IMG/VR virus record: IMGVR_UViG_3300021086_000003 | Span: 29,398-93,397 of that record | Length of the DNA: 64,000 nt | DNA from: a virus | Reading direction: 5' to 3' (one strand) | Shown: piece by piece, positions 1-64,000 of the stretch | Numbering within the stretch: the first letter of the stretch is position 1 | Layout of the letters: every line of letters starts with the position of its first letter | Made by a program: the position numbers and the translations under genes | Notes under the pieces: generated by a model | Told to the model about the DNA's origin: nothing | Databases searched by the model: none | The model's input: only the letters and a program-made list of their open reading frames with translations

Positions 1-170
1 TGCTGGGCACCCAGTGGGTTGAGCCGTATCGGGGGCGGGACGAAGACGCGAAATCGTACCTGCTGGGCAAACTCCCGGCGGCGGCCCGCGAGTACGTCGA
101 ACAGCACCGGGCCGAACTGGTCGCGGTCCTCACTGGCGCCAACACCACCACGAAAGGCGTCGCATCGTGA
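1..170 (+). CDS. Partial gene (3' end only), possibly a replication protein
   Basis: Open frame LGTQWVEPY...GVAS ends TGA 168-170 overlapping the helicase GTG; function guessed from position only. Confidence 0.55.
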   Translation, partial: LGTQWVEPYRGRDEDAKSYLLGKLPAAAREYVEQHRAELVAVLTGANTTTKGVAS

Positions 171-1483
171 CCATCCTGGACGAGACAGACCCGTTGGCGC
201 AGTGGCAACCGCAGTGCGACCCGGTCACCGGCAACACCACCGAGTTCGAGCGCCGCGTCCTGGCGTCGGCGTTGTACGCGAACACCGCGCCCGCGGAAGT
301 GTTGGAGCGGTTGCTGCCGGAGCACTTCTACCGGCCGGCGCACGGCGAAATCTGGCGGGTCGTCACCGAAGTGTTGCTCGCGGGGGATGACCTGGACATC
401 ACCCGCGTGATCGACATGTTGCGGGACACCGCGCCCGGCGCGATCGACGCGCTGCACCGGATCGCGTCGGCCGGGCCGGGCATGATGGCCGTGGACGTCG
501 ACTACCTCGCCGACAAAATCATCGACGGCTGGTATGCGCGCCGAGTGCAGGAGAAACTCATCCGCGCCCAGCAGCGCCTCGCCGCCGGGTATGCCCAGCA
601 GGCCAACGACATCCTGACCGGCGACGACGAGTACCAGCCCGAACGGTACGGCTGGACGCTGGACGAAATCTACGACGAACTGGTCGAGGAAGCCCAACAG
701 CCGAACCTGGTGGTGCCAACCCCGTGGCGCACCATCAACTCGGCGCTGTTCGGCGGCCTGTCACCGGGCAGGCTGTACGTGTTCGCCGGCGCACCGGGTA
801 CGGGCAAAACGATGTCGGCGCAGATGGTGACGGCGCACGCTGCGACCACGGGGGCGGGTGCGATGTTCTTTTCCCTGGAGATGTCCCGCACCGAGTTGCT
901 GCGCCGCCTGTTTGCGTCGGGCGCGGGCGTGCCGATGGCCGAGGCGATGTCGCACGAGTTCTTGCTGACCAGCGATTCGGCTCGTCACGTGCACGAGTTC
1001 CGCGCCACGGTGCGGGATGCCGGACACAACCTGATCGTGAACGACCAGGAAGGGTTGACCGTGGAAACGGTGCGCGCCAAGGCAAGCCTGGCGGCACGCC
1101 GCCACAACCTGGGCGTGGTCGTGGTGGACTACCTGCAACTGGTCGACGCACCCACGACACGCAACGAGGTCGAACAGGTCCGGCACGTGGCCCGCGGGTT
1201 GAAGTCCCTCGCGAAACGGCTCCGCAAGCCGGTGCTGGCGTTGGCGCAACCGAACCGCAACGCCTCCTACCAGGACCGGAAGCTGGTGATGTCGGACCTG
1301 CACGGCAGCTCGGAGATCGAGAAAGCCGCCGACGTGATCGTGTTGCTGAACCGGGAAGTCAACGATGACGCCGACGTGCCGACCATGTTCGTCGAGTTCG
1401 ACATCGTCAAGAACCGCCAGGGCCGCCTGGCCCAGGTCCGGATGCTGTTCGACGGCTCCCGCCAGTCATTCCAGGAGTCGTGA
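167..1483 (+). CDS. dnaB: DnaB-like replicative helicase, divergent copy 1
   Basis: N-domain EHFYRPAH; Walker A GAPGTGKT; FSLEM; Walker B VVVDYLQ; LAQPNR; KNRQG. Confidence 0.9.
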   Translation: MTILDETDPLAQWQPQCDPVTGNTTEFERRVLASALYANTAPAEVLERLLPEHFYRPAHGEIWRVVTEVLLAGDDLDITRVIDMLRDTAPGAIDALHRIASAGPGMMAVDVDYLADKIIDGWYARRVQEKLIRAQQRLAAGYAQQANDILTGDDEYQPERYGWTLDEIYDELVEEAQQPNLVVPTPWRTINSALFGGLSPGRLYVFAGAPGTGKTMSAQMVTAHAATTGAGAMFFSLEMSRTELLRRLFASGAGVPMAEAMSHEFLLTSDSARHVHEFRATVRDAGHNLIVNDQEGLTVETVRAKASLAARRHNLGVVVVDYLQLVDAPTTRNEVEQVRHVARGLKSLAKRLRKPVLALAQPNRNASYQDRKLVMSDLHGSSEIEKAADVIVLLNREVNDDADVPTMFVEFDIVKNRQGRLAQVRMLFDGSRQSFQES

Positions 1484-1487
1484 TCCA

Positions 1488-2843
1488 GTGACCGTTATTG
1501 ACCTGCACCCACCGTCACCAGTAGGCGAGCGGAAGCCGCCGCAGGACCTCGCTGCGGAACAGTCCGTGCTCGGCGGCATGATGCTGTCGAAAGACGCCAT
1601 TGCCGATGTGATCGAAGAGTTGGGTCCTGCCGACTTCTACCGCCCGGCCCACCAGGCCGTCTACGACTGCGTACTGGACCTCTACGGCCGAGGCGAACCA
1701 GCCGACCCGATCACGGTGTCGGCCGAGCTCGAACGGCGCGGCGAACTGGGCAAGATCGGCGGCGGGCCGTATCTGCATACCCTGATCGCGACGGTGCCGA
1801 CGGCGGCGAACGCTGGCTACTACGCGGGAATAGTGGCCGAGAAGGCGGTGCTGCGGCGGCTGGTCGAGGCCGGCACCCGGATCGTGCAGTTGGGCTACAA
1901 CGGCGCAGCCGGGGCACCAGTTGATGAGGTGGTAGACCGGGCACAAGCCGCGATCTACGACGTGACCGAGCGCCGCGCGGCCGAGGACTACCAGACCCTG
2001 GAAGCGCTGTTGCAGCCGACGATGGACGAGTTGGATGCGATCGCGTCCCGCGGCGGATCGTCGCTGGGGGTGCGGACGGGGTTCACTGATTTGGATGACC
2101 TGACCAACGGTTTGCACCCTGGCCAGTTTGTGTGCGTGGCTGGCCGGCCCGGCCAGGGCAAGTCGACGCTGGCACTGGACGTAGCGAGATCGTGCTCGGT
2201 GAAGCACGGCATGACCAGCGTGATCTTCTCCCTGGAGATGTCCCGCACCGAGATCGTGATGCGCATGCTGTCTGCGGAGGCCAAGATCCGGTTGACTGAT
2301 ATGCGGGGCGGGCGGATGTCAGACGAGGACTGGACCCGGCTCGCCCGGCGCATGGGGGAAATCAACGAGGCACCGCTCTACATCGACGACTCGCCGAACC
2401 TGACCATGATGGAGATTAGGGCCAAGGCCCGTAGGCTCAAGCAGCGCAACGACCTACGTCTCGTCGTGGTGGACTATTTGCAGTTGATGACCTCCGGGAA
2501 GCGGGTTGAGTCTCGGCAACAAGAGGTGTCGGAGTTCTCCCGAAACCTGAAGTTGCTCGCGAAGGAACTAGAAGTCCCGATTGTTGTGGTAAGCCAGCTT
2601 AACCGTGGGCCAGAGCAGCGGGCCGACAAGCGCCCTCTATTGTCTGATTTGCGCGAATCGGGCGCCGTTGAGCAGGACTCGGACATCGTCGTCCTGATTC
2701 ACCGGCCAGACTGCTACGAGAGGGACGATCGGCCAGGCGAGGCGGACCTTGTCGTAGCGAAGAATCGAGCGGGCCCCACCATGACCATCACTGTGGCGCA
2801 CCAACTGCACTACAGCCGGTTCGTAGACCTCGCGCGCGCGTAA
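1488..2843 (+). CDS. dnaB: DnaB replicative helicase, host-like copy 2
   Basis: PPQDLAAEQSVLGGM, GRPGQGKST, FSLEM, VVDYLQL, SQLNR, DLRESG, KNRAG; GTG 1488 just after the copy 1 stop. Confidence 0.95.
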   Translation: MTVIDLHPPSPVGERKPPQDLAAEQSVLGGMMLSKDAIADVIEELGPADFYRPAHQAVYDCVLDLYGRGEPADPITVSAELERRGELGKIGGGPYLHTLIATVPTAANAGYYAGIVAEKAVLRRLVEAGTRIVQLGYNGAAGAPVDEVVDRAQAAIYDVTERRAAEDYQTLEALLQPTMDELDAIASRGGSSLGVRTGFTDLDDLTNGLHPGQFVCVAGRPGQGKSTLALDVARSCSVKHGMTSVIFSLEMSRTEIVMRMLSAEAKIRLTDMRGGRMSDEDWTRLARRMGEINEAPLYIDDSPNLTMMEIRAKARRLKQRNDLRLVVVDYLQLMTSGKRVESRQQEVSEFSRNLKLLAKELEVPIVVVSQLNRGPEQRADKRPLLSDLRESGAVEQDSDIVVLIHRPDCYERDDRPGEADLVVAKNRAGPTMTITVAHQLHYSRFVDLARA

Positions 2844-2870
2844 CCCCGAAACACGGCGGAAAGGGAACAG

Positions 2871-3254
2871 ATGGAATGGAACGTGGCATCGTGGGCACAA
2901 CTGGCAAGAAAGGGAGAATACCAGGCACACCGTAAGGCGTACGGCACAGCGTCGGGCATGACGTTCGACGTGATCACCGAAGCCCTCGCGTCCGCCGCGG
3001 AGGACAGCGGCCTGCTCCCGGACTTCGAGCTCCCCGCGTTCTATCGCACCCACATCGCGAAGTTGCTGTGCACCGATGACGCCGACGCACACTCGGGGTT
3101 CCGGGAGTTGACCTACGACGCGTTCGCCGCGGTGGTGCTGATGGAGCACCTCAATCGGCTGCTCGCGGTGGGGTTGCTGGCCCAGGCGAAAGAGGGCCCC
3201 GACTACCACCTGGCGCTACCGGGCGCCGGCGAGGATGGCCGGCGTGGCGATTGA
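2871..3254 (+). CDS. Hypothetical protein
   Basis: 127-aa ORF with RBS-like AGGGA and GC3-biased codons. Confidence 0.7.
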   Translation: MEWNVASWAQLARKGEYQAHRKAYGTASGMTFDVITEALASAAEDSGLLPDFELPAFYRTHIAKLLCTDDADAHSGFRELTYDAFAAVVLMEHLNRLLAVGLLAQAKEGPDYHLALPGAGEDGRRGD

Positions 3255-3466
3255 GTACCTCGAGGTGTGGCAGCAGGCCGTGGAACACCAAAAGCACCAC
3301 GGGCCCGGCCACTTAACCATGTGGCCGGGGGACTCGCCGAAACCGTCCCGCATGTGCACCCAGCGCGACGCGGGCCAAAGCGGACGCCACTCACCTCATG
3401 GCGGCAGCGCAGGCACTGCACCAAGCCACAGTCGGCTGGTTCATCAAACTGGAAGGGAGCACACCG

Positions 3467-4009
3467 ATGGAAGCGGATGTGACGGCCCGCGCGTTCATGC
3501 CGGCGGATCGGGCGTTGGCGGTGGTGCACACCGGCCGGATCTACCCGCCAGGGCAGTACGCGGAGATTCACGCCGCCGGTATCACGGCCGCTGACGACCG
3601 GGTCGCGGACGCGTTGAACGTGGCTCGCGGCAGTGATGTGGTGTACCGGGCCAGGGTCACCTACAGCGAGGAGCATGAGCGGGTGTCGTGCTCCATGTCG
3701 TGGTTCCCGACGGCCTGCCTGGAGCAGTGCCCGGACCTGCTGCGCATCGGTCGCATCGTGGGTGGCACAGCCTCCTATGTGGCGGTGAACACGGGCCGGA
3801 CCGGGCCGGTCAGCGGTGTGGACTGGGTCGCGGCCAGTATCGCTACCGACCAGGAGGCGGCGTTGTTGCGTATCCCGCCCGGCTCGGCGGTGCTGCGGAC
3901 CCGGAACACGTGGGTGGCGTCGGACGGCACGGCGCTGGAGTATGGCGAGTCGGTGCAGCCGGCGGAGCGGTGGGGCGCGTACCGCTACGACCTGCCCGGC
4001 GCGCTGTGA
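3467..4009 (+). CDS. UTRA-domain protein (GntR/HutC, KorSA-like) lacking the N-terminal HTH
   Basis: TGRIYPPG...VADAL...SWF...VLRTRNTW...EYGES pattern; in-frame TAA at 3314 leaves no room for an HTH; RBS GGAAGGGAG; alternative start 3398. Confidence 0.7.
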   Translation: MEADVTARAFMPADRALAVVHTGRIYPPGQYAEIHAAGITAADDRVADALNVARGSDVVYRARVTYSEEHERVSCSMSWFPTACLEQCPDLLRIGRIVGGTASYVAVNTGRTGPVSGVDWVAASIATDQEAALLRIPPGSAVLRTRNTWVASDGTALEYGESVQPAERWGAYRYDLPGAL

Positions 4010-4257
4010 TGGCCACCCCGGAGGTGCCGGACAGTGTCGCGGTGTGGCTGGTTGGGGATGTCCCGATGACGGTGGAGCGGGCCCAGCGGATCAGGGCGTG
4101 GCGGGTGGCGCAGGGGTTTACGTGGCGGGCGATCGCGGTGGCGGCGAGCAGTGCCTGGGGCAGCGACTACGCCGGGAATCCCCGACGGGGTCACGCCCTG
4201 TGTTGGAAGGCGGCTACGACACTGGGCGAGGACCCGGATGCCCGACCGTGGAACTAG
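4009..4257 (+). CDS. Hypothetical protein
   Basis: TGATG overlap with the upstream stop; 82 aa. Confidence 0.65.
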   Translation: MATPEVPDSVAVWLVGDVPMTVERAQRIRAWRVAQGFTWRAIAVAASSAWGSDYAGNPRRGHALCWKAATTLGEDPDARPWN

Positions 4258-4529
4258 GGAATATCGCGGCCGAAGCCGGTGAGTTTCGGCAGGACCCGCC
4301 ATACCCGTCCGCCGTCGCAGTCGGACCGGCCGCATGAGTGGTAGGACTGGCCGGTAACCGGGTCGCGAAGCTTGTTTCCACCGTCGCAGTGCCGGCAGTC
4401 CCGCTGCGGCCAGATAGCGGAGTGGATCGCCCACAGGACGAGCACGACCGCCACGAGTAACCACACGCTCTGCGATTCCGGCCGATGCCACACGAGGGCA
4501 CCCAATCCGAGAGGAACGACGAAACGCAT
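4254..4529 (-). CDS. Small membrane protein with Zn-ribbon
   Basis: Hydrophobic helix followed by WPQRDCRHCDG and CGRSDCDG. Confidence 0.65.
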   Translation of the reverse strand: MRFVVPLGLGALVWHRPESQSVWLLVAVVLVLWAIHSAIWPQRDCRHCDGGNKLRDPVTGQSYHSCGRSDCDGGRVWRVLPKLTGFGRDIP

Positions 4530-4598
4530 AGCCCCCAGCCCCTTTCGGGTGTGTCGTGGTGGATGAAACGGCCATTCTATCGGCGCGCGGAGGATCGG

Positions 4599-5324
4599 TC
4601 AGGCGCCGATCCGGGCGAAGTCGGCCCGTATCCGGTCAGCGGCGGCCAACGCCCGGAACACGGCGTGCCGGCCCGGCAGGGCGAGGACAGCGGGTGCGGT
4701 GCGGAGTTCCCCGACGGCCAGCCCGAGTACCCCGATGGACCCGGGCGTCCACGCCCCGGCTGCCTGGTCCGCGGCGAGTTCGTCCAGCCATTCCCGTTCG
4801 GTGACCTGGTAGCGGTCCGCTGCGGCGAGGAGGCGGGTGGCGACGTCGTCCAGGAGTACGTGGCGGGTGGCTACCCACGCGGCCCGGGTGTCGCCGTGGC
4901 GGGCGTGCAGGGCGGCTTCCCGGCGGGCTTCGCGGGTGAGCTTCTCGTCCGGCCGGTCCCCGTTCAACAGTGCTTCGAGGCGGTCCAGGCGGTCGCGGGG
5001 GCCCTGCCGGGTGGTCATGCCCAGCGCGGCCCCGACCTGGGAGGCGTGGAGCAGTTGCAGGGCGTCCCGGACTACGTCGCGTTCACGGCGTTTGTCGTCC
5101 CACCACAGCCACACGGCAAGGGTGATCCGATCGACTGCGTCGGCGGATCGGACGCCTTCGGGGTTGTCGGGGTTGTGGGCGTAGGTGGCGAGGTAGTCCA
5201 GGACGTCGCGGGGGTCGGTGGTGATCAGGCCCCAGGTGGGGTCGTTCGCGGCGGCGTGCCGCCTGCGGATGTGCTGAATCGTTTCGACCAGCGCGGTTGT
5301 GGTGACGGGGGGAGGGGTCGTCAT
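4599..5324 (-). CDS. Hypothetical protein
   Basis: 241-aa ORF from ATG 5324, GC3-biased. Confidence 0.75.
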   Translation of the reverse strand: MTTPPPVTTTALVETIQHIRRRHAAANDPTWGLITTDPRDVLDYLATYAHNPDNPEGVRSADAVDRITLAVWLWWDDKRRERDVVRDALQLLHASQVGAALGMTTRQGPRDRLDRLEALLNGDRPDEKLTREARREAALHARHGDTRAAWVATRHVLLDDVATRLLAAADRYQVTEREWLDELAADQAAGAWTPGSIGVLGLAVGELRTAPAVLALPGRHAVFRALAAADRIRADFARIGA

Positions 5325-5351
5325 GCCTGTCAGTGTTTCACTGACGGACGC

Positions 5352-5383
5352 TAGACACAACCGTAGCTGTAGGGTAGGCTACA
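5352..5383 (+). promoter_or_regulatory. Promoter with palindromic operator TGTAGGGTAGGCTACA
   Basis: TAGACA-N17-TAGGCT; operator matches two copies at 6975-7013. Confidence 0.6.
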
Positions 5384-5409
5384 GATATTCGACCACCACG
5401 GAGGACACC

Positions 5410-5823
5410 ATGACCGAGACCATCGACACCGTAAAGGTCGGCAGCCGGGTGCATTTCAAACTGTGCGATTCCGCAGTCATCCACGCGGCCGAGGTACTGG
5501 ACATCGAGGTCATCCCCGCTGGAAGTGTCTACTCGCCGGCCTACAAGATCTTCACGTGCAAGGACGACGTCACCGGCTGGATACACCGCCTGACCCAGGC
5601 TGACTTGCGGTACTGGGAAGGACCAGGGCCAGCGCGGACCGACGACAACGAGACCACCGGAACGTGCGAGGGCCCGAGCGGGTGCGGGGAACGCATCGGA
5701 CGGGTCGCCTACGACTTGTGGGCCACAGCCACCATCACCTGCGCCTTCCCTGGAGACCAGGAGCACGACCACGAGATGTGCCACGACGTGATCGCAGAAG
5801 AGAACGGCGCAGACCTCAAGTAG
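5410..5823 (+). CDS. Hypothetical protein
   Basis: RBS GGAGGA; 137 aa, acidic with Cys/His. Confidence 0.75.
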   Translation: MTETIDTVKVGSRVHFKLCDSAVIHAAEVLDIEVIPAGSVYSPAYKIFTCKDDVTGWIHRLTQADLRYWEGPGPARTDDNETTGTCEGPSGCGERIGRVAYDLWATATITCAFPGDQEHDHEMCHDVIAEENGADLK

Positions 5824-5910
5824 CTGGACGAAACACTCACGCCGGGAGGGTGTCGGTGTCGCCGGGATTCGAGACCGGCCCGATGAGTCCCTCCCGCCAC
5901 AGGAGTACCC

Positions 5911-6178
5911 GTGACGATCAAGATCACCACCGCTGACCAGTGGGCTGACGCCCTGGATGCCGCAAGCCGCTCCTATGCCCGCGACGAGGGGGGCACCTGT
6001 TGGAGACCTGGTCTCCTGGGCCTACGCGAACGGCACCGCCGCCGGTATCGGCATCGACGGTGAAGCCGACGACGACTCCGGCAGCCAGCTCACCAGCGCC
6101 GACGGCCAATGGGTCGTGCGCTACAGCAGGCAAGACAGCTACTGGCGCGCCGTCGACGCCGACGCCGTGGAGGACTGA
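5911..6178 (+). pseudogene. Small gene split by a +1 frameshift at a G6 tract
   Basis: RBS AGGAG and GTG 5911 frame joins the 5957-6178 frame if one G of 5988-5993 is removed. Confidence 0.6.
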
Positions 6179-6181
6179 GGC

Positions 6182-6601
6182 ATGACCGCCACGCAACGTC
6201 AGATCGAAACGATCGCTACGGAAGCACGCCGCGCTGGATTCGCCGACCCGCAATACGCCTGTATCCAGGCCGGCATCCCCTCGCGCAACTGGAAATACGA
6301 CCTGACGCGCTCCGACGCCAGCGCCCTGATTGACCAGTTGCGTGATGGCCTCACGCCCGCGACCGACGACACGCCGACAGCCTCGTACACCGCGACCGCG
6401 GGCGGCATGTCCGCCGTGGACGCGCTCACCGTGCTCGGCCACACCGCGTCGATAGCTGTCGGTGAAGACAAGCGGCAGGGCAAGGTGTGCTCGATCGAAC
6501 CGTCCGGCAAGGACGGCACCCCCGCGCTGTGCATGCTCCTGACCGATGGCCGCACGTGGCGCATCCGCATCTCCCGCATCACCGCCTGGGCCATGGGCTG
6601 A
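6182..6601 (+). CDS. Hypothetical protein
   Basis: 139-aa ORF with RBS. Confidence 0.75.
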   Translation: MTATQRQIETIATEARRAGFADPQYACIQAGIPSRNWKYDLTRSDASALIDQLRDGLTPATDDTPTASYTATAGGMSAVDALTVLGHTASIAVGEDKRQGKVCSIEPSGKDGTPALCMLLTDGRTWRIRISRITAWAMG

Positions 6602-6661
6602 CCGACGCTACAACCGGCCTGACGTATCTGCGCCGCCCCCACCCCACTCAGGAGAGCCGAT

Positions 6662-6979
6662 ATGAATCTCGACGCCAAGCCCTTCGCTCAAATCGCCGCA
6701 GAAGAAGGCATCCCAGTCCAACTGGCGGCCGGCGTGCTGGGCGAACTCACCGACCAGTTCGGCCACGACCAGATCAAAGAGCCCACCGAATCGTGGCTCC
6801 AGGTCTACATCAGGCCGGACGCCGAGGGCCTGGTGCGCGAGCGGCTTCACGCGTGCGTCTGCACCCACGCCGACAGTCCTATCCTCTGCGAGGAGGCCGG
6901 CTGCGACGCCGAAGACTGCCCTGACATCCACATCGACCCGACATGCCCGGTGCACGGGACTCCGTCACCGGTGCTGTAG
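6662..6979 (+). CDS. Hypothetical acidic Cys/His protein
   Basis: RBS AGGAG; C-terminal Cys/His cluster. Confidence 0.75.
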   Translation: MNLDAKPFAQIAAEEGIPVQLAAGVLGELTDQFGHDQIKEPTESWLQVYIRPDAEGLVRERLHACVCTHADSPILCEEAGCDAEDCPDIHIDPTCPVHGTPSPVL

Positions 6980-7013
6980 CCAAGGCTACGACTATGGTGT
7001 AGACTAGGCTACA
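6975..7013 (+). promoter_or_regulatory. Two operator palindromes over a leaderless promoter
   Basis: TGTAGCCAAGGCTACG and TGTAGACTAGGCTACA; -10 TAGACT ends 7 nt before ATG 7013. Confidence 0.65.
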
Positions 7014-7357
7014 TGACGACGAGCTACTACCGCCTCCAGGACGCGGACCGCGACCCGGCCGAACTGCTGGACCCGGACTACCAGTGGAGCAGCGACTGGA
7101 GCGGTATCAACGACCCCCGCCAGGGTGTCTCCACCTGCGGCACAGTGCACTCGCTGATCAGCTACTTCGCGGCCCGCGCGGAGTCCTGCGACTACGACGC
7201 CGATTTCCTCTCGACCCTTGTCATGGTCGAGGTCGAAGGCACCCTGGCCGGCGAAGAGGACCAGGACGCCGCCGAAGGTGCCGTGCTCGTCATCCCCACC
7301 CGCATCGTCTCGGCGATCCCGCTGGACGACGACACGATCGCCGCGATCTGCGGCTGA
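7013..7357 (+). CDS. Hypothetical acidic protein (leaderless)
   Basis: 114-aa ORF. Confidence 0.75.
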   Translation: MTTSYYRLQDADRDPAELLDPDYQWSSDWSGINDPRQGVSTCGTVHSLISYFAARAESCDYDADFLSTLVMVEVEGTLAGEEDQDAAEGAVLVIPTRIVSAIPLDDDTIAAICG

Positions 7358-7373
7358 CCCACAGGAGCATCTG

Positions 7374-7658
7374 ATGACGCAGTACAGCATGTCCATCCGC
7401 CGCCCCTTCGGCACCCAGCCCGGATCGGCCTCGGTCAATGTCACCGTGTGGCGGTCAGAACCTGGCCAAACCCCGGACAAGGTGGCGTTCGGGCGGGCCG
7501 CACTGTCCGATGGTGAAATCTCCTCCGAGGACCCTCGTCGTCTGCTGGTGCGCGCGTACGGCACCGACGGCACCGTGTACGAGGAGTCCGGCTCGTGGGA
7601 CCCAACAATGTACGAGTACATCGCAGACGCCCGGGTCATCCGCGAAGGCCAGTCGTGA
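7374..7658 (+). CDS. Hypothetical protein
   Basis: RBS AGGAG; 94 aa. Confidence 0.75.
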   Translation: MTQYSMSIRRPFGTQPGSASVNVTVWRSEPGQTPDKVAFGRAALSDGEISSEDPRRLLVRAYGTDGTVYEESGSWDPTMYEYIADARVIREGQS

Positions 7659-8029
7659 CCGCGATGGAGGCGTGGTTGGCTGATGGCCACGACCTGACCA
7701 CCGAGCAGGTCGACCAGCTCGCCGCGACAGCTCGCGAGATCGCCGCCCGCTACCCCAACTCCGACGACCAGGACAAGCGCGACGCAGCCCTGACGGCGGC
7801 GTACCGGCTGATGGTGGAGGCCCCAGGCAGCGTGGTGAAGGACCTGGCCGTCGAGTTGGCTCTAACTCGGCTGACCGAACTTCGCGTGCTCGCCGCGATC
7901 AGGCAGTGCGCGGTCACCCTGGTCGTGGACGACTCCAGTCGGGGGATCGAGTCGGCGGGCGGGTTCGCCCGCGAGGTAGGCATGGATCGGTCCAGCGTGC
8001 GAGAGTGGCTGGGGAAAAGGCGCCGCTGA
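7655..8029 (+). CDS. Protein with C-terminal helix-turn-helix
   Basis: GTGA overlap; FAREVGMDRSSVREWLGK. Confidence 0.75.
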   Translation: MTAMEAWLADGHDLTTEQVDQLAATAREIAARYPNSDDQDKRDAALTAAYRLMVEAPGSVVKDLAVELALTRLTELRVLAAIRQCAVTLVVDDSSRGIESAGGFAREVGMDRSSVREWLGKRRR

Positions 8030-8037
8030 TCACGGCC

Positions 8038-8072
8038 CGCCAGGTCACCCGCGCGTGGCCTGGCGTCTTTTT
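8038..8072 (+). terminator. Intrinsic terminator
   Basis: CGCCAGGTCAC / GTGGCCTGGCG stem followed by TCTTTTT. Confidence 0.7.
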
Positions 8073-8338
8073 CGTTGGGCGGTGACGGTGCGTGTCAGCC
8101 GGATCGGTCGTCCATTTAACCCCAGCTCGTCCAGTAGCGCCGCCAGCACCTCCGACTGTGTCGTGGACAGACCGGCTCGTTGCGCTTCGGGGGATGCCGG
8201 AAGGTCGTCAGGCACGTGGTGCAGCACCCACCACGCCACGTACAGGGCGCGTCGCCGGACGATGTCCCCGCCGGGTGGGGTGTGGGCACCAGCGGTGTGG
8301 CCGCGGTCGCCGAGTTCGGAACCGACCCGCCCGGTCAA
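8045..8338 (-). CDS. Hypothetical protein
   Basis: 97 aa, ATGA overlap chain. Confidence 0.6.
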   Translation of the reverse strand: MTGRVGSELGDRGHTAGAHTPPGGDIVRRRALYVAWWVLHHVPDDLPASPEAQRAGLSTTQSEVLAALLDELGLNGRPIRLTRTVTAQRKRRQATRG

Positions 8339-8703
8339 CGGCGAATCCCGGGCGGGATGTCGGCGGCGGCCAGGAGTTGCCCGGGTTGGATCGCGGCAGC
8401 AGCGGCGTTGGCGATCCGCAGGTAGGCGGCGTCATCGGCCTGGTCAGTGGCGAATACGGCGGCGGGGACGAGGGTCACGGTGTAGCCGTGTAGCGCCCAC
8501 TCGTACACCAAGTGCGGGCAGATCAGGGTGGTTGCGGCAGCGTGCAGGACGCCCCAGTGGCGGGTGAGGGTGGTCGGGTCGAGTTCGGCGAGGCAGGGTT
8601 GTCGGCTGATCCACCACGCCCATTCGGGGCTGTCCGTGACAGGTGTTAACCCGTGGAGCGGGTCGCGGACGGGTCGGCGGGGCTGCTGGGCGCGGTGCGT
8701 CAT
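8335..8703 (-). CDS. Hypothetical protein
   Basis: 122 aa from ATG 8703, coupled to neighbours. Confidence 0.65.
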   Translation of the reverse strand: MTHRAQQPRRPVRDPLHGLTPVTDSPEWAWWISRQPCLAELDPTTLTRHWGVLHAAATTLICPHLVYEWALHGYTVTLVPAAVFATDQADDAAYLRIANAAAAAIQPGQLLAAADIPPGIRR

Positions 8704-8882
8704 GCGAGTGTCACCCACAACCAGATCGCGGCGACCAGGACGACGGTGACGGCGATGTCGGCCCGGCAGCGCGCGGTCCATAGGCGGAGGTGCGCGGCGT
8801 GGTGGGTGTGCCGGTGGCGGCGGGTGCGGTGGCGGTGTTTCCCGACGGGCCACGCCGGGTGGTGGGGCAGCGCGGCGATCAC
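8700..8882 (-). CDS. Small membrane protein
   Basis: C-terminal hydrophobic helix. Confidence 0.55.
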   Translation of the reverse strand: MIAALPHHPAWPVGKHRHRTRRHRHTHHAAHLRLWTARCRADIAVTVVLVAAIWLWVTLA

Positions 8883-8888
8883 GCGGCA

Positions 8889-9134
8889 TCACCGGTCGGG
8901 TGACTCCACCGGGTTGCGTCCCGCGGTTTCGGCGGCGCGGGTGCGGGCGGTGTGGGGTGGGCAGCGGGTGTGGCCGCGGCGGGGGACGAGGCGGGTGCAG
9001 GCGTGTCCGATGGGGGCCCGGCAGAACGGGCAGGGGACGCGGAGGGTGGAGGTGCCGACGACGCGTGGCCCGGCTGGGGTCCACGCGAGGTCGGTGCCGT
9101 GCCCTGGGCACGGGTGGTCACGCCAGGCCCGCAC
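8889..9134 (-). CDS. Zinc-finger protein
   Basis: CPFCRAPIGHAC...HTAR motif; start uncertain. Confidence 0.6.
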   Translation of the reverse strand: MRAWRDHPCPGHGTDLAWTPAGPRVVGTSTLRVPCPFCRAPIGHACTRLVPRRGHTRCPPHTARTRAAETAGRNPVESPDR

Positions 9135-9786
9135 GTGTCCCAGTGTGCGCTGATACCCCCCGGGGGTCTACCGATTACGTGTATTCCTGGGTGGGGGTGC
9201 CGTGCCGTCCCCTCCCAGGCACGGCACCCCCTGGGGTCGGGCTTGCCACCTGCACACACCCAGCACGGCGGCAGCCCTCCCGTCGCGGTGGCTGAGGGCC
9301 CCCGGCTCCTTGGCGGGGGGCGTTCCCCGGGGGGAGTTGCGGACGAAACGGGGGAGACCGGCGAATCACCAGATATTACGTATCGCCGGTACCCGTCGGC
9401 CGGTCCGTTTGGTGCAACAATGCGCGGCAAGCCCATGACTCCCTCTTGGCGGTGGGACTTGGGTCAGTGCCCGGCCGGTGCTTGCAACACCGGCCGGGCA
9501 TCACTGTGCTGTGGGTCCTCCGCAGGGGACCGGGCGGGGACGGCACGTTGGTGTCTGCCAGCGAAATGAGGGGCCGCACTCGGGGTTTCTCTACGGCGTG
9601 TGCATCTGCACTGGCAGACCGCCGGATATTACGTCCTACCCGGTAGTAGTACGCCAAATGGAAGACACAAACCGGTTACGAGAGCGAACCTTCAGTGTCC
9701 ATAAGGCGACGTAGGCCGGGTTTGTTCACTCGAATGCAGCGACAAACCAGACCAACCAACACCCGGCCGGCAGCGTATTGCCAGAG
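9135..9786. other. Hairpin-rich, gene-poor interval with GAT(AT)TACGT repeats
   Basis: 14-bp stem 9193-9231, 13-bp stem 9468-9500, 9-bp stem 9553-9619; GATATTACGT at 9372 and 9625, GATTACGT at 9173. Confidence 0.5.
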
Positions 9787-10554
9787 TCAACTGGTCAACA
9801 CCAACGACGGCGCCACCGACAGCGCCGGCATCGGCGAACCCGGCGCCGGCAACCACGTCGGCGGGACCACGGGCCAGGCCCCCATCGGGACTTGATGCAG
9901 GTTCGCGTACAGGTCGGAATGCACCTGGGCCGCAGTCCACGCATCCGTTGTCACCTGCGCTGGCGTCGCCACCGGGACACTGCCCGCCATCTCATGCCAC
10001 ACCGCGACCGCGCGCGCCGCGAACCGGATCGTCCCTGCGGCATCCGACCGGCCCAGCACGTCACCCAGTGCCGACGACGCCGACACGCCCGCCGCCCGCG
10101 ACTCGGTCGCCACACTGATCGACGTCGGCACCGACACCGCAATCTGCCGGGCGATACCCCGACACGAACCGGCGGAGCCACGCAACCTGGCCGCTACCCA
10201 CGGGTAATCCCGGTCGAGTTCGAGCGCCGCGAGATCCGCTACTGCACCCGCCCACCGCCACGCCAGTTCTGCCGGCACGTCCGCTGTACCCACCATGGCG
10301 TGCGCCACGTCGATCACCGCCGCCGAACAGGACCCACACAACAGGTCGACCTCGACCTCGGTGTGTGTACACACCCGGTCATTCAAGTGGTGCGCGAACC
10401 GCGCCAACGCGGGTGCCACGTTCTCCGGGTAGTCCACGATCCACCAGTCGCCGCGCTCCCGGGACACGAGATTCATTGCGCACATTTTCCCTGCGTGACG
10501 GTGGTGCGACCCCTTCGCCAGTCGCACCACCGGCACCGCGTCCACGTCGCTCAT
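9787..10554 (-). CDS. Conserved phage hypothetical protein (Cys/His-rich N-terminus)
   Basis: L..GSH...C.M..VS...D.P....P....F...LND pattern. Confidence 0.75.
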   Translation of the reverse strand: MSDVDAVPVVRLAKGSHHRHAGKMCAMNLVSRERGDWWIVDYPENVAPALARFAHHLNDRVCTHTEVEVDLLCGSCSAAVIDVAHAMVGTADVPAELAWRWAGAVADLAALELDRDYPWVAARLRGSAGSCRGIARQIAVSVPTSISVATESRAAGVSASSALGDVLGRSDAAGTIRFAARAVAVWHEMAGSVPVATPAQVTTDAWTAAQVHSDLYANLHQVPMGAWPVVPPTWLPAPGSPMPALSVAPSLVLTS

Positions 10555-10616
10555 CGGTAGCCAGTCCCCTTCCCGGCCGGATCATGCCCGGCTGGTGTGC
10601 GATACCGTCCAGTCAC

Positions 10617-10664
10617 GCGGGTGCGTCAGCATTGGCTGACAGCGAAGGATGCTGACGCACCCGC
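10617..10664. terminator. 16-bp perfect inverted repeat, terminator-like
   Basis: GCGGGTGCGTCAGCAT / ATGCTGACGCACCCGC between two minus-strand genes. Confidence 0.55.
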
Positions 10665-10692
10665 CTAACTTGGGTTTCTACGCGCGGTACCG

Positions 10693-11019
10693 CTATCGCG
10701 CGACGCGACACGCACCGGTTGATCCGGAAACGTCCGGAATTGGCCGGGGATGCAGCGAGTCCACACCGGACCAGTCCGGCGGGATTTCCGGCAGGGACAG
10801 CGACGACGTGCACCCCACCCGCTCACCCGCGATCGACCAGCGATACAGGGTGGCCTGCACGGGGGAGATCCACTGAGCCTTCACCACCACGACGGTGCTG
10901 TCCGGGCAGATGTGCCGGTGGGTGATGAGCTGGACCCGCGGGAGCGGTAGACGGGCCGGCACGAGATACCACGTGTCGGTGACCCAGTCGTACCGCTCCC
11001 GAGGGTCGAGGCGGGCCAT
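10693..11019 (-). CDS. Hypothetical protein
   Basis: 108 aa, TGATG coupling to the ATPase stop. Confidence 0.6.
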   Translation of the reverse strand: MARLDPRERYDWVTDTWYLVPARLPLPRVQLITHRHICPDSTVVVVKAQWISPVQATLYRWSIAGERVGCTSSLSLPEIPPDWSGVDSLHPRPIPDVSGSTGACRVAR

Positions 11020-12293
11020 CAGGCCGCGATGGGGCTGGCGTACTTCGGTTCGCTCATCATCTGCGCGAAGGTCACATCCGACTTGTCGTCAGCGGCCAGC
11101 ATCGTTTCCAGAACCGTGACGACGGACTCGAAGTCGGCGCCGGTCACGTCGCCGGCATGGGCGAGGTGGCGTTCGACGAGTTCCCCGACCAGGACCATCT
11201 TGGCGGCCGGGGTGTCCAGCTTGACCGGCACCTGGGCCAGCAGTTCGTTCAGTCGCGCCCAACCGCCCGGCGGCACGCCGGTTGACGCGGTCGTGGGCGT
11301 AGCCGCAGGCGCGATGGTCACAGCGGCGGCCGGTGCGGCGGGCTCGTGGGGCATGGCGGCGACAGCCGCGACTGCCCGCGCTACCGCAGGCGGCGTGTCC
11401 AACGCGCGACCGCGCGCCTTGATCAGCTCCCCCAGCACGGTGGGCTGATCGAACTCGTCAGTCACCGGGGCGTTGATCAGGCCCGCCCGGGACACCACCG
11501 CGAGCAGCGACAGCAAGTCGGCGCGGGTCGCGGCCGGGTCCAACGCCTGTACCCGATAGGCCATCGGCCCGGCGGCCAGGACTCCTTCCGAGCAGAACTC
11601 GCCGATGGTGGCCGCGAACTCGACGGTCGGCTTGGCGATGTAGGTGCCCTGCGGCACGACCAGCAGGTCGGACTTGGTGACCAACAGGCCGTTCTCCTGG
11701 TCCATGGCGCACACCAAGTCGAACTCGTATTCGAAGCCCTCGCGCTGGACCGGCTTCAAACCCACCTTGCGGGGAGTCGCGACGGTGCGCCCGCCGCGCT
11801 CCTTCTCCTCGATGACGTACTGGCTGGCGGTCCGCAGTGTCATCCACACGTGGCCCGGATAGGTGAGGACGGCGTCCCACATGCGGCGCTCGATGGGCGC
11901 CATCTCTTTCCATCCGCCACCGAACTTGTCGTTACGGCCGGTCGCGGCACCGCGCTTGTCGACCTGCTCCATCATGCCGTCTTGGCCATTCCAGTACAGC
12001 GACCCGGAGTCGATCATGATGCCGGGGTAGCCACGGCCAGCAGCGACACCAAGGATCTCGGTGAGGGTGGCGGGGTCGAAGGTGTGGGGCTCGACGATGT
12101 CAAACTGCCAGCCGTTGACGCCGACGTACTTCTTGGACCGGCCCCGTTCCGTGTCGATGACGGCGAACCGTTGGCCGCCACACAGGTGGTGCAGGACGGT
12201 CAGGCCGGTGTAGGTCTTCCCGGACCCACCGGGGCCGTGCGCGCAGATCCGGGAATGCACCTGTTCGCGAGTGGCCGGAACGAATTCGAACAT
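11019..12293 (-). CDS. AAA ATPase, Sak4-like recombination protein
   Basis: GPGGSGKT, VIDTE, IMIDS, PVQREGFEYEFD; RBS AAGGAG before ATG 12293. Confidence 0.8.
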   Translation of the reverse strand: MFEFVPATREQVHSRICAHGPGGSGKTYTGLTVLHHLCGGQRFAVIDTERGRSKKYVGVNGWQFDIVEPHTFDPATLTEILGVAAGRGYPGIMIDSGSLYWNGQDGMMEQVDKRGAATGRNDKFGGGWKEMAPIERRMWDAVLTYPGHVWMTLRTASQYVIEEKERGGRTVATPRKVGLKPVQREGFEYEFDLVCAMDQENGLLVTKSDLLVVPQGTYIAKPTVEFAATIGEFCSEGVLAAGPMAYRVQALDPAATRADLLSLLAVVSRAGLINAPVTDEFDQPTVLGELIKARGRALDTPPAVARAVAAVAAMPHEPAAPAAAVTIAPAATPTTASTGVPPGGWARLNELLAQVPVKLDTPAAKMVLVGELVERHLAHAGDVTGADFESVVTVLETMLAADDKSDVTFAQMMSEPKYASPIAA

Positions 12294-12492
12294 GTTCGTG
12301 CTCCTTGCGGGTGTCGTGGTGGACCCCACCAGTACACACCCAAACCGGGTAGAAGTCAACCGTAAAACCACCCGTGAGCAGGCAAAACAAGCGAAAACCG
12401 GGCACGCGAACCGCGCACCCGGCCATCGCCGCACACCTACCGACCGCCGTCCCCACCCATGATCCACGGCGCACCGACAATCCCCAGCCGAG

Positions 12493-12825
12493 TCACTCGC
12501 CGCGCTGCTCCAGCAACTCATTCAGGAGACCAGCGACAGTCCCCAGGGCGGCCACGGCCTGCCGAATCCGCCGCGCGTGACGCCGACTCAGTTCGATGGA
12601 CGCAGTGATGCCGAGAAGCCAATGCACATCGGTGTCCAGCACTGCGGCCAGCCGCACGAGAGTCTCCGTGCTGACCGCGTTCTGGCCGGTCTCCCACTTG
12701 CACACCGCTGCCTGACTGCACCCGAGTGCAGCCCCAACCGCACCCTGACTCAACCCGGTCGCGAGACGTGCTTCGGCGAGACGAGCACCTATCGCCACGT
12801 CCCATGCCCGTACCGGATCAGGCAT
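12493..12825 (-). CDS. XRE-family HTH regulator
   Basis: ARLATGLSQGAVGAALGCSQAAVCKWETG. Confidence 0.85.
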   Translation of the reverse strand: MPDPVRAWDVAIGARLAEARLATGLSQGAVGAALGCSQAAVCKWETGQNAVSTETLVRLAAVLDTDVHWLLGITASIELSRRHARRIRQAVAALGTVAGLLNELLEQRGE

Positions 12826-12846
12826 GGGCGCCGGTCAATGCATCGG

Positions 12847-13155
12847 TCATCGCAAGTCCTCCAGCACGTCATCCCAATGGGCCGGCGTCCACAACCGCCC
12901 GTGTTCGCCGAGTGCGGCCAGCCACGCCAACTGGTCAGCCGTAGCCGTGCCCCTCGCTGACTTCAACTCGACCAGCAGTACCCGGCTGCGGCGGCTGAGG
13001 ATCAAGTCCGGTAGGCCGTGATCGCCGTCGTACGGCACCGTCCAGCCATGGGCTGTACGAGCGGGGCGAATGTGGACCCAGCGCCATCCACGGAGCGTGG
13101 CGTAGTCGGTGACGCGCTTTTGAAAGTCCGCTTCGGACATGAGCAGGCCGGTCAT
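12847..13155 (-). CDS. VRR-NUC nuclease / resolvase
   Basis: SEADFQ..V, GLPDLIL, VELKS...TADQ..W. Confidence 0.85.
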   Translation of the reverse strand: MTGLLMSEADFQKRVTDYATLRGWRWVHIRPARTAHGWTVPYDGDHGLPDLILSRRSRVLLVELKSARGTATADQLAWLAALGEHGRLWTPAHWDDVLEDLR

Positions 13156-13427
13156 GGCTGGACCTTGGGTGGCGAGGACTTGGCCCGCGCCCGCCACTGT
13201 TGCAGGCACTCGTAGTACCGCAACTCGTGGTACCCGGTCGGCTCCCGGCGCTTTTTCCCCTGCTTAGGGCGGGCCTCCCATGCGCAGATGGTGGTCCAGG
13301 ACACCCCCACCTCAAGGCTGGCGTCAACCTGCGTCAAGCGGGCACCGATACGCCAGTCGCGGGCCTGCCCTGACGTAATCCACTTGGTCAAGGTGGCCTG
13401 TTCCTGTGGAGACAGCAGTGACTTCAT
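13152..13427 (-). CDS. XRE-like HTH regulator (leaderless)
   Basis: RIGARLTQVDASLEVGVSWTTICAWE; -10 TACCAT ends 7 nt before ATG. Confidence 0.7.
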   Translation of the reverse strand: MKSLLSPQEQATLTKWITSGQARDWRIGARLTQVDASLEVGVSWTTICAWEARPKQGKKRREPTGYHELRYYECLQQWRARAKSSPPKVQP

Positions 13428-13434
13428 GGTCCGC

Positions 13435-13516
13435 ATGGTAGCCGTTGGACACACCATGTGACAACCCGCCCGGCATAGCGGACAGCATTGCGGCTGGCGT
13501 GTCCGTCGCGTAGGAT
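13435..13516. promoter_or_regulatory. Divergent promoter pair
   Basis: Leftward TTGTCA-N18-TACCAT; rightward TTGCGG-N17-TAGGAT (13488-13516). Confidence 0.6.
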
Positions 13517-13524
13517 TGGACCTG

Positions 13525-15132
13525 ATGACCAGCCATGACGACACCTCGCCGCGATCCGCTGGGCTGACTGCTGACCTGGTGGTCGAAGGGTTCGCCGGGC
13601 CGGGCGGCTGGAGTGAGGGCCTACGCCTCGCGGGCTACGAAGGCGTGGCCGTGGGCCTGGAACACGACATGGCCGCGTGCCGCACCGCTGTCGCCGCTGG
13701 CCACGCCCGGATCTGCGCCGACGTGGCCACCTACCCCACCGCGCCGTTCGAGGGCCGGGTGGACGGCCTGATCCAGTCGCCGCCGTGCCAGGGCTGGTCA
13801 AACGCCGGGGATCGGAAAGGAGAACTGGACCGGGCCGCCGTACATGCCCGGCTGGTGGCGTTCGCGCAGGGTCGTGAACCAGCCATGGTGCAGTGGCATG
13901 ACGAACGCTCACCGCTGGCCGCCGAACCGATGCGGTGGGCCTACGCGCTGCGTCCCCGCTGGATCGCCTTGGAGCAGGTTCCCCCAGTGCTGCCACTGTG
14001 GGAGCACATGGCGGTTCTGCTGCGCGGCATGGGCTACCGGGTGTGGACCGGGATCTTGTCCGCAGAGGAATATGGAGTGCCCCAAACGCGCAAACGCGCG
14101 ATTCTCGTGGCCCGCCGAGACGGGTTGCCGGTGGGGCCGCCGACGCCGACGCATCAGTCGTACCGCTCGGGCGTTGCCTACGAAACCGAGGCGTCCCTGT
14201 TCGGCGACCCACTACCTCGCCCGGTGTCGATGGCGGACGCGCTGGGGTGGGGCCTGCCGGATCAGCCCAGTTCTGTGGTGATGACGGCACGCGGTCGCCA
14301 GGCCGGCCCGGAGGACGCGTTGCGGGGTTCGTCGTGGCGGCACGCCTGGTTCCAGCGGCAGATTGCGGACGGCAACTGGGTGATGCGGTCGAGCTACGGC
14401 ACCAGTGGCGACCCGTCCGACCGGGGCGAGCGGGACTCCGCCGAACCGGCACCGACCGCCACCGGGAAGATCAACCGGAACAAGTTGGTGCTGCGCGGTA
14501 GCCAGGCTGTAGGTGGTGACCCGGACCAGCGGAGCGAACGTACCGAGGACGAGCCAGCTCAGACGGTGATGTCCACCGTGAACCGCAGTATGTGGACGAT
14601 CGAGTCCGCGTCACGCAGGAAGGTCAACGACCGCACCCATCCCCGTAGTGCCGACGACCCAGCGATGACTGTGGCGTTCGGGCACTCGGACATGCAGTGG
14701 GTGATGCGCAACGGCAACCAAGCCAATGCCTGCGCCCGCGCCCGCGCCCTGGACGAGCCTGCCGGCACCCTGTTCTTCGGTCAACGCACCAACGCGGTGG
14801 ACTGGGTCGTGTGTCCTGGCAACAACTCGCGCGTCGCCAAGGACAAGGTGCTGCCGTATCACCGGGATGTCGCAGCACCGTCAACAGGGCTGACCTCGAA
14901 CGTGGGCAGTTGGCGCGTGCACGGCCCGGCAGGTGACGAGTGCGGGGACGCTCGTACCGGTGAGCAGTCGGTGCGGGTCACGGTCCAGGAGGCTGGCGTG
15001 TTGCAGTCGTTCCGCGCTGACTACCCGTGGACGGGCACCAAGTCTCAGCAGTACCGATGCGTCGGGGACGCCGTGCCGCCATTGCTGGCCGCGGCGATCC
15101 TGCGCCCGCTGATCGCGCGGGGTGACTTGTGA
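13525..15132 (+). CDS. DNA (cytosine-5) methyltransferase with five tandem variable-region repeats
   Basis: FAGPGG (I), SPPCQ (IV), EQV (VI), QTRKR (VIII), VGDAVPP (X). Confidence 0.92.
   Translation: MTSHDDTSPRSAGLTADLVVEGFAGPGGWSEGLRLAGYEGVAVGLEHDMAACRTAVAAGHARICADVATYPTAPFEGRVDGLIQSPPCQGWSNAGDRKGELDRAAVHARLVAFAQGREPAMVQWHDERSPLAAEPMRWAYALRPRWIALEQVPPVLPLWEHMAVLLRGMGYRVWTGILSAEEYGVPQTRKRAILVARRDGLPVGPPTPTHQSYRSGVAYETEASLFGDPLPRPVSMADALGWGLPDQPSSVVMTARGRQAGPEDALRGSSWRHAWFQRQIADGNWVMRSSYGTSGDPSDRGERDSAEPAPTATGKINRNKLVLRGSQAVGGDPDQRSERTEDEPAQTVMSTVNRSMWTIESASRRKVNDRTHPRSADDPAMTVAFGHSDMQWVMRNGNQANACARARALDEPAGTLFFGQRTNAVDWVVCPGNNSRVAKDKVLPYHRDVAAPSTGLTSNVGSWRVHGPAGDECGDARTGEQSVRVTVQEAGVLQSFRADYPWTGTKSQQYRCVGDAVPPLLAAAILRPLIARGDL
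14377..14910 (+). repeat. Five 35-36 aa protein repeats inside the C5-MTase
   Basis: Units begin W/L-V-x-R and carry R-x3-(E/D)PA-x-T; lengths 36+36+35+35+36 aa. Confidence 0.75.
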
Positions 15133-15614
15133 GAAGTACCCCGCTGCACCGTGGAACGGGCTTGAAGCGGCGCACCCCGATGCCGCACAGGCAGGCGCCG
15201 ATGCGTCCACGCGCGACACCGAAACCGGGTGAGTCAGCGGTGAGGGCTGGCGGCCAGCGGATAGTGAAGCGGCGATCCAGGGGGCTGTGCGAGATCCAGA
15301 TCCCGGGGGTGTGCTTCCGGCGGGCCGGGAACTGGCATCACCGCCAGAACGGTTCAGCCGGTGGAACGTGGTGTCCGGCGAACGGGTTGCATCTCTGTGG
15401 AAGTGGATCTACAGGCTGCCACGGTGCGGTCACCGATACGCACGGCAATCGCGCCGAGTATGAGCGCCTGGGGTGGATCGTGCCGAGCTGGCGCGACCCG
15501 GCCCGGAAGCGCGTGTGGTACCGCCAGGACCGATGGGTGCGGCTGCACCCGGACGGCAGGTTGACCGATGCACCGAACGAGGATGAGGAGGAGTCGTGCC
15601 GCACTACGACGTGA
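15129..15614 (+). CDS. HNH endonuclease
   Basis: GLCE...C, WHHR, NGLHLCGSGSTGCHG. Confidence 0.85.
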   Translation: MRSTPLHRGTGLKRRTPMPHRQAPMRPRATPKPGESAVRAGGQRIVKRRSRGLCEIQIPGVCFRRAGNWHHRQNGSAGGTWCPANGLHLCGSGSTGCHGAVTDTHGNRAEYERLGWIVPSWRDPARKRVWYRQDRWVRLHPDGRLTDAPNEDEEESCRTTT

Positions 15615-15835
15615 CACCCGAGCAGCCAGGACCATCGGTGGGCCGCTCCCCGCTGTTGGGGTTCGTGGTCGCGGCTGGCGTGGCCTACGCGTTCACCGCG
15701 GTGACTGTCGACCTGGGGCTGTCCGCAACGAGCGTCGGGTTCGGCGTGCTGTCGGCGGTGGTGGCGCTGCGAATCGCGGTCCGGCATCTGCCGCGGTGGC
15801 TACGGGCCCGGCGTGCACAACGGGCCGGTGACTGA
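15596..15835 (+). CDS. Small membrane protein
   Basis: Two hydrophobic helices. Confidence 0.65.
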   Translation: MPHYDVTPEQPGPSVGRSPLLGFVVAAGVAYAFTAVTVDLGLSATSVGFGVLSAVVALRIAVRHLPRWLRARRAQRAGD

Positions 15836-16137
15836 TGCCTGGACGAGCAGGCCGGCACCGGCTGGAGTCGCCACGTCCGCCAGCGGCGAGGACGGACCGG
15901 GCTGGTACTGCGGTGGCGGTGTTGGTGCTGGTGTCGGGGGAGGTGGTGGCAGCGACTGCGGCATGGTTGGCAGCGGATGTGGCGGCCACGGACCACACGG
16001 TGCTCGCCGGCGTGGTGTTGGTGGCCGTGCTCGCGGTGGCGGTGGCGTGGCCCGCTGGGTGGGCGTGGTGGCACCGGCGGACCGTGACCGTGACGGTGCT
16101 GCCCCCGGCTGGTAGGGCCCAGGTGCGGGACCGGTGA
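15835..16137 (+). CDS. Small membrane protein
   Basis: Hydrophobic helices; TGATG overlap. Confidence 0.6.
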   Translation: MPGRAGRHRLESPRPPAARTDRAGTAVAVLVLVSGEVVAATAAWLAADVAATDHTVLAGVVLVAVLAVAVAWPAGWAWWHRRTVTVTVLPPAGRAQVRDR

Positions 16138-16454
16138 CGCGAAACGAGGCGGGCCAGAAATGGCTGCACCGGCCGGAGGGTGCGGGGGTGCCGCCGGCGG
16201 ACAAGGCGCGGGTCGCGAATCGGGCGGTCGCGGATGCGGGCCGGTTGTCGACGGCACTGCGATGCCAGGACCCGGCGGAGGTGTGGCGGACCCTGGCGCG
16301 GTGGTCAACGGACGACCCGGTCCGGTTGATCGCCGCAGCGTTCGCGGCGGTCGCGATGACCCCGGATGACCGGTCGCACCGGAGGCTGTTGGCGTGGATT
16401 GACGCGGCAGTGCCCGCTTTGACCCTTGTTCGCGACGGGTCGTCACCGACATAG
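16134..16454 (+). CDS. Hypothetical protein
   Basis: GTGA overlap; 106 aa. Confidence 0.65.
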   Translation: MTRNEAGQKWLHRPEGAGVPPADKARVANRAVADAGRLSTALRCQDPAEVWRTLARWSTDDPVRLIAAAFAAVAMTPDDRSHRRLLAWIDAAVPALTLVRDGSSPT

Positions 16455-16591
16455 CACACGTGGTGACGGTTGGTGGACTAGTGGGCCGTTAACCGTTCCC
16501 CCGAATGGCCTGCACCGCCACAATCGATGGCTATGCGTGATCCCACCGCCATGACACAGGCCGGCGTGAGCTGGCCGGGAGGAAGCCACCC

Positions 16592-17071
16592 GTGACCGAC
16601 GTCCTCACCGCACCCGCCCTCACTCCCGCCGAAGAGCAGGCCGAACGCTGGTTCCGGATCGCCGAACACCTCCGCGACCACCCGCACCTCCCCACGATCG
16701 ACGAAGTCAGCGGCCGGCAACTGCTCCGCGACTACGTCGACCGGCAGGCCAGCGCCCTCGCCGACTGGGTCGACTCCATGGAAGACCCGGTCCTCGAAGT
16801 TGAAACCGCGCACGCCCACCCGCTGGACGGCGGGGTCATCGTGACCGGCACCATCGGCGGCGGAGCCTGCGTGATCCAGTTGTCCACGGAGGTCAAGGGC
16901 TTGTCCGGGTTCGTGGGCCTGCCCGACCCGGTAGACGCGCTGCGCCGAGTCCCGATCACCGCCGCCGACCTGCGGCTGTTCGACGACACCCACCACCCGC
17001 TACCCATTACCGGTGACCTGCTGCCCGACCCGGACTGCGGCGGGGACGACGAGGGCGGGGTGTCGGGGTGA
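16592..17071 (+). CDS. Hypothetical protein
   Basis: RBS GGAGG; 159 aa. Confidence 0.75.
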   Translation: MTDVLTAPALTPAEEQAERWFRIAEHLRDHPHLPTIDEVSGRQLLRDYVDRQASALADWVDSMEDPVLEVETAHAHPLDGGVIVTGTIGGGACVIQLSTEVKGLSGFVGLPDPVDALRRVPITAADLRLFDDTHHPLPITGDLLPDPDCGGDDEGGVSG

Positions 17072-17286
17072 GCGGTGTGGACGAGGCCACCCGGCGGGCC
17101 CAGGGCTTCGTACACGTGCACGGCCCAGTCCTCAACGTGGTGCCGAAACCCAGCAGGTGCGGGACGTGCGGGCGGCGTTCCGCGACCTCGATACACCACC
17201 TGTGTGTGGTGTGGCTGGGGTGCGGGCACACCACGGCGTTGCCGCCGTTGACGGTGCTGCGGTACCGGAGGCCGGTCCGGGTGTGA
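17068..17286 (+). CDS. Small Cys-containing protein
   Basis: CGTC and CGH motifs; GTGA overlap. Confidence 0.55.
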   Translation: MSGVDEATRRAQGFVHVHGPVLNVVPKPSRCGTCGRRSATSIHHLCVVWLGCGHTTALPPLTVLRYRRPVRV

Positions 17287-17503
17287 TCGGCGGGTGTGTC
17301 GGCACCGGACCACCACTGGTTGGCGGGTCATACTGGCTGTGGTGATCGGGCCGTTTGCGCAGCTTGCGAAGGCTGTGCAGCACCCCCGCTAGGTCCCACC
17401 GCCCACGTCGCCGGGGTTGTCCGGTACCCGCACCATCGGATGACCTCGGCGACGCGGCCCCGGCACGCGCCGGGCCGTCGCGCATCCCCAGAGAGACGAG
17501 ATC

Positions 17504-17710
17504 ATGAACCTGTTGCGTCGCCACTGGTGGCTGGTGAGCATGGGCATCAACACCTTCGCCGCGACCTTCAGCGCGGTGGCGACAGTCGCGAACTTGGTAC
17601 GACACGACCCAACGGCGGCGGCCATGCACGGCGCCGCCATGTCGGCCACCGCCATGTGGGCGTTGCAGGCGTACAGCTACCGGCACGGCGCGACAGGGCG
17701 ACCTGAGTAG
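17504..17710 (+). CDS. Small membrane protein
   Basis: Two hydrophobic segments. Confidence 0.65.
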   Translation: MNLLRRHWWLVSMGINTFAATFSAVATVANLVRHDPTAAAMHGAAMSATAMWALQAYSYRHGATGRPE

Positions 17711-17759
17711 CACCACGCAGCGTTTCCGCGCGAGGTGATCGCGCAGGTAAGCCACCAAT

Positions 17760-17819
17760 TAACACACACTGTCCGCAATGCTGGATAGCATTGCGGACAG
17801 TGTGTGTTACGCGTAGAAT
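17760..17819 (+). promoter_or_regulatory. 23-bp perfect palindrome over a leaderless promoter
   Basis: TAACACACACTGTCCGCAATGCT-ggat-AGCATTGCGGACAGTGTGTGTTA; TTGCGG-N17-TAGAAT, ATG after 7 nt. Confidence 0.7.
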
Positions 17820-17826
17820 CAGACCC

Positions 17827-18207
17827 ATGAGCACCACGATCGCCTACCCGTTCGTTACGACGGTGCACCGCCCCGGACTGGGGGACGTGTACCTCGGATT
17901 TGACTACCAATACCAAGCTGAACACGCGTCTTCGTCACTCAGCGACGACCTCCGCTGCACAGCACACGTCGAAGGCACCACGATCACATGGGGCGCCACG
18001 CCGGACGGAGCGACACCACTGGCGCCGCTACCTGCCGACCCGTGCGAGGTGGCCCTCCTGCTCGAACAGGAAGACCTCAACCAGCCGACCGGCCACAACT
18101 TCCCGGACTCGTGGACGCGATTGAAGGCGCAGGAGGGCTACGAGACAGCCGTGCGGATCTGGCGGAACGCCTGCCGGTGGCTGGACCGCGACGACGCGGA
18201 GAACTGA
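17827..18207 (+). CDS. Hypothetical protein (leaderless)
   Basis: 126 aa. Confidence 0.75.
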   Translation: MSTTIAYPFVTTVHRPGLGDVYLGFDYQYQAEHASSSLSDDLRCTAHVEGTTITWGATPDGATPLAPLPADPCEVALLLEQEDLNQPTGHNFPDSWTRLKAQEGYETAVRIWRNACRWLDRDDAEN

Positions 18208-18263
18208 CTGACCAGCAACTTAACACTCAATTTGCCTTCCACCACACTCGAAAGGCCACCACC

Positions 18264-18398
18264 ATGAGCAACCCATCCGGTGAAACGCTCGGCGACCGGG
18301 CCCGCGACGTCCAGACCACGCCGCCATCCCGCTCGCCCGTCACGACAGACCAGGCCATGGACGCTGTCCGTCGCGGCAATGCCACCCGCAAGCGATAG
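18264..18398 (+). CDS. Small hypothetical protein
   Basis: RBS GAAAGG; 44 aa. Confidence 0.5.
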   Translation: MSNPSGETLGDRARDVQTTPPSRSPVTTDQAMDAVRRGNATRKR

Positions 18399-18421
18399 CC
18401 CCAGCAACCCAAAGGACCCGC

Positions 18422-18901
18422 ATGGACTCCACTGAACGTGGTACCTGGTACCCGACACTCCCGCCCAGCCTGCCGGGCGAAACCGATGACACCTACACCG
18501 ACCGACTGACCGGCGCGGATGGGACCGACCGCAGTCCCTACAGCCACAGTCGGAAACGGCAATGCAGCATCGGCTACCACACCGAATGCTCCGACCCGGC
18601 TGGCGCGACGTGCGAGTGCCCGCATCACACGGACACCGGGCCGGACACGGAACCCGCCCACGTCGTGGTTGACGGCGCGGACATCTTGGCTGGCCTGTGG
18701 TACTTGCCCACCACGACGGCGCAGCGGGTGATCGCCACCGTCCACGACATCGCGCCCAACCGGGGCCCAAGTGAGGCCCTGGCGGACCTCCTGCGCCACC
18801 GGCTCAACACGCTGTACAACACCACGGTCAGTGACGGCTTCCTGACCGACGTGGTGAACATCTACCAGGACCTGTGCTGCACCCCGGGGAGAAGCCAGTG
18901 A
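18422..18901 (+). CDS. Hypothetical protein
   Basis: 159 aa; C..GYH..C...C.C.HH. Confidence 0.7.
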   Translation: MDSTERGTWYPTLPPSLPGETDDTYTDRLTGADGTDRSPYSHSRKRQCSIGYHTECSDPAGATCECPHHTDTGPDTEPAHVVVDGADILAGLWYLPTTTAQRVIATVHDIAPNRGPSEALADLLRHRLNTLYNTTVSDGFLTDVVNIYQDLCCTPGRSQ

Positions 18902-19635
18902 CGGACCGCATCGAACCAGCCCACATGGCCATGATGAAACTGGCCGACGACCGCAACGACCCCCCGCCGCCGCTACCCACCGACGTGGACTACCTGATCG
19001 GCTTGGACGGCGGCCGACTGCACGCAGTCCGCTACCGAGACGCCGCTGTGGCCGCACTGGCCAACCCGTCCGAGTGGCGGATCACCACCCACTCGGTGTG
19101 CCACCGCCAGGTCGGGGTCGCCCGCACCTGGGGCGGCTACGACCGCGACAACGAGAACCTCGCCACCCATGGCGTGTGCCCGGAATGCGAGTGGGAGGTG
19201 GCGGTCGAAGCCGGCACCACCGCGGCCGTAATCAAGGCGGTGCGGTTCACCGGTGCGGACCGGGACGCCGCCACCAAGGCGCTCGGTGACCCAGACCTGG
19301 CGTGCCAGCTGTACGAGGCGATCCTGGCCACCAGCCGCTACGACCAGGACCACCCGCACGTGCTGGACCTGTTGGCCCACGCCACCCGCCACGCCCCGGT
19401 GCTGCTGATGTCGGAGGGATGCAACGAAGGCGACTGCGAACACGAAGGCGACCTCGGGTGCTACGAGGATGCCTGGTTCGGGTGCGGGGAGTGCTCGGTG
19501 GTCGCCGGAAGTTGGGCTGGCGAGTGGGAAGGCCAGTTCGCGGTGGAGTGCTCGGTGGCCGCACCGTGTAGCGCCTTCACCGCGATGCTCACCTACTACG
19601 GCATCCACCCGGCCAACGAGCCGAGCCTCTCGTGA
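18898..19635 (+). CDS. Hypothetical Cys-rich protein
   Basis: GTGA overlap; several CxxC pairs. Confidence 0.75.
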   Translation: MTDRIEPAHMAMMKLADDRNDPPPPLPTDVDYLIGLDGGRLHAVRYRDAAVAALANPSEWRITTHSVCHRQVGVARTWGGYDRDNENLATHGVCPECEWEVAVEAGTTAAVIKAVRFTGADRDAATKALGDPDLACQLYEAILATSRYDQDHPHVLDLLAHATRHAPVLLMSEGCNEGDCEHEGDLGCYEDAWFGCGECSVVAGSWAGEWEGQFAVECSVAAPCSAFTAMLTYYGIHPANEPSLS

Positions 19636-20300
19636 CCACACAAGAGAGCGGCACGGCCACCGCGACCACTCAAGAGTTGGCCAACGCGCTGGTGGACTTG
19701 GGACGACTGGCGTTGGCGTTCGGCCGGATCGACCGCACCGCCGTGTACCACCCTGACCAGGTGACACCGGAGTCCGACACCGACCACACGGTGATGTTGG
19801 GGTGGCTGGCCTGCGCCCTGGCCGCCAACTGCTTCCCCCATCTCGATGTCGGATTGGTGGCGCAGTTCTCCCTGGTGCACGACGCGCCTGAGGTGTACGC
19901 GGGGGACACGCCAACGCTGCGTATCAGTCCCGCCGGCCGAGCCGCCAAGGAGGACCGGGAACGCGTCGCGGTGAACCGTATCCATGCAGAGTTCGGCTCA
20001 ACGCTGCCATGGTTTCCCGAGTCACTTCTGCGCTACGAGATGCAGATAGAACCCGAGGCGCGGTTTGTGCGCGGCGTCGACAAGGTCATGCCCAAGATCG
20101 TGCACCTACTGGACGGCGCCACCGGACTGGTCGAACAGGGCATGGATCGCGCGGAGATGGCGGGGCTGATCGCCAGCCAGCGGATGGCCATGCTGCGCTA
20201 CGTGGGCGAGTTCACCGAACTGATGGAACTGCACGCCGAACTGGGCGACCAGGTCCAGGCCCAGTTGGCACTGGCAGACCCGCGACTGGCCCGGCCATGA
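19632..20300 (+). CDS. HD-domain phosphohydrolase (YfbR/5'-deoxynucleotidase-like)
   Basis: R...ESDTDH, LVHDAPEVYAGD, VDK. Confidence 0.88.
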   Translation: MTTQESGTATATTQELANALVDLGRLALAFGRIDRTAVYHPDQVTPESDTDHTVMLGWLACALAANCFPHLDVGLVAQFSLVHDAPEVYAGDTPTLRISPAGRAAKEDRERVAVNRIHAEFGSTLPWFPESLLRYEMQIEPEARFVRGVDKVMPKIVHLLDGATGLVEQGMDRAEMAGLIASQRMAMLRYVGEFTELMELHAELGDQVQAQLALADPRLARP

Positions 20301-20809
20301 CCGCGGCCACGAGTTCCACCGCCACGCCGTGCACCGAAGCGGACCTGCACGCGTTGTTGCGCCAGCGGTACACCGTGCTGTCCGGCAACGGCCCCCGCTA
20401 CGCGTACCTGCCACACGTTCGATCCAGCGCCGGGCACGACGCCGAACGCACCCTGGACGCGGTCGTCATGGACCTTTGGCCGTCGAAAGGCTTGGACCTG
20501 CACGGGTTCGAGATGAAGTGTTCTCGATCGGACTGGTTGCGGGAGTTGAAGCAACCCACCAAGGCGGCGATGTTCGTGGACCGGGTCGACCGGTTCTGGA
20601 TTGTCGCGGCGGCCGACGACATCGTGCGACGGGATGAACTACCCCCGTCGTGGGGGCTGCTGCATGTGATTGACTCGCCGATCGGGCCCACGTTGCGCAG
20701 CGCTCGTGCGGCCCGCCGACTGCCCTCTACCGAGGAACGCCGCTCAGTTCGGCGGTCGTGGTTGGCGTGCCTACTGCGGTCCGCCGCCGGCCCCGGGGAC
20801 CTTCGGTGA
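20297..20809 (+). CDS. MmcB-like PD-(D/E)xK nuclease
   Basis: RTLDAVVMDLWPS.G..LHGFEMKCSRSDWLREL..P.K. Confidence 0.75.
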   Translation: MTAATSSTATPCTEADLHALLRQRYTVLSGNGPRYAYLPHVRSSAGHDAERTLDAVVMDLWPSKGLDLHGFEMKCSRSDWLRELKQPTKAAMFVDRVDRFWIVAAADDIVRRDELPPSWGLLHVIDSPIGPTLRSARAARRLPSTEERRSVRRSWLACLLRSAAGPGDLR

Positions 20810-21147
20810 CCCCGCAGGGACGGCAACGCCTCCGCACCGCCGGCTGGACGATGCCACCGAACGCCAGGTACGTCGGCCGCGGACAAGGCGACTACGGCAA
20901 GTTCGGCAACCCATTCCGGATGCAGGGCAACACCTGGGGAGAGCACCTCGCCGTGGTGGACCTGCACCGCGAACACCTCGAACGGCGGGCCGCCGGCAAG
21001 CCGCACCAGCTACCGGCCAACTACCCCAGCGATGACGAGATCCGCCGCGAACTCGCTGGGCTGGATCTGGTGTGTTGGTGTCGCGAAGGCTGGCCGTGCC
21101 ACAGGAACACCCTGTTGGCCATCGCGAATGAGGGGGACCATGTCTGA
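20806..21147 (+). CDS. DUF4326 protein
   Basis: YVGRG...FGNPF, LAGLDLVCWC...PCH. Confidence 0.85.
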   Translation: MTPQGRQRLRTAGWTMPPNARYVGRGQGDYGKFGNPFRMQGNTWGEHLAVVDLHREHLERRAAGKPHQLPANYPSDDEIRRELAGLDLVCWCREGWPCHRNTLLAIANEGDHV

Positions 21148-21901
21148 CAAGAGCGCTATCGAGTGGACCGAGGTCACATGGAATCCGACTACCGGATGTG
21201 ACCGTATCTCGGCGGGCTGTGACAACTGCTACGCGCTGGCACTCGCGAAGCGACTCAAGGCGATGGGGTCGGCGAAGTACCAGACCGACGGCGACCCGCG
21301 CACCTCCGGACCAGGGTTCGGGTTGGCGCTGCACCGGGCTGCCCTCAACATCCCCCGGAAGTGGCGGACACCGCGCACGATCTTCGTCAACTCCATGTCG
21401 GACCTGTTCCACGCGAAGGTGCCGGTCGAGTTCGTGCGCGAGGTGTTCGAGGTGATCGCGGATACCCCGCAGCACACCTACCAGGTGTTGACGAAGCGTG
21501 CCAGCCGGTTGCCTCGGCTGGCTGACCGGTTGGACTGGCCGCCGAACCTGTGGATGGGGGTCAGTGTCGAGAGCAGCGACCACCTGGACCGGGTTGACGA
21601 CTTGCGTCAGGTGCCGGCGGCCGTGCGGTTCTTGTCGTGCGAGCCACTACTGGGCCCGCTGGACGGGCTGGACCTGGCTGGCATCGGATGGGTGATCACC
21701 GGGGGCGAGTCGGGCCCGGACGCCCGGCCGGTTGACGCGGCGTGGGTGCGGCACATCCGCGACACCTGCATCCAGTCCGGGGTGCCTTTCTTCCACAAGC
21801 AGTGGGGTGGTCGCACTCCGAAGGCCAACGGCCGCGACTTGGATGGCCGGACCTGGAGCGAGTATCCGATCACCAACGAGGCCGTGAGGAGTGCACCGTG
21901 A
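21140..21901 (+). CDS. DUF5131 (phage Gp37/Gp68, radical-SAM-like) protein
   Basis: SAIEWT..TWNP.TGC...S.GC.NCYA, FVNSMSDLFH, SCEPLL, GGESG, FFHKQWG. Confidence 0.92.
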   Translation: MSDKSAIEWTEVTWNPTTGCDRISAGCDNCYALALAKRLKAMGSAKYQTDGDPRTSGPGFGLALHRAALNIPRKWRTPRTIFVNSMSDLFHAKVPVEFVREVFEVIADTPQHTYQVLTKRASRLPRLADRLDWPPNLWMGVSVESSDHLDRVDDLRQVPAAVRFLSCEPLLGPLDGLDLAGIGWVITGGESGPDARPVDAAWVRHIRDTCIQSGVPFFHKQWGGRTPKANGRDLDGRTWSEYPITNEAVRSAP

Positions 21902-22401
21902 ACCGTAGTCAACGCCAGTCCCCATCGGCACCAACCTATCTCCTGGCTGCCCTGGTCGGCGCGAGCCTGCTCGCGGCTGCCGCAGCGTGCGACACCTCAC
22001 CGGATGCCCAGTACGTGGGGGTGTGCGTGGATCGGGTGACGCAACTGCGGGTGCCGGACGACCAGTGCGGCCTGTACGACACGGGCGGCGCGGTCGGTCT
22101 CGGCGACGAGTGGGACTACATCGACACGGTCGCCTACCCGACGTATCTGGTGCCGGCGTACGGGCGTCGGATCAACATCACCAACATCACGGTGGTGCAC
22201 ACCGCGCCCGCGAACGTCTCGGTGTACCGCGGGGTACCTCGAGTCGGTGGGGCGGCGTCCGCCGTACGGAGCCAGTCCACGTTGGCTGGTACCCACACCG
22301 GGTCGGGGTCGTCCGGCCAGGGCACGGTGAACAGCAGCGTGGAGCGTGGCGGGTTTGGTGGCGGCAAGACGGCAACAGCTAGCGTGTCGGGTGGATCGTG
22401 A
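21898..22401 (+). CDS. Putative lipoprotein
   Basis: Signal peptide ending AAAC; C-terminal RGGFG. Confidence 0.7.
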   Translation: MNRSQRQSPSAPTYLLAALVGASLLAAAAACDTSPDAQYVGVCVDRVTQLRVPDDQCGLYDTGGAVGLGDEWDYIDTVAYPTYLVPAYGRRINITNITVVHTAPANVSVYRGVPRVGGAASAVRSQSTLAGTHTGSGSSGQGTVNSSVERGGFGGGKTATASVSGGS

Positions 22402-22949
22402 CAGCCGACCTGTTCACCACCAGCACCGCGGAGATCAGCCGATGCGATATCGGCGACGAACCGGGGCATGACCGTGCGGCGTGCCCGGTGTGCGAGGTGT
22501 ACCGGTACGAGCTGCGGCGGGTGTGGGATGCGTCGCTGGGCCTGGTGTGTTGGGTGATGCTCAACCCGAGTACCGCAGACGCCGACGAGGATGACCCCAC
22601 GATCCGGCGGTGCATGGCATTCGCCCGAGCATGGGGCTACGGCGGGATCGTGGTGCGCAACCTGTTCGCGTTGCGCGCCACCGACCCGCGCGAACTGCGG
22701 CGCCATCCCCACCCGGTAGGCCCCCGGAACGACCGGTTCCTGTTGGCGAGGCCCGCATCGGTCGCGGTGACCGTTGCGGCGTGGGGTGCTGACCCTGCCG
22801 CGTGGGGTCGCGCGGAGGTCGTGCGGTGCCTGATGGCGGCGACTGGCACCGAGCTGTGGTGTCTGGGCACCAACCTGGACGGCTCCCCGAAACACCCCCT
22901 GTACATCAAGTCCACCACCTGCCTGACGCCCTTCGGCGGCGACCAGTGA
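22398..22949 (+). CDS. DUF1643 protein
   Basis: RY.L.R.W, MLNPSTAD..DDPTIRRC, NLFA.RAT.P, P.HPLY. Confidence 0.9.
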   Translation: MTADLFTTSTAEISRCDIGDEPGHDRAACPVCEVYRYELRRVWDASLGLVCWVMLNPSTADADEDDPTIRRCMAFARAWGYGGIVVRNLFALRATDPRELRRHPHPVGPRNDRFLLARPASVAVTVAAWGADPAAWGRAEVVRCLMAATGTELWCLGTNLDGSPKHPLYIKSTTCLTPFGGDQ

Positions 22950-23521
22950 AGGAGCAGGTGTGGTTCACCGCGGACACCCACTTCGGGCACAACAAGATCG
23001 CCCAGATGAGAGGGTTCGCGGACGCCGCCGCACACGACGAGGAGATCATCCAGCGGTGGAACGCGGTGGTCACGCCGGGCGATCAGGTGGTGCACCTGGG
23101 GGATGTCGCGATGTGCTCACCTACCGTGTTCTGGCCGTTGGTGGACCGGCTGCACGGGGAGATCCACCTCATCACCGGTAACCACGACAAGCCGTGGCCG
23201 GGACACCGGGATGCGCACCGACGGCAGTGCGAGTGGATGGGGCACTTCGCGAGCGTCCAGGCGTACGCGACGCGCAGCCTTGGTGGCCGACACGTGCTGT
23301 TGTCGCACCTGCCGTACAGCGGCGACCACACCGCAGTGGAGCGGTTCGAGGAGTACCGGCTACCGGACTGCGGGACGCCGCTGCTGTGCGGGCACGTCCA
23401 CGATGCGTGGAAGGTCCACCGGACAGCGGCCGGCACGCCGCAGATCAACGTGGGCCTGGACGTGTGGGGCTACGCACCGGTATCCCTCAACATGGTCACC
23501 GCCCTGTTGAGGGAGTTGTGA
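22946..23521 (+). CDS. Calcineurin-like metallophosphoesterase 1
   Basis: ADTHFGH, LGD, GNHD, LCGHVH. Confidence 0.9.
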   Translation: MKEQVWFTADTHFGHNKIAQMRGFADAAAHDEEIIQRWNAVVTPGDQVVHLGDVAMCSPTVFWPLVDRLHGEIHLITGNHDKPWPGHRDAHRRQCEWMGHFASVQAYATRSLGGRHVLLSHLPYSGDHTAVERFEEYRLPDCGTPLLCGHVHDAWKVHRTAAGTPQINVGLDVWGYAPVSLNMVTALLREL

Positions 23522-24042
23522 CGACCCCGGAACAGCAGTGGCTGGCCAACCGACCGGACGGCCCGTATCGGGTGCTGGGTACCGGCTCCCAAACGTGGGA
23601 CGACCCGGTAGCCGTCCGGGACACCTTGGCATTGGTGTGGCACCCGGCGGCGACGTTGGTGTTGGGGGCGTGCCCGCGCGGTGGGGACCGGATGATGGAG
23701 GACTGCTGGACCCACTGGGGCGGGCAGATCGAACTGCACCCTGCTGACTGGGCCGGTCGCTGCCAACTGGACTGCCCCGGTGGGCACCGCCGCACCAACC
23801 GGCGCGGCGACGACTACTGCCCGCGCGCCGGGATGGTCCGCAACCTGCGCATGGTGCACCTGGGCGCGGCGGTGTGCGTTTCGCTCATTCGCGATCAGTC
23901 GCCCGGCGCGTCGCAGTGCACGGACTGGGCTCGTGCTGCTGGGATACTCGTCATCGAACGGACATCACCAGCGACGGAAGGCGCAGGCCGTGAAGCGACG
24001 GGAAGCACCGGGCGGCCCGATTCCCGGCTGGGTGACGTGTGA
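23518..24042 (+). CDS. SLOG-family (DUF2493/YspA-like) protein
   Basis: TGS..W.D, GACPRG.D, HPADW, AG..RN..MV. Confidence 0.8.
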   Translation: MTTPEQQWLANRPDGPYRVLGTGSQTWDDPVAVRDTLALVWHPAATLVLGACPRGGDRMMEDCWTHWGGQIELHPADWAGRCQLDCPGGHRRTNRRGDDYCPRAGMVRNLRMVHLGAAVCVSLIRDQSPGASQCTDWARAAGILVIERTSPATEGAGREATGSTGRPDSRLGDV

Positions 24043-24172
24043 GAGCTGCGGCCAGCGGCGAGCCGAGAAGCTTAGCCGGCGGCGCGCCTGGTGTGGCCCG
24101 TGCTGGACCATCGCGCGGCAGGCTCGTCGAGCACGCCGGTCCGCGTTGATGACCGCGGGTGCCACGCGGTGA
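24032..24172 (+). CDS. Small Zn-finger peptide
   Basis: CESC and CGPC in 46 aa. Confidence 0.5.
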   Translation: MTCESCGQRRAEKLSRRRAWCGPCWTIARQARRARRSALMTAGATR

Positions 24173-24471
24173 GCACCGACACCACCACAGCGACGTTGTT
24201 CACCCCGATCGAGGGCGGGCTCCGTATCCACGGCAACCCGGCCGGTACGCACTGGGTGGACGTGCTGGAAATGCTGTACAACTACCGGATCGCGCTGACC
24301 CTTAAGGCCGTTCCGTGCCTCTATGTGGCGCACTGGTGTTACGCCGGCAAGAGCCGCGCCAACCTGTGGCGCACCGTGTTGGCCGCAGTCGCATGGGACG
24401 GCGCGGTCGGCACCGAGCCGGACGGGTGGAACAAGAACGGCCAGACCGGCGTGTGGAGAAGCCCCGCATGA
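24169..24471 (+). CDS. Hypothetical protein
   Basis: GTGA overlap; EP.GW. Confidence 0.7.
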   Translation: MSTDTTTATLFTPIEGGLRIHGNPAGTHWVDVLEMLYNYRIALTLKAVPCLYVAHWCYAGKSRANLWRTVLAAVAWDGAVGTEPDGWNKNGQTGVWRSPA

Positions 24472-25028
24472 CGACACGCGACACGCTCGCCGTGCAGGTC
24501 GGGCACCGTATCCGCGCGGCCCGCACCGACCGGGGATGGTCGGCGCGGGACCTCGCAGCAGCAGTGGGGATGTCCCGCACGGCGGTGAACCACTGGGAAC
24601 TGGGCCGGCGAATCCCGCTGCTGCCGATGCTCATCACGATCGCCGACGAGTTGGGTGTGGACGTGGACGTGCTGCTTCCCATCCGCGCCCGGTCGACTGC
24701 CGGGCCGAACACCCCCACTGGCCCGTGGCGCACCGGTGGCCATTGGCGCCGCACCCTCGTGGACACCACTGACCCGGGCCACCCTGACGGCAGGTTGATC
24801 GGCGTGATGGACACGGTCGCGGACGCAGACCGGGTGGTCGCGGCGGTCGCCGTATTCGATCCGTGCGCCGGTACTGGCTGGGTGTGCCTGTCCCACCGGT
24901 TGCATCCGTTCAACGCTTGCCACGACGGCCGCGGTGGGATGCCATGCCCGCGGTGCACCGAACCGGGAACGACACCCGGGTTGCCGCCAGGCACGGTGGT
25001 GCTCGCCGAACTGGGCGACCAGCCGTGA
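24468..25028 (+). CDS. XRE HTH fused to a Cys/His C-terminal region
   Basis: IRAARTDRGWSARDLAAAVGMSRTAVNHWELG. Confidence 0.85.
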   Translation: MTTRDTLAVQVGHRIRAARTDRGWSARDLAAAVGMSRTAVNHWELGRRIPLLPMLITIADELGVDVDVLLPIRARSTAGPNTPTGPWRTGGHWRRTLVDTTDPGHPDGRLIGVMDTVADADRVVAAVAVFDPCAGTGWVCLSHRLHPFNACHDGRGGMPCPRCTEPGTTPGLPPGTVVLAELGDQP

Positions 25029-25249
25029 GGGGACTGTGGGAGCAGGGCGCTCCGTACGCGGCGGCGGGGCTGGCACTGTATGCACTGACGGTCGCCCTGG
25101 TGCTGCTGATCACGGGCTGGGTGATGTGGGGGTGGCTGATCTCGGCCATCGCGGTGTGGCTGGTCGCGACGGTTGGCTACACCGCATGGAAGACGCAGCA
25201 ACGCCGCCGCCATTGGCAGCAGCAACAGGACAGGCAGGTGTCGGAGTGA
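25025..25249 (+). CDS. Small membrane protein
   Basis: Two hydrophobic helices. Confidence 0.7.
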   Translation: MRGLWEQGAPYAAAGLALYALTVALVLLITGWVMWGWLISAIAVWLVATVGYTAWKTQQRRRHWQQQQDRQVSE

Positions 25250-25428
25250 ACCGCAGGCCGATCCGGGGCGGAGACGAGCAAGACGTGCACACCGGGTGGC
25301 GTCGGCTGTACGTATGGACCCAGCGGGCCGGCGCCACGGCAGCGGTGAAACGCCGCTCTCGGCGATGGGAGCGCCACCAGGCGAGCCGCGAAACCCGCAA
25401 CCAGCGCCGGGCAGGCACCGATGGGTGA
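25246..25428 (+). CDS. Small basic phage protein
   Basis: Arg-rich, G.EQD..T.WR pattern. Confidence 0.65.
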   Translation: MNRRPIRGGDEQDVHTGWRRLYVWTQRAGATAAVKRRSRRWERHQASRETRNQRRAGTDG

Positions 25429-25795
25429 ACCGCTCAGCACCGTGCTGTACCGGGCCGCAGACACTGTGCGGGACGCGGCGCTGTCGACCGGAACAGGCAA
25501 GGATCTGGAGTGGGCGGGGGATGCGATGCTCCAGCCCGGCGGCCAGATCTACGACGGCCGCGACCGGCATGTTGCCTACGACGTGACCAACGCTGACATC
25601 ACCTGGATCGTGATGACTCGCCCCACGATCGGGCCACCGCTGGAGGCGCTGCTGCGCATTCTGGGCGACGATGCCGCCGGGCACGAAGCGGACTCGCTGG
25701 ACGAGCGTGACGGCCCCGACGACATCTACTGCCCCGACGAGATGTTGGCCGCCGAGCTGGCCCACGCTCTATGCCGAGACGGGGTCGCGCGGTGA
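25421..25795 (+). CDS. Hypothetical protein
   Basis: 124 aa, overlap chain. Confidence 0.7.
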   Translation: MGEPLSTVLYRAADTVRDAALSTGTGKDLEWAGDAMLQPGGQIYDGRDRHVAYDVTNADITWIVMTRPTIGPPLEALLRILGDDAAGHEADSLDERDGPDDIYCPDEMLAAELAHALCRDGVAR

Positions 25796-26154
25796 GCACC
25801 AGCCAGCACGACCGGACCCAGCGGGCCCTGAACATCCTCGCGAAGTGGCGGAGCCTGTTCGCCGGCTGGCAGCTGGGTTCCCGCGCGTTGGCCGACCCGG
25901 AGTGCGCCGCGGTGCGAGACCACCGGGAGGCGACGTTGCTGCACCGCGCCGAGTTGACCGCGATGGGGCTGGCACTGCTGGACAAGAAGGTCATCACGGT
26001 GCAGGAGTGGGAACGCTACCTCGAACGGGCCGCGAACGACTTGTGCAACGTGCTCGGCGCCCGCTTCCCGGGCGTGCGGGCCGACAGCGACGGCTTGCAC
26101 ATTGACCCGTTGGAGGCGCAGGTGTGGATGGCCGACCTGCATTGGCTGCCGTGA
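25792..26154 (+). CDS. Hypothetical protein
   Basis: GTGA overlap; 120 aa. Confidence 0.7.
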   Translation: MSTSQHDRTQRALNILAKWRSLFAGWQLGSRALADPECAAVRDHREATLLHRAELTAMGLALLDKKVITVQEWERYLERAANDLCNVLGARFPGVRADSDGLHIDPLEAQVWMADLHWLP

Positions 26155-26936
26155 CCGGCCCGCTCGCCGAGCCGGATCGGGTGGCGTTCGCCGGGTGCTG
26201 GCACGGCCGCACTCGGTACGCCCGGACCGCGATCCGGCACGCCGCCGATCAGGGCGCCCAGGTGATCGTGCACACCGGGGATCTCGGGGTGTGGGTGCGC
26301 TCGGCGGCGATGGAGGCCCTGTCGATGGCGCTGCACCAGCACGGGGTGCGGATGCTGTGGGTCGACGGCAACCACGACGACCACCCTGGCCTGGCGCACA
26401 TTCCGCCCGACGTGCACGGCTTGCACCCGGTGGCCGACCAGATCTGGCACCTGCCGCGCGGCTACCGCTGGACGTGGTCCAGGCTGCGGTTCCTCGCGCT
26501 GGGTGGCGCGCACTCCATCGACCGGCGACTGCGCACACCCGGCCAGGACTGGTGGCCGCAGGAGGCGATCACCACGACGCAAGCGTTGGCGGCGATCAGC
26601 CAAGGACCGGCGGATGTGATGGTCACCCACGACTGCCCCAGCGGTGTCACCCCCGCCGGTCTGGTGTCGCCGCTGCCGGACGCGTGGGTTCCGGAGGTGC
26701 CGGCAGCGGACGCGCACCGCGCCCTGCTGGGCAGCGTGGTGGACGAGGTCGGGCCGGCGTGGCTGATCCACGGCCACTACCACGCCCGCTACACCGCGCA
26801 CCGCACCGGCCCGGCCCGCACCTGTCGAGTGGAGGGGTTGAGCCACTGGAGGGACTCGCTGACCAACAACATCGCGGTGTGGGACCTCGCCGAGATGCGG
26901 CGTGTCACCCAGGCTGCCGGCGTGGAGATGTCATGA
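26151..26936 (+). CDS. Metallophosphoesterase 2 (first motif GCWHG)
   Basis: GDLG, DGNHD, GGA.SID, VTHDCP, IHGHYH. Confidence 0.88.
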   Translation: MTGPLAEPDRVAFAGCWHGRTRYARTAIRHAADQGAQVIVHTGDLGVWVRSAAMEALSMALHQHGVRMLWVDGNHDDHPGLAHIPPDVHGLHPVADQIWHLPRGYRWTWSRLRFLALGGAHSIDRRLRTPGQDWWPQEAITTTQALAAISQGPADVMVTHDCPSGVTPAGLVSPLPDAWVPEVPAADAHRALLGSVVDEVGPAWLIHGHYHARYTAHRTGPARTCRVEGLSHWRDSLTNNIAVWDLAEMRRVTQAAGVEMS

Positions 26937-27250
26937 CCCTTCGTCGGGTCGGGCCAGCCGCCGCCAACCACGGCGCGACCTGTACCTACGAGCCTCTCGG
27001 GTCCGGTGCGGCGTGCGCGTCGTCAGCGGCGGTGCATGTCATGGTCGAAGACGAGCGCTACGGCCGGTGCGGACTCGTGGCCTGCGACCAGCATGCCGAC
27101 CTCGCGCGAGCCGACGGCGCCATCCAAGAGCATCCGCACGAACCGGTGTGCGGCCAGCCGGACGCGATGTGGAATCCCGACACGAACCGGTGCGTCCTGT
27201 CCGGTACCGGCTACCCCAAACTGTCGACGTCAGCGCTACGGCAGCCGTAG
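26933..27250 (+). CDS. Cys/His-rich hypothetical protein
   Basis: ATGA overlap; 105 aa. Confidence 0.65.
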   Translation: MTLRRVGPAAANHGATCTYEPLGSGAACASSAAVHVMVEDERYGRCGLVACDQHADLARADGAIQEHPHEPVCGQPDAMWNPDTNRCVLSGTGYPKLSTSALRQP

Positions 27251-27580
27251 GTGCAGCACCAACTGCGTCCCGCACACCCTCCGCCCCGGTACCCCGTGTT
27301 CGTCATGGCGTAGGCAGTGGTGGCAGGTCACCGCAAGGGTGGTCGGTTCGAGCCGCATCCAGTCCCACCCGCCGACCGCAGTGCCGCACGCCAGGCCGGG
27401 AATCAGCTCGGTGATCAGCCGTTGGGGTTTCATGGCGTGCACGACGTCCGAGCCGGGGACGTGGACGTTCCGGTCCACGAATCGGGTCAACTGGTGCGCG
27501 GCTGCCGCCGTGAGGAACGGGCCTAGCGGGGTCTCCGCGTCCATGGTCGAACGGTAACCGGCTGGCAACGGCTTGGGCAC
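27236..27580 (-). CDS. Zn-binding hypothetical protein
   Basis: H...ACG...VTCHHC. Confidence 0.65.
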   Translation of the reverse strand: MPKPLPAGYRSTMDAETPLGPFLTAAAAHQLTRFVDRNVHVPGSDVVHAMKPQRLITELIPGLACGTAVGGWDWMRLEPTTLAVTCHHCLRHDEHGVPGRRVCGTQLVLHLRLP

Positions 27581-27585
27581 CCTGT

Positions 27586-27601
27586 TCGAACACCTGTTCT
27601 C
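27586..27601. promoter_or_regulatory. LexA/SOS-box-like site
   Basis: TCGAACACCTGTTCTC versus actinobacterial TCGAAC-N4-GTTCGA. Confidence 0.6.
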
Positions 27602-27669
27602 CGCCGAACGTGCACATGTCGTGTGTACCAGAAGCGTATGACAGTGTCGACGTGGTGTACGATGAACTC

Positions 27670-27849
27670 GTGAGTCGAGTCAACATGAACATCCCTGATG
27701 ACCTCCTGGCCCGGTTAGACGCCAGGGCAGCAACAGAGCGCCGCGACCGCACCAGTGCCATCACTTGGGCGGTGGAACTGTGGCTGGCAACCCCCTCGCA
27801 GCTACCTAGCGCGCCCACATCCACCACGGCAGAACAGGACCCACGATGA
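27670..27849 (+). CDS. Ribbon-helix-helix (CopG-like) protein
   Basis: RVNMNIPDDLLARLD..A....DRTSAI; -10 TACGAT ends 6 nt before GTG. Confidence 0.8.
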   Translation: MSRVNMNIPDDLLARLDARAATERRDRTSAITWAVELWLATPSQLPSAPTSTTAEQDPR

Positions 27850-28073
27850 CCAAACTCCGCCTTACGCCTGCTATGCAAACCGCGCTTGCCGATATTGCCA
27901 GGAACCCGCTTCTGAAGGGAACGGACGTTAGGGCCATAACCGTTCTAGCGCTCGAACGGCACGGCCTGGTTACTGTTGATAGGAATCGTGAACCTTTCCA
28001 CTGGTATCTTACGGAGGCCGGTGCGTCCTATTCACCGCACCCGGCAGGGCAGGATCAGTGTCATGACCACTGA
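27846..28073 (+). CDS. Small winged-helix-like protein, lower GC
   Basis: LTPAM..AL...ALERHGLV...LTEAG. Confidence 0.6.
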   Translation: MTKLRLTPAMQTALADIARNPLLKGTDVRAITVLALERHGLVTVDRNREPFHWYLTEAGASYSPHPAGQDQCHDH

Positions 28074-28365
28074 CAACCACGAGATCCCCGGTGCATGGGC
28101 CACACCCGGCCTGGCCAGCGACACGCGACATGCCCGCGCTCGGGTGACAGCAATGATCAACCGGTTCACGGAGGTGAGCGACCTGATGGTCTCCAAGGCG
28201 GACCTCCGGGCGCTCGTGGCACTGCCCGCGACCCGCCAGGAGATCTTGAACCAGGCATGGGACGTGATCTCAACCGTGCGCGACGCGGCACCTCGACTAC
28301 CCAATGACGCAGACACGGGGGCCATTGTGGACGCGCTGGACGCCGCTGGCCTGCTGGCATCATGA
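28063..28365 (+). CDS. Hypothetical protein
   Basis: 100 aa. Confidence 0.65.
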   Translation: MTTDNHEIPGAWATPGLASDTRHARARVTAMINRFTEVSDLMVSKADLRALVALPATRQEILNQAWDVISTVRDAAPRLPNDADTGAIVDALDAAGLLAS

Positions 28366-28793
28366 CCGACGCCCGCGCCCTGTCCATCCGCCGCCCCTGG
28401 GCTGAGCTCATCATCAACGGCGACAAGGACATCGAGAACCGCACCTGGTCCACCACCTACCGGGGACTGGTGTACGTCCACGCAGGCAAGGCGTTCGACT
28501 CGGATGGCGTCATCCTGGCGCACCTGCGTGGTGTCCGGTTCCGTTCGCCTCCCCGCAAGCAACCCACCGGCTACATCGGGACAGCCATCCTCATCGGTGT
28601 GCATCAGTCCACGGGGTGCTGCCCGGAGTGGGGCGAGCCGGGCACGCACGTCTACCACTGGGTGTTCACCGATCCGACCCGGTTCGAGGCGCCCATCCCG
28701 GGACCGGGCCAGCAGCGCCTGTACCGGCCGCCACAGGAAGTGGTGTACGCCCGCCACCAGGACAACGATCGAGAGGATGCGCGACATGCCTGA
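28362..28793 (+). CDS. ASCH-domain protein
   Basis: ALSIRRPWA.LI..G.K.IENRTW...YRG...VHAG. Confidence 0.9.
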   Translation: MTDARALSIRRPWAELIINGDKDIENRTWSTTYRGLVYVHAGKAFDSDGVILAHLRGVRFRSPPRKQPTGYIGTAILIGVHQSTGCCPEWGEPGTHVYHWVFTDPTRFEAPIPGPGQQRLYRPPQEVVYARHQDNDREDARHA

Positions 28794-29154
28794 CCGACCC
28801 TCACACGTCCAGGCCGAGATGGACGGGATGCGCACCGTCCCCGACACCGGCGCCGAACCGTGGGCGACACGCCTCAAGCCACCGCACCCGGTACACGTGG
28901 CCCGCGCGGCTGGTGCGCTGATCACCGTCACCAGGTCGCTGACACGGGCGTACGTGGTGGCCTACACGCTGGACGATGCGGGCCTGCTCGCCGGACCGGC
29001 ACCAGCCACCTTGGACCTCGCTGCCCTCGCCTCGGCCTGCCGGGCCTATATCGAGGCGTGGGATGACCGGATCGCGGACGCCACGATTCTCGGGTCACTC
29101 GCCCAACGGATATCTGGCCTGCTTAATGATCGAGAGGACACGCGGCATGGCTAA
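28786..29154 (+). CDS. Hypothetical protein
   Basis: RBS GAGG; 122 aa. Confidence 0.65.
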   Translation: MPDRPSHVQAEMDGMRTVPDTGAEPWATRLKPPHPVHVARAAGALITVTRSLTRAYVVAYTLDDAGLLAGPAPATLDLAALASACRAYIEAWDDRIADATILGSLAQRISGLLNDREDTRHG

Positions 29155-29518
29155 CGCCATCGATGAGAGCCGAGAACTCCGAATCCTCGATGCCGAGGCG
29201 TTCGACCCGGATGGGCCGATCTACACCTCGCCGCACATGGCGGCCCGACGTGCCAGCGCGCGGGACCAATTCAAACGTGCCCAGGCCGCGATCGACACGG
29301 TAGCCCGGTACATCGTGGCCCGTAGCTACGGTGGACCCGCCGCCATGGTGATCGAGATCGACTGGAGCGACTATCCGGAGATCGGCGAGCACGACTGGCA
29401 AGCCGTCCTGGATCGCGCTAACGAACTGGTCACCGACATGCGACCGGATGAGGAGACCTACCAGCAGGCGTACCGGTTGCTGGCCGACCAGGCAGACGAG
29501 GAGGTGGGGTACCGGTGA
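29147..29518 (+). CDS. Hypothetical acidic protein
   Basis: RBS GAGGA; 123 aa. Confidence 0.7.
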   Translation: MANAIDESRELRILDAEAFDPDGPIYTSPHMAARRASARDQFKRAQAAIDTVARYIVARSYGGPAAMVIEIDWSDYPEIGEHDWQAVLDRANELVTDMRPDEETYQQAYRLLADQADEEVGYR

Positions 29519-30219
29519 AGGACGGGGATCGTGTGAGCGACGCCGATTTCCACGCAGCGACAGCCCTCGCGCTGGGACAGGTATTGGGCGAGATCGCCAC
29601 CCTGGTCGGCCTCAACCCGGACGACGGCGAGTTGTACCCGATTATCGACCGGGTGCGACGACTCGGTGCTGAACGGCAACAGTGGACCCGCGAGGAGTTC
29701 CGGCTCGCAGAGCGTGACGGCTGGTCGGCGTTCGGGTCGCACGCCGACGATGGTGGTGCAGAGCTGGAGTTCGACGGCAAGGACACGGCGGGGATGCCGT
29801 TATGGGAGCGCCCGAAGAGCCGTCGCGGCGACAGCCCAGAATCCGCTCGCTATGCAGTGGTGCTACCCGAACACGCCTACGGCCACATCGCCAGCGCGCT
29901 CGCAGATAGCCCGCATCTGTCCGAGGTGGAAGTTCTGGCCGCACTGGGTGTGATTACGAAACTTCTTGACTCCTGGTGCCCTGTCGAAGTGGCAGCCGCA
30001 CCAGATGACGATGCCAGCCTGTGCGAGAAGTGCCGCTACCGCGACGTGCACGACCCCGACCGCCCGCGCTCCATCTTCGGGCACTTCTGCCTGGACTGCG
30101 TCGAAAAGTGCCACGACATGAGCGACGAGAGTGGCGACCACATGTGCGTCATCGATCGCTGGCACCCGTGTGCCACTGGGGTGACCGAGACCGGGCGCAC
30201 CGACGTGGTCGGCGAGTGA
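29515..30219 (+). CDS. Hypothetical protein with C-terminal Cys cluster
   Basis: 234 aa; CEKC, CLDC. Confidence 0.7.
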   Translation: MKDGDRVSDADFHAATALALGQVLGEIATLVGLNPDDGELYPIIDRVRRLGAERQQWTREEFRLAERDGWSAFGSHADDGGAELEFDGKDTAGMPLWERPKSRRGDSPESARYAVVLPEHAYGHIASALADSPHLSEVEVLAALGVITKLLDSWCPVEVAAAPDDDASLCEKCRYRDVHDPDRPRSIFGHFCLDCVEKCHDMSDESGDHMCVIDRWHPCATGVTETGRTDVVGE

Positions 30220-30320
30220 GTGCTCTTCGGTGGCAGGTCAAGACACCGTGTCCATCTGTCAGGCCCGGCGACACGTGCCATGCGAACGCGAAGCACCACA
30301 CGAACTGCCGCACTGGGTGA
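30216..30320 (+). CDS. Very small Cys/His peptide
   Basis: 34 aa in a GTGA overlap chain. Confidence 0.4.
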   Translation: MSALRWQVKTPCPSVRPGDTCHANAKHHTNCRTG

Positions 30321-30406
30321 CCGTCTGGGCGGACATGGTCGGCGAGGATGGAGCGGTGGAGTGGCATCCCGCATACCCCGAAACGTGGGTGGATGCCCCC
30401 CCGTAG
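30317..30406 (+). CDS. Very small peptide
   Basis: 29 aa (VTVWADMVGEDG...) in a GTGA overlap chain. Confidence 0.4.
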   Translation: MTVWADMVGEDGAVEWHPAYPETWVDAPP

Positions 30407-30428
30407 CAGACAAGGAGCCCATTCGCTC

Positions 30429-30683
30429 GTGACCGACATCCCCAACACCACCCGCGAGGTCACCGAGGACGGCATCGTGTACCGCCAAACCATCGGTGAC
30501 ACCGCCGCGGAACTCACCCTCTACCGACCCGATGACGCGGGGTTCGCGGTCATCACTGCGGAACTGGACCAGCCCGCCGGCACCAGCACCATCCACATCG
30601 AGCTGGGCCCCGAACTGTGGCGGTGGCTCGCCGATGACGCCGTTGACCTGGCTGACGGCTTGGAACGCGCACCCCGTACCTGA
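30429..30683 (+). CDS. Hypothetical protein
   Basis: RBS AAGGAG; 84 aa. Confidence 0.7.
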   Translation: MTDIPNTTREVTEDGIVYRQTIGDTAAELTLYRPDDAGFAVITAELDQPAGTSTIHIELGPELWRWLADDAVDLADGLERAPRT

Positions 30684-30701
30684 GAACGACGGCGGGTCCT
30701 G

Positions 30702-30950
30702 TTGATACCAGGACCCGCCGTCACTGTTCACCGACGTCGACCCATCCAGATCAGAGAGCAGAAGACGCACCGCCAGGATGATGCTGGGGGGGGCCGACAG
30801 CAAGACCGTGGAACGGATTGGAGACAGGATGGGACGCCGCTACTCGGTAGGGTGCCGGATAACTGCTGGTCGCACCCGAGCCGGTCGATAACTGCCGGGC
30901 TGTGGCCAACCCACGAGATTTGCCAACAGGAAGGGGGCGCCGCGCCATGA
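30702..30950 (+). CDS. Hypothetical protein
   Basis: 82 aa; weak codon bias. Confidence 0.35.
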   Translation: MIPGPAVTVHRRRPIQIREQKTHRQDDAGGGRQQDRGTDWRQDGTPLLGRVPDNCWSHPSRSITAGLWPTHEICQQEGGAAP

Positions 30951-31444
30951 TGGTTCTGCCGGCATCGGCACAGCGGTGGATGGTGCACCACCCGGTGCTG
31001 CCCGTGATGGTGTTGGTCGCGGCGACGATCGCCACCGCGCAGGTGGGCGGCCCGATGCTGGTGTCGCTGGCGTGGGTGCCCGCGTTGTTCGCGGCCGGCA
31101 TCTACATGGGCATCGAGCACAGCGCGCTCCGCCGGCACGACCCCGAAACGTGCATCCGGTGTGACGAGTCGGTAGCTGGCCGGCACGCCGCTGTGTTGCG
31201 CCTCTGGCACCGACTCACCAAGCCCGTACTGGTCGCAGGGCTCCTGATCGCGTTCATCCTGGTGGCTGCTACGTCGGCTGGCATGGCCTACGGTTGGCGG
31301 CTCACGGGCTTGATCCTGCCCCGGCGGTGTGGGACTGGGCACCATCCGGGTCCAGGTAGTCGGCGCGGTCCCGCAGCTTCGCCGTGGTGCCCGTGGTGCA
31401 GGACCCCAACCCGGCACGCGGCCACCCGGCAGTCGGTGCGTTGA
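30947..31444 (+). CDS. Membrane protein with CxxC motifs
   Basis: Hydrophobic helices, CIRC and PWCPWC; 3' part may carry indels. Confidence 0.6.
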   Translation: MMVLPASAQRWMVHHPVLPVMVLVAATIATAQVGGPMLVSLAWVPALFAAGIYMGIEHSALRRHDPETCIRCDESVAGRHAAVLRLWHRLTKPVLVAGLLIAFILVAATSAGMAYGWRLTGLILPRRCGTGHHPGPGSRRGPAASPWCPWCRTPTRHAATRQSVR

Positions 31445-31476
31445 CAGATCTTGACGGAAGTTGACGGCCGCTGGCG

Positions 31477-31809
31477 ATGACCGCAACGTGGCCCCGGGAG
31501 GGCCGGTGTGGAGCGTGTGGCCGGCCAGCGCGCGGGTTCCCGTCCGGACGGTGGGAGCACCTCGGGCGGCCGTGCCGGGCCCGGTACACCACGATGTGGA
31601 CGGTGGACTCTGTCTCGATCGCGCGGGCGTGCCGGTTCGTGCTGGCGGGGGAGCAGCTGCCGGTCGAGCCGGATCGGCCGCACTGGCACGCCATCCGCCA
31701 TGACGAGCGGGGCGTTCCGACGGCGTTGGGGTGGTGCCAGGAGGACCACATGCCGTCGGTGCGGGAGTGGCTGGCCGCCGAAGCCGATCGCGATATCCAA
31801 CTCCCGTAG
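31477..31809 (+). CDS. Hypothetical protein
   Basis: 110 aa; CGAC. Confidence 0.65.
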   Translation: MTATWPREGRCGACGRPARGFPSGRWEHLGRPCRARYTTMWTVDSVSIARACRFVLAGEQLPVEPDRPHWHAIRHDERGVPTALGWCQEDHMPSVREWLAAEADRDIQLP

Positions 31810-31842
31810 ACGGTTGCTTTACGGGAGTTGGGCGGGTAGTCT
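31798..31842 (+). promoter_or_regulatory. Palindromic promoter copy 1
   Basis: CAACTCCCGTAGA-CGGTTGC-TTTACGGGAGTTG; TTGCTT-N17-TAGTCT. Confidence 0.75.
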
Positions 31843-31888
31843 GGTGGTACACCACGAAGACCCGACCCTGGCAAGGAGTCCGCTGCAA

Positions 31889-32323
31889 ATGACGAACCTC
31901 ACTGACGCCATCCAGAGAATCACCGTCACCTACGACATCGAACCGGGCGCGACCGCCGACCCAGCCCTGATCATCCAAGAACTCGCGATTAATGGTATCG
32001 ACCACCAGGAAGTCGAACTCTGGGCATCCAGCGGCCTGAAAATCGACCGGGAACTCGCCGATGCCTACCATCGGGTGCTCGACGCCACCAACAACGAAAT
32101 CACCATGGCACTCAACACTCCAGTCACCTTCACCTTCGAGATCCCCCAGAACGACCTGGCCCCCTGGAACCCCCGCTACGGCATCACCAACGTCGACGAG
32201 GAATGCACGTTCCTTCGCGTCCAGTACCAGTTGGATGTCACCACCCGGGAACTTCCGAACACGGTCGAGTTCACCGTCACCGGCACCATCGGTGCGGTCG
32301 CTGAAGTTGAGCGGCAGTACTGA
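31889..32323 (+). CDS. Hypothetical acidic protein
   Basis: RBS AAGGAG; 144 aa. Confidence 0.75.
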   Translation: MTNLTDAIQRITVTYDIEPGATADPALIIQELAINGIDHQEVELWASSGLKIDRELADAYHRVLDATNNEITMALNTPVTFTFEIPQNDLAPWNPRYGITNVDEECTFLRVQYQLDVTTRELPNTVEFTVTGTIGAVAEVERQY

Positions 32324-32325
32324 CC

Positions 32326-32787
32326 ATGACCGCGCCGATGACCTTCCTGGACAGGACCAGAACCACCCGGCACCGAAGCCTCCGCACCGGTCAACTCCAG
32401 ATCTGGGGCGCCGTGTCTGCCGACCACTGCTGGGTCTACAGCCGCGAAGAGATGCCCACAACCCCGTGGATCGTGACCAAGCGCGGCGAGTGGGGTGAGC
32501 AGTGGTTCGGCACCCTCACCGCCGCCCGTCGCTGGACGGCCGGATTCGACGCCCTGGCCGACGCCGCGACACGGCCTGCGGACATCGCCACCGCCAGCGT
32601 GTACGCCGAGCGGTACCGCACGACCACCGAACGCTGGTATGTCTTCCCCGGCCAATGCCAGGCCGACCACGTGTGGCACTCCCGCAGACCGGGCCACCTG
32701 GAACTGAGCGTGCACATGGTGAACTACGTGACCCTGTCCGGGTTGCTGACCGAACTGCCACCGGTAGACCTACGAAAGGCTGGCTGA
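32326..32787 (+). CDS. Hypothetical protein
   Basis: 153 aa. Confidence 0.7.
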   Translation: MTAPMTFLDRTRTTRHRSLRTGQLQIWGAVSADHCWVYSREEMPTTPWIVTKRGEWGEQWFGTLTAARRWTAGFDALADAATRPADIATASVYAERYRTTTERWYVFPGQCQADHVWHSRRPGHLELSVHMVNYVTLSGLLTELPPVDLRKAG

Positions 32788-32792
32788 TCTTT

Positions 32793-33026
32793 GTGCCCAC
32801 CTACAACGTCCACCTCATCGAAACCGTCAGCACGACGGTAACTGTCGACGCGGACAGTCCCGAAGCTGCAATCGACCTCGCCTACGAGTCGAACGACATG
32901 CCCGGCTCGATGGGGTACGGCGCGTTCGGGTCGGCCAGTGTTGACGAGGCTGGCGAATGGGAGGCCGCCGCCGTCACCAACGAGAACGGCGACGAGGTTT
33001 GGGTGGCGAAAAATGACACCCCCTGA
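32793..33026 (+). CDS. Small acidic protein
   Basis: V.V.A.S.E.A..L pattern. Confidence 0.65.
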   Translation: MPTYNVHLIETVSTTVTVDADSPEAAIDLAYESNDMPGSMGYGAFGSASVDEAGEWEAAAVTNENGDEVWVAKNDTP

Positions 33027-33201
33027 CCTCACTGGCGCCCGCGTGTTTGTCGAACGAGGACGCACCAACAGCGCACGCTGGTACCTCCTGCCCGACAACC
33101 GGGTGTTCCACTCGCGGGCCACCGGGCACCTCGAACCGAGCGTCCACACCGCGGCCGACATCGTCGGATCGCTGTCGCTGGTGGAATTGCCCGCCACCTA
33201 A
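33013..33201 (+). CDS. Small hypothetical protein
   Basis: 62 aa. Confidence 0.55.
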   Translation: MTPPDLTGARVFVERGRTNSARWYLLPDNRVFHSRATGHLEPSVHTAADIVGSLSLVELPAT

Positions 33202-33354
33202 AACCGGTGCAGCCCCAACATCCACCCGGCGAGGCGGGCACGCCAGTCCACACCCACCTCGCCGGGCGTGCGACAACACAGACACGGCTCGTTGTCGAGT
33301 CGGTCCCGGCCGTACACGCGCTGGGCGAGACCCAGCCACCAACCCGCGACCCGG

Positions 33355-33696
33355 TTACGCACGCGAACTCCACGGCCACTGACGCGTCCGGTTGACATGC
33401 GTCGTGAACTGGTCCGCAAACCCGAGCAGGCCGAGATTAGCCAGGTCCGCAACCTGCTCGGGTGCCACCATCGCAACCCACTCCTTCCGGGCATCCATGG
33501 AGACCTCAGTGCAGGCCATGCAGATCGGTGTCACACCACCACTGTCGACCGGGTCGACCATGGCGTGGCTGACCCACAGGTCGGTGACTGTCCCGTGCTG
33601 TTCGAGGCACGGGATGCAGCGGCGCACCACGCTCGGTAGCGGCGGGATGATGTTCGCCGTCAGGCAGGTCAGGTATGCCCGGTTGTCGCTGGCCAC
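33355..33696 (-). CDS. Cys-pair hypothetical protein (leaderless)
   Basis: CIPC and CMAC; -10 TACGCT ends 7 nt before GTG. Confidence 0.65.
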   Translation of the reverse strand: MASDNRAYLTCLTANIIPPLPSVVRRCIPCLEQHGTVTDLWVSHAMVDPVDSGGVTPICMACTEVSMDARKEWVAMVAPEQVADLANLGLLGFADQFTTHVNRTRQWPWSSRA

Positions 33697-33797
33697 GGGT
33701 CGTAGCGTAGATGATCGGGTCAGGCCGCCATGCTCGCAACGGGACCGGGCACCGGGTGAGTATCAGGTGCCGCTGCCACCTGATACTCACGCCACCC

Positions 33798-33842
33798 TAA
33801 CTCCCGTAGGCGTTGCTTTTACGGGAGTTGAGGCGGTAGACT
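33798..33842 (+). promoter_or_regulatory. Palindromic promoter copy 2
   Basis: TAACTCCCGTAGG-CGTTGCT-TTTACGGGAGTTG; TTGCTT-N18-TAGACT. Confidence 0.75.
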
Positions 33843-33848
33843 ACCGGC

Positions 33849-34025
33849 ATGACCACCACCACGATCGCCTACACCCGCCGGACCGAGTCGGGCGAGACCG
33901 AGCAGGGCGTTGCCCAGGTCCAGCACGATGCCGGCCGGTCCCAGCCGTCCTGGGCGGACTGCCGCCGCGCCATTCCTGGCTTTATCACCGGCCGCCGCCT
34001 GGAGAACCACCAGGCTGGTGCGTGA
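33849..34025 (+). CDS. Small leaderless protein (not in ORF track)
   Basis: MTTTTIAYTRRTESG..., 58 aa; TGATG-coupled to next gene. Confidence 0.65.
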   Translation: MTTTTIAYTRRTESGETEQGVAQVQHDAGRSQPSWADCRRAIPGFITGRRLENHQAGA

Positions 34026-34354
34026 TGGACTCCGCCGCCGCGTTCGCTGACGCCGTCCATGCCGTGCTTGACACCGTCAACTTCGGCATTGCCTCTGCTG
34101 CGAAGCGTGGCCGCACCCCCAAGTTCCCGTACGTGCCGGTCATCGTCTACAGCTCGCAGGCCACCGGTGCGTTTCGCGCACGCACGACGCAGATCAAAGG
34201 CGTTGCGTACGTTACGGGCGACGAAGCCAAGGACTGTGCCCAGCGAATGATCGACAAGCATCGAGTTCAGTACGAGGCCAATCTGATGAGGCCAGGTTCT
34301 CGCGCATTGCGCGAGTCTCACGGGCTGCCCCGCGAACTGCCGCCGGCACCGTGA
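34025..34354 (+). CDS. Hypothetical basic protein
   Basis: 109 aa; KFPYVP. Confidence 0.7.
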   Translation: MDSAAAFADAVHAVLDTVNFGIASAAKRGRTPKFPYVPVIVYSSQATGAFRARTTQIKGVAYVTGDEAKDCAQRMIDKHRVQYEANLMRPGSRALRESHGLPRELPPAP

Positions 34355-34387
34355 TGGCTGGCTTCGTGCACCGGCGAATACAGGAAG

Positions 34388-34627
34388 GTGGCCAGCACCA
34401 TGGCGACTGAAGACTTGGGCGCCCCAGAGGTAGTCGTCTGGGAGATCACCTCGGCCGGCGAGTTCGGCGGCCACGAATTTGAGTATGAGCAGGTTTCTGA
34501 CCTGTTCAAGTGCACGCGTCCCGGTTGTGGCCAGTACGAGATCATCGCTCGGCAGAAGGCCAAAAAGCAGGGTATCGGCGAGATCACGCGATGCCAGGGA
34601 ACCTCACCAGAGGAGGCTGGCCAGTGA
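34388..34627 (+). CDS. Small Zn-ribbon-like protein
   Basis: FKCTRPGC; start may be ATG 34400. Confidence 0.6.
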   Translation: MASTMATEDLGAPEVVVWEITSAGEFGGHEFEYEQVSDLFKCTRPGCGQYEIIARQKAKKQGIGEITRCQGTSPEEAGQ

Positions 34628-34791
34628 AGTTCGTGGTACTGCGATTCGAGAACGACGCCGACGCGGACCTCCTCGTCGAAGACATGACCGAATGGCCCAA
34701 CGACGACATCCTGACCCCCTGCCAGGAGAACTTCGTGCACGCCACTCTCGTCGGCGTCTACTCCGAACTACCGGGCGGGGTGCCGCAGTGA
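34624..34791 (+). CDS. Small acidic protein
   Basis: 55 aa, GTGA chain. Confidence 0.6.
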   Translation: MKFVVLRFENDADADLLVEDMTEWPNDDILTPCQENFVHATLVGVYSELPGGVPQ

Positions 34792-35219
34792 AGACCGTGC
34801 CGGCACCGCTCAGCCGGGCCAACCTGCGGCGGCTCATTAACGCGTGCGACACGGAAACCCTGGCCGGGACGCGAGACCGGTACATCCTCGCGTTGGGGTG
34901 GGCGCTGGCAGTTCCCCGGTCGTGGCTGGCTGTCGTACAGATCGAGGATGCCCACGACGGCTGGTTCAAGGGCTATGCCGGCGGTTTGGGGGAGTGGCAC
35001 CGGGACTGGCTCACTGCCCTCGCGTTGGCTGCCGGCAAGCCGGTGCTGTCTGGCCCACTGTTGTGGTCGATCACCCGTTACGACCAGTTGAGCCACCCTG
35101 GTATGTCCGGCGATGCGATCAACGATGTGGTGCAGCGAGCGGTGCACCGGGCCAAGCTGGGGGAGCCGTGGCGGTACTCGGCGCATTCACTGCGCCTCGG
35201 CGGGAGGGCTGGGGTATGA
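34788..35219 (+). CDS. Truncated tyrosine-recombinase catalytic-domain protein without catalytic Tyr
   Basis: Aligns by eye to 40010-41059 (LAG.RDR..L..GWALA, DA.ND.VQR, SAHSLR) and stops 7 aa after HSLR. Confidence 0.8.
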   Translation: MKTVPAPLSRANLRRLINACDTETLAGTRDRYILALGWALAVPRSWLAVVQIEDAHDGWFKGYAGGLGEWHRDWLTALALAAGKPVLSGPLLWSITRYDQLSHPGMSGDAINDVVQRAVHRAKLGEPWRYSAHSLRLGGRAGV

Positions 35220-35461
35220 GCAACAGCAGGGGTGACTGCCCGGACACCTACGACGGCACGGGCTACGAACGAGCTGACGTCGAGGAATCGCGCCAGTGGG
35301 AACTGGAAAACAACGCGACCGAATACTGTCCGGAACATCCGGACGTGCCGGACAGGGAGTGCGAGATCTGCAACTGCCGGAACTGTGGCGACCCGATCGA
35401 CCCGGCTGCCTGCGCGTTGGGCAGCAACGTGTGCTCAAGCTGTAGGAGGGCGGGGGTGTGA
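35216..35461 (+). CDS. Cys-rich small protein
   Basis: CEIC, CRNC, CSSC. Confidence 0.65.
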   Translation: MSNSRGDCPDTYDGTGYERADVEESRQWELENNATEYCPEHPDVPDRECEICNCRNCGDPIDPAACALGSNVCSSCRRAGV

Positions 35462-35817
35462 TTGCCGACCTCGCGACGGAACTAGCCGCCGTACGCGCCA
35501 TGCTGGAAGACCACGAACGACGCCTCTACCCCATCGCAGCCAGCGAACTCCCCCCGCCGTCCCGCAGGGTCACCGACACCGGGTCACGCGGCATGGATGG
35601 CCCCCGATGGGCAGTCGGCAAGGACTGGGAAGTGGTGGCGCTGGACGACACCGAATTCCAGGACTGCGTGTACCTCAGTCGGGATGTGCCACTGGCGAGG
35701 GACATCGAATCGCTTACATTGGAGGACGCGCGCCGGATGGCCGCTGCGTTGTTGGCCGCGATCAGCTACTGCACCGACGACCTCGCACAACGACGCAACG
35801 GGAAGGCGCGGGTATGA
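35458..35817 (+). CDS. Hypothetical protein
   Basis: 119 aa. Confidence 0.7.
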   Translation: MIADLATELAAVRAMLEDHERRLYPIAASELPPPSRRVTDTGSRGMDGPRWAVGKDWEVVALDDTEFQDCVYLSRDVPLARDIESLTLEDARRMAAALLAAISYCTDDLAQRRNGKARV

Positions 35818-36617
35818 ACTGGATGCTCCCCGTCAGCCGACCCGATAGGTGGCTCCCAGCCAACACCGCAACCATGCAGTACCCGCCGGAACCGGGTCGG
35901 CTGATTGCCTACGACCACGCCGTGTGGCGTGTGATCGAGGTCAACCCGGTACCCGCAGACCTGTGGACCGAACGCGACCACCAAGCGGTACGCGCCCTGA
36001 AACCGGCCTACCGGAACGTGGCGGAACCCGCCGTTGTCGTCATCCGCCCAATCTGGATCACCAGAGACGACATCAAGGCACGTAACCACGACAAGCACCT
36101 GCGGCACTACTGCTACAAGACCTGGCATGTGTACCAGGATGAGCACTACCAGGTGTGCGCCGTGTGCGGGGAGCCGCCACCGTGCCGTGAGCGGATGGGG
36201 CAGCGCATCGCCACTCGCGAACTGGATCGGATGACCCGGTTCGAAACCCCCGGCGTGTGCCCGGCCTGCGAGGAACCCGTCACCGCCCGGCAGAAGTCGT
36301 TGACGTTCGCTGACAACATGGAAATCCCCGCTGGCCCGCCGGTGACGTTCCACCTCCGCGGCAAGTGCTGGACAGCGGCGGCACAGTACGAACAGCAGTG
36401 GATCCAGGCCGACCCTACCCAGCGCCGCGCCACCCTGTCCTGCGCTGGTCACATCACGAACCACAACGACGGCACCTACGAGTGCACCGAACTCGCGAAC
36501 TGTGCAGGTCCGGCAGCGATCCATCCGTCATACGCCAGTTGTGACTGTTCGAGCTGCAACACCCAGGGCCGGTTTAACTGCAAGCCGAGTCCGACCGCGC
36601 GCCGGGCAGGTGGATGA
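35814..36617 (+). CDS. Cys/His-rich hypothetical protein
   Basis: 267 aa; CAVCGE..PC, CPAC, CAGH. Confidence 0.75.
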   Translation: MNWMLPVSRPDRWLPANTATMQYPPEPGRLIAYDHAVWRVIEVNPVPADLWTERDHQAVRALKPAYRNVAEPAVVVIRPIWITRDDIKARNHDKHLRHYCYKTWHVYQDEHYQVCAVCGEPPPCRERMGQRIATRELDRMTRFETPGVCPACEEPVTARQKSLTFADNMEIPAGPPVTFHLRGKCWTAAAQYEQQWIQADPTQRRATLSCAGHITNHNDGTYECTELANCAGPAAIHPSYASCDCSSCNTQGRFNCKPSPTARRAGG

Positions 36618-36778
36618 CGCTGATGTTCTCCACCCCGTCACCCGCCGGTCTGCGCGTTGGTTCTGCCCTCGTGGCGGACTGCGTTCTCTGTGGTGGCTCA
36701 GCAGAGGATGTGGGGTTTGGCCGCTACGAGTGCGTTGAGTGCCAACACGAATTCGTGCCTGCACGGGAGAAGCCGTAA
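36614..36778 (+). CDS. Small Zn-ribbon protein (not in ORF track)
   Basis: CVLCGG...YECVECQHEF, 54 aa; ATGA and TAATG overlaps. Confidence 0.65.
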   Translation: MTLMFSTPSPAGLRVGSALVADCVLCGGSAEDVGFGRYECVECQHEFVPAREKP

Positions 36779-37221
36779 TGATGTTCGGCCTGGTGATCGC
36801 ACTGGACGTGGATGGTGTCCTCGCACCCTGGCTCTACCCAGACCACGGCCGGATGCTGCTCGAACTCGCCCGTGACCTCAACGCACAACTCGTGTGGGCT
36901 ACCGGGCACGGCCAGCAAGCGAACCGGTGGGTCGGCCCGGCGATTGGCCTACCGGACCTCCCGGTGGTGGACATGACCGGCGTGGAACCGAACCGGGTCG
37001 TAGCGCATTGGAAGGCGGGTCGCATCGCTACTTACGCTGACGAGCGGCCATTGGCGTGGCTGGACGACGAGTTCCAAGCCGCCGACTACGCGTGGGCGGA
37101 ACTCCGGTCCGCGTACGGTGCCCCGACCTTGCTGGTGCCGGTCGATGAGCGAACTGGGCTGGACAGTAGCCACCTCGCGGCCATCCGGGCATGGGCTGGC
37201 TCGGGAAGAACCGAGCCGTGA
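36778..37221 (+). CDS. HAD-superfamily phosphatase
   Basis: ALDVDGVL, VWAT, WLDD. Confidence 0.85.
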   Translation: MMFGLVIALDVDGVLAPWLYPDHGRMLLELARDLNAQLVWATGHGQQANRWVGPAIGLPDLPVVDMTGVEPNRVVAHWKAGRIATYADERPLAWLDDEFQAADYAWAELRSAYGAPTLLVPVDERTGLDSSHLAAIRAWAGSGRTEP

Positions 37222-37442
37222 TGGACGATCAAGGGGTCGCCGCTGCATACCTTGAGGCGCTGCGTCAGGTAGGCGAGTTCAAGACGATCACGGTCAGGCC
37301 CCCAGCCCCGGTCCACAAGGGCGACCGAATCACCATCAACCTGACGAACGGGCGCACCTACACCGGCACAGTCACGTCGTGCGTGCAAATCGACGGCCTG
37401 ACCTACGACCTGACGGCCGAATGGGATCGAGGCCAGTCATAG
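37218..37442 (+). CDS. Hypothetical protein
   Basis: 74 aa. Confidence 0.6.
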   Translation: MMDDQGVAAAYLEALRQVGEFKTITVRPPAPVHKGDRITINLTNGRTYTGTVTSCVQIDGLTYDLTAEWDRGQS

Positions 37443-37988
37443 CGGCGGTACGGCGGCCTCACCCGCGCGAATGTCGCTCAACAGGCCGAACAGCGCATCC
37501 AGTTCGCTGGCCGTCATCCACTGGGACCGCGCCAGCACCGCACCGAACAGGGTGTCCGCTTCGCTGGCCTCGGCAGAGGTGAGCCACGCCCGGCCCATCT
37601 CGCGCGCCTCGGCGGCGTCCAGCACGCCGTCAGCCTGGCCGCGGTGGAAGTGGTGGTTGCGCCGACCCAGCATCACCACGCCCACCTTCCGGGCACTCGA
37701 TCCGCCGGGCAGGACGTACAGGGTGTCGGGGGAACCGAAGTAGCGGGACTTCCGGCCGGCCAGCATCGCGGTGGTCAAGCCGCCTACGGCCTGTGCGTCC
37801 ATGCCGACCCGCAAGAGTTCACCGATCATGTCGGCGTAGGCAGCGCACGTGAACAAGTCTTCCGCGGTCTGTCGGACCGCGGGCACCGATGCGTACCACT
37901 CGCGGGCACCCCAGCGCAGCAGGCAAGCCGCCGGGGCATCGTCAACACTGCGGGTGGACTCTATGGTCAGCACCGTGTCGTCGGCCAT
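37437..37988 (-). CDS. Hypothetical protein (leaderless)
   Basis: 183 aa; -10 TACGCT ends 7 nt before ATG. Confidence 0.75.
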   Translation of the reverse strand: MADDTVLTIESTRSVDDAPAACLLRWGAREWYASVPAVRQTAEDLFTCAAYADMIGELLRVGMDAQAVGGLTTAMLAGRKSRYFGSPDTLYVLPGGSSARKVGVVMLGRRNHHFHRGQADGVLDAAEAREMGRAWLTSAEASEADTLFGAVLARSQWMTASELDALFGLLSDIRAGEAAVPPL

Positions 37989-38016
37989 GCGGAGCAGCGT
38001 AGGACACCCGGCCAGG

Positions 38017-38724
38017 TCAGGTGATCTCGCCGTACGACGCCAGGGGTACCGGGTTGTTCGCGATGGCATTGCACATGCGGGTCAACGACCGCGGCACCGA
38101 TCCGGCGGTCGGGTCGTCATCGTCCTGGGTGAGAACGCGGGTGTAGCGCGGCAACACCAGGTCGGGTTGGCGGCGGAAGCGCTGGACGTCCCAGACGTAG
38201 CCGTCGCGCGCCGCATACGACACTATCCGCACTTCTCGCCGGTCGGGGTGGGTTTTCAGGAGGTGCTCCTTGGCTAGGGCATCGGTGTACTTGTTGGCGG
38301 CAGGGTTGCCTGTGCCGAGAACCATCCAACCCTCGAACATGAACCCGATGCCCTGAAAAATGGCGCCTTGACGGTTGGTGATGAGATCATCGGCCATGCC
38401 GCTCTGGGTGGCGTTCGCGCGTGCCGCTTCCATGATGGTGGCGATGGCTTCGAGGGTGGCGGGCGGGCGCTGCGGCAGGTCGAGGACCATGGCGGTGAAC
38501 TCGTCCTGCCGGCTGTAGTTCACTTTGCCCCGGTGTCGCCCGAGGATGAACACTTCGGGGGGCCCGTCCCAGCCGCGTTCATGGGTGCGCTTCTCGGCGC
38601 TGAGTAGGGCCTGGCGCACGGCAGCCTGCTCGGGTTGCTCGCTGCACAGCCGCTGCGTCTCGGCGTTCCACGTGTCGATGATGGCAAGGTATTCAGCGGG
38701 CGATGGGGGACCGGAGCGGGTCAT
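38017..38724 (-). CDS. Hypothetical protein (leaderless)
   Basis: 235 aa; -10 TACACT ends 6 nt before ATG. Confidence 0.75.
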   Translation of the reverse strand: MTRSGPPSPAEYLAIIDTWNAETQRLCSEQPEQAAVRQALLSAEKRTHERGWDGPPEVFILGRHRGKVNYSRQDEFTAMVLDLPQRPPATLEAIATIMEAARANATQSGMADDLITNRQGAIFQGIGFMFEGWMVLGTGNPAANKYTDALAKEHLLKTHPDRREVRIVSYAARDGYVWDVQRFRRQPDLVLPRYTRVLTQDDDDPTAGSVPRSLTRMCNAIANNPVPLASYGEIT

Positions 38725-38750
38725 GCACGCAGTGTAGAAGGAGGCGCGTG

Positions 38751-38969
38751 GTGACCGACTACCGAATGATGGATGCCATGGAGGCAGCCAGGACCCCCGA
38801 CGTCGACGCGACCGCGAACCTGGCAGCCAGCATCATCGCGGGCATTGACTGGTTCATCGTTGACCAGTTGACCAACGACGACCGAGATGCAGCGCTGGCC
38901 GAACTTCGTCATGCAGGGTTGGCCCGAACGGCGGAGTTCTTCGCCGGGGTGCGCGAATCGGACACGTAA
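38751..38969 (+). CDS. Hypothetical protein
   Basis: RBS AAGGAGG; 72 aa. Confidence 0.65.
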   Translation: MTDYRMMDAMEAARTPDVDATANLAASIIAGIDWFIVDQLTNDDRDAALAELRHAGLARTAEFFAGVRESDT

Positions 38970-39098
38970 GACTACCGGGCCATCGAACTCGTCGGGCGCA
39001 GACACCCGTTTGCCTGCCACACAATTAAGATTATGTGGCGTATGCCTGGTTCGGCCGTGAGTCAGCCGAGCCGTCCGTGGTGTCCGACTCCCGTTGAG

Positions 39099-39142
39099 GA
39101 ACTCCCGATAACCTTGCTTATCGGGAGTTGTTAGGGTAGGGT
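39099..39142 (+). promoter_or_regulatory. Palindromic promoter copy 3
   Basis: GAACTCCCGATAA-CCTTGC-TTATCGGGAGTTG; TTGCTT-N17-TAGGGT. Confidence 0.75.
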
Positions 39143-39149
39143 CAGGGAC

Positions 39150-39317
39150 ATGACGAAGCCACTGGAGCAGGACACCAACCGGATGATGGACATGCCCAAA
39201 TGGGAACTGGTCCGGTTCGCCCAGAACGTGCAAGCCGCACTTCCTGGCAAGGGCGTCATCACGTCCGGCCGCAAAGCGGACATCGCCTTCAGCATCTTCG
39301 CCGCCACCCAGAACTGA
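39150..39317 (+). CDS. Small leaderless protein resembling the Rho N-terminal domain (not in ORF track)
   Basis: MPKWELVRFAQNV...SGRKADIAFSIF, 55 aa. Confidence 0.6.
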   Translation: MTKPLEQDTNRMMDMPKWELVRFAQNVQAALPGKGVITSGRKADIAFSIFAATQN

Positions 39318-39396
39318 ACCAGGCGCAGTTCTGCGCGACGTCGTTGATGTGGTGACCCCCCCTTCTCGTTTCACTTGACCAAGGAAGGAGATCTAC

Positions 39397-39621
39397 ATGT
39401 TCGAGACGCTTCCGACCATCACCGCCTCTGAGGCAACGCCCGGTACCGAAGTGTTGATCGAGTCCGGGATCACCACCGATTTTGGCGCGTTGCCCACCTT
39501 CGAATGGGTGACCGTGGCGCAGTGGGTGGCCTGTGGTGACGGTCTTGCTGGCCTGGTCGGTTCGCGTGGCCAGTGGTGCGGCCAGTTCTCCCCCGACGAC
39601 CGCCTCAAGGTGCGCGCGTGA
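39397..39621 (+). CDS. Hypothetical protein
   Basis: RBS AAGGAG; 74 aa. Confidence 0.7.
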   Translation: MFETLPTITASEATPGTEVLIESGITTDFGALPTFEWVTVAQWVACGDGLAGLVGSRGQWCGQFSPDDRLKVRA

Positions 39622-40010
39622 TGTGCTCTCACAGCCCGGAACATGAGACCGACGGCTGGGGTGCGTGCCTCACGGATGGCTGCGAGTGGGGCCACGAAGA
39701 CGCCTACTGGAACAAGGTAGACGCCGGACTGCTTGACGCAGCGAGCGACGCAGCCGCGTACCACCTGATCGATCGGCGACCAGGAAGGACTTACGTCACC
39801 GTGACCGAATACGCCAGCACCGAATCCTCCACCAGCGAACCTGGCTGGGTTACACACTTGATCCATGTCAACGGCAACGCCATCAAGTTCGAGCGGAACG
39901 TCAACTCGGGCGAGACCCACATGCCGGGGGTGGTGCCGTTCGAGACCTACTCGCTGGGTGATGCCCAAGACATCGCGCGAGCCCTGTACGACAAGCGGGC
40001 AACGGTCTGA
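39618..40010 (+). CDS. Hypothetical protein
   Basis: 130 aa in overlap chain. Confidence 0.7.
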   Translation: MMCSHSPEHETDGWGACLTDGCEWGHEDAYWNKVDAGLLDAASDAAAYHLIDRRPGRTYVTVTEYASTESSTSEPGWVTHLIHVNGNAIKFERNVNSGETHMPGVVPFETYSLGDAQDIARALYDKRATV

Positions 40011-41059
40011 TGACCGACCTCGTCCCCATCCCGCCGGACGTGCCAGTTCACCGCGATGACACAGTGTTGCCCGGCACAGCGGAACGCATCGCCAAAGGCG
40101 TGAAGGTCAACACCCGCCGGTCGTACTCCCGAGTCTTGCGACAGTTTGCCGCATGGTGCAACAGCCAGGGCCGCGAATCCATGCCCGCCTCCCCCGCCAC
40201 GTTCGCTGACTATGTCGCGCACCTGTGCGACGAAGGCAAAGCCCCGTCCACCATCAAGCACGACATGGGTGCCATCAGCAAGCAACACCAACTGGCTGGC
40301 TACCCAAAAGGCACACCGGCCGCGACGGCCGCGAACCTGGTGCTCAACGGCTACCGGGAGGAACGGGCTGATGCCGGCTTCCGGGTCACCGAGGCCCCTC
40401 CGATCACCCGTGCTCGGCTACGACAAATGTCGGCGGCCTGCGATGCGTCAACACTCGCAGGGAAACGGGACAGGCTGCTCCTGGTGATCGGTTGGGCGCT
40501 CGCGGGCCGACGGTCCGAACTCGCCGCGCTCCGCATCGAGGACGTCACCATCGAGGATGATGACTTGATGATTCACATTCGCAAGTCGAAAACCGACAAG
40601 GAATCGGTAGGCGAGACAGTGGTTGTGCCCGCTGGCGAGCATGTGGACACTGACCCAATCGGGCTGTTCAACGACTGGATCGGTGCACTGGCCGAGCGGG
40701 GCGAGAGCACGCACACCGGCCCCCTCTTCCGGGCCATCACCGCCAGGGACAAGCTTCAGCGGGAACACGTCGTGATACGGGCCAGTGACGGCGCCGTGCT
40801 CCAGTTCGGCCGGCTCAGTGCTGACGCCGTGAATGACCTCGTCCAACGTGCTGCCCAACGGGCGTGCCTGCCGAACGCGCACCTGTTCTCGGCGCATTCA
40901 CTCCGCGCGGGGTTCGCGACGCAGGCAGCGAACGACGGTATCCCGCAGTCGATCTGGGCTGAGCACGGCCGATGGGAGAAGACATCCCCCGTACCGGCGA
41001 AGTATGTGCGTCGCGCCGACAAGAAGCGGGACAATCCACTCAGGAAGATGGGGCTGTGA
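40010..41059 (+). CDS. Tyrosine recombinase (Xer/Cre-like), intact
   Basis: SAM-like N-domain; RRSE, KSKTD, HSLR, HGRW, KYVR. Confidence 0.93.
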   Translation: MTDLVPIPPDVPVHRDDTVLPGTAERIAKGVKVNTRRSYSRVLRQFAAWCNSQGRESMPASPATFADYVAHLCDEGKAPSTIKHDMGAISKQHQLAGYPKGTPAATAANLVLNGYREERADAGFRVTEAPPITRARLRQMSAACDASTLAGKRDRLLLVIGWALAGRRSELAALRIEDVTIEDDDLMIHIRKSKTDKESVGETVVVPAGEHVDTDPIGLFNDWIGALAERGESTHTGPLFRAITARDKLQREHVVIRASDGAVLQFGRLSADAVNDLVQRAAQRACLPNAHLFSAHSLRAGFATQAANDGIPQSIWAEHGRWEKTSPVPAKYVRRADKKRDNPLRKMGL

Positions 41060-41146
41060 CCCGGTCCCCCGTCCGCAAGGTGTCCCGAGCGTTGCTGGGG
41101 CCACCAACCAACCCGTAACCCCTCCACCACGAAAGGACAAGCAAAC

Positions 41147-41641
41147 GTGTTCAGGAGCAGAAGTAGAAGGTGGCAACTCGAAATCGATCGCCGGGCCGTG
41201 CCATTGACACCGCAGGAGGTCGAGGTGTTAGTGACTGGCTTTGCCGAGAAGGACCGCCTGACTCAACGGCATCGGCCCGACATCTGCGGGGGCAGTGGGT
41301 ACAGCCGGGGTCAGGCAGTGGAGGTGATGCGGGCCGCCGCGTTGGCGGCCTCCCTAGGTCACGACTCGGTGCCGTACATGGTGACCAGTCTGCACATGTT
41401 GGAGTACGTCACGGGCGACTTGAGGAGGTGGGCCCCGCAGGCTCGACACACGGAGTCGTTCGCGCTGTTGGAGTTGAAACTCCATGCGCTGAGTGCGGTC
41501 GCAGCCCGCAACAACTGGCGCTACGAAAGTGACGATGAGGCCCGCGCCATCCGCTGGGTCACCCCCCCAGCGGCAGCAATGGCGAAGGCGATCGAATTCG
41601 GTGGGCGTTGCTCTGTGACCACCACCGACCCGAACCGCTAA
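41147..41641 (+). CDS. Hypothetical protein
   Basis: RBS AAAGGA; 164 aa; TTA codon at 41228. Confidence 0.65.
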   Translation: MFRSRSRRWQLEIDRRAVPLTPQEVEVLVTGFAEKDRLTQRHRPDICGGSGYSRGQAVEVMRAAALAASLGHDSVPYMVTSLHMLEYVTGDLRRWAPQARHTESFALLELKLHALSAVAARNNWRYESDDEARAIRWVTPPAAAMAKAIEFGGRCSVTTTDPNR

Positions 41642-41670
41642 CCCTCCACCACGAGAAAGGAAACACGAGA

Positions 41671-41889
41671 ATGCGACGGATCAACAGGATGGCACGCGAG
41701 GCCGTCGAGCGGCATCCGGAGCCAGGTAAGGACCCCATCGAACGGCTTCAGCACGCAGTGGCCATGTTCGAGAACGAGCCCGACAATGACTGGGCGATCG
41801 TGGCCACCAGCAACATCTATGGGCAAGGTGTTCGAACCGGGCTCACTTGGGGCGACCTGCGGTTGCTGCTGGTGTTGGTGCGGCCGTGA
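41671..41889 (+). CDS. Hypothetical protein
   Basis: RBS AAAGGA; 72 aa. Confidence 0.65.
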   Translation: MRRINRMAREAVERHPEPGKDPIERLQHAVAMFENEPDNDWAIVATSNIYGQGVRTGLTWGDLRLLLVLVRP

Positions 41890-42635
41890 CCGACACTCAG
41901 CCGGCGACTGACGCAACAGCCAAACTGGCCGCCGACGTGGTTCTGCTGGCCAACCACGACAACGCCCTATGGGTGCTACTCATCGAACGCGGCTGGCCGC
42001 CGTTCGAGGGCAAGTGGGCACTTCCCGGCGGGCACGTTGACGAGGGCGAGGATGCCCAGGTGGCGGCCCGCCGTGAACTGGCCGAAGAGGCAGGGCTGGA
42101 CGCAGTTCGACTGCATTTGGTCGGCGTCTATGGCGCACCCGGCCGCGACCCGCGCGGCCGGTACGTCTCGTGGGCGTACGTGGCCGTGCTGGACCAGATG
42201 CCTGACCCGGTGGCCGGTGATGACGCCCGCGACGCGCGGTGGTTCCGGGTTGCCGAAGTGATGGCGGACCCGGACCGGCTGGCGTTCGACCACCACCAGA
42301 TCATCACCGATGCCGTAGCGCTCGTCGGCTATCCCTTCCCGCCGATGGAGGCGCGACCTACCCGGATGCGCCCGCCGTTCGAGGCGCCCGGCTACGCACC
42401 TCACATCGAGCAGGGTTTCGGCGAGACCAACGACCAGTGGAAAGCCCGCTACCACGCGGACTTCGTGGCCGCCCTCACCGAAGCCCTGGCGGGTGTCGAG
42501 CTGGGCGCCTACGACGGGACCATCGTGGACTGGCTGGCTGGCTGGGGAGTTGAGACGGTAGGCGTGTTGGCGTCCCTGTTCTACCGGTGCCGGCAGGCCG
42601 GACGGCTCGGCACTGACCAGGACCGGGAGGTGTGA
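41886..42635 (+). CDS. Nudix hydrolase (ADP-ribose pyrophosphatase/NrtR-type) with C-terminal extension
   Basis: WALPGG.V..GE....AA.REL.EE.G, RDPRG, LAFDH. Confidence 0.88.
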   Translation: MTDTQPATDATAKLAADVVLLANHDNALWVLLIERGWPPFEGKWALPGGHVDEGEDAQVAARRELAEEAGLDAVRLHLVGVYGAPGRDPRGRYVSWAYVAVLDQMPDPVAGDDARDARWFRVAEVMADPDRLAFDHHQIITDAVALVGYPFPPMEARPTRMRPPFEAPGYAPHIEQGFGETNDQWKARYHADFVAALTEALAGVELGAYDGTIVDWLAGWGVETVGVLASLFYRCRQAGRLGTDQDREV

Positions 42636-42880
42636 TGATGGCTCTTACCGATGCCGGGCTGGACGTCCTGCGGGACAGCATGTATCAGGGCTTGTGTGAC
42701 TCCAAAGCCAAGGCGGACAAGGTGCACGAAGAGATGCGCACGCTGCAACGCGGAACGATGGAGTACGACCGGCTGAACAACGAGTTCTACACCCATCACG
42801 GCGAGGTCGAGGCGTGGAGTCGCGCGCTGTTTCTGCTTGATCAGGCCCGTCGGTCTGCGCCAGGGAGGGTCGCGCGATGA
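42632..42880 (+). CDS. Hypothetical coiled-coil protein
   Basis: 82 aa. Confidence 0.65.
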   Translation: MMMALTDAGLDVLRDSMYQGLCDSKAKADKVHEEMRTLQRGTMEYDRLNNEFYTHHGEVEAWSRALFLLDQARRSAPGRVAR

Positions 42881-43227
42881 CCAGCAGTCGACCGGCACGG
42901 TTTGAGCAGTTCGAGGGCAAGCTTCACGTCGCGATCGACGCACTCTCGGCGGTCATCGAGGACCCGGAGTTGGGCGACTACCTGCCCCGCCGTAAAGCAT
43001 TGATGGGCGCCCTGGACTGGCTGGAGATGGACGCTACGTGCGGCGATTGTGTTGGGGGCCGCTGCCACTGGGGTGGCGAGAAGTCACGGGCGTCCATCGC
43101 CGCCGCCGAGGCTGGCCGTGAGTATGTCGAGCCCGGCGGGGGTCGGTGCGGTTGCGCACGACATGGGATCAGCGTGCAGGCGCGGCACCGTCCCGGTCCC
43201 GGCTCTACGGCGGTGTCGGCGAAGTGA
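42877..43227 (+). CDS. Hypothetical protein
   Basis: 116 aa; C..C..G.CH. Confidence 0.65.
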   Translation: MTSSRPARFEQFEGKLHVAIDALSAVIEDPELGDYLPRRKALMGALDWLEMDATCGDCVGGRCHWGGEKSRASIAAAEAGREYVEPGGGRCGCARHGISVQARHRPGPGSTAVSAK

Positions 43228-43352
43228 CCGGCGTGCCCCCGGCGAGGACCACGCGGCAGGCGACGGCACACGCCGCGCTGGCGTCGGTACTGGCTGAGGC
43301 TGGCACCACCCTCGAGGAAGCGGGTGCGACCGACACGTCCTGGCGCCCGTGA
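43224..43352 (+). CDS. Small hypothetical protein
   Basis: 42 aa in GTGA chain. Confidence 0.45.
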   Translation: MTGVPPARTTRQATAHAALASVLAEAGTTLEEAGATDTSWRP

Positions 43353-43567
43353 CCGACCCGGACACAGGTGTGGTGTGGCGGTACGGCTACACCGACTTGT
43401 GTCCCCCATCGGGCCCAGGGAAGCTACGGTGTGCCTGGACCGAATGCGCCAAGCCGGTAGGTGGGGTTGTGGTGGTTGTCTTCGGCGGCACTCACGACCG
43501 GATGTGCGCCGTGTTCCACGACGCGTGTTGGCGGGCGTACCAGGAGGTGTTGGAGTGCGGCGGGTAG
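43349..43567 (+). CDS. Small Cys/His protein
   Basis: CAWTEC, FH..C. Confidence 0.6.
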   Translation: MTDPDTGVVWRYGYTDLCPPSGPGKLRCAWTECAKPVGGVVVVVFGGTHDRMCAVFHDACWRAYQEVLECGG

Positions 43568-43575
43568 ACGACTTG

Positions 43576-44100
43576 GTGACCCGGATCGATGAGGTCGCGT
43601 CCGCAGCGTGCGGGTGGTGCTCGACACCGCTGGACCCGGCGGGAGTGTCGCTGGACTTCTGCACCCCCGGCCACCAGCAGTTGTGGCAGGAACGTCACCA
43701 GGAAGCCGAGCGGATCGCCGCGTACCGGGAGGCAGCGGACCACTCACCTACGGACGCCGTCCACTACACGGGGGACACCACCGCGCCCGGATCGTTCGAG
43801 GGATGCGACTGCGGCCAGCACAACCATCTCAGTGTGCCGTCACCGGGCGAGTTCGAGGCGGCCCTGGTCGCTATCCCGCCCGAGATCCTGGTGACCGTGC
43901 CGGCAGGCATAGTAACGAGGACTGCGTTCCTCGCCGCTGCTGGCGCGCATGGCCAAGTCACGATCGCACCGACTGGCACCCCGGAGGACTCGCCGTTGTG
44001 GCGGGATGTCCAGGTAGGCGACGTGACGATACGGTTCCACCCGGCCGCGCCGCGGCAATCCTGGTGGCGGCGTGTGGCGAGGACAGGGCGACGCCGGTAG
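43576..44100 (+). CDS. Hypothetical protein with N-terminal Zn motif
   Basis: CGWC...FC..H. Confidence 0.65.
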   Translation: MTRIDEVASAACGWCSTPLDPAGVSLDFCTPGHQQLWQERHQEAERIAAYREAADHSPTDAVHYTGDTTAPGSFEGCDCGQHNHLSVPSPGEFEAALVAIPPEILVTVPAGIVTRTAFLAAAGAHGQVTIAPTGTPEDSPLWRDVQVGDVTIRFHPAAPRQSWWRRVARTGRRR

Positions 44101-44137
44101 GCTCGGCGGTACCCCCCTCGAATTGCCCCGGCTACAC

Positions 44138-44174
44138 CCATCACCCCCGACAGCGTCAACGTCGGGGGTGATGG
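44138..44174. terminator. 14-bp inverted repeat
   Basis: CCATCACCCCCGAC / GTCGGGGGTGATGG. Confidence 0.55.
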
Positions 44175-44244
44175 CATGTCTGGGTAGTGTTGTTCGCGAC
44201 GCCCCGAACATGGCGGTATGTCGGGTCGGCGGAGGTGTTCGACA

Positions 44245-44337
44245 GTGGACCAGTGGCGCACGATCGGGGCGTGCCTGCTGGTCATCTCATCGGTCACCGT
44301 GCTCATCGTGTGCGGGCTGCTGTTTTACGGAGTGTGA
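44245..44337 (+). CDS. 30-aa hydrophobic peptide (not in ORF track)
   Basis: RBS GGAGG; VDQWRTIGACLLVISSVTVLIVCGLLFYGV. Confidence 0.55.
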   Translation: MDQWRTIGACLLVISSVTVLIVCGLLFYGV

Positions 44338-44364
44338 CTACCCTGCGCTGATCGGAGCCCCATT

Positions 44365-45144
44365 GTGACCGATACCGTCCGCTGCCCAGACACCGCGCCG
44401 TACCGCTGCTACCGGGCCGATCGGTGCGCCGAATGGGACTGGTGGGATACTGGTATCGACGGCTACATTCGGGTCGGGGCGTTGATCAATTCGTCGCTGG
44501 GGTTGTGCCCGGCCTGCACCCGGCACCTCGCGCTCTGCCTGGCCGAACTGCCGATGGACTACACCGAACTCAACATGATCATCGGGAAGTCGTCGGTGTC
44601 CGCCCTCACCGAACCCGTCACCACCACCCGGGAACTCCCCACTCCCCTACGCCTGCCGATCGAGGCGTTGCAGGCCGCGATGGTGTGGGAAACGAGCTGC
44701 TGGGCCGAACCGGTCACGGAACGGCTCGGGATCGACTGGGACAGCTACGAAGTCGCCCACCACACCCGGCCCGGCGCGGTCCTGCAACGCGCCACCCGCC
44801 TTCTCGGCAACGCCCTGTCCGCGATGTTGGCGGTCCGCGACTGGACCGTCATGGTGTGGGACGACGACGGCCTGCACGCCGGACCCGAGCTACGCGACGG
44901 CGTGGACGGGGCGGTGACGGTGATGGACCTACACCACCGGGCCCGGCACTACACCGGCATGACCCGGCTCGTCCACCGACAGCCCATACCGTGCCCGGTC
45001 TGCCACCGCCGCGCCCTGTGCCGTGACAACGGCGACACCACCGTCTACTGCACCGCCTGCCACCGCGTCTACAGCGAAGGCGACTACACCATCCTGGTGT
45101 CCGCGCTGGCCCAGTCGCGGCCACTCACCCCCATCGTGGCGTGA
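44365..45144 (+). CDS. Zn-ribbon protein, possible late regulator
   Basis: LCPAC...L.ELP..Y and CPVC...C.AC; position before the late genes. Confidence 0.75.
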   Translation: MTDTVRCPDTAPYRCYRADRCAEWDWWDTGIDGYIRVGALINSSLGLCPACTRHLALCLAELPMDYTELNMIIGKSSVSALTEPVTTTRELPTPLRLPIEALQAAMVWETSCWAEPVTERLGIDWDSYEVAHHTRPGAVLQRATRLLGNALSAMLAVRDWTVMVWDDDGLHAGPELRDGVDGAVTVMDLHHRARHYTGMTRLVHRQPIPCPVCHRRALCRDNGDTTVYCTACHRVYSEGDYTILVSALAQSRPLTPIVA

Positions 45145-45548
45145 TCAAAACCCGGCGCCGACCCTGGCCCCGCCCGGCGGACACCGCTGTGGACCGGGCC
45201 CGGTGCATCGCCTGGGAATACCGCGCCGCCCTCGCCCGTGAAGCGCCCGCCCGGTGCACATCGCTGGACCAGGCTGCACTGGAGCTCGGCGAAACGTGGG
45301 TCACCGGGGCGCCACAGCACACGGACGCTGAACTGCTCACCCTCACCGACCTCGCCGCCGCCCTGGGCGAGAAGTACGGCACCGTGTGGGCGTGGTGGCG
45401 CCGCGGACACATCCCCCGCGAACACTCCGGCCTGTTCCGCATGGACGCGGTGCTGGACGGCTTGGCCCGTTGGCGTGTTGAACGAGATACCGCAAGCGCC
45501 GCCGCGGTGGTTGAGTTGCCTGATGAGCCACAGCGGGCCGCGCCATGA
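45141..45548 (+). CDS. HTH DNA-binding protein
   Basis: LTLTDLAAALG..YGTVWAWWRRG. Confidence 0.7.
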   Translation: MIKTRRRPWPRPADTAVDRARCIAWEYRAALAREAPARCTSLDQAALELGETWVTGAPQHTDAELLTLTDLAAALGEKYGTVWAWWRRGHIPREHSGLFRMDAVLDGLARWRVERDTASAAAVVELPDEPQRAAP

Positions 45549-45931
45549 CCAGCGACATCGCGGTGTTCGTCTGGGCCCGACTGGACCAGGACGAGATCGA
45601 CATCGACGTGATCCGGCGGACCGATGCGCACGAACTGACCGAAGCTGAGGTGAGCGACCCGAGTTGCGATTTCGGCGGCGGATGGGACGTGTGGGGATCG
45701 TTCGGTGAGCGCATCGACCGCGTGGTGAACGTCCAGCGGCTACTTCGTGGAGTTGAGGCCAAGCGGCGGATCGTCCGGCGCCATCACCCGTTCGTCCACG
45801 CTGGCCTAACCGGTTGCCGTCAGTGCTGTGTCATCCCTGATTGGGTGGACTATCCGTGTGCCGACGTGAGGGACGTCGCCTCCGAATGGGCAGATCACGC
45901 CGACTACCAGCAGAAATGGGGGCCATCGTGA
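45545..45931 (+). CDS. DUF6221-like protein
   Basis: F..ARL.E..., VEAKRRI, PC..VR..A..WADH.DY...W. Confidence 0.75.
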   Translation: MTSDIAVFVWARLDQDEIDIDVIRRTDAHELTEAEVSDPSCDFGGGWDVWGSFGERIDRVVNVQRLLRGVEAKRRIVRRHHPFVHAGLTGCRQCCVIPDWVDYPCADVRDVASEWADHADYQQKWGPS

Positions 45932-46251
45932 CCGACGAGGAACGCCATGCCGCGTTCGAGGCGGCCGTCCGCAACTGTGTCTACAACGAGCATCCCGCCG
46001 GGTGCTCGTTCGGCGGGATGAGCATCTACAGCCTGTACTGGCTTGCCGTCGATGAGTGCCCGCTACCTCACTCGGATACCTGCGCGTGGTGCGGTGCAGC
46101 CACCGCCACCGGCTTCCCCGGATGGGAGGAGGGCCACCGGGGCGACGATGAGCATCGGTACCTGGTGTCGGCGTGCGAACCCTGCGCCGCCGAGTGGGCC
46201 CGCATTGACCCGCGATGGACGAAGCGGTCAACGATCGGCCCGGCATCGTGA
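45928..46251 (+). CDS. Hypothetical Cys protein
   Basis: CAWC, CEPC. Confidence 0.65.
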   Translation: MTDEERHAAFEAAVRNCVYNEHPAGCSFGGMSIYSLYWLAVDECPLPHSDTCAWCGAATATGFPGWEEGHRGDDEHRYLVSACEPCAAEWARIDPRWTKRSTIGPAS

Positions 46252-46592
46252 CCGGCGGCGTACCGCTGGGCATGACTCCTGCCGAGCAGGCGGCGGCGAC
46301 CGAAGCCCTCCGCAAGCAGGCTGACGTGCTCATCCGCATCGTCCAGGCCGAATCGAGACTGTGCGGTCTCGACACCCAGCAAGCCAATCGGCTGGCGGAG
46401 CGGATCAACCACTGGTGGCTGCACGGCACGATGATGCCGGCCCGCGAACTCCACGAGGACGAGTTAGAACGCATGGCGGACGCTGTTGTGGAGGTGGGTA
46501 TCGCCGAGACGCTCGCTGTCCAGTTCGACGGCCTAGAGGCCTCGCCAGTGTTCGGCACTTGGCCTGACGACACGCCGGACTTCGGGCGGTAG
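46248..46592 (+). CDS. Hypothetical protein
   Basis: 114 aa. Confidence 0.65.
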   Translation: MTGGVPLGMTPAEQAAATEALRKQADVLIRIVQAESRLCGLDTQQANRLAERINHWWLHGTMMPARELHEDELERMADAVVEVGIAETLAVQFDGLEASPVFGTWPDDTPDFGR

Positions 46593-46620
46593 TTGACCGA
46601 TGATCTGTCGACTGTAGAGT
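46593..46620 (+). promoter_or_regulatory. Promoter for the RNA/tRNA region
   Basis: TTGACC-N16-TAGAGT. Confidence 0.5.
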
Positions 46621-46624
46621 GTCG

Positions 46625-46855
46625 CGTGACTGACCAACCCTGCCCGGAAACAGGCGGGACGGTCGGATGAGAACCCCCAGCCACGTCACCCGGCTGGGGG
46701 TTCTCGCTGTCTCTGCAACCCCACTCCCCCTGGTGGGGCCTCACCTGACGCAACCCCCTCGCGTCGAGGTCGACCGATCCCCCGGTGGGCCTTCCGCCGT
46801 CCCACCGGGGGTAGAGTTGCCCGTACCGGCCAGTTCGTCACGGGCTGGCCGGTGC
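46625..46855 (+). ncRNA. Candidate structured RNA / tRNA leader
   Basis: 14-bp stem 46669-46705, 11-bp stem 46779-46811, 9-bp stem 46825-46853; no convincing ORF. Confidence 0.35.
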
Positions 46856-46858
46856 CAC

Positions 46859-46932
46859 AGCGGCGTGGAGCAGCTCGGTAGCTTGCTGGGCTCATATCCC
46901 AGAGGTCGCAGGTTCGAATCCTGTCGCCGCCA
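46859..46932 (+). tRNA. tRNA-Met(CAT), initiator (fMet) type
   Basis: Cloverleaf; A1xC72 mismatch; three G-C pairs in anticodon stem; loop CTCATAT; TTCGAAT; no encoded CCA. Confidence 0.93.
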
Positions 46933-46942
46933 CACATCACAC

Positions 46943-46973
46943 GGCCCTCGTCCACTTCAGGACGAGGGCCTTT
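46943..46973 (+). terminator. Intrinsic terminator after tRNA
   Basis: GGCCCTCGTCC / GGACGAGGGCC followed by TTT. Confidence 0.75.
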
Positions 46974-47000
46974 CGCTGTCTCAGCCAGGAGGTATCCCCG

Positions 47001-47240
47001 GTGGCATTCAACCTGGACACGGTCAAGACGGAAATCGGTGCGCTCGTGCGCCGCGTCGAAGCGGATCTCGGCCCGTGGGCCGCGAAACTGTCCGAAGCGC
47101 TGCACGCGGTCGCGGAGCACGTCCACCAGCAGGCCGTGGAGGACGAGCGCCTTGTGGCTGGCCAGGTCGCAGAGGATGTCCAGGTTGCGAAGACCGCGGT
47201 GGAGGGCGCTGTCAAGCCCGGCCCGCCGGCCACGCCGTAG
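47001..47240 (+). CDS. Small helical protein
   Basis: RBS AGGAGG; 79 aa. Confidence 0.75.
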   Translation: MAFNLDTVKTEIGALVRRVEADLGPWAAKLSEALHAVAEHVHQQAVEDERLVAGQVAEDVQVAKTAVEGAVKPGPPATP

Positions 47241-47398
47241 TGGACCCGACCGTGCTGGCGTTCCTGCTCGTGGCAGGCGTGTTCCTGGTGTGCGTGGCCC
47301 GACTCGTCACCCACGCTGCGGTACAGCGGCTCCTAGACATCGCGGCGACCGTGTTGGTTGGTGCGGTGCTGGTGGTGGACGTGCTCGCCCTGCACTGA
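47240..47398 (+). CDS. Small two-helix membrane protein
   Basis: 52 aa, hydrophobic. Confidence 0.6.
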   Translation: MDPTVLAFLLVAGVFLVCVARLVTHAAVQRLLDIAATVLVGAVLVVDVLALH

Positions 47399-47411
47399 CC
47401 GGGGGTGGCCG

Positions 47412-47573
47412 GTGCCGACGCCGCCGTTGCAGATCGAGGTCACCCCGGACACCGCCCGGTTCGCCGCAGTGCTGAGGGTGTTCGCCAAGCACCTGTGTCA
47501 CGCGGCCGACGAGATCGAGCACCTGGCCAGCCCCGCGCACCCGCCGGCAGACGAATCGGGTGGCGGGGACTGA
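47412..47573 (+). CDS. Small hypothetical protein
   Basis: 53 aa. Confidence 0.55.
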   Translation: MPTPPLQIEVTPDTARFAAVLRVFAKHLCHAADEIEHLASPAHPPADESGGGD

Positions 47574-48091
47574 TGCCGTACACCCGCCACGGCCACTGGT
47601 ATGGCTCCGATGACCCCACCAAGCCACCCGATGTGGTTGCACGGTGTGGCGGCCCTGCGGTGTGCCCGGACTGTGCACTGGACGCGCACAGAGGCGAGGA
47701 AGGAGCGCCCGTGCATCCCATCACCAGCAACCCCCATGCATCGGTGTCCTACCTGACGACAACTCAAGGGAAGCCGGGCATCACCGCGACCTACACGCCG
47801 ATCACTCCGTCGCCCGACCCGAATCCCACCGTTGGCCGACAGGTCCACTACGTGTCCTATGGCTCCCCCGGTGGAGAGTTTCGCAGCGAATGCCGCGCCG
47901 CGACCGTCACCGAGGTCGATCCGGACGACCCTGGCCTAGTCGGGCTAGCCGTCACCAATCCGACCGGCGTGTTCTTCCACCCCCTCGCCACTGGTGGCTG
48001 TCATCGCCACAACGGCTACGAGACCACCACCGCTGGAGTTCCCCCTCAGGGCTACCCCGGGGGTACGTGGCACTGGCCCGAGAGGGTTTGA
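47573..48091 (+). CDS. Two-domain hypothetical protein
   Basis: N-terminal HGHW..RCGG..C..C; C-terminal PTVGR.VHY...TWHWPERV. Confidence 0.75.
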   Translation: MPYTRHGHWYGSDDPTKPPDVVARCGGPAVCPDCALDAHRGEEGAPVHPITSNPHASVSYLTTTQGKPGITATYTPITPSPDPNPTVGRQVHYVSYGSPGGEFRSECRAATVTEVDPDDPGLVGLAVTNPTGVFFHPLATGGCHRHNGYETTTAGVPPQGYPGGTWHWPERV

Positions 48092-48390
48092 TGGCCACAG
48101 TCGCACTGAAGATCACCCCCGACTTGCTGCGGATGATCCTGCACCTCCCCGACGGCTACCACATCAGCAGCGCCCGCATGGACACCATCACCGGACCCAC
48201 CGGGTGGCTACTGGACCTGCTGGTGCTGGACGTGGACGCCCCGGACGCACCCGTCGGCGCGGTGGAGATGGCCCCAATCTACGACCGTGACCCGCCGAAC
48301 TCCCCGGACCCGGTCGTGCTGCGCGAGGTGGAATGGACGTGTGCCGACGGCACCCGAACCGTCCGGCCCGTCGATCCGCCACCGGACTGA
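48091..48390 (+). CDS. Hypothetical protein
   Basis: 99 aa; TGATG overlap. Confidence 0.7.
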   Translation: MATVALKITPDLLRMILHLPDGYHISSARMDTITGPTGWLLDLLVLDVDAPDAPVGAVEMAPIYDRDPPNSPDPVVLREVEWTCADGTRTVRPVDPPPD

Positions 48391-48407
48391 CCTGCCGGGG
48401 GGGTGGC

Positions 48408-49238
48408 GTGTCGCATCCGAGCGTCCCGCACCCCCGGGACCTCATACCGGCCCGCCACAGCCGTGTGGCGCGGGTCAGCGGGTGGGCCGCCAGCCACCTC
48501 GCGGTCCTGTTCGGCGCCACCACCGCCGTGTGGCTGTTCATCGTGGCCCCACTGATCGTGCTACTGTTCCCGGCGCACGTCCAAGCCGTGGTGTTCTACC
48601 TGGCGTCCGGGTGGATTCAACTGTGGGCGCTGCCCCTGTTGACCTACGTGGCGAACCAGGCCGACGTGGCGCGCACCGCGAAAGCGGAAGCCGACCACCA
48701 GGCATTGACCAGCGTGCACACCACCGTGGACGCGGTAGCCGCGATCAACACCACCCAAGACGGCCGGCTCGCCCGCATCGAGGCACACCTGGGCATCCCC
48801 CCGCCCGGCCCGCTCCCATCGAGCGAGGGGAGCGGGCCGGGCGATGCTGTCCCTGCTCCTGACCCTGACCCTGTCCCTCTTCCTGTGACCCATACGCCTG
48901 GACGGGAGGTGTCGTGGCCGCCGTCACCGTGCACGAACTCGCGGTCATGGACACCGCGACCTGGCACTTCCGGGACGCTGTCGCGCTACCCCACTGGTAC
49001 CATCCCGGCCACGGCTCGTTCACTGGCGCGTTCGACCCGTTCCCCGCCTATCCGCACGATTCGGCTGTGGTCGCTGAGATGGTCGCGCACGTCTCCCGGT
49101 GCTGTCCCCCGACGTGGGATGTGCAGGTGTGGGTCGCGGACCGGGAAGAGATCGGCCGCTCGAATGGGTTCAGCAACGTCCACGACGGCGGCCATTACGA
49201 GGGCGACGACTACGTCAAGGACACCCCGACCGGTTTGA
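48408..49238 (+). CDS. DUF1003-like membrane protein; 3' end uncertain
   Basis: Two TM helices, WIQLWALPLL..VANQ; ORF overlaps next gene by 325 nt. Confidence 0.55.
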   Translation: MSHPSVPHPRDLIPARHSRVARVSGWAASHLAVLFGATTAVWLFIVAPLIVLLFPAHVQAVVFYLASGWIQLWALPLLTYVANQADVARTAKAEADHQALTSVHTTVDAVAAINTTQDGRLARIEAHLGIPPPGPLPSSEGSGPGDAVPAPDPDPVPLPVTHTPGREVSWPPSPCTNSRSWTPRPGTSGTLSRYPTGTIPATARSLARSTRSPPIRTIRLWSLRWSRTSPGAVPRRGMCRCGSRTGKRSAARMGSATSTTAAITRATTTSRTPRPV

Positions 49239-49669
49239 TCGTGCTGTCCGGGAAACGTGTCCCGCCGCACCCGGCGATGACCCGCTACCTGGTGGCCCAC
49301 GAGTACGGCCACAACGTGGAGTACATGCTGTCGGTGGCTCGCGGTTCGCGACACGCCCGGAACGATGCAGTTGTCACGGAGTATGCCGCGATGCGCGGAC
49401 TGCCGGAGGTGCACCACGGGTCCGGCGGACGGTGGCACGACGCCGCCAGCGAGGTGCTCGCCTGCGACTTCCGGCTGGTGGTGTGCGGGGTGGAACCCGA
49501 GTTCTGGCCCCACCCAGGCGTCCCGCGACCTGACGACATGCCTGAGGTCGCCGCGTGGTGGGCGGACGCGCTCGCCAGCCTTGACGCGATCCGTCAGCCC
49601 CAAGACACATCGCGGGCCTCCACCGGCTTGGTGGAGGCCCGCGATGTTGCGGTGGCGGTCAGCCCGTGA
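48914..49669 (+). CDS. Putative zincin metallopeptidase-like protein
   Basis: RBS GGGAGG; VAHEYGH and downstream E..A.DF. Confidence 0.7.
   Translation: MAAVTVHELAVMDTATWHFRDAVALPHWYHPGHGSFTGAFDPFPAYPHDSAVVAEMVAHVSRCCPPTWDVQVWVADREEIGRSNGFSNVHDGGHYEGDDYVKDTPTGLIVLSGKRVPPHPAMTRYLVAHEYGHNVEYMLSVARGSRHARNDAVVTEYAAMRGLPEVHHGSGGRWHDAASEVLACDFRLVVCGVEPEFWPHPGVPRPDDMPEVAAWWADALASLDAIRQPQDTSRASTGLVEARDVAVAVSP
49607..49647. terminator. 18-bp perfect inverted repeat at a gene convergence
   Basis: ACATCGCGGGCCTCCACC / GGTGGAGGCCCGCGATGT, 12 nt past the lsr2 stop. Confidence 0.7.
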
Positions 49670-50120
49670 ACCGCGGCGACACCGCCGGACCCTTACGCCC
49701 GGCACGTTGCGGCAGCCGGGGCTTGCTGGACGACGCCGGCTTGTGGGCCTCGTCGTACGCCTCCAACACCGTCACCGGGATACGACCCCGATCCGCGACC
49801 TCGTAGTCGTTGGCCTTGGCCCACTCCCGGATCGCCTGGGTCACCTCCCGGGGCCGGTGTGACCCGGTCGGCACCACCGTCAACCGGCGTGCCGGCGACT
49901 CGGTTTGCCTGCTGACCGCCAGGCCCCGCTTGATTCGGCCACCGGTGCGGCGGCCACCTTCCACGAACTCGCCGAGCACCTCACGCAGTCTCTCGGCGTT
50001 GTCCTCGTTGAGGTCGATCGCGTATTCGACCCCATCGAGTCCGAACGCGACTGATGTGACGTCGTCCCCGGGGGTTCCGTCGATATCATCGATCAGTTCG
50101 ACAAGTACCTTTTGCGCCAT
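49659..50120 (-). CDS. lsr2: Lsr2 nucleoid-associated / xenogeneic silencing protein
   Basis: MAQKV...DDIDG, FGLDG..Y.IDL, IREWA..N..EV.DRGRIP. Confidence 0.95.
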   Translation of the reverse strand: MAQKVLVELIDDIDGTPGDDVTSVAFGLDGVEYAIDLNEDNAERLREVLGEFVEGGRRTGGRIKRGLAVSRQTESPARRLTVVPTGSHRPREVTQAIREWAKANDYEVADRGRIPVTVLEAYDEAHKPASSSKPRLPQRAGRKGPAVSPRFTG

Positions 50121-50252
50121 TCCTATCCTCTCTCCGCCTCAATCGCCAGCAGCGGGAGACCGGACCCGCTACCGAATACAACGGGGACCATCGTAAAGGC
50201 GTCACCATTCACCCCGCCACTCCGCGTACTCGAAACGGCGTCGCAAGCTACA

Positions 50253-50540
50253 TCACCACAACCCCAATGCGACCTCGTCATCAACCGGCCACCGGCGACC
50301 CCGGCGATATCTCCTGACCTTGGATTTCCAAGCTGCCACCTTCGCCGCCAAGGCATCGCGCTCGTCCAGCAGGGCCAACACGGCACGCGGCGACGCCGCC
50401 AAGAACAACTCCAGACGCTGCCTGGACGGTTGTCCGGGCCACTCGCGCGGGCCCGTTGTCATCTGCTGATCCGCCGCTTCCGCGAGTTGCCGCAACTCGC
50501 CCCAGGTGCAAGTGATGATATTCGGGGTGGGTGGCGTCAC
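50253..50540 (-). CDS. Ead/Ea22-like small protein
   Basis: LRQLAEAA...SP..VLALLDE; GTGA overlap. Confidence 0.6.
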   Translation of the reverse strand: MTPPTPNIITCTWGELRQLAEAADQQMTTGPREWPGQPSRQRLELFLAASPRAVLALLDERDALAAKVAAWKSKVRRYRRGRRWPVDDEVALGLW

Positions 50541-51166
50541 AAGGGTCGCCCGGTCCAGGTCGTGGCGGCTTGAGCGATGTACCCGATGCACGTCGGGTTG
50601 ATATCCGACAGCACCGCCTCCTTGCCTGACCGCAAGAAGAACCGGGCGGTACGTCCATAGCCACAGCAGAAGTCCCCCGCGACGTCGTAACGCTGCGCCA
50701 ACGCGTGCAAGAACTCGGGAGCCACACCATAGTTGCCGGCCGCTTCGGCACCCGGCCGGTACCCGACCACGATGGCCTCGTCTTCGTTCAACCGCGTCGG
50801 CAACACGACATCGGGTGCCGGCAGCTTCGCCAGCGCGTGTCGGCCCGTCACGAGATACAGCGGAACTCGCGTGGCCGCCACCAACTCTGTCACCCGTGCC
50901 ATGAACGCGCCGTAAGTGCGGCCATCTGCAACGCCGGCCCGCGTATTGAACGTGTCGAACCCGACCTGCCACGGCGGGTCCGTCACCAGCACATCGCACC
51001 GGTCGAACTCGGCAGGCAGTGTTGCCGTTGACATCAGGTCGTGCACGAACGCCGTACAGCGGGGGCCCTCCCACCGATCCATCGACGGGGCCGTGATCGG
51101 TGGCTTGTGTGCACCGTGGTAGTTCACGGTGGGAATGGAGCTACGTGCACTGCTGCGACTGGTCAT
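50537..51166 (-). CDS. Compact amino-methyltransferase (N6-A/N4-C type, beta-like motif order)
   Basis: DPPW precedes DFCCGYG..A and SDIN; ATGA-coupled to ibrA. Confidence 0.8.
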   Translation of the reverse strand: MTSRSSARSSIPTVNYHGAHKPPITAPSMDRWEGPRCTAFVHDLMSTATLPAEFDRCDVLVTDPPWQVGFDTFNTRAGVADGRTYGAFMARVTELVAATRVPLYLVTGRHALAKLPAPDVVLPTRLNEDEAIVVGYRPGAEAAGNYGVAPEFLHALAQRYDVAGDFCCGYGRTARFFLRSGKEAVLSDINPTCIGYIAQAATTWTGRPL

Positions 51167-52425
51167 GCGGATGCCTCCTGGTCAGGCGTGGTGAACAACA
51201 GTTGCTCGGGAGTGACTCCCCAGTTCTCGCGACGTCGCCTCATCAAGTCTTGATAGGCAACGAATGACGCGGTCGACTTGGGCTGGGTAAAGCCCAGGGA
51301 TTTCCCGTAGTAGTCGTTGCGCAGTAGCGACTTGCAGACGCGGCGCCACGAGGGGACCAGCCGTTGCGCCTCCATACGCGGATCGGCTTCGTCAGGGATG
51401 CCGTTGGCGTAGCCACGCTCGACCCACCACTTGGTGTGCATCAGGATGCGGTTCCGGAACTGTTCCTCAGTGGCGGGCGGCATCGAGTTGACCAGCAAGT
51501 TTGCGAACGATTCCCAGGTGTGCCCTACCGGCTTGGTAATCTTTCGGTAGCCGTTGATCGACCCCCACTCCTGCACATACAAGGCACCGCCGTTGGCTCC
51601 GTTGACCCGGGCGACGACCCGTGCCCAGGTCTCCGGTTCGATCAGGTGAAACAGCCACAAGCCGCGCCGCTGGTCATCACCGTAGGGCTGGCAGATCCGC
51701 ATCTGTGACGGCTTCAGCCCCGCCAGGTGCATCCGGTCATACAGTTCGTTGTGCCGCTTCTCGGGATTCTTCCCGTGGTATGTCCAGATGTCCTGCACCG
51801 TCATGTCATAGATCGGGTACGCGTTGTACACCTGCTCGGTGACCCGCGACGTCCACTGTCGCCCGCCCCACGTGGTTTTCGTGGTGGACGCGATCGTGCG
51901 GAACCTGTTCAGCGACTCGTCGGCTCGGATGCCTACTAGGCAAGCGGTGCGCTCACCCTTGCCGTAGTGGTCCCCGAACAGCACCATGAAGTCCTCGAAC
52001 TCCATGCCCCGCCGGAAGAATGGGTACGTGGCCGGATCGGTGACAGCCCGCTTCGGGGGTGTACGAATCCACGCGTCCTGCCGGTCTGGATCCCAGCACT
52101 GCCACTTCGGCTCGTACACCGACACGGCGTTACGCAGAGCCAGCGGCAGACAGATCCAATGCTCCTCGTCGATCACGTCCGCGTACTCATCAAGACAGGC
52201 AGCGGCGTGATCGATGGTCAGCTTGTACTGGCCCTCAAGGTCGATCAGCATTACCCCGAACCTCCGGCCCAGCCGGCGAGCCTCGTCCCCCACAAGGTGC
52301 AATAAAACCGTGCTGTCCTTCCCGGCACTGAAACTGACGTACACACGCGGGAACTGGTCGAACGTGTCGCTGATCCGCTGTCGCGCAGCCGTGAGAGTAT
52401 TGATTCCCAACCGGGTTTTAGGCAA
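51163..52425 (-). CDS. ibrA: IbrA-like PAPS-reductase/PP-loop + DUF3440 protein
   Basis: SFSAGKDS, IDLEGQY, WICLP..LRNA, GIRADESLNR, YPIYD, MRICQPYGDDQR.GLWL; TTG start with RBS GGAGG. Confidence 0.9.
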   Translation of the reverse strand: MPKTRLGINTLTAARQRISDTFDQFPRVYVSFSAGKDSTVLLHLVGDEARRLGRRFGVMLIDLEGQYKLTIDHAAACLDEYADVIDEEHWICLPLALRNAVSVYEPKWQCWDPDRQDAWIRTPPKRAVTDPATYPFFRRGMEFEDFMVLFGDHYGKGERTACLVGIRADESLNRFRTIASTTKTTWGGRQWTSRVTEQVYNAYPIYDMTVQDIWTYHGKNPEKRHNELYDRMHLAGLKPSQMRICQPYGDDQRRGLWLFHLIEPETWARVVARVNGANGGALYVQEWGSINGYRKITKPVGHTWESFANLLVNSMPPATEEQFRNRILMHTKWWVERGYANGIPDEADPRMEAQRLVPSWRRVCKSLLRNDYYGKSLGFTQPKSTASFVAYQDLMRRRRENWGVTPEQLLFTTPDQEASA

Positions 52426-52561
52426 CGTTTCCTCCGTTCTTCTGGGCTTTCTGGCGACTTCGCCAAGCTGCAACTTGGCAACGGGTCGAGCAATACAAGG
52501 CGTCGGCACGGGCGGTGAGGGGAAGCTCCCGCAGTCGGCACCACGCGCAAAGCCGGCGCAT
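52418..52561 (-). CDS. Small Zn-finger protein
   Basis: CAWC...R.DA.YCS.RC..AWR. Confidence 0.7.
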   Translation of the reverse strand: MRRLCAWCRLRELPLTARADALYCSTRCQVAAWRSRQKAQKNGGNVA

Positions 52562-52562
52562 G

Positions 52563-52790
52563 TCAGTTCCAGTCGCTGTGAACGACACCGCAACCTGCGA
52601 CACCGCTGCCCAGCCATTCACCGTTGGGGCCGGTGGCGTAGGCAGTGACATCTACCTTGCTGTTGCAGTAGCCGGCAAGGGTCCGGTGCGCTTCGGCAAG
52701 GGTGGGAACGGAGACCGTCCACGTGTCGTGAACGCCTGCGATCAGTGAACTGTTCGCCCGAACCATCTTGAGAGTGATCGTGTCAGCCAT
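52563..52790 (-). CDS. Small leaderless protein
   Basis: 75 aa. Confidence 0.65.
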   Translation of the reverse strand: MADTITLKMVRANSSLIAGVHDTWTVSVPTLAEAHRTLAGYCNSKVDVTAYATGPNGEWLGSGVAGCGVVHSDWN

Positions 52791-52796
52791 AGCTAA

Positions 52797-52825
52797 ACCA
52801 TACACGCGATGTATGGGCTACGCAA
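52797..52825 (-). promoter_or_regulatory. Internal promoter in the ibr cassette
   Basis: TTGCGT-N17-TATGGT, 6 nt to ATG. Confidence 0.6.
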
Positions 52826-53264
52826 CCTCTGACGTGGTCTCTGTATGAGCTGATCGAGGGGTAGGTAGTTCGATGGCGAACAGACCGGGGTTCCGATCGT
52901 TCTCCCTGTCAATCAGCCACTCGGCGACAGCCTGATCAGCGGCCTGGTTTGCTGCGTACTGCTCCGCCGCCGTGAGGGTCCACCAAGCCAGCCGGGTGGC
53001 CTGTTCGGTGATCCCCGCGAGATGGCAGCATGTGGCCTGACCTATCCAGGCCCGCCTGTTCTGCGCCATGTCGGTGAGGTTCTGTTCGGCAGCGTTCGGC
53101 CAATCCGCCAACATAGCGCGTGCGGCATCCAAAAACAGGTCAGGGTCACCAAGGATTTGGGCAGCCCGTTCTATCTCGGCAGTCCCGCCGCCGGGCACTT
53201 GCCACATACCGGCCTGCCAGTCCTCCCACACCGTGTACGGGTGGAACACTTGCGGTTCAGGCAT
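52818..53264 (-). CDS. Conserved phage protein of ParB/Ibr loci
   Basis: FHPY..WE....GMW, W..AAEQNLT...NRRAWIGQA..C. Confidence 0.8.
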   Translation of the reverse strand: MPEPQVFHPYTVWEDWQAGMWQVPGGGTAEIERAAQILGDPDLFLDAARAMLADWPNAAEQNLTDMAQNRRAWIGQATCCHLAGITEQATRLAWWTLTAAEQYAANQAADQAVAEWLIDRENDRNPGLFAIELPTPRSAHTETTSEVA

Positions 53265-53448
53265 CGTGCACTCCCAGCAGTACGGCTGCGACCCGGTTGG
53301 CCCACTCCATGCCGCCGTGCTCGCAGTCCCCTCCGCTGCCTGCCAGCCGGATGTCCCCGGCCAGGTTGATCAGGGACGCCGCGTAGCCGGGTGCGAGATT
53401 GGCCGCCGTCTCCAGTTGCTGCGCGGCCCGCTTGGTGAGGTCAGACAT
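53257..53448 (-). CDS. Small hypothetical protein
   Basis: RBS GGAGG; 63 aa. Confidence 0.65.
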   Translation of the reverse strand: MSDLTKRAAQQLETAANLAPGYAASLINLAGDIRLAGSGGDCEHGGMEWANRVAAVLLGVHDA

Positions 53449-54193
53449 TGCCAGCCTCCATCGCGGTCATGCCACCGTTGACACCGGCATCGGCCAAGGC
53501 TGAGTCATCAAGGTCATCGTCCAGCGGCCCCAGTTCGGCTTCCCACGCTTCGCTGAACTCACGGTCAGCGAAAGCACCCGCAAGGCCGGTGATCTGGGTA
53601 AGGCGCAGCACCTCATCGGGGTCCATTCCGAGCTGCTGGCCGATCTTCTTGTCGGACCAGTTGCGCCGCTTCAGTTCTAACACGATGTCGGACATCTTGA
53701 TCACTTGGTGCTTGCCGCGTGCCCGGTTGTGCCGGATCGTGGACGCCATCCGGTCCGGTCGGTCGCCCCGCTCCGCTCGGATCTGCACCAATGGCAGGTA
53801 GCCCTGAACGCGTTCCGCAACGTCCGGGAATTCCTTGCCGACCCGGGACCGGTGGAAGCCGTCCACGACTTCGCGGTGCCCGTCTTCGGCGTTCGACACG
53901 ATGGGCTGAGTGAAGCCGTCCGCCAGGATGGACAGGCGCAGCAACTCCATTTCGGGGGCCGCCACGGTGTTCGGGTTGTAACTGTTGGCCTGGACTTCGT
54001 CGGCTGGCACCCATTCGACGAAGTCGACTGGTTCGGAACTGAACGGGCTGAACTCGGCGAGCACGGCCCGCAGTTCGTTCAGGCGTGCCACTGTGTCGGG
54101 CAGGTCAAGGCCGCGGAACCAAAGCTTGGCCAGCGCGCGCAGGTTCTTCGCGATGCGGCTGTCATCGGGCGGTTGGTCGTTGACACTGGTCAC
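53441..54193 (-). CDS. ibrB: IbrB-like ParB/Srx-domain protein
   Basis: V.WV....V.AN.YNPN.VA..EM.LL..SI..DGFTQPIV, VVDGFHR, RMASTIRHNRARGKH, LGM..DEV.RL. Confidence 0.92.
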   Translation of the reverse strand: MTSVNDQPPDDSRIAKNLRALAKLWFRGLDLPDTVARLNELRAVLAEFSPFSSEPVDFVEWVPADEVQANSYNPNTVAAPEMELLRLSILADGFTQPIVSNAEDGHREVVDGFHRSRVGKEFPDVAERVQGYLPLVQIRAERGDRPDRMASTIRHNRARGKHQVIKMSDIVLELKRRNWSDKKIGQQLGMDPDEVLRLTQITGLAGAFADREFSEAWEAELGPLDDDLDDSALADAGVNGGMTAMEAGNV

Positions 54194-54228
54194 TGGGTTA
54201 TCGTCTCCCGTTTCGTGGTGGAAGGGGT

Positions 54229-54447
54229 TCAGTCGTGGGGCGGGTTGTCCGGTGCCGACTCTGCGGCACTTCCGGGTGTCGCAGAGTTGCGTCGGTGTTT
54301 TAGCGCCTCCTTGAGGAGCACTTGGATCATGTTGTTCCGGTCCCGACTGTCCTGAATAGCCTCGTTTCGGACATCCTGATCCAGATCGACAGGTAGCCGC
54401 AGTGAGAAGCGGACGATCACGGGCACCTCCTCCGGCTTGTTCGTCAT
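54229..54447 (-). CDS. Arc-like ribbon-helix-helix repressor (leaderless)
   Basis: RFSLRLP.DL...VR..A....R..N..I..LL..AL; -10 TAGAGT ends 6 nt before ATG. Confidence 0.8.
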   Translation of the reverse strand: MTNKPEEVPVIVRFSLRLPVDLDQDVRNEAIQDSRDRNNMIQVLLKEALKHRRNSATPGSAAESAPDNPPHD

Positions 54448-54533
54448 GACGCCACTCTAGCACCCATCGGCACCCTGTAGGCGTCCAGTGGCACCACTTG
54501 GCGCGGCGTGTTGCATCCGGGGAGCGTGAGGCC

Positions 54534-55130
54534 ATGGCAATCCAGCCCCCCACCCCAGGTCATGCCAGGCCACTATGCGGCGCCAAGAAGCGGCAGGGCG
54601 ACGGCACGTGCGGGCGGCCCGCCGGCTGGGGCACCCCGCACGCTGGGGCCGGGCGGTGCAAGTTCCATGGCGGCAACACCCGCAACCACCAGAACGGCGG
54701 ACACCTCGCCCTGGTCGAGCAACAACTCCACCACGACCGCGACGCCATGGCCGCCCTACTCGGCGCCGCGGACCCGGTAGAGGACCCGCTGCGGGAATTG
54801 CAGGTACTGGCAGGCGAGGCGAAGCGATGGAAGCAACTAGTCGCCGAACGCGTGTCCGGCCTGACCAGTCTCGGTTATGCCGGCGCGGTGGGTGAGCAGG
54901 TCAAGGCTGAGGTGCAGCTGCTGGAACGCGCGATGGACCGGCTCGGGCACCTCCTCCTGGGGATCGGCCGGCTGAACATCGACGAGCGGCTGGCACGCGT
55001 GTCCGAACAACAGGCCGCGACCGTGGCATCGGCGCTGGGTGTGGTGTTGTCCGAGATGGGCCTGTCGCATGACCAGCAGCGGGAGGCGCGTTCCCGTGTC
55101 GCCCGCCACCTTCGCGTCGCTGCTAGCTGA
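54534..55130 (+). CDS. terS: Terminase small subunit
   Basis: CGAK..., RCKFHGG motif; directly upstream of terL. Confidence 0.8.
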   Translation: MAIQPPTPGHARPLCGAKKRQGDGTCGRPAGWGTPHAGAGRCKFHGGNTRNHQNGGHLALVEQQLHHDRDAMAALLGAADPVEDPLRELQVLAGEAKRWKQLVAERVSGLTSLGYAGAVGEQVKAEVQLLERAMDRLGHLLLGIGRLNIDERLARVSEQQAATVASALGVVLSEMGLSHDQQREARSRVARHLRVAAS

Positions 55131-56610
55131 CCGCCTGGACCCACCGGACCACCCGGTGTTCGACCTACTCGGCTACGTCCCCTCCCCGAAGCAGCAACTG
55201 TTCCACGCTGCCACCGAGTTCGACGTGCTTTTCGGCGGAAGCCTTGGCGGTGGCAAGACCAGAAGTCTGGTGGCAGAAGCGATCCGGGCGTGCGTGAAGT
55301 ACCCCGGCATCCGGGTTGGCGCGTTCCGGCGGACATACGGGGAGTTGAAAGAGTCCCTGATTGCCGAGTTGGCGGAGATGCAATTTGCCGTCCCGGTGGG
55401 TGCGAATTGGAACGGCACCGAGTATGAGCTCAGGTTTCCCAGCGGCAGCCTCATCATGTTCCGGTACGCCGAATCGATGGCGGACGCGACCCGCCGGCAG
55501 GGTGGCCAATACCAACTCCTGATCTTCGATGAGCGCACCCTGACCCCGCCAGATGTGGTGACCTATCTGGAGACCCGGCTGCGGTCCGGTCGCGCTGATC
55601 TGCCGGTGCTGGGCATCCGGTCATCGGCGAACCCGGGTGGCCCAGGTCACGGCGCGGTGCGGGACCGGTACATCACGGCCACCGACTACGGCCAGAAGGT
55701 GTTCATTGACAAGGTGGGCCGCACGGTGCGGTTTATCCCTTCATCGATGGATGACAACCCGCACCTGGACGAGAGCTACCACCAGCGGCTGTTGGCGCTT
55801 CCCGAGGACATGCGTCGCGCGTTGCGAGAGGGCGACTGGGGTGTTTTCTCGGGGCAGATGTTCAGAGAGCTAAACCGGGATCGGCACGTCATTGACCCGA
55901 TCACCCTGCCGGCATCGTGGCGTCGCTACAACGGGGTGGACTGGGGTTACACCGCCCCGTGGTGTGTGCTGTGGGCCGCAGTGGACGAGGACGGCCGGGT
56001 GTGGGCGTACCGGGAGATCTACCGGACCCAGGTCGGCGAAGCGGCACAGGCCCAAGCCATCCTGGACGCCGAGGGCGATGACGAACACATCGTGGCCCGG
56101 TTCGCCGACGACGCGATGTGGGCGACCCGCGGCGATGCCCGGCCCATCGCCGACGTGTACGCCGAGAACGGCGTTTACCTCACCCCGGCAGGGAAGGGTG
56201 CAGGGTCCAGGGTCATTGGGTGGCAGCGGGTCCATTCCTACCTGGGCGAGGCCCCGGCGTGCCCGCATCACCGAGCGCAGGGTTGGACGACGTGCCCGCG
56301 GATGCACATCTTCTCGACGTGCCCAAACCTGTTCCGGGAGCTACAGGACTTGCCGCACGCCACGAAGGGCAACCCCGAGGACGCCGATACGGCAGCGTCT
56401 GACCATGCTGCCGATGGGATTCGTTATTTGCTCACCAACCTGGGCACCGGGCCGGAGTTCACGGTGTTCGAGGACGACAAGCCGGCCGTGCAGGACGCGG
56501 GCACTCCGCCGCCGATGGTGATCGTGCCGCAGTACACCGACCAGTTGTGGGTCACCGACGAAGACGAGGACACCCCGCAGCGCGGGCTGGTCATTCAGTC
56601 GCCGTACTAA
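55096..56610 (+). CDS. terL: Terminase large subunit
   Basis: GGSLGGGKT, LIFDE, SANPGG.GH, GVDWG, DHAADG.RY. Confidence 0.95.
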   Translation: MSPATFASLLADRLDPPDHPVFDLLGYVPSPKQQLFHAATEFDVLFGGSLGGGKTRSLVAEAIRACVKYPGIRVGAFRRTYGELKESLIAELAEMQFAVPVGANWNGTEYELRFPSGSLIMFRYAESMADATRRQGGQYQLLIFDERTLTPPDVVTYLETRLRSGRADLPVLGIRSSANPGGPGHGAVRDRYITATDYGQKVFIDKVGRTVRFIPSSMDDNPHLDESYHQRLLALPEDMRRALREGDWGVFSGQMFRELNRDRHVIDPITLPASWRRYNGVDWGYTAPWCVLWAAVDEDGRVWAYREIYRTQVGEAAQAQAILDAEGDDEHIVARFADDAMWATRGDARPIADVYAENGVYLTPAGKGAGSRVIGWQRVHSYLGEAPACPHHRAQGWTTCPRMHIFSTCPNLFRELQDLPHATKGNPEDADTAASDHAADGIRYLLTNLGTGPEFTVFEDDKPAVQDAGTPPPMVIVPQYTDQLWVTDEDEDTPQRGLVIQSPY

Positions 56611-56620
56611 CGGGGGTGCC

Positions 56621-58225
56621 GTGGGCGCCTTCACCAACTGGCTGTTCGCCCGACCCACAGCGCCCATCTGGGAGACCGCGTCCGCGATCCCGAAAACCCC
56701 GGAACGCGCCGGGTTCGAATACGGCATCCCGCGCGAGGGCCTCAACGAATACAACACGGGTGTCGGGGCGTCCACCCAGACCGACCGGCGCAGCGCCATG
56801 CAGGAGTTGTACGAAAGCTATCTGAGTTGCCCGTGGGCATGGGCGTGCGTCAATGCGATCGCCCGCACCGTCACCGCCGGCGGTTTGGTCACGGACTGGG
56901 ACAGCGACGACGGCGAAGGCGACCAGGCCCAGCCGGACAAGCCGCCCGAGGTGTTGGCGCTGGAACGGCTGCTGACGTACATCAACCCCCGCGAGGACAT
57001 CCGGCAGTTGCTGCGCTCCACCATCAGTGACCTGCTCGTGTTCGGTGACGCGTTCATCGAAGTGGTGTGGGTCGGCTCTGTGCCGGTAGCGCTGTACACC
57101 CTGGACTGCCCGTCCACCACGCCGATCGCGGACGAGCACGGCACCGTCACCGGATATGTGCAGGTCACGGACTATGGACAGCGCGCCACGTTCGAGCCCC
57201 GCGAAGTGATCCACCTATCACTGGACGCGCCCCGCTCCGGGGTGCTGGGGGTGTCGCCGACCCAGGCAGCCCTGTTGCCGATCACGACGTGGCTGTTTTG
57301 CGAAGCCACGGTGAAAGAGACATTCCGGAAGGGGAATCCGCCGAACCTGTGGGCGGACATGCCGGCCGGGATGTCAGTGGGCGAGCAGAACCGGTGGCTG
57401 GCACAGCACGCCGCGAAGAACCTTGGGCCCCGCAACATCGGCGTGCCGGTGGTCACCAAGGGTGGCGCGAAGGTCACCGAGTTGCAGCAGGGCAAGATCC
57501 AGGAGTACCTGGCGACCCTGGACCAGTCCCGGGACATGATCCTGGCCGCCTATGGTGTGCCGCCGGCTGAGGCCACGGTGATCGAGGCCGGCAACCTGGG
57601 TGGGGGTACGGGTGAATCCCAAAGGAAAACCTTTTTAATTAATACGTGCCAGCCAATCGCCGAATTGGTGCTGGAGAAACTCAATTTTCACATCGTCAAA
57701 ATAGGGTTCGGCATCGGCGGGTGGCGTCTCAAATTCGGTGAAGTTGACATGCGGGACAGCAAAGTCATTGAGGACATCCGCGACAGCAGGTTGCGCAACG
57801 GATCCTGGACGCTGAACCGGTACCGCACCGAAATCGGCGAACCGCCCACCGAGGGTGGAGACGCCGCCGTCTTGGTCGACAGGCAGAACCTGGTGCTGTG
57901 GCGCGATATGGAGGCGTTCTCCACCGCCGGCGTGGCCTTCAAGTTGAAGGGCACCGCATTGGAGCCTGGCGAACCGGCCGCCGGAGCACCCGTCACGCTG
58001 GAGAAGCCCGAACCGGCTCCTGTACCGACTGCCCTGGCGCCGTTCGCCGGTACACCGCCACCCGAGCCGGGGCGCGAGCCGCAGGGCGGGGAACAGCCCG
58101 CCGGCAAGGAGTCCTGGCCAGAGGTGCCAGGCAGTCTCACCGAGACGTGGCAGCGCGCCTACCGGGCCCGACTGGCAGAGGCGCTCCGGGAGTTGCCGCA
58201 TGTCGGAACCGACACCGCCGCCTGA
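56621..58225 (+). CDS. Portal protein
   Basis: ACV.AIA..., L..FG.AF, V.G.SP, ILAAYGVPP, T.N..R...GEPP. Confidence 0.92.
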   Translation: MGAFTNWLFARPTAPIWETASAIPKTPERAGFEYGIPREGLNEYNTGVGASTQTDRRSAMQELYESYLSCPWAWACVNAIARTVTAGGLVTDWDSDDGEGDQAQPDKPPEVLALERLLTYINPREDIRQLLRSTISDLLVFGDAFIEVVWVGSVPVALYTLDCPSTTPIADEHGTVTGYVQVTDYGQRATFEPREVIHLSLDAPRSGVLGVSPTQAALLPITTWLFCEATVKETFRKGNPPNLWADMPAGMSVGEQNRWLAQHAAKNLGPRNIGVPVVTKGGAKVTELQQGKIQEYLATLDQSRDMILAAYGVPPAEATVIEAGNLGGGTGESQRKTFLINTCQPIAELVLEKLNFHIVKIGFGIGGWRLKFGEVDMRDSKVIEDIRDSRLRNGSWTLNRYRTEIGEPPTEGGDAAVLVDRQNLVLWRDMEAFSTAGVAFKLKGTALEPGEPAAGAPVTLEKPEPAPVPTALAPFAGTPPPEPGREPQGGEQPAGKESWPEVPGSLTETWQRAYRARLAEALRELPHVGTDTAA

Positions 58226-58328
58226 CCTACCGCCCGGCACTACGGCCGCGCTGGAACCCGACACAGTGCCGAACCGGCCGTTGCGGGCGAAGGATGTGGC
58301 GCCGTTGATCTCGAAGGAGATTGGCTGA
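58200..58328 (+). CDS. Small peptide overlapping the portal end (not in ORF track)
   Basis: RBS GGGAG; MSEPTPPPDLP...SKEIG, 42 aa. Confidence 0.5.
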   Translation: MSEPTPPPDLPPGTTAALEPDTVPNRPLRAKDVAPLISKEIG

Positions 58329-58351
58329 CCTACGTCGAACACGCCCCGTTT

Positions 58352-58391
58352 AGTAGCCGGCCTGCGGTGATGTGGTGGCAGGCCGGCTACT
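58352..58391. terminator. 14-bp inverted repeat
   Basis: AGTAGCCGGCCTGC / GCAGGCCGGCTACT. Confidence 0.55.
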
Positions 58392-58558
58392 CCCAACAGG
58401 AGATGGTGTCGCAAATACCCGAGTAGTTACTCTACTCGCTCACAGTGTTCGTGTTCGTGCGACGCGCCGGTGGCCTGTTCGAACAGAGCGGCGCTCATGC
58501 GGACGCGATCAGTGCTGTGCCGCCGTGGACCCCGCCGTGGCTGGCACGGGGGGTGGTC

Positions 58559-59575
58559 ATGCCTTCCCTGGCCGACAGCGCGCGGGCAGCGTTCGCATCC
58601 GGGTGGGCCGCCAGCGGGGGGCCGCTAACCGAGCGCGTCAAGGCCGCCGCCACCGTCGCGCAACACCTCGCCCTGGCTCACGCCGGCGGCCCGGGAGTGC
58701 TTGAGGCCACGATCCAGCTCGGTGCGCTGGAAGGCATGTGGGCCGCGATCTATGCCCGCCGGGACGTGCTGTACGCCCGGCACGACAAGGCGGTACGCGC
58801 GGCCTGGCACGACTACCTGTCCGCGGAGCTGGACGTGCCGACCCTGGTCGCTGCGGTTCGGCGAGCCGTGGGACTCACCGAGGCCACCAGCGACGACACC
58901 CAGCAGCACCGTGACCGGGAAGCATCCGTCATCGCGATTGTGCTGGCCGCGCTCACCACGCTGTTCGGCCGGGCCCGCGGACCGAAGTATCAGGCACTGC
59001 TGGACGCGATCGAGCGCGCGGTCCGGGACGGGGTCGCCGAAGGCACTGCCGGGGGGATCGCGATCGCCGCCCAGCAGGCCGGGTTCACTGCCATTGACTT
59101 CGATGCCGCGTTCCGGGATGCAGCCACCGCGGCGGGGAGTGACCAGCAGTACCAGGGTCACGCGCTGGAGTGGCTGGGGCAGATGGTGGGCGCGGTATCC
59201 CGCGACCTGGGGCGCCGCCTGCACCGCATGGCCACCGAAGACGCGACCAGTACGCAGATGGCCACCGAAACCCGGTCGTCCGGCACCGGCCGGCACGTCG
59301 CCGCCGTCGCGCTGCTGACGGACTGGGCACTGGGCCACGCGTTCACGCTGGGCGCGCTCGCCGTGTACGGACTTCTGGCTGTCGCCACCGTTGAGTGGGT
59401 CACGGTCGGCGGGGCGAAGGTGTGTTCGGCGTGTTTGTCGCTGGAGTCCGGCGGCCCATACGCGGTGTTCGGCGCGCCACAACCACCCCGTCACCCTTCG
59501 TGCCGTTGCGTCCTGGTCCCGGCCGGCCCCATTGCTTCACTGCGCATGTTCGGCCAATACCTGATCGGGGGCTGA
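58559..59575 (+). CDS. Minor head protein (MuF/gp7-like)
   Basis: C-terminal W.T.G...VC..C and PP.HP.CRC. Confidence 0.8.
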   Translation: MPSLADSARAAFASGWAASGGPLTERVKAAATVAQHLALAHAGGPGVLEATIQLGALEGMWAAIYARRDVLYARHDKAVRAAWHDYLSAELDVPTLVAAVRRAVGLTEATSDDTQQHRDREASVIAIVLAALTTLFGRARGPKYQALLDAIERAVRDGVAEGTAGGIAIAAQQAGFTAIDFDAAFRDAATAAGSDQQYQGHALEWLGQMVGAVSRDLGRRLHRMATEDATSTQMATETRSSGTGRHVAAVALLTDWALGHAFTLGALAVYGLLAVATVEWVTVGGAKVCSACLSLESGGPYAVFGAPQPPRHPSCRCVLVPAGPIASLRMFGQYLIGG

Positions 59576-59577
59576 CC

Positions 59578-60132
59578 GTGTCCTACAACCCGGTGATCAC
59601 GCTGGTGGACAACTTGGGTGTCCCGATCAGCGGCACCAACCCCCTCCCCACCAGCGGTGGTGGCGGGACATCCACGGTCGCCGGGTCGGGTACGCCTGGC
59701 ACACCGGCTGGCGGGGTCCTGACCGTGCAGGGCGTGTCCGGCGGCACCTCGCTACCGACCGCCACAGTTGGCCAGGCCGCCACCACGCTGTACTCCGAAG
59801 CCGCCGTATCCCGCACCGCTTCCGGCAACAGCGCCACCCAGACGTGGCCGGCCACCGTCACTCAGGCTTTCATCGGGGTGAGCGTCGCCACGCTGACCGG
59901 CGGCACCAGTCCCACGCTGGTGGTGTCGCTGCAACAGCAGGACGCCAACACGGTGTGGCAAACCATCGCGCAGTCGGCCACGATCACCGCTGTCGGTGCC
60001 GCGAGTTTCTCCATCGGGCCTGGCTTGACGAACGGCCAGCTGTTGACTGCTGGCGGGTCGTACCGGTTCGCGTGGACCGTGACCGGCGGCCCCGCAACCC
60101 TCACTTTCCAGGTCTCCGGGCAGGGGCGGTGA
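59578..60132 (+). CDS. Beta-rich virion accessory protein
   Basis: Thr/Gly/Ser/Val-rich; in head module. Confidence 0.65.
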   Translation: MSYNPVITLVDNLGVPISGTNPLPTSGGGGTSTVAGSGTPGTPAGGVLTVQGVSGGTSLPTATVGQAATTLYSEAAVSRTASGNSATQTWPATVTQAFIGVSVATLTGGTSPTLVVSLQQQDANTVWQTIAQSATITAVGAASFSIGPGLTNGQLLTAGGSYRFAWTVTGGPATLTFQVSGQGR

Positions 60133-60135
60133 GCC

Positions 60136-60633
60136 GTGCCTGACTCTGTGGTGGTGCGCCTGGCCGACTCGGGCGGGGCGACGTTCGCCGGTGTTGGCGC
60201 ATCGGGCGCACTGAAGATCGACGGGTCGGGTGCGACGCAACCCATCTCGGGTGCCATCACCGTGTCCGGCACGGCGAAGCTGTTCCGGGACTCTGCGGCG
60301 ACCGTCCAGGCCGCCGGTAGCGTGCTCGGGCCGACCGCTGGCGCAGCGATCGCATCCGTCACGGTCCCCGCTACTGGCCTGTACGAGGTCGTCGTCAGCC
60401 TGTACCTGTTCGGCACGGTCGCGGTAGCCGAAACCAACAACGTCCAACTGCGGCAGAACGCCACCGCCCGGCTGTCGCCGCTCATGGTCCCTGGGCTGAT
60501 CAACGTGTTCCCGGCACCGACCACCGTCGTACTGTCCTGCGCCGCTGCCGACACCGTGTCCGTCAATGCCATCGGCACGGCCACGGTCACGGCGTCCTAT
60601 GCGGCAGCGATCACCGCCCGGCAGGTCGGCTGA
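60136..60633 (+). CDS. Beta-rich virion accessory protein
   Basis: IDGSG.TQPISG; PATGLY. Confidence 0.65.
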   Translation: MPDSVVVRLADSGGATFAGVGASGALKIDGSGATQPISGAITVSGTAKLFRDSAATVQAAGSVLGPTAGAAIASVTVPATGLYEVVVSLYLFGTVAVAETNNVQLRQNATARLSPLMVPGLINVFPAPTTVVLSCAAADTVSVNAIGTATVTASYAAAITARQVG

Positions 60634-60848
60634 TGATGAAACCCCGCCGGCTGGCCGCGCCCGAAGGGGACGAGGACATCCTCGCCGAGTTCTGCGCCAT
60701 GCTGATCGACGCCCTACAGATCCCCGAAGTACGCGTCGCCCTCGCAGATTCCGTTGCGGCAGAGCAGTTCCGGCGCGACGTGTGGGCCGCCCGGAAACCC
60801 CCCGTGTCCGCGCCTGCCCGAGCTCAACCCCACCGCCGCGGCGAGTAG
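60633..60848 (+). CDS. Hypothetical protein
   Basis: 71 aa. Confidence 0.6.
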   Translation: MMKPRRLAAPEGDEDILAEFCAMLIDALQIPEVRVALADSVAAEQFRRDVWAARKPPVSAPARAQPHRRGE

Positions 60849-60883
60849 CCCGCCCCCCTTCACCGCTTTGAAAGGCGTCCATC

Positions 60884-61414
60884 GTGGCCAAGAACGTCAT
60901 CGGCACCCTCTACGACGACAACGGTGTCGCAGTCGCGACGACCGCGACCGGCCGCACCAGTGCCGGCGTGTCCGCCTCCCCCCAGTTCACCGCGCTGGTC
61001 GTGGCCGGACAGGCCGACCCGGCGAACGCGCTCGCCGCGAACGCAGTGATCCCGGTGGCCGCGCAGATCTACAACGGCGCCACATTCGACCTCCCCCAGG
61101 GTTCCGGGGGCGTGGCGTTCACCAGCGCTGGCGGCAAGACAACCGCGGTGGTCGCGTCGGGCACCAACTCCGACACTGTGATCAAGGCGTCGGCGGGCCG
61201 GCTTGCCCGGATCTCCGTCACGTCAGCGGCCGGCACCACGACCGGCACAACCCCGATCTACGACAACGCCTCCGGGCACACCGGCACGATCTTGGTGGTC
61301 GTGCCGAACAACACCGCTATCGGCACGATGATCGACGTGAACATGCCGGCCGCGCTCGGGATCACCGTCAACGGCGGCGCCAACTCGCCCGGCATGACCA
61401 TCAGCTTCATCTGA
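60884..61414 (+). CDS. Beta-rich virion accessory protein
   Basis: IKASAGRL....V, IYDNAS pattern. Confidence 0.7.
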   Translation: MAKNVIGTLYDDNGVAVATTATGRTSAGVSASPQFTALVVAGQADPANALAANAVIPVAAQIYNGATFDLPQGSGGVAFTSAGGKTTAVVASGTNSDTVIKASAGRLARISVTSAAGTTTGTTPIYDNASGHTGTILVVVPNNTAIGTMIDVNMPAALGITVNGGANSPGMTISFI

Positions 61415-61470
61415 TCCACCGGGCCCCCTTTCTGCCGTGTGACTACGAAGCGGGAGACGGGGGGTGTGTC

Positions 61471-63225
61471 TTGGCTCGATCGATTGCTGTCGTGCACGGC
61501 ACCGCCATCACCCCCGGCGTGTCCCGCAACGGGCGCCTGTACACGGCGGAGCACATTCGGTCCGCCGTCGGCCGGGCGCAGCCACGGATAGCCGCCGGGG
61601 ACCTGCCCATGGTGCAGCGAACACATCACGCCGCCGAGGACGACTCCACCGCCATCGTCGGCCGGCTCACGTCGATGACCGTCGCTGATGACGGATCAGC
61701 TCGCTACACCGCCGAACTTGCCGACACCCCCGCCGGGCACGGCATCCTCAATCTGATCGACACCAGCGACCACCAGCCCCCGTTTCTCAAGGGCGTGTCG
61801 ATCCGCGGCGCATGGCTCGGGAAGGTTCGGCAGGTTACGCACGAAGGACGCATGGCGGAGACCGGGGACGACCTGGACATCGACGGCCTGGACTACACCC
61901 AACGCCCCGGCGTGCCGGGCGCCACGGTTGATCGAGTGGAGCGACTCGGCAGCACCACGTCCCGAGAAACCGACACCGGCCGCATGGTGATCTTCGAATC
62001 TGTGCAGGAGGCACGCGTCGACATGCCCGAACCTGCCGAGGTCGAAGAGAAGGGCGCGCCCGCGCTAAAGTCTGGCAAACCAGCCGCTGCTCCGACACCT
62101 GGTGCGAGCAACTACGCGGACCCCGGCTACCAGGACGACCGGGCGAAACGGTACCCACTCGACACGGTCGCACACTCCAAATCCGCATGGTCATACATCA
62201 ACCAGGCCAAGAACGCCAAGGCGTACACGGCGCCGCAACTCAAGCGGATCAAGGGCCGAATCAAGGCCGCATTGAAGAAGTTCGGCGTCAAGGTCACTGA
62301 TGAGGGCTGGCTGGTCGAACCGGCCGCCCTGGTCACCGAAACTGCGGGCCTGGTCGAAGACTACTACGACACCCCGGGTTCGTCTGGCGGCGGCTCGCTC
62401 CAGGTCGTCCTGACCAACGGGCCGACCACCGTCACCCTGTCCTCCTATTGTGTCGACCCAGCCGACCTCGAGGTCGTAGGCCACGCGGCGATGGCAGGTG
62501 CAGTCGCCGCGATCACCGGGCTCGACCCGGACCTGGACGGCGACGTTGACGTGCCCGGCGACGCCGAGACCGCCGACGACAGCATGGAATCCGCTCCCAC
62601 CTCCCGCGAACTGGCGGAGGCCGACGACTCCGGGGCCATCCCCGGTTCCGATCCACCGGCGCCCGGACCGGCCGCCGACCACACCCCAGAGGAGGAGCCG
62701 GACGTGTCCGAGCCCACCACCCAGGCGGTCGAGCCGCAGGCCGCGACCGCGCTCACCCAGCCCGCCGAACCGGCCGCGACTGCCCCCGTGTCCGCGGCGC
62801 CGGTCCAGCCAGCCGCGCCTGCTGGCGTGCACTTCAGTGACGCCCAGTTCGACACGCTGATGGCCGCGCTGCGGCAGCCAGCCACTGTTGGCGCGGCACC
62901 CGAGACTGCACCGCCCGCGCCCGAGCCGGTCGCGGAAACCCAGGAGCAGATGATTGCCCGCCTCATCAGCGAAGGCGTGAAGGCCGCACTGCCGGCCGCA
63001 GTGATCGAAGCGGTGCAGACCACTGGCGGCCCGACCCGCAAGGGCTTGGTGCAGCCGGTCACCGAAACAGCCGCAGTCGACCAGGACACCGACCTCACCG
63101 ACCAGGGTGTCCCGGCGGACTGGCCGCAGAAGCCGCTGCACAAGTACACCGCTGAGGAGCGCGCCCGGTTCGTGGCGCCCGCTCTGCAACAGCACGTTCT
63201 GGGCAGCCGCGAAAACTCCCGCTGA
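61471..63225 (+). CDS. Capsid maturation protease / scaffold fusion
   Basis: SRNGRLY, THH, GVSIRG, GLD....PG.PGA; middle ADPGY..KRYPLD domain; acidic Pro/Ala-rich tail. Confidence 0.82.
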   Translation: MARSIAVVHGTAITPGVSRNGRLYTAEHIRSAVGRAQPRIAAGDLPMVQRTHHAAEDDSTAIVGRLTSMTVADDGSARYTAELADTPAGHGILNLIDTSDHQPPFLKGVSIRGAWLGKVRQVTHEGRMAETGDDLDIDGLDYTQRPGVPGATVDRVERLGSTTSRETDTGRMVIFESVQEARVDMPEPAEVEEKGAPALKSGKPAAAPTPGASNYADPGYQDDRAKRYPLDTVAHSKSAWSYINQAKNAKAYTAPQLKRIKGRIKAALKKFGVKVTDEGWLVEPAALVTETAGLVEDYYDTPGSSGGGSLQVVLTNGPTTVTLSSYCVDPADLEVVGHAAMAGAVAAITGLDPDLDGDVDVPGDAETADDSMESAPTSRELAEADDSGAIPGSDPPAPGPAADHTPEEEPDVSEPTTQAVEPQAATALTQPAEPAATAPVSAAPVQPAAPAGVHFSDAQFDTLMAALRQPATVGAAPETAPPAPEPVAETQEQMIARLISEGVKAALPAAVIEAVQTTGGPTRKGLVQPVTETAAVDQDTDLTDQGVPADWPQKPLHKYTAEERARFVAPALQQHVLGSRENSR

Positions 63226-63254
63226 CCCGGCTGGACAGTTCTCCACACGCTTTT

Positions 63255-63345
63255 GACCGCCACCACGGACCTGTTTCCGTGGTGGTGCCTTTCGGCAGTG
63301 ATGGTCGCTCAACCCGACCCTTTAACTCACGCCGAAAGGTCACCT
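63255..63345 (+). promoter_or_regulatory. Structured leader of the capsid gene
   Basis: CCTTTCGGC (63288-63296) complements GCCGAAAGG (63331-63339), which holds the RBS. Confidence 0.5.
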
Positions 63346-64000
63346 ATGCCTTCCGAACTTCGTGAGGCGCTGCTCGCAGCCAATGCGACCGCCCTCATCC
63401 CGAAGATTATCGACCCGATCCTGTTGGAATACCAACGCCGCTACTCCCCGCTGTGCCGCTCCATCCCCACCGTGAAATGGGACTCGGACACTTATTATTT
63501 CAATCAGCGTACCCAGGTAGCCATGGGGGGGTGGGTGTCCGACGGCGGTGCGCAGCCGGTCAACAACAGCACCTACGTGCAGCAGAACTTCAAAATGGCA
63601 CACCTACAGGTTGTCGGAGCAGTCACGGGCTATGCACAGAACGTGACGAGGCAGGTAATCGGGGATTTGCGAAACACTGAGATCGAGGGCTCGATCCGCG
63701 GCATCTACTGGGATATCGAAACGGGTATCTTGTGGGGCAACGCGGGCACAACCCAGTTCGGTGCGCGGCCTCAGTATGACGGTTTGTCGTCGCTGGTCGC
63801 CACATTCTCGGGTGCGAACCAGAATGCGCAGGACAAGGCCGGTGGCACCCTGACCCTAGCAATGCTGGATGAGCTGATTGACATGGTGGAGCAGAACGCC
63901 GCCATGTCCGTGTTCGATGACTCGTGGCAGATCGTGATGAGTAATACCGCGATCAGCAAGATCGCACAGTTGCTCACCAATCAGCAGCGTTTCAATGACA
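63346..64000 (+). CDS. Major capsid protein (partial, runs off the window)
   Basis: MPSELREALLAANATALIPKIID...; follows protease/scaffold; RBS GAAAGG; missing from ORF track because it has no stop. Confidence 0.85.
   Translation, partial: MPSELREALLAANATALIPKIIDPILLEYQRRYSPLCRSIPTVKWDSDTYYFNQRTQVAMGGWVSDGGAQPVNNSTYVQQNFKMAHLQVVGAVTGYAQNVTRQVIGDLRNTEIEGSIRGIYWDIETGILWGNAGTTQFGARPQYDGLSSLVATFSGANQNAQDKAGGTLTLAMLDELIDMVEQNAAMSVFDDSWQIVMSNTAISKIAQLLTNQQRFND

Follow-up and report, generated by a model that had tools for sequence, protein, structure and literature searches.

A half-size relative of Cre-type recombinases, very probably catalytically dead, is kept in large uncultured actinophages

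The 143-aa mini-recombinase described here is very probably a real gene under purifying selection, whose product folds as a compact Cre-type catalytic core, is unable to perform recombination chemistry and is one of at least 16 half-size proteins in a family adjoining the Cre-like group. Judged by the residues that it has kept and lost, it is a tyrosine-recombinase descendant that falls short of the enzyme family in every functional respect. An earlier note on this DNA had proposed three roles for it (inhibitor, directionality factor or repurposed DNA-binding regulator), and we infer that the last of these is the most plausible.

The window, that is, the whole stretch of 64,000 nucleotides that was analysed, corresponds to bases 29398-93397 of a 102.9-kb IMG/VR virus record (G000), 67% G+C. 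Its other genes include two DnaB-like helicases, a DNA methyltransferase, an IbrA-like PAPS-reductase protein, the large terminase and the portal. The source is a soil-type actinophage, and the mini family is kept in large uncultured actinophages. The best match of the portal (56621-58225) among 50,697 sequenced phages is a virus of Methanobacteriales with only 24% identity, and therefore the lineage is very poorly sampled and has no cultured relatives. The two helicase genes are adjacent ORFs (167-1483 and 1365-2843) that overlap as listed and match a DnaB-like replicative helicase (phrog_19, E 1.5e-76 and 3.1e-111, respectively).

Architecture of the gene and its product

The genes relevant to this work are the following, all in window coordinates:

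34624-34791, plus strand: 55-aa gene whose stop overlaps the mini start; no family match
34788-35219, plus strand: mini-recombinase gene, 143 aa, Cre-type catalytic-domain core
35216-35817, plus strand: two small genes (81 aa, Cys-rich; 119 aa), the first starting in the mini stop
35814-36617, plus strand: gene of a 267-aa Cys-rich protein, phrog_26381
40010-41059, plus strand: Cre-like tyrosine recombinase, 349 aa, with a SAM-like N-terminal domain and the complete R-E-K-H-R-W-Y set

The mini ORF runs without internal stops from a GTG start at 34788 to a TGA at 35217-35219. Its start lies inside the stop of the 55-aa gene (GTGA) and its own stop shares bases with the ATG of the next gene (ATGA), and overlaps at both ends are also present in L004, the corresponding locus of a related phage (G001), where the 55-aa gene is kept together with its overlap. 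The 81-aa and 119-aa genes are absent from L004, and there the mini gene joins the next gene directly. Both phages share the order 55-aa gene, mini, 267-aa gene and the overlaps between stops and starts, the 267-aa proteins being 89% identical. When viral contigs were scanned with this 267-aa neighbour, G001 was the sole match. The genes neighbouring the mini have no informative family matches; the 81-aa protein is zinc-finger-like and the 119-aa protein shows weak PHROG matches.

The full-length recombinase at 40010-41059 matches PF00589 and SAM-like N-terminal domains, and its best solved relatives are Cre chains (E 1e-18), with the R, E, K, H, R, W and Y residues in register. Residues 7-138 of the mini align by BLASTP with residues 131-301 of this protein (37% identity, E 1e-25). 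At the nucleotide level, positions 35177-35191 are identical to 40888-40902, an exact run of 15 nt whose length was reached in one of 500 codon shuffles. The Trp and Tyr of the full-length recombinase were assigned through a HMMER alignment to Cre, and the Cre assignments were then carried over to the mini.

A comparison with Cre of phage P1 reveals how much of the enzyme has been lost. The core-binding (N-terminal SAM-like) domain is absent, the alignment beginning at full-length residue 131, and the position of the start codon is kept in the orthologues. The β2-3 hairpin carrying the catalytic Lys (RKSKTD in the paralogue, K201 in Cre) is deleted. At the other end the protein stops seven residues past the box II Arg136, without helices L-N and hence without the Trp (W315), the Tyr (Y324) and the C-terminal docking helix (helix N). 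Within the remaining core, the Arg I position (R173) is occupied by Pro43, with a conserved Arg44 one position on, and the Glu position (E176) by Trp46. Only two of the seven active-site residues are kept, His133 and Arg136, the equivalents of H289 and R292. A protein of this composition would not cleave DNA and would have no C-terminal helix to donate. The anatomy given in the earlier note, namely a coupled 143-aa ORF free of internal stops, aligned to the catalytic domain of the paralogue with a 15-nt identity and missing the N-domain, the KSKTD Lys hairpin, the Trp and the Tyr, was confirmed in every part by the coordinates, the overlaps and the Cre-anchored alignment, to which the losses of Arg I and Glu are now added.

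The mini lies outside the reach of the common profiles. No Pfam model matched it at E<=1, the MrpR_C_cat model included, and no PHROGs match was obtained; PF00589 finds one gene each in G000 and G001, neither of them the mini. No sequence match to the family profile was found in the PDB. The AlphaFold2 model built from a 132-sequence alignment (pLDDT 95.1, pTM 0.90) is that of a compact Cre-type catalytic core, which has counterparts of helices F, G, H, I, J and K of Cre and whose best Foldseek matches are Cre chains (query TM-score 0.70-0.76). With an alignment of five sequences the same procedure gave a pLDDT of 45.

The half-size family and the selection acting on it

A word-indexed search retrieved four relatives sharing the architecture of the mini, one of 143 aa (88% identity) and three of 170-172 aa (57-58%), all with the tail ..HSLRLGGRxxV; one of the four is placed in the syntenic 104-kb viral contig G001, at L004. 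No change is seen in the box II His, the box II Arg or the helix J block (GDAIND.VQRA) anywhere in this 57-88%-identity group. A profile search for the family through 1.84 billion cluster representatives found 16 short proteins of 143-226 aa, all ending 5-30 residues after box II, with LGGR-type tails in 12 and ARRKV tails in the other four. The same stop position is held in relatives down to ~30% identity. The distant members replace HSLR with LSLR, YSLT, HSLV, DSLR, TSLY or DSLY, the pattern that would be expected from selection relaxed on catalysis and not on the fold; the positions conserved across the whole family mark the fold core only. One metagenomic member, P0017 (226 aa), carries a 77-residue N-terminal extension before the truncated catalytic core.

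A maximum-likelihood tree built on the shared region places all 16 minis together on the same side of one branch, supported at 98/87 and recovered in 98% of bootstrap trees. The full-length proteins adjoining this branch are P0002, P0010, P0032 and P0023, and the small full-length group that contains the 40010-41059 recombinase is the nearest to the family. The mini form is absent from 50,697 sequenced phages and 72,556 PLSDB plasmids, in which only full-length recombinases were found. Scans of viral contigs with P0008, P0009 and P0030 gave no match, and neither did scans of metagenome contigs and genome contigs with the family alignment. Several clusters of short 'Tyr recombinase domain' proteins are listed in the ESM Atlas; as they come without alignments, they were given no weight here.

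The strength of selection was estimated from one sequence pair, the mini and its L004 orthologue, which gave a dN of 0.23, a dS of 0.79 and a dN/dS of 0.30 (bootstrap 95% CI 0.18-0.47). This ratio is within the range of five neighbouring genes compared between the same two phages (0.22-0.39). The mini diverges faster than its neighbours (69% versus 79-89% identity; dS 0.79 versus 0.24-0.63), and the two orthologues differ in length solely by an in-frame indel of 27 codons, located where the hairpin was lost. The view of the earlier note that this is not simple decay is borne out, because the truncation is shared by orthologues and distant relatives, the dN/dS is 0.30, the indels are in frame and the predicted fold is confident; maintenance of the mini by selection is well supported by these sequence comparisons. 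The search for homologues with the same truncation that the note had called for returned both orthologues and distant relatives, and full-length homologues beside a single copy in neutral decay is not the situation found.

Promoter palindromes and the exchanged integration module

Three promoters of the window overlap lox-like palindromes of the AACTCCCG family:

31797-31831, plus strand: palindromic promoter 1, 12-bp arms and 7-bp spacer; kept in L004 (7126-7153)
33799-33829, plus strand: palindromic promoter 2, AACTCCCGTA..TACGGGAGTT, with TTGCTT in the spacer and TAGACT downstream
39099-39130, plus strand: palindromic promoter 3, perfect 12-bp arms and 6-bp spacer CCTTGC; in the window's phage only

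Members of the family, 30-31 bp in total, are interpretable as a pair of inverted 12-bp arms flanking an asymmetric 6-7-bp spacer that holds the -35 box. Arms of 12 bp with a 6-7-bp spacer are the layout of a tyrosine-recombinase core site, and also suit many repressor operators. Among the phages checked the palindromes were found in these two only; G000 has three copies and G001 two, of which one precedes the mini operon in either phage. A match resembling them in L005 was discarded as a coincidence inside coding sequence.

Palindromic promoter 2 is followed by an ATG at 33849, the head of a tightly packed same-strand gene series that includes the mini, which agrees with the earlier placement of the gene in the unit of this promoter, at 33799-33829. 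The copy upstream of the mini operon in L004 (9372-9399) is partly eroded, in its right arm. Directly upstream of promoter 2 lies a perfect 12-bp inverted repeat (33756-33790, GTGAGTATCAGG..CCTGATACTCAC, 11-nt loop) that may be a terminator or hairpin closing the preceding unit. Palindromic promoter 3 heads the unit with the full-length recombinase.

This last unit belongs to a module that has been swapped between the two otherwise syntenic phages (window 38726-42627 versus L004:12489-15864). In the window it comprises palindromic promoter 3, a trio of small genes, the Cre-like recombinase, a further two genes and a Nudix gene; in L004 its place is taken by a small minus-strand HTH gene (12677-12922) and a XerC-like integrase of 373 aa (13968-15089). 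The 104-kb G001 record contains no Cre-like recombinase, its only PF00589 protein being this unrelated XerC-like integrase (E 1.5e-18), and the mini persists in it despite the exchange. The only stretch conserved in these ~3.5 kb is an island of ~60 nt (46 identical; window 41063-41119, L004:15034-15090), which in the window lies 4 nt past the stop of the Cre-like gene and in L004 codes for the C-terminal ~17 residues of the XerC-like integrase. Possibly it is an attachment site or marks the junction of the module exchange; as a test of the former, a 20-mer from the island was searched in 185,579 species genomes and had no match.

The exchange bears directly on two of the roles proposed in the earlier note. 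That the mini is dedicated to the intact paralogue as its directionality factor or inhibitor is unlikely, because it survives the swap of the integrase module in G001, where it is accompanied by an unrelated integrase with an HTH gene nearby, and this part of the proposal is weakened. Most recombination directionality factors (RDFs) are small proteins of the winged-helix or HTH type, with genes next to that of their integrase. The mini resembles them and the excisionases in being a small phage protein that could modulate site-specific recombination, but differs in its recombinase fold, in its distance of 4-5 kb from the integrase and in its retention when the integrase module was swapped. It is not an RDF in fold or inheritance.

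Possible roles of the mini-recombinase

The reading that we tentatively prefer, by analogy with a known phage repressor, is that of a non-cleaving DNA-binding regulator or site occluder. The precedent is MrpR (YopR), the master repressor of the Bacillus prophage SPbeta, a protein of tyrosine-recombinase fold, deprived of catalytic residues and inactive in recombination, which acts by binding a repeated element in promoters (PMC10516654; PDB 8A0A). Like the mini, it is a phage protein in which a recombinase fold has outlived some of its catalytic residues; unlike the mini, it is full length (320 aa, core-binding and catalytic domains) and keeps the Tyr and the Lys. Since the mini is a single domain and has no MrpR_C_cat match, it is not a member of the MrpR family.

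In this scenario the mini would be made from an early or middle operon driven by palindromic promoter 2 and would bind recombinase-type inverted repeats, above all the AACTCCCG palindromes that overlap promoters in both phages. Binding at the promoter of its own operon would result in autoregulation, which follows from the overlap of that promoter with a candidate target. Palindromic promoter 1 is, speculatively, a further candidate binding site. Several observations point in this direction. The close family shows no variation in the two phosphate-binding residues of box II, His and Arg, or in the helix J block, the palindromes occur in both mini-carrying phages, and the mini persists in G001 in the absence of a Cre-like partner. 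Moreover, the isolated catalytic domain of Cre binds a loxP half-site, its cavity taking up helix N of the neighbouring subunit (bioRxiv 10.1101/2020.05.24.113654).

A laboratory construct described in the same work, CreCat deltaC (residues 127-330), is like the mini an isolated catalytic domain without helix N (bioRxiv 10.1101/2020.05.24.113654). It differs from the mini in being man-made and in keeping helices L and M and the whole active site, whereas the mini is natural and more deeply truncated. We know of no natural counterpart of this construct.

Other observations weigh against a DNA-binding regulator. Two elements to which tyrosine recombinases owe much of their hold on DNA, the core-binding domain and the Lys hairpin, have been lost, and the net charge varies across the family from -6 to +9; neither charge nor pI separated the DNA-binding from the protein-binding hypotheses. 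The His and the Arg II are lost in distant members, and conservation in the family as a whole is confined to the fold core. The link with the palindromes comes from two close phages with dozens of other genes in common, and the protein that binds the palindromes could be the product of any of these. In addition, neither Pfam, with its MrpR_C_cat model, nor PHROGs relates the mini to a known family.

Rather unlikely, though the main rival of this reading, is the possibility that the mini captures the C-terminal helix of a recombinase, whether the phage's own, the host's or that of a rival element, and blocks or tunes the assembly of the cyclic tetramer as a natural dominant-negative subunit. 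In Cre, the cavity that receives helix N of the neighbour is built by helices F, G and H, the β2-3 loop and helices I, K and L (bioRxiv 10.1101/2020.05.24.113654). Five of these seven elements (F, G, H, I and K) are kept by the mini, which has no helix N to donate; the nearest full-length relatives have a strongly conserved C-terminal tail, DNP[LM]R.[MI]G[LF], and the mini and a Cre-like recombinase co-occur in the window. However, two walls of the cavity, the β2-3 loop and helix L, are missing, the G001 mini is under purifying selection in a 104-kb record devoid of a Cre-like recombinase, and helix capture would leave the conservation of the box II His and Arg unexplained. Somewhat more doubtful is the particular version in which the mini would accept a docking helix without being able to pass one on, and would so poison or time the assembly of recombination tetramers of the phage or of its rivals within one host, plasmid-prophages and integrating elements.

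An adaptor unrelated to recombination, binding protein partners together with the 55-aa and 267-aa phrog_26381 neighbours or acting against a host factor, is likewise improbable. The conservation of the three-gene order with its overlapping codons between G000 and G001 would fit such a role, as would a family-wide conservation limited to the fold core and a net charge that is not conserved. Against it, the neighbour families have no known function, two extra genes part the mini from the 267-aa gene in the window, and the genomic context comes from two genomes only, both of closely related phages.

Least tenable of all, with very little to recommend it beyond a short ORF devoid of Pfam or PHROGs matches that evolves faster than its neighbours, is a recent duplicate in neutral decay or a piece of a split or frameshifted recombinase with its Tyr segment elsewhere: the dN/dS, the stop position held to ~30% identity and the grouping of the truncated forms on one side of a single branch contradict decay; a split or frameshifted enzyme is excluded because tblastn with the full-length protein as query, run over all 102.9 kb of the record, found no segment matching residues 305-349 outside the recombinase gene; the downstream ORFs are unrelated; and an origin as an assembly fragment is ruled out by reading of the DNA in the cases of the window and L004.

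Full-length relatives of tyrosine recombinases without catalytic activity, such as MrpR, were already known, but a conserved family reduced to the core and derived from Cre-like enzymes is apparently new, since literature searches returned dead proteins of full length and nothing resembling this family. Genes of this type are missed by annotation pipelines, as they have no Pfam or PHROG match, or are mislabelled 'integrase'. Cre-type enzymes are widely used tools, and if the mini captures recombinase tails, it would offer a natural template for protein inhibitors of these enzymes. If the mini binds DNA, half a recombinase would be enough for the role of a regulator.

Follow-up and report, generated by a model that had tools for sequence, protein, structure and literature searches.

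The minus-strand block described here is best explained as a single operon encoding the IbrA/IbrB module in a four-protein form, with IbrB, o148, IbrA and a methyltransferase-like protein (MT) as its conserved parts. The chances appear about even that this cassette is a DNA-directed, ATP-dependent adenylyl-transfer module in which methylation serves as a tailoring step. The IbrA/IbrB pair is widespread, and its o148 and MT partners accompany it in very different phages. This partnership points to a DNA-marking machine and away from the sulfur chemistry proposed in a first-pass annotation.

Genomic context and operon organization

The window (the whole stretch of 64,000 nucleotides that was analysed) belongs to a 102.9-kb IMG/VR phage contig with a CheckV completeness estimate of 87%. 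The phage is a temperate soil actinophage. All the cassette genes named in the first-pass annotation are found at 49659-54447. They lie on the minus strand, and terS, starting at 54498 on the plus strand, diverges from them. The packaging genes terS and terL (54498-56610, plus strand), given as context only, are recognized by matches to phrog_9231 (weak) and phrog_3678 for terS, and to Terminase_6N (2.9e-9) and phrog_2 (2.8e-37) for terL. Four small ORFs (o63, o80, a 47-aa ORF and o96) have been added to the operon, whose order is RHH, IbrB, o63, o148, o80, 47-aa zinc ribbon (Zn47), IbrA, MT and o96. Genes are tightly packed, with stop/start overlaps from RHH through o96, and the Lsr2 gene lies 3′ of the operon after a gap of 132 nt. 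This gene order and translational coupling, like the conserved linkage, fusions, folds and motifs presented below, are directly established.

The first gene (54229-54447, minus strand, as are all the following) encodes an RHH-like protein of 72 aa. Its position at the head of the unit agrees with the earlier description, but the label of Arc-type repressor is plausible at most, since the RHH_5 match (3e-4, 20.9 bits) is below the Pfam cut-off of 26. Judging from the sequence, a TAGAGT located ~6 nt 5′ of its ATG looks like a leaderless -10 element. At the other end, the Lsr2-like nucleoid-associated protein (49659-50120) matches Pfam Lsr2 (2e-23), Lsr2_DNA-bd (7e-17) and phrog_1223 (1e-30). 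An RHH homologue is found 5′ of IbrB in only one of 124 MT-bearing loci (L089), and an Lsr2 gene in two of the 124, both from close relatives. The two genes recur in the closest relatives only and are not conserved parts of the system, contrary to what had been supposed.

The o63 gene (53257-53448; GC3 0.83) overlaps each neighbouring gene by 8 nt and has a homologue in L089 only. The o80 gene (52563-52790; 75 aa from the ATG at 52790) is an insertion specific to this phage, missing in the closest relatives (L081, L087, L088 and L127), where o148 abuts IbrA. Neither o63 nor o80 finds a family match in Pfam and PHROG searches. Zn47 (52418-52561), a zinc-ribbon-like ORF recognized by direct reading of its CxxC...YCSxxC pattern, has its ATG 1 nt past the o80 stop and ends 8 nt inside IbrA; it has no PHROG match and is missing in the relatives compared. 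The small helical ORF o96 (50253-50540), which a GTGA overlap couples to MT, is kept in L087 and L088 and shows a weak Ead_Ea22 match (4e-4), below cut-off. RHH, Lsr2, o63, o80, Zn47 and o96 are, in the preferred reading, lineage-specific passengers or regulators.

IbrA and its catalytic site

IbrA (51163-52425; 420 aa) is a PP-loop protein combining PAPS_reduct (1.8e-11) and DUF3440 (5e-31) domains, and it matches phrog_2302 (2.7e-74). The start is the TTG at 52425, behind a GGAGGA site, and not that of the 484-aa ORF. The window protein is 48-70% identical to homologues from many phyla. Across 152 sequences, the SxGKDS PP-loop (SAGKDS here) and the GxRxxES...R motif are invariant, with S33, G35, K36, D37, S38, E170, S171 and R174 strictly kept and G165, I166 and R167 showing little or no variation. 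No cysteine is common to the whole set: C110, the best kept, occurs in 88% and C245 alternates with Ser. Among proteins of solved structure, a profile search places IbrA nearest to CysD (1.9e-6), to human FAD synthase through its PAPS-reductase-like domain (7.6e-6) and to PAPS reductases, the first two of which are adenylyltransferases.

These features bear on the chemistry first proposed, namely a thiolation of the DNA backbone or bases similar to that of the Dnd and Ssp systems, with host IscS supplying the sulfur. DndB and DndC likewise form a pair of ParB-fold and PAPS-reductase-fold proteins, and PADLOC returns weak, partial DndC matches (3e-5). However, IbrA scores only 19 bits against the DndC equivalog model, for a cut-off of 290, its nearest solved relatives are adenylyltransferases, and the conserved neighbours include nothing resembling DndD/E or SspB/C. 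The absence of a cysteine desulfurase, already noted for the window, extends to the entire 102.9-kb record (PF00266 search). Together with the lack of an invariant IbrA cysteine, it makes Dnd-like phosphorothioation unlikely, and thiolation in general is very improbable.

The methyltransferase-like protein

MT (50537-51166; 209 aa) is a compact protein that resembles beta-class amino-methyltransferases in its motifs and its AF2 model (pLDDT 91). It is coupled to ibrA as described earlier, through an ATGA in which its ATG overlaps the ibrA stop (51163-51166). The protein carries DPPW as motif IV (63-66) and DFCCGYG as motif I (165-171), with D188 as the acid of motif II. The top 41 PDB matches of the model are all beta-class N6A/N4C DNA methyltransferases, its ESM Atlas neighbours have the beta-class DNA methyltransferase fold, and motif I of M.RsrI is matched at E 0.015. 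A Pfam search gives no match, PF01555 included, the family being without a Pfam model. The family conserves motifs I, II and IV, together with an N-terminal YH...HD region and a Cys-Cys signature in motif I (D-F/P-C-C-G-x-G). Motif IV is relaxed family-wide to [DE]-x-[PSA]-[WYF], so that some members may not methylate. Because the fold and motifs are those of beta-class DNA amino-methyltransferases, DNA is favoured as the MT substrate. The 'TRD-less' architecture is less unusual than it had seemed, given that the compact M1.HpyAVI and many viral N6_N4 methylases of 210-240 aa already exist.

Linkage was examined in 101 non-redundant loci (GC 25-73%), 86 of them informative. IbrA accompanies MT in 85 of these 86, in several gene orders, and MT partners two deeply diverged IbrA clades, with 54-88% and 25-36% identity to the window IbrA.

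Such linkage matters for a different interpretation, in which IbrB and IbrA are DNA-bound transcriptional co-activators or anti-silencers and MT is an independent orphan anti-restriction methylase sharing their operon. To our knowledge, the sole published IbrAB phenotype, which is genetic and would support this interpretation, is the activation of prophage eib genes, reportedly described by Sandt and co-workers in 2002. The ParB-like nature of IbrB, with its conserved basic C-terminal motif, and the Lsr2 gene downstream here and in two relatives are in line with it. The same is true of E. coli ybdNM, which adjoins citR (described as H-NS-regulated) and is repressed by YbdO/CitR (PMC9068703). 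Yet a pure regulator would have no use for an invariant PP-loop catalytic site, MT hardly ever occurs in a locus that lacks IbrA, neither Lsr2 nor RHH is a conserved neighbour, and DNA modification could itself yield a regulatory phenotype. Pure co-activation with an unrelated methylase is thus unlikely.

IbrB and o148

IbrB (53441-54193; 250 aa, GTG start at 54193) is a ParB/Srx-fold protein with a phrog_2159 match at 3.8e-69 and a weak ParB_N match. As annotated initially, ibrB is 5′ of ibrA without being adjacent, o148 and small inserts lying between. Its invariant motifs are NxYNPN, DGF-TQP, DGFHR and RHNRARGKH. The family profile matches ParB (4umk, 2.3e-6) and Noc, and in the profile alignment DGFHR sits on the ParB/Noc GERRxR NTP box, which holds the CTP-box arginines. 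In L208, an intein interrupts the conserved DGF-TQP motif exactly between F and T, and in variant P0117 a terminase-small-subunit DNA-binding domain takes the place of the ParB domain. Proteins and small molecules, too, are substrates of ParB/Srx-fold and PP-loop enzymes, an observation that counts against the DNA reading.

The o148 protein (52818-53264) is all-alpha in its AF2 model (pLDDT 89.6), and fold searches detect no relative. Its family comprises 852 clusters at E<=1e-3. It is present in 31 of 80 IbrA loci, every time immediately 5′ of IbrA; it is fused onto the IbrB C-terminus in 12 loci, and to the final ~90 residues of DUF3440 in P0140/L211 and P0216/L209. Owing to this constant position and these fusions, o148 is probably a bridging subunit between IbrB and IbrA. 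The neighbourhood survey called for by the first-pass annotation thus finds MT and the 148-aa ORF linked to ibrAB in many unrelated genomes, so the lack of linkage that would have counted against that proposal is not observed.

The module could also produce or use up a small nucleotide-linked metabolite: a small molecule bearing phosphate or sulfate would be adenylylated by IbrA, much as by CysD and FAD synthase, IbrB would be an Srx-like phosphotransferase, and the product would either be used by methyltransferases or glycosyltransferases whose target is not DNA or disturb host nucleotide signalling. The closest solved relatives of IbrA indeed use small molecules, and within the ParB/Srx fold the Srx branch has ATP-dependent phosphotransferase activity. 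In addition, other IbrAB cassettes in the surveyed loci have a GT-A-like glycosyltransferase or an ectoine-synthase-like cupin as partner. Against this, the PDB matches of MT are DNA methyltransferases only, the alignments of the IbrB profile are to the DNA-binding ParB and Noc rather than to Srx, and in P0117 it is a DNA-binding domain that replaces the ParB domain. Moreover, IbrA can occupy the slot of a DNA kinase domain. In L209 (a single 3.1-kb contig), IbrA, with o148::DUF3440C, directly follows an HMUDK_hel protein, in the slot that relatives fill with a glycosyltransferase or with the P-loop domain of the 5-hmdU DNA kinase. A metabolite function is accordingly unlikely.

Proposed mechanism

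For the preferred adenylyl-transfer module, we infer DNA as substrate, the chemistry, the order of steps and the biological role as follows. IbrB, with its DGFHR equivalent of the NTP box intact, is probably a DNA-binding protein, perhaps one that clamps or slides, and o148 would join it to the C-terminal DUF3440 lobe of IbrA. IbrA probably uses ATP and would adenylylate the bound nucleic acid at an oxygen, the AMP being the final mark or else an activated leaving group. MT, a minimal enzyme that occurs almost only next to IbrA, would probably add a SAM-derived methyl to the IbrA product or a nearby base and borrow target recognition from the complex. The glycosyltransferase and cupin partners of other IbrAB cassettes fit a core activator with swappable tailoring enzymes and, like the arrangement in L209, link the module to DNA. 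A search of the phage revealed no thymidylate-synthase-type hydroxymethylase, ThyX or ADDT, so 5-hmdU cannot be the substrate here. The literature searched holds no biochemical datum on any IbrA or IbrB.

The likely benefit would be phage DNA marked against host nucleases. A role in prophage defence or superinfection exclusion, in which self DNA is marked or a ParB-like nuclease attacks incoming DNA, is quite improbable. It would suit a temperate phage with an integrase (40010-41059), and ParB-like domains are cited in PMC12839542 as able to nick DNA. However, PADLOC returns no system match, no conserved nuclease or effector partner emerges from 180 loci, and lytic-type phage contigs often carry the module between their replication and packaging genes. 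IbrAB is found in the replication modules of some phages (Nebkiss, Mwe-JY13) and adjoins the terminase in others, so that timing and role are not uniform, a point against the preferred reading.

Comparison with known systems

The nearest counterparts are IbrA and IbrB from the IbrAB island of E. coli ECOR-9, together with the K-12 paralogues YbdN and YbdM, which belong to PHROGs 2302 and 2159 and likewise combine a PAPS_reduct + DUF3440 PP-loop protein with a ParB/Srx partner bearing DGxHR. Many phages carry such pairs, annotated as 'PAPS reductase' and 'ParB-like nuclease domain'. The E. coli order is IbrA-IbrB, whereas here IbrB comes first, with o148 and small inserts before IbrA, two extra dedicated families (o148 and MT) are present, and the cassette resides in an actinophage, divergent from terminase genes.

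Dnd shares a ParB-fold protein (DndB, with DGQHR for DGFHR here) and a PAPS-reductase-fold PP-loop ATP pyrophosphatase (DndC), but IbrA lacks conserved cysteines and Fe-S ligands, its DndC model score is far below cut-off, and DndA, DndD and DndE are missing here. In the Dpd 7-deazaguanine system, the ParB-like NTPase DpdB assists a DNA-modifying enzyme (PMC12839542), a role that IbrB would resemble, although no TGT-family enzyme is present here and the IbrA fold is unrelated to DpdA.

MT has in common with beta-class N6A/N4C methyltransferases such as M1.HpyAVI the fold, motif IV preceding motif I, DPPW and an FxGxG-type motif, and differs from them by the lack of a PF01555 match, the Cys-Cys motif I, the YH...HD region and the near-obligate IbrA linkage. 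Phage ParB_N-N6_N4_Mtase fusions also tie a methylase to a ParB domain, which is a separate protein here.

Thymidine hypermodification relies on the 5-HMUDK kinase and on aGPT-Pplase/ADDT transferases (Lee et al. 2018, 2021: PMC5889632, PMC8989533). Unlike that pathway, the present phage has no hydroxymethylase or ADDT, and its activator is a PP-loop enzyme, from which AMP transfer is expected, instead of a P-loop kinase. The proposed logic is nevertheless the same, an ATP-dependent activator working on DNA before variable tailoring enzymes, and in L209 IbrA comes after the HMUDK_hel protein, at the place of the P-loop kinase in relatives.

An IbrAB operon in a temperate actinophage genome

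The IbrA/IbrB genes are carried by a phage record of 102,915 bp, of which the window is bases 29398-93397, with a GC content of 67% and a completeness estimated at 87% by CheckV. The first 134 nt of the record and its last 135 nt are 99% identical, and the contig, entered as linear in IMG/VR, is on this evidence probably a complete phage genome, either circular or terminally redundant. An integrase gene (40010-41059), a tRNA-Met (46859-46933) and the terS, terL and portal genes from 54498 onward together indicate a temperate actinophage and not a bacterial chromosome. Its source is a soil metagenome, the only sequencing run found to contain this DNA. The block named by the first-pass annotation is real, and its coordinates have been refined by setting the gene limits from the sequence. 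It is a single leftward operon, divergent from terS, with all its genes on the minus strand.

The operon starts with the RHH gene (54229-54447), which looks leaderless, with TAGAGT about 6 nt before its ATG, and for which family support is weak. It is followed by ibrB (53441-54193; GTG start, 250 aa), whose ParB/Srx-fold product matches phrog_2159 and, weakly, ParB_N. Three ORFs with no Pfam or PHROG match come next, namely o63 (53257-53448), o148 (52818-53264), which encodes 148 residues, and o80 (52563-52790). Zn47 (52418-52561), a zinc-ribbon-like ORF of 47 aa with the pattern CxxC...YCSxxC, lies between o80 and ibrA, its ATG located 1 nt past the o80 stop and its 3′ end overlapping the TTG start of ibrA. 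The ibrA gene itself (51163-52425) starts after GGAGGA and encodes 420 aa with PAPS_reduct and DUF3440 domains (phrog_2302). Through an ATGA overlap it is joined to MT (50537-51166), a gene for a methyltransferase-like protein of 209 aa with no Pfam or PHROG match, and MT in turn to o96 (50253-50540) through a GTGA overlap. After a gap of 132 nt comes Lsr2 (49659-50120), confirmed by Pfam and PHROG, with an N-terminal dimerisation domain (PF11774, 2.2e-23) and a C-terminal AT-hook-like DNA-binding domain (PF23359, 7.4e-17). A terminator-like hairpin at 50426-50410 is disregarded, as it lies inside o96 and such sites are fewer than in shuffled sequences. Converging on Lsr2 from the plus strand is an ORF of 251 aa (48914-49669) with high GC3 and an HExxH-like motif, HEYGH; no PHROG matches it, and a related phage contig, L089, has an ORF with 83% identity to it.

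Genes that travel together

Two sets of loci were compared. The first consists of 80 genome loci with IbrA homologues at 48-70% identity, from Pseudomonadota, Bacillota, Bacteroidota, Parcubacteria, Actinomycetota and archaeal MAGs, Thorarchaeota included. The second consists of 124 loci with MT homologues, drawn from viral and metagenome collections and from three look-ups, and reduced to 101 after deduplication. The MT family surfaced only through a large protein database and alignment-based scans; a single-sequence scan of viral contigs and a tblastn search against isolated phages both returned nothing for MT.

IbrA is encoded in 85 of the 101 deduplicated MT loci, within 300 nt in 61 of them. 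Fifteen others are uninformative, the contig ending near MT, and a single locus (L092) lacks IbrA. These loci range in GC content from 25 to 73%. The arrangement seen most often is MT-IbrA-IbrB, whose IbrA shares only 25-36% identity with that of the window; the window order IbrB-o148-IbrA-MT is found in seven loci, and other permutations exist. Judged by its gene neighbourhoods, MT hardly ever occurs apart from IbrA, and this near-obligate partnership spans two deep clades of IbrA. In the IbrA set, IbrB is present in 76 of the 80 loci and o148 in 31, where IbrA is always the next gene downstream of it, most of these loci having the order IbrB-o148-IbrA. The linkage of MT and o148 to ibrAB, a point on which the first-pass annotation could have been refuted, is conserved.

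The same survey does not retain the Arc-type repressor and Lsr2 as parts of the system, since RHH occurs in one and Lsr2 in two of the 124 MT loci. Both o80 and Zn47 are missing even in the nearest relatives, so that Zn47 is probably a recent insert. The cassette has a GC content of about 0.63 (window positions 50000-54000) against 0.67-0.70 in its flanks; together with an IbrA as much as 70% identical to genes of distant phyla, this suggests that the core genes were acquired horizontally. The IbrAB pair is very widespread: of about 50,700 records of isolated phages, 220 contain it, and its paralogues in E. coli K-12 are ybdNM (YbdN/YbdM).

IbrA: adenylyl transfer or sulfur chemistry

Both domains of IbrA are recognized past their cut-offs, PF01507 (1.8e-11) followed by PF11922 (5e-31), and the match to phrog_2302 is strong (2.7e-74). 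The PP-loop is intact (SAGKDS, on the pattern SxGxDS): none of S33, G35, K36, D37 and S38 varies among 43 sequences, a set of 152 retains the motif, and a GxRxxES...R motif is invariant in the alignments. Among solved structures, those nearest to IbrA by profile belong to CysD, to human FAD synthase (its PAPS-reductase-like domain) and to PAPS reductases. Of these, CysD and FAD synthase are adenylyltransferases.

The first-pass annotation had proposed a DNA-modification pathway by adenylation or thiolation. Modification remains plausible, and it is the sulfur part of the proposal that loses its footing. No cysteine of IbrA is invariant in 152 sequences, the best kept being C110 (88%) and C245 (61% Cys, 39% Ser), and this lack of conserved cysteines steers from sulfur chemistry towards adenylyl transfer. 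Against the DndC equivalog TIGR03183, IbrA scores 19.2 bits for a cut-off of 290.4, and the DndC model of PADLOC gives only a partial match (3e-5). Families of the DndD/E type are not found among the conserved neighbours of the compared loci. The absence of a cysteine desulfurase, first noted in the window, extends to the whole phage record as judged with PF00266; host IscS remains a possible source of sulfur. Phosphorothioation or thiolation by the cassette is accordingly unlikely.

Other roles have to be weighed. IbrA and IbrB were reportedly named in 2002 after a genetic phenotype, the activation of prophage gene expression, and a purely regulatory role of the cassette, in line with this phenotype, is possible; the near-obligate methyltransferase-like partner points elsewhere. 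A small-molecule pathway is likewise possible, CysD and FAD synthase being close to IbrA by profile. A defence role is possible too; PADLOC returned no defence-system match, and nothing passed any cut-off in the NCBIfam search. The literature searched holds no biochemical characterization of IbrA, IbrB, YbdN, YbdM or DUF3440.

IbrB and the bridging candidate o148

IbrB matches phrog_2159 (3.8e-69) and aligns by profile with chromosomal ParB (4umk, 2.3e-6) and Noc. Its invariant DGFHR motif, of the DGxHR type, falls on the NTP-box arginines of ParB and Noc in the profile alignment. In one fusion of IbrB with o148 (P0138, at L208:188-2101, followed by IbrA), an intein-like insertion of about 300 aa is located exactly within the invariant DGF|TQP sequence, and its position there marks this motif as functionally critical.

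Fusions also define the place of o148. Its sequence is joined to the C-terminus of IbrB in 12 loci and is fused in two proteins (P0140 on L211 and P0216 on L209) to the final ~90 residues of DUF3440. In a single case (P0117 on L207), a terminase-small-subunit domain takes the place of the ParB domain before the IbrB tail and o148. As these Rosetta-stone fusions involve both IbrB and IbrA, o148 is likely a bridging subunit, which suggests a defined complex in which o148 would touch the C-terminal tail of IbrB and the end of DUF3440. The family is large, with 852 clusters at 50% identity in a profile search, and its model is confident (seven helices, pLDDT 89.6). No fold relatives are found in the PDB, the AFDB clusters or the ESM Atlas: the best scores are an E-value of 1.3 in the PDB with Foldseek and a Z of 4.2 with VIA-align wide, the AFDB clusters return only the family itself, and two Atlas searches were empty. 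In a Microcystis phage, Mwe-JY13, the protein is annotated as a second ParB/Srx domain, an assignment rejected here given its all-alpha model and the lack of similarity to IbrB by hhalign.

Loci with the order IbrA-IbrB carry another family directly upstream of IbrA, fam7, of about 135 aa and with no Pfam match (L010:2355-2798, L033:5597-5980 and 34 other loci). Its identification as a diverged o148 is rejected, with an hhalign probability of 0.1%. Families c4 and c7b of the MT-IbrA-IbrB loci are, by the same method, unrelated to o148, MT or IbrB.

A methyltransferase-like family outside Pfam

The MT protein has no Pfam hit, PF01555 included, and none of 114 close homologues in a large protein database has a Pfam domain. 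Its relationship is seen in its structure model (AF2, pLDDT 91): every PDB match from 1 to 41 is a beta-class DNA amino-methyltransferase (E from 1e-5, probability 0.99-1.00, TM ~0.5), and among them are M1.HpyAVI, TTHA0409, CcrM, M.BceJIV, rotifer N4CMT, M.MboIIA, M.RsrI, type III Mod and M.PvuII. The ESM Atlas places the protein near ParB_N-methylase fusions and small N6_N4 methylases of viruses. Motif IV (DPPW, residues 63-66) precedes motif I (DFCCGYG, 165-171), and D188 provides the acid of motif II. The family conserves motif IV as [DE]-x-P-W, relaxed in some members to [DE]-x-[PSA]-[WYF], motif I as D-F/P-C-C-G-x-G, and the motif II acid. The sole sequence link to known methylases is that of the family profile to motif I of M.RsrI (E 0.015). 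Compact size is not unique to MT, being common to M1.HpyAVI and many viral methylases. A genome-wide search of the phage record found neither a PF01555 methylase nor an SNF2 gene. The DNA-methylase fold, combined with the near-obligate partnership with IbrA, suggests a DNA substrate and a methylated product.

The best-supported reading of the cassette, which we consider roughly evenly balanced between right and wrong, is a DNA-directed modification module. IbrB would bind DNA, o148 would couple IbrB to IbrA, IbrA would perform an ATP-dependent adenylyl transfer and MT would add a methyl group.

Partners in other IbrAB cassettes

IbrAB cassettes elsewhere have other partners, of a tailoring type. 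In those with the order MT-IbrA-IbrB, a family of about 196 aa with an [ED]DD motif and no Pfam match adjoins MT in 26 loci (for example L099:3157-3747 and L104:1513-2103); its best PDB profile matches are the GT-A glycosyltransferases R655, KfiA and EXTL2 (E 0.013-0.16). Upstream of MT in cassettes of this order, 40 loci encode a family of about 100 aa (for example L082:4462-4812 and L090:5110-5451) with the motifs FAKTMP..PHxY and INR, also with no Pfam match and unrelated to o148 by hhalign. On L211, IbrA and IbrB are separated by an ectoine-synthase-like cupin (5987-6376; PF06339, 9e-42), and the fusion of o148 with the DUF3440 C-terminus and a family A DNA polymerase are located upstream of it. 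Amidoligase_2 and GGACT genes are found on the opposite strand, adjoining MT-IbrA-IbrB and just before the terminase genes, at L082:8987-10648 and in 8 other loci.

The case of L209 (273-3113) is of another kind. A stand-alone HMUDK_hel protein (2e-39), corresponding to the helical domain of 5-hmdU DNA kinase, is followed by the o148-DUF3440 fusion and then by IbrA. Homologues of this protein, 51-60% identical and in one instance annotated as aGPT-Pplase clade 1, have different downstream partners: the P-loop domain of 5-hmdU DNA kinase, in a canonical thymidine-hypermodification cluster, on L212 (with rSAM, ADDT, PLP and GNAT) and also on L214; a TAGT glycosyltransferase on L213; and on L215 an unannotated protein of 372 aa, GT-B-like by eye only. 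On this single contig, IbrA occupies the slot of a DNA-base-activating enzyme.

The phage studied here differs in its gene content. No HMUDK_hel homologue is found among its ORFs, and the record lacks PF00303, PF02511 and PF18724, the result for PF18724 being weak because its control matched nowhere. With hydroxymethylase, ThyX and ADDT all absent from the record, a 5-hmdU route in this phage is rejected.

Implications and relation to known systems

A more specific and rather improbable form of the DNA-directed module can be proposed, in which IbrA would be a DNA-directed adenylyltransferase acting on ordinary DNA and followed by lineage-specific tailoring, its PP-loop chemistry taking the part that the kinase 5-HMUDK plays elsewhere. 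DNA-loaded IbrB would position IbrA through o148, and IbrA would AMP-ylate an oxygen, either in a base or in the backbone; the AMP group would be a new, bulky mark on the DNA or would serve as an activated leaving group. Tailoring enzymes, MT here and the GT-A-like proteins or the cupin elsewhere, would then turn the AMP group into differing hypermodifications. If true, such a mechanism would extend to hundreds of phage lineages and, through ybdNM, to the core genome of E. coli. Any new DNA mark made by the cassette would be relevant to phage-host arms races, to restriction and sequencing artefacts in metagenomes, and its enzyme could become a tool.

To our knowledge, IbrA and IbrB have been named since 2002 yet are biochemically blank. 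The window cassette is a compact and tractable version of IbrAB with two dedicated partners. The IbrAB pair itself is known; what is specific here is the dedicated MT family outside Pfam, the predicted bridging family of o148 and the evidence that turns the likely mechanism towards adenylyl transfer.
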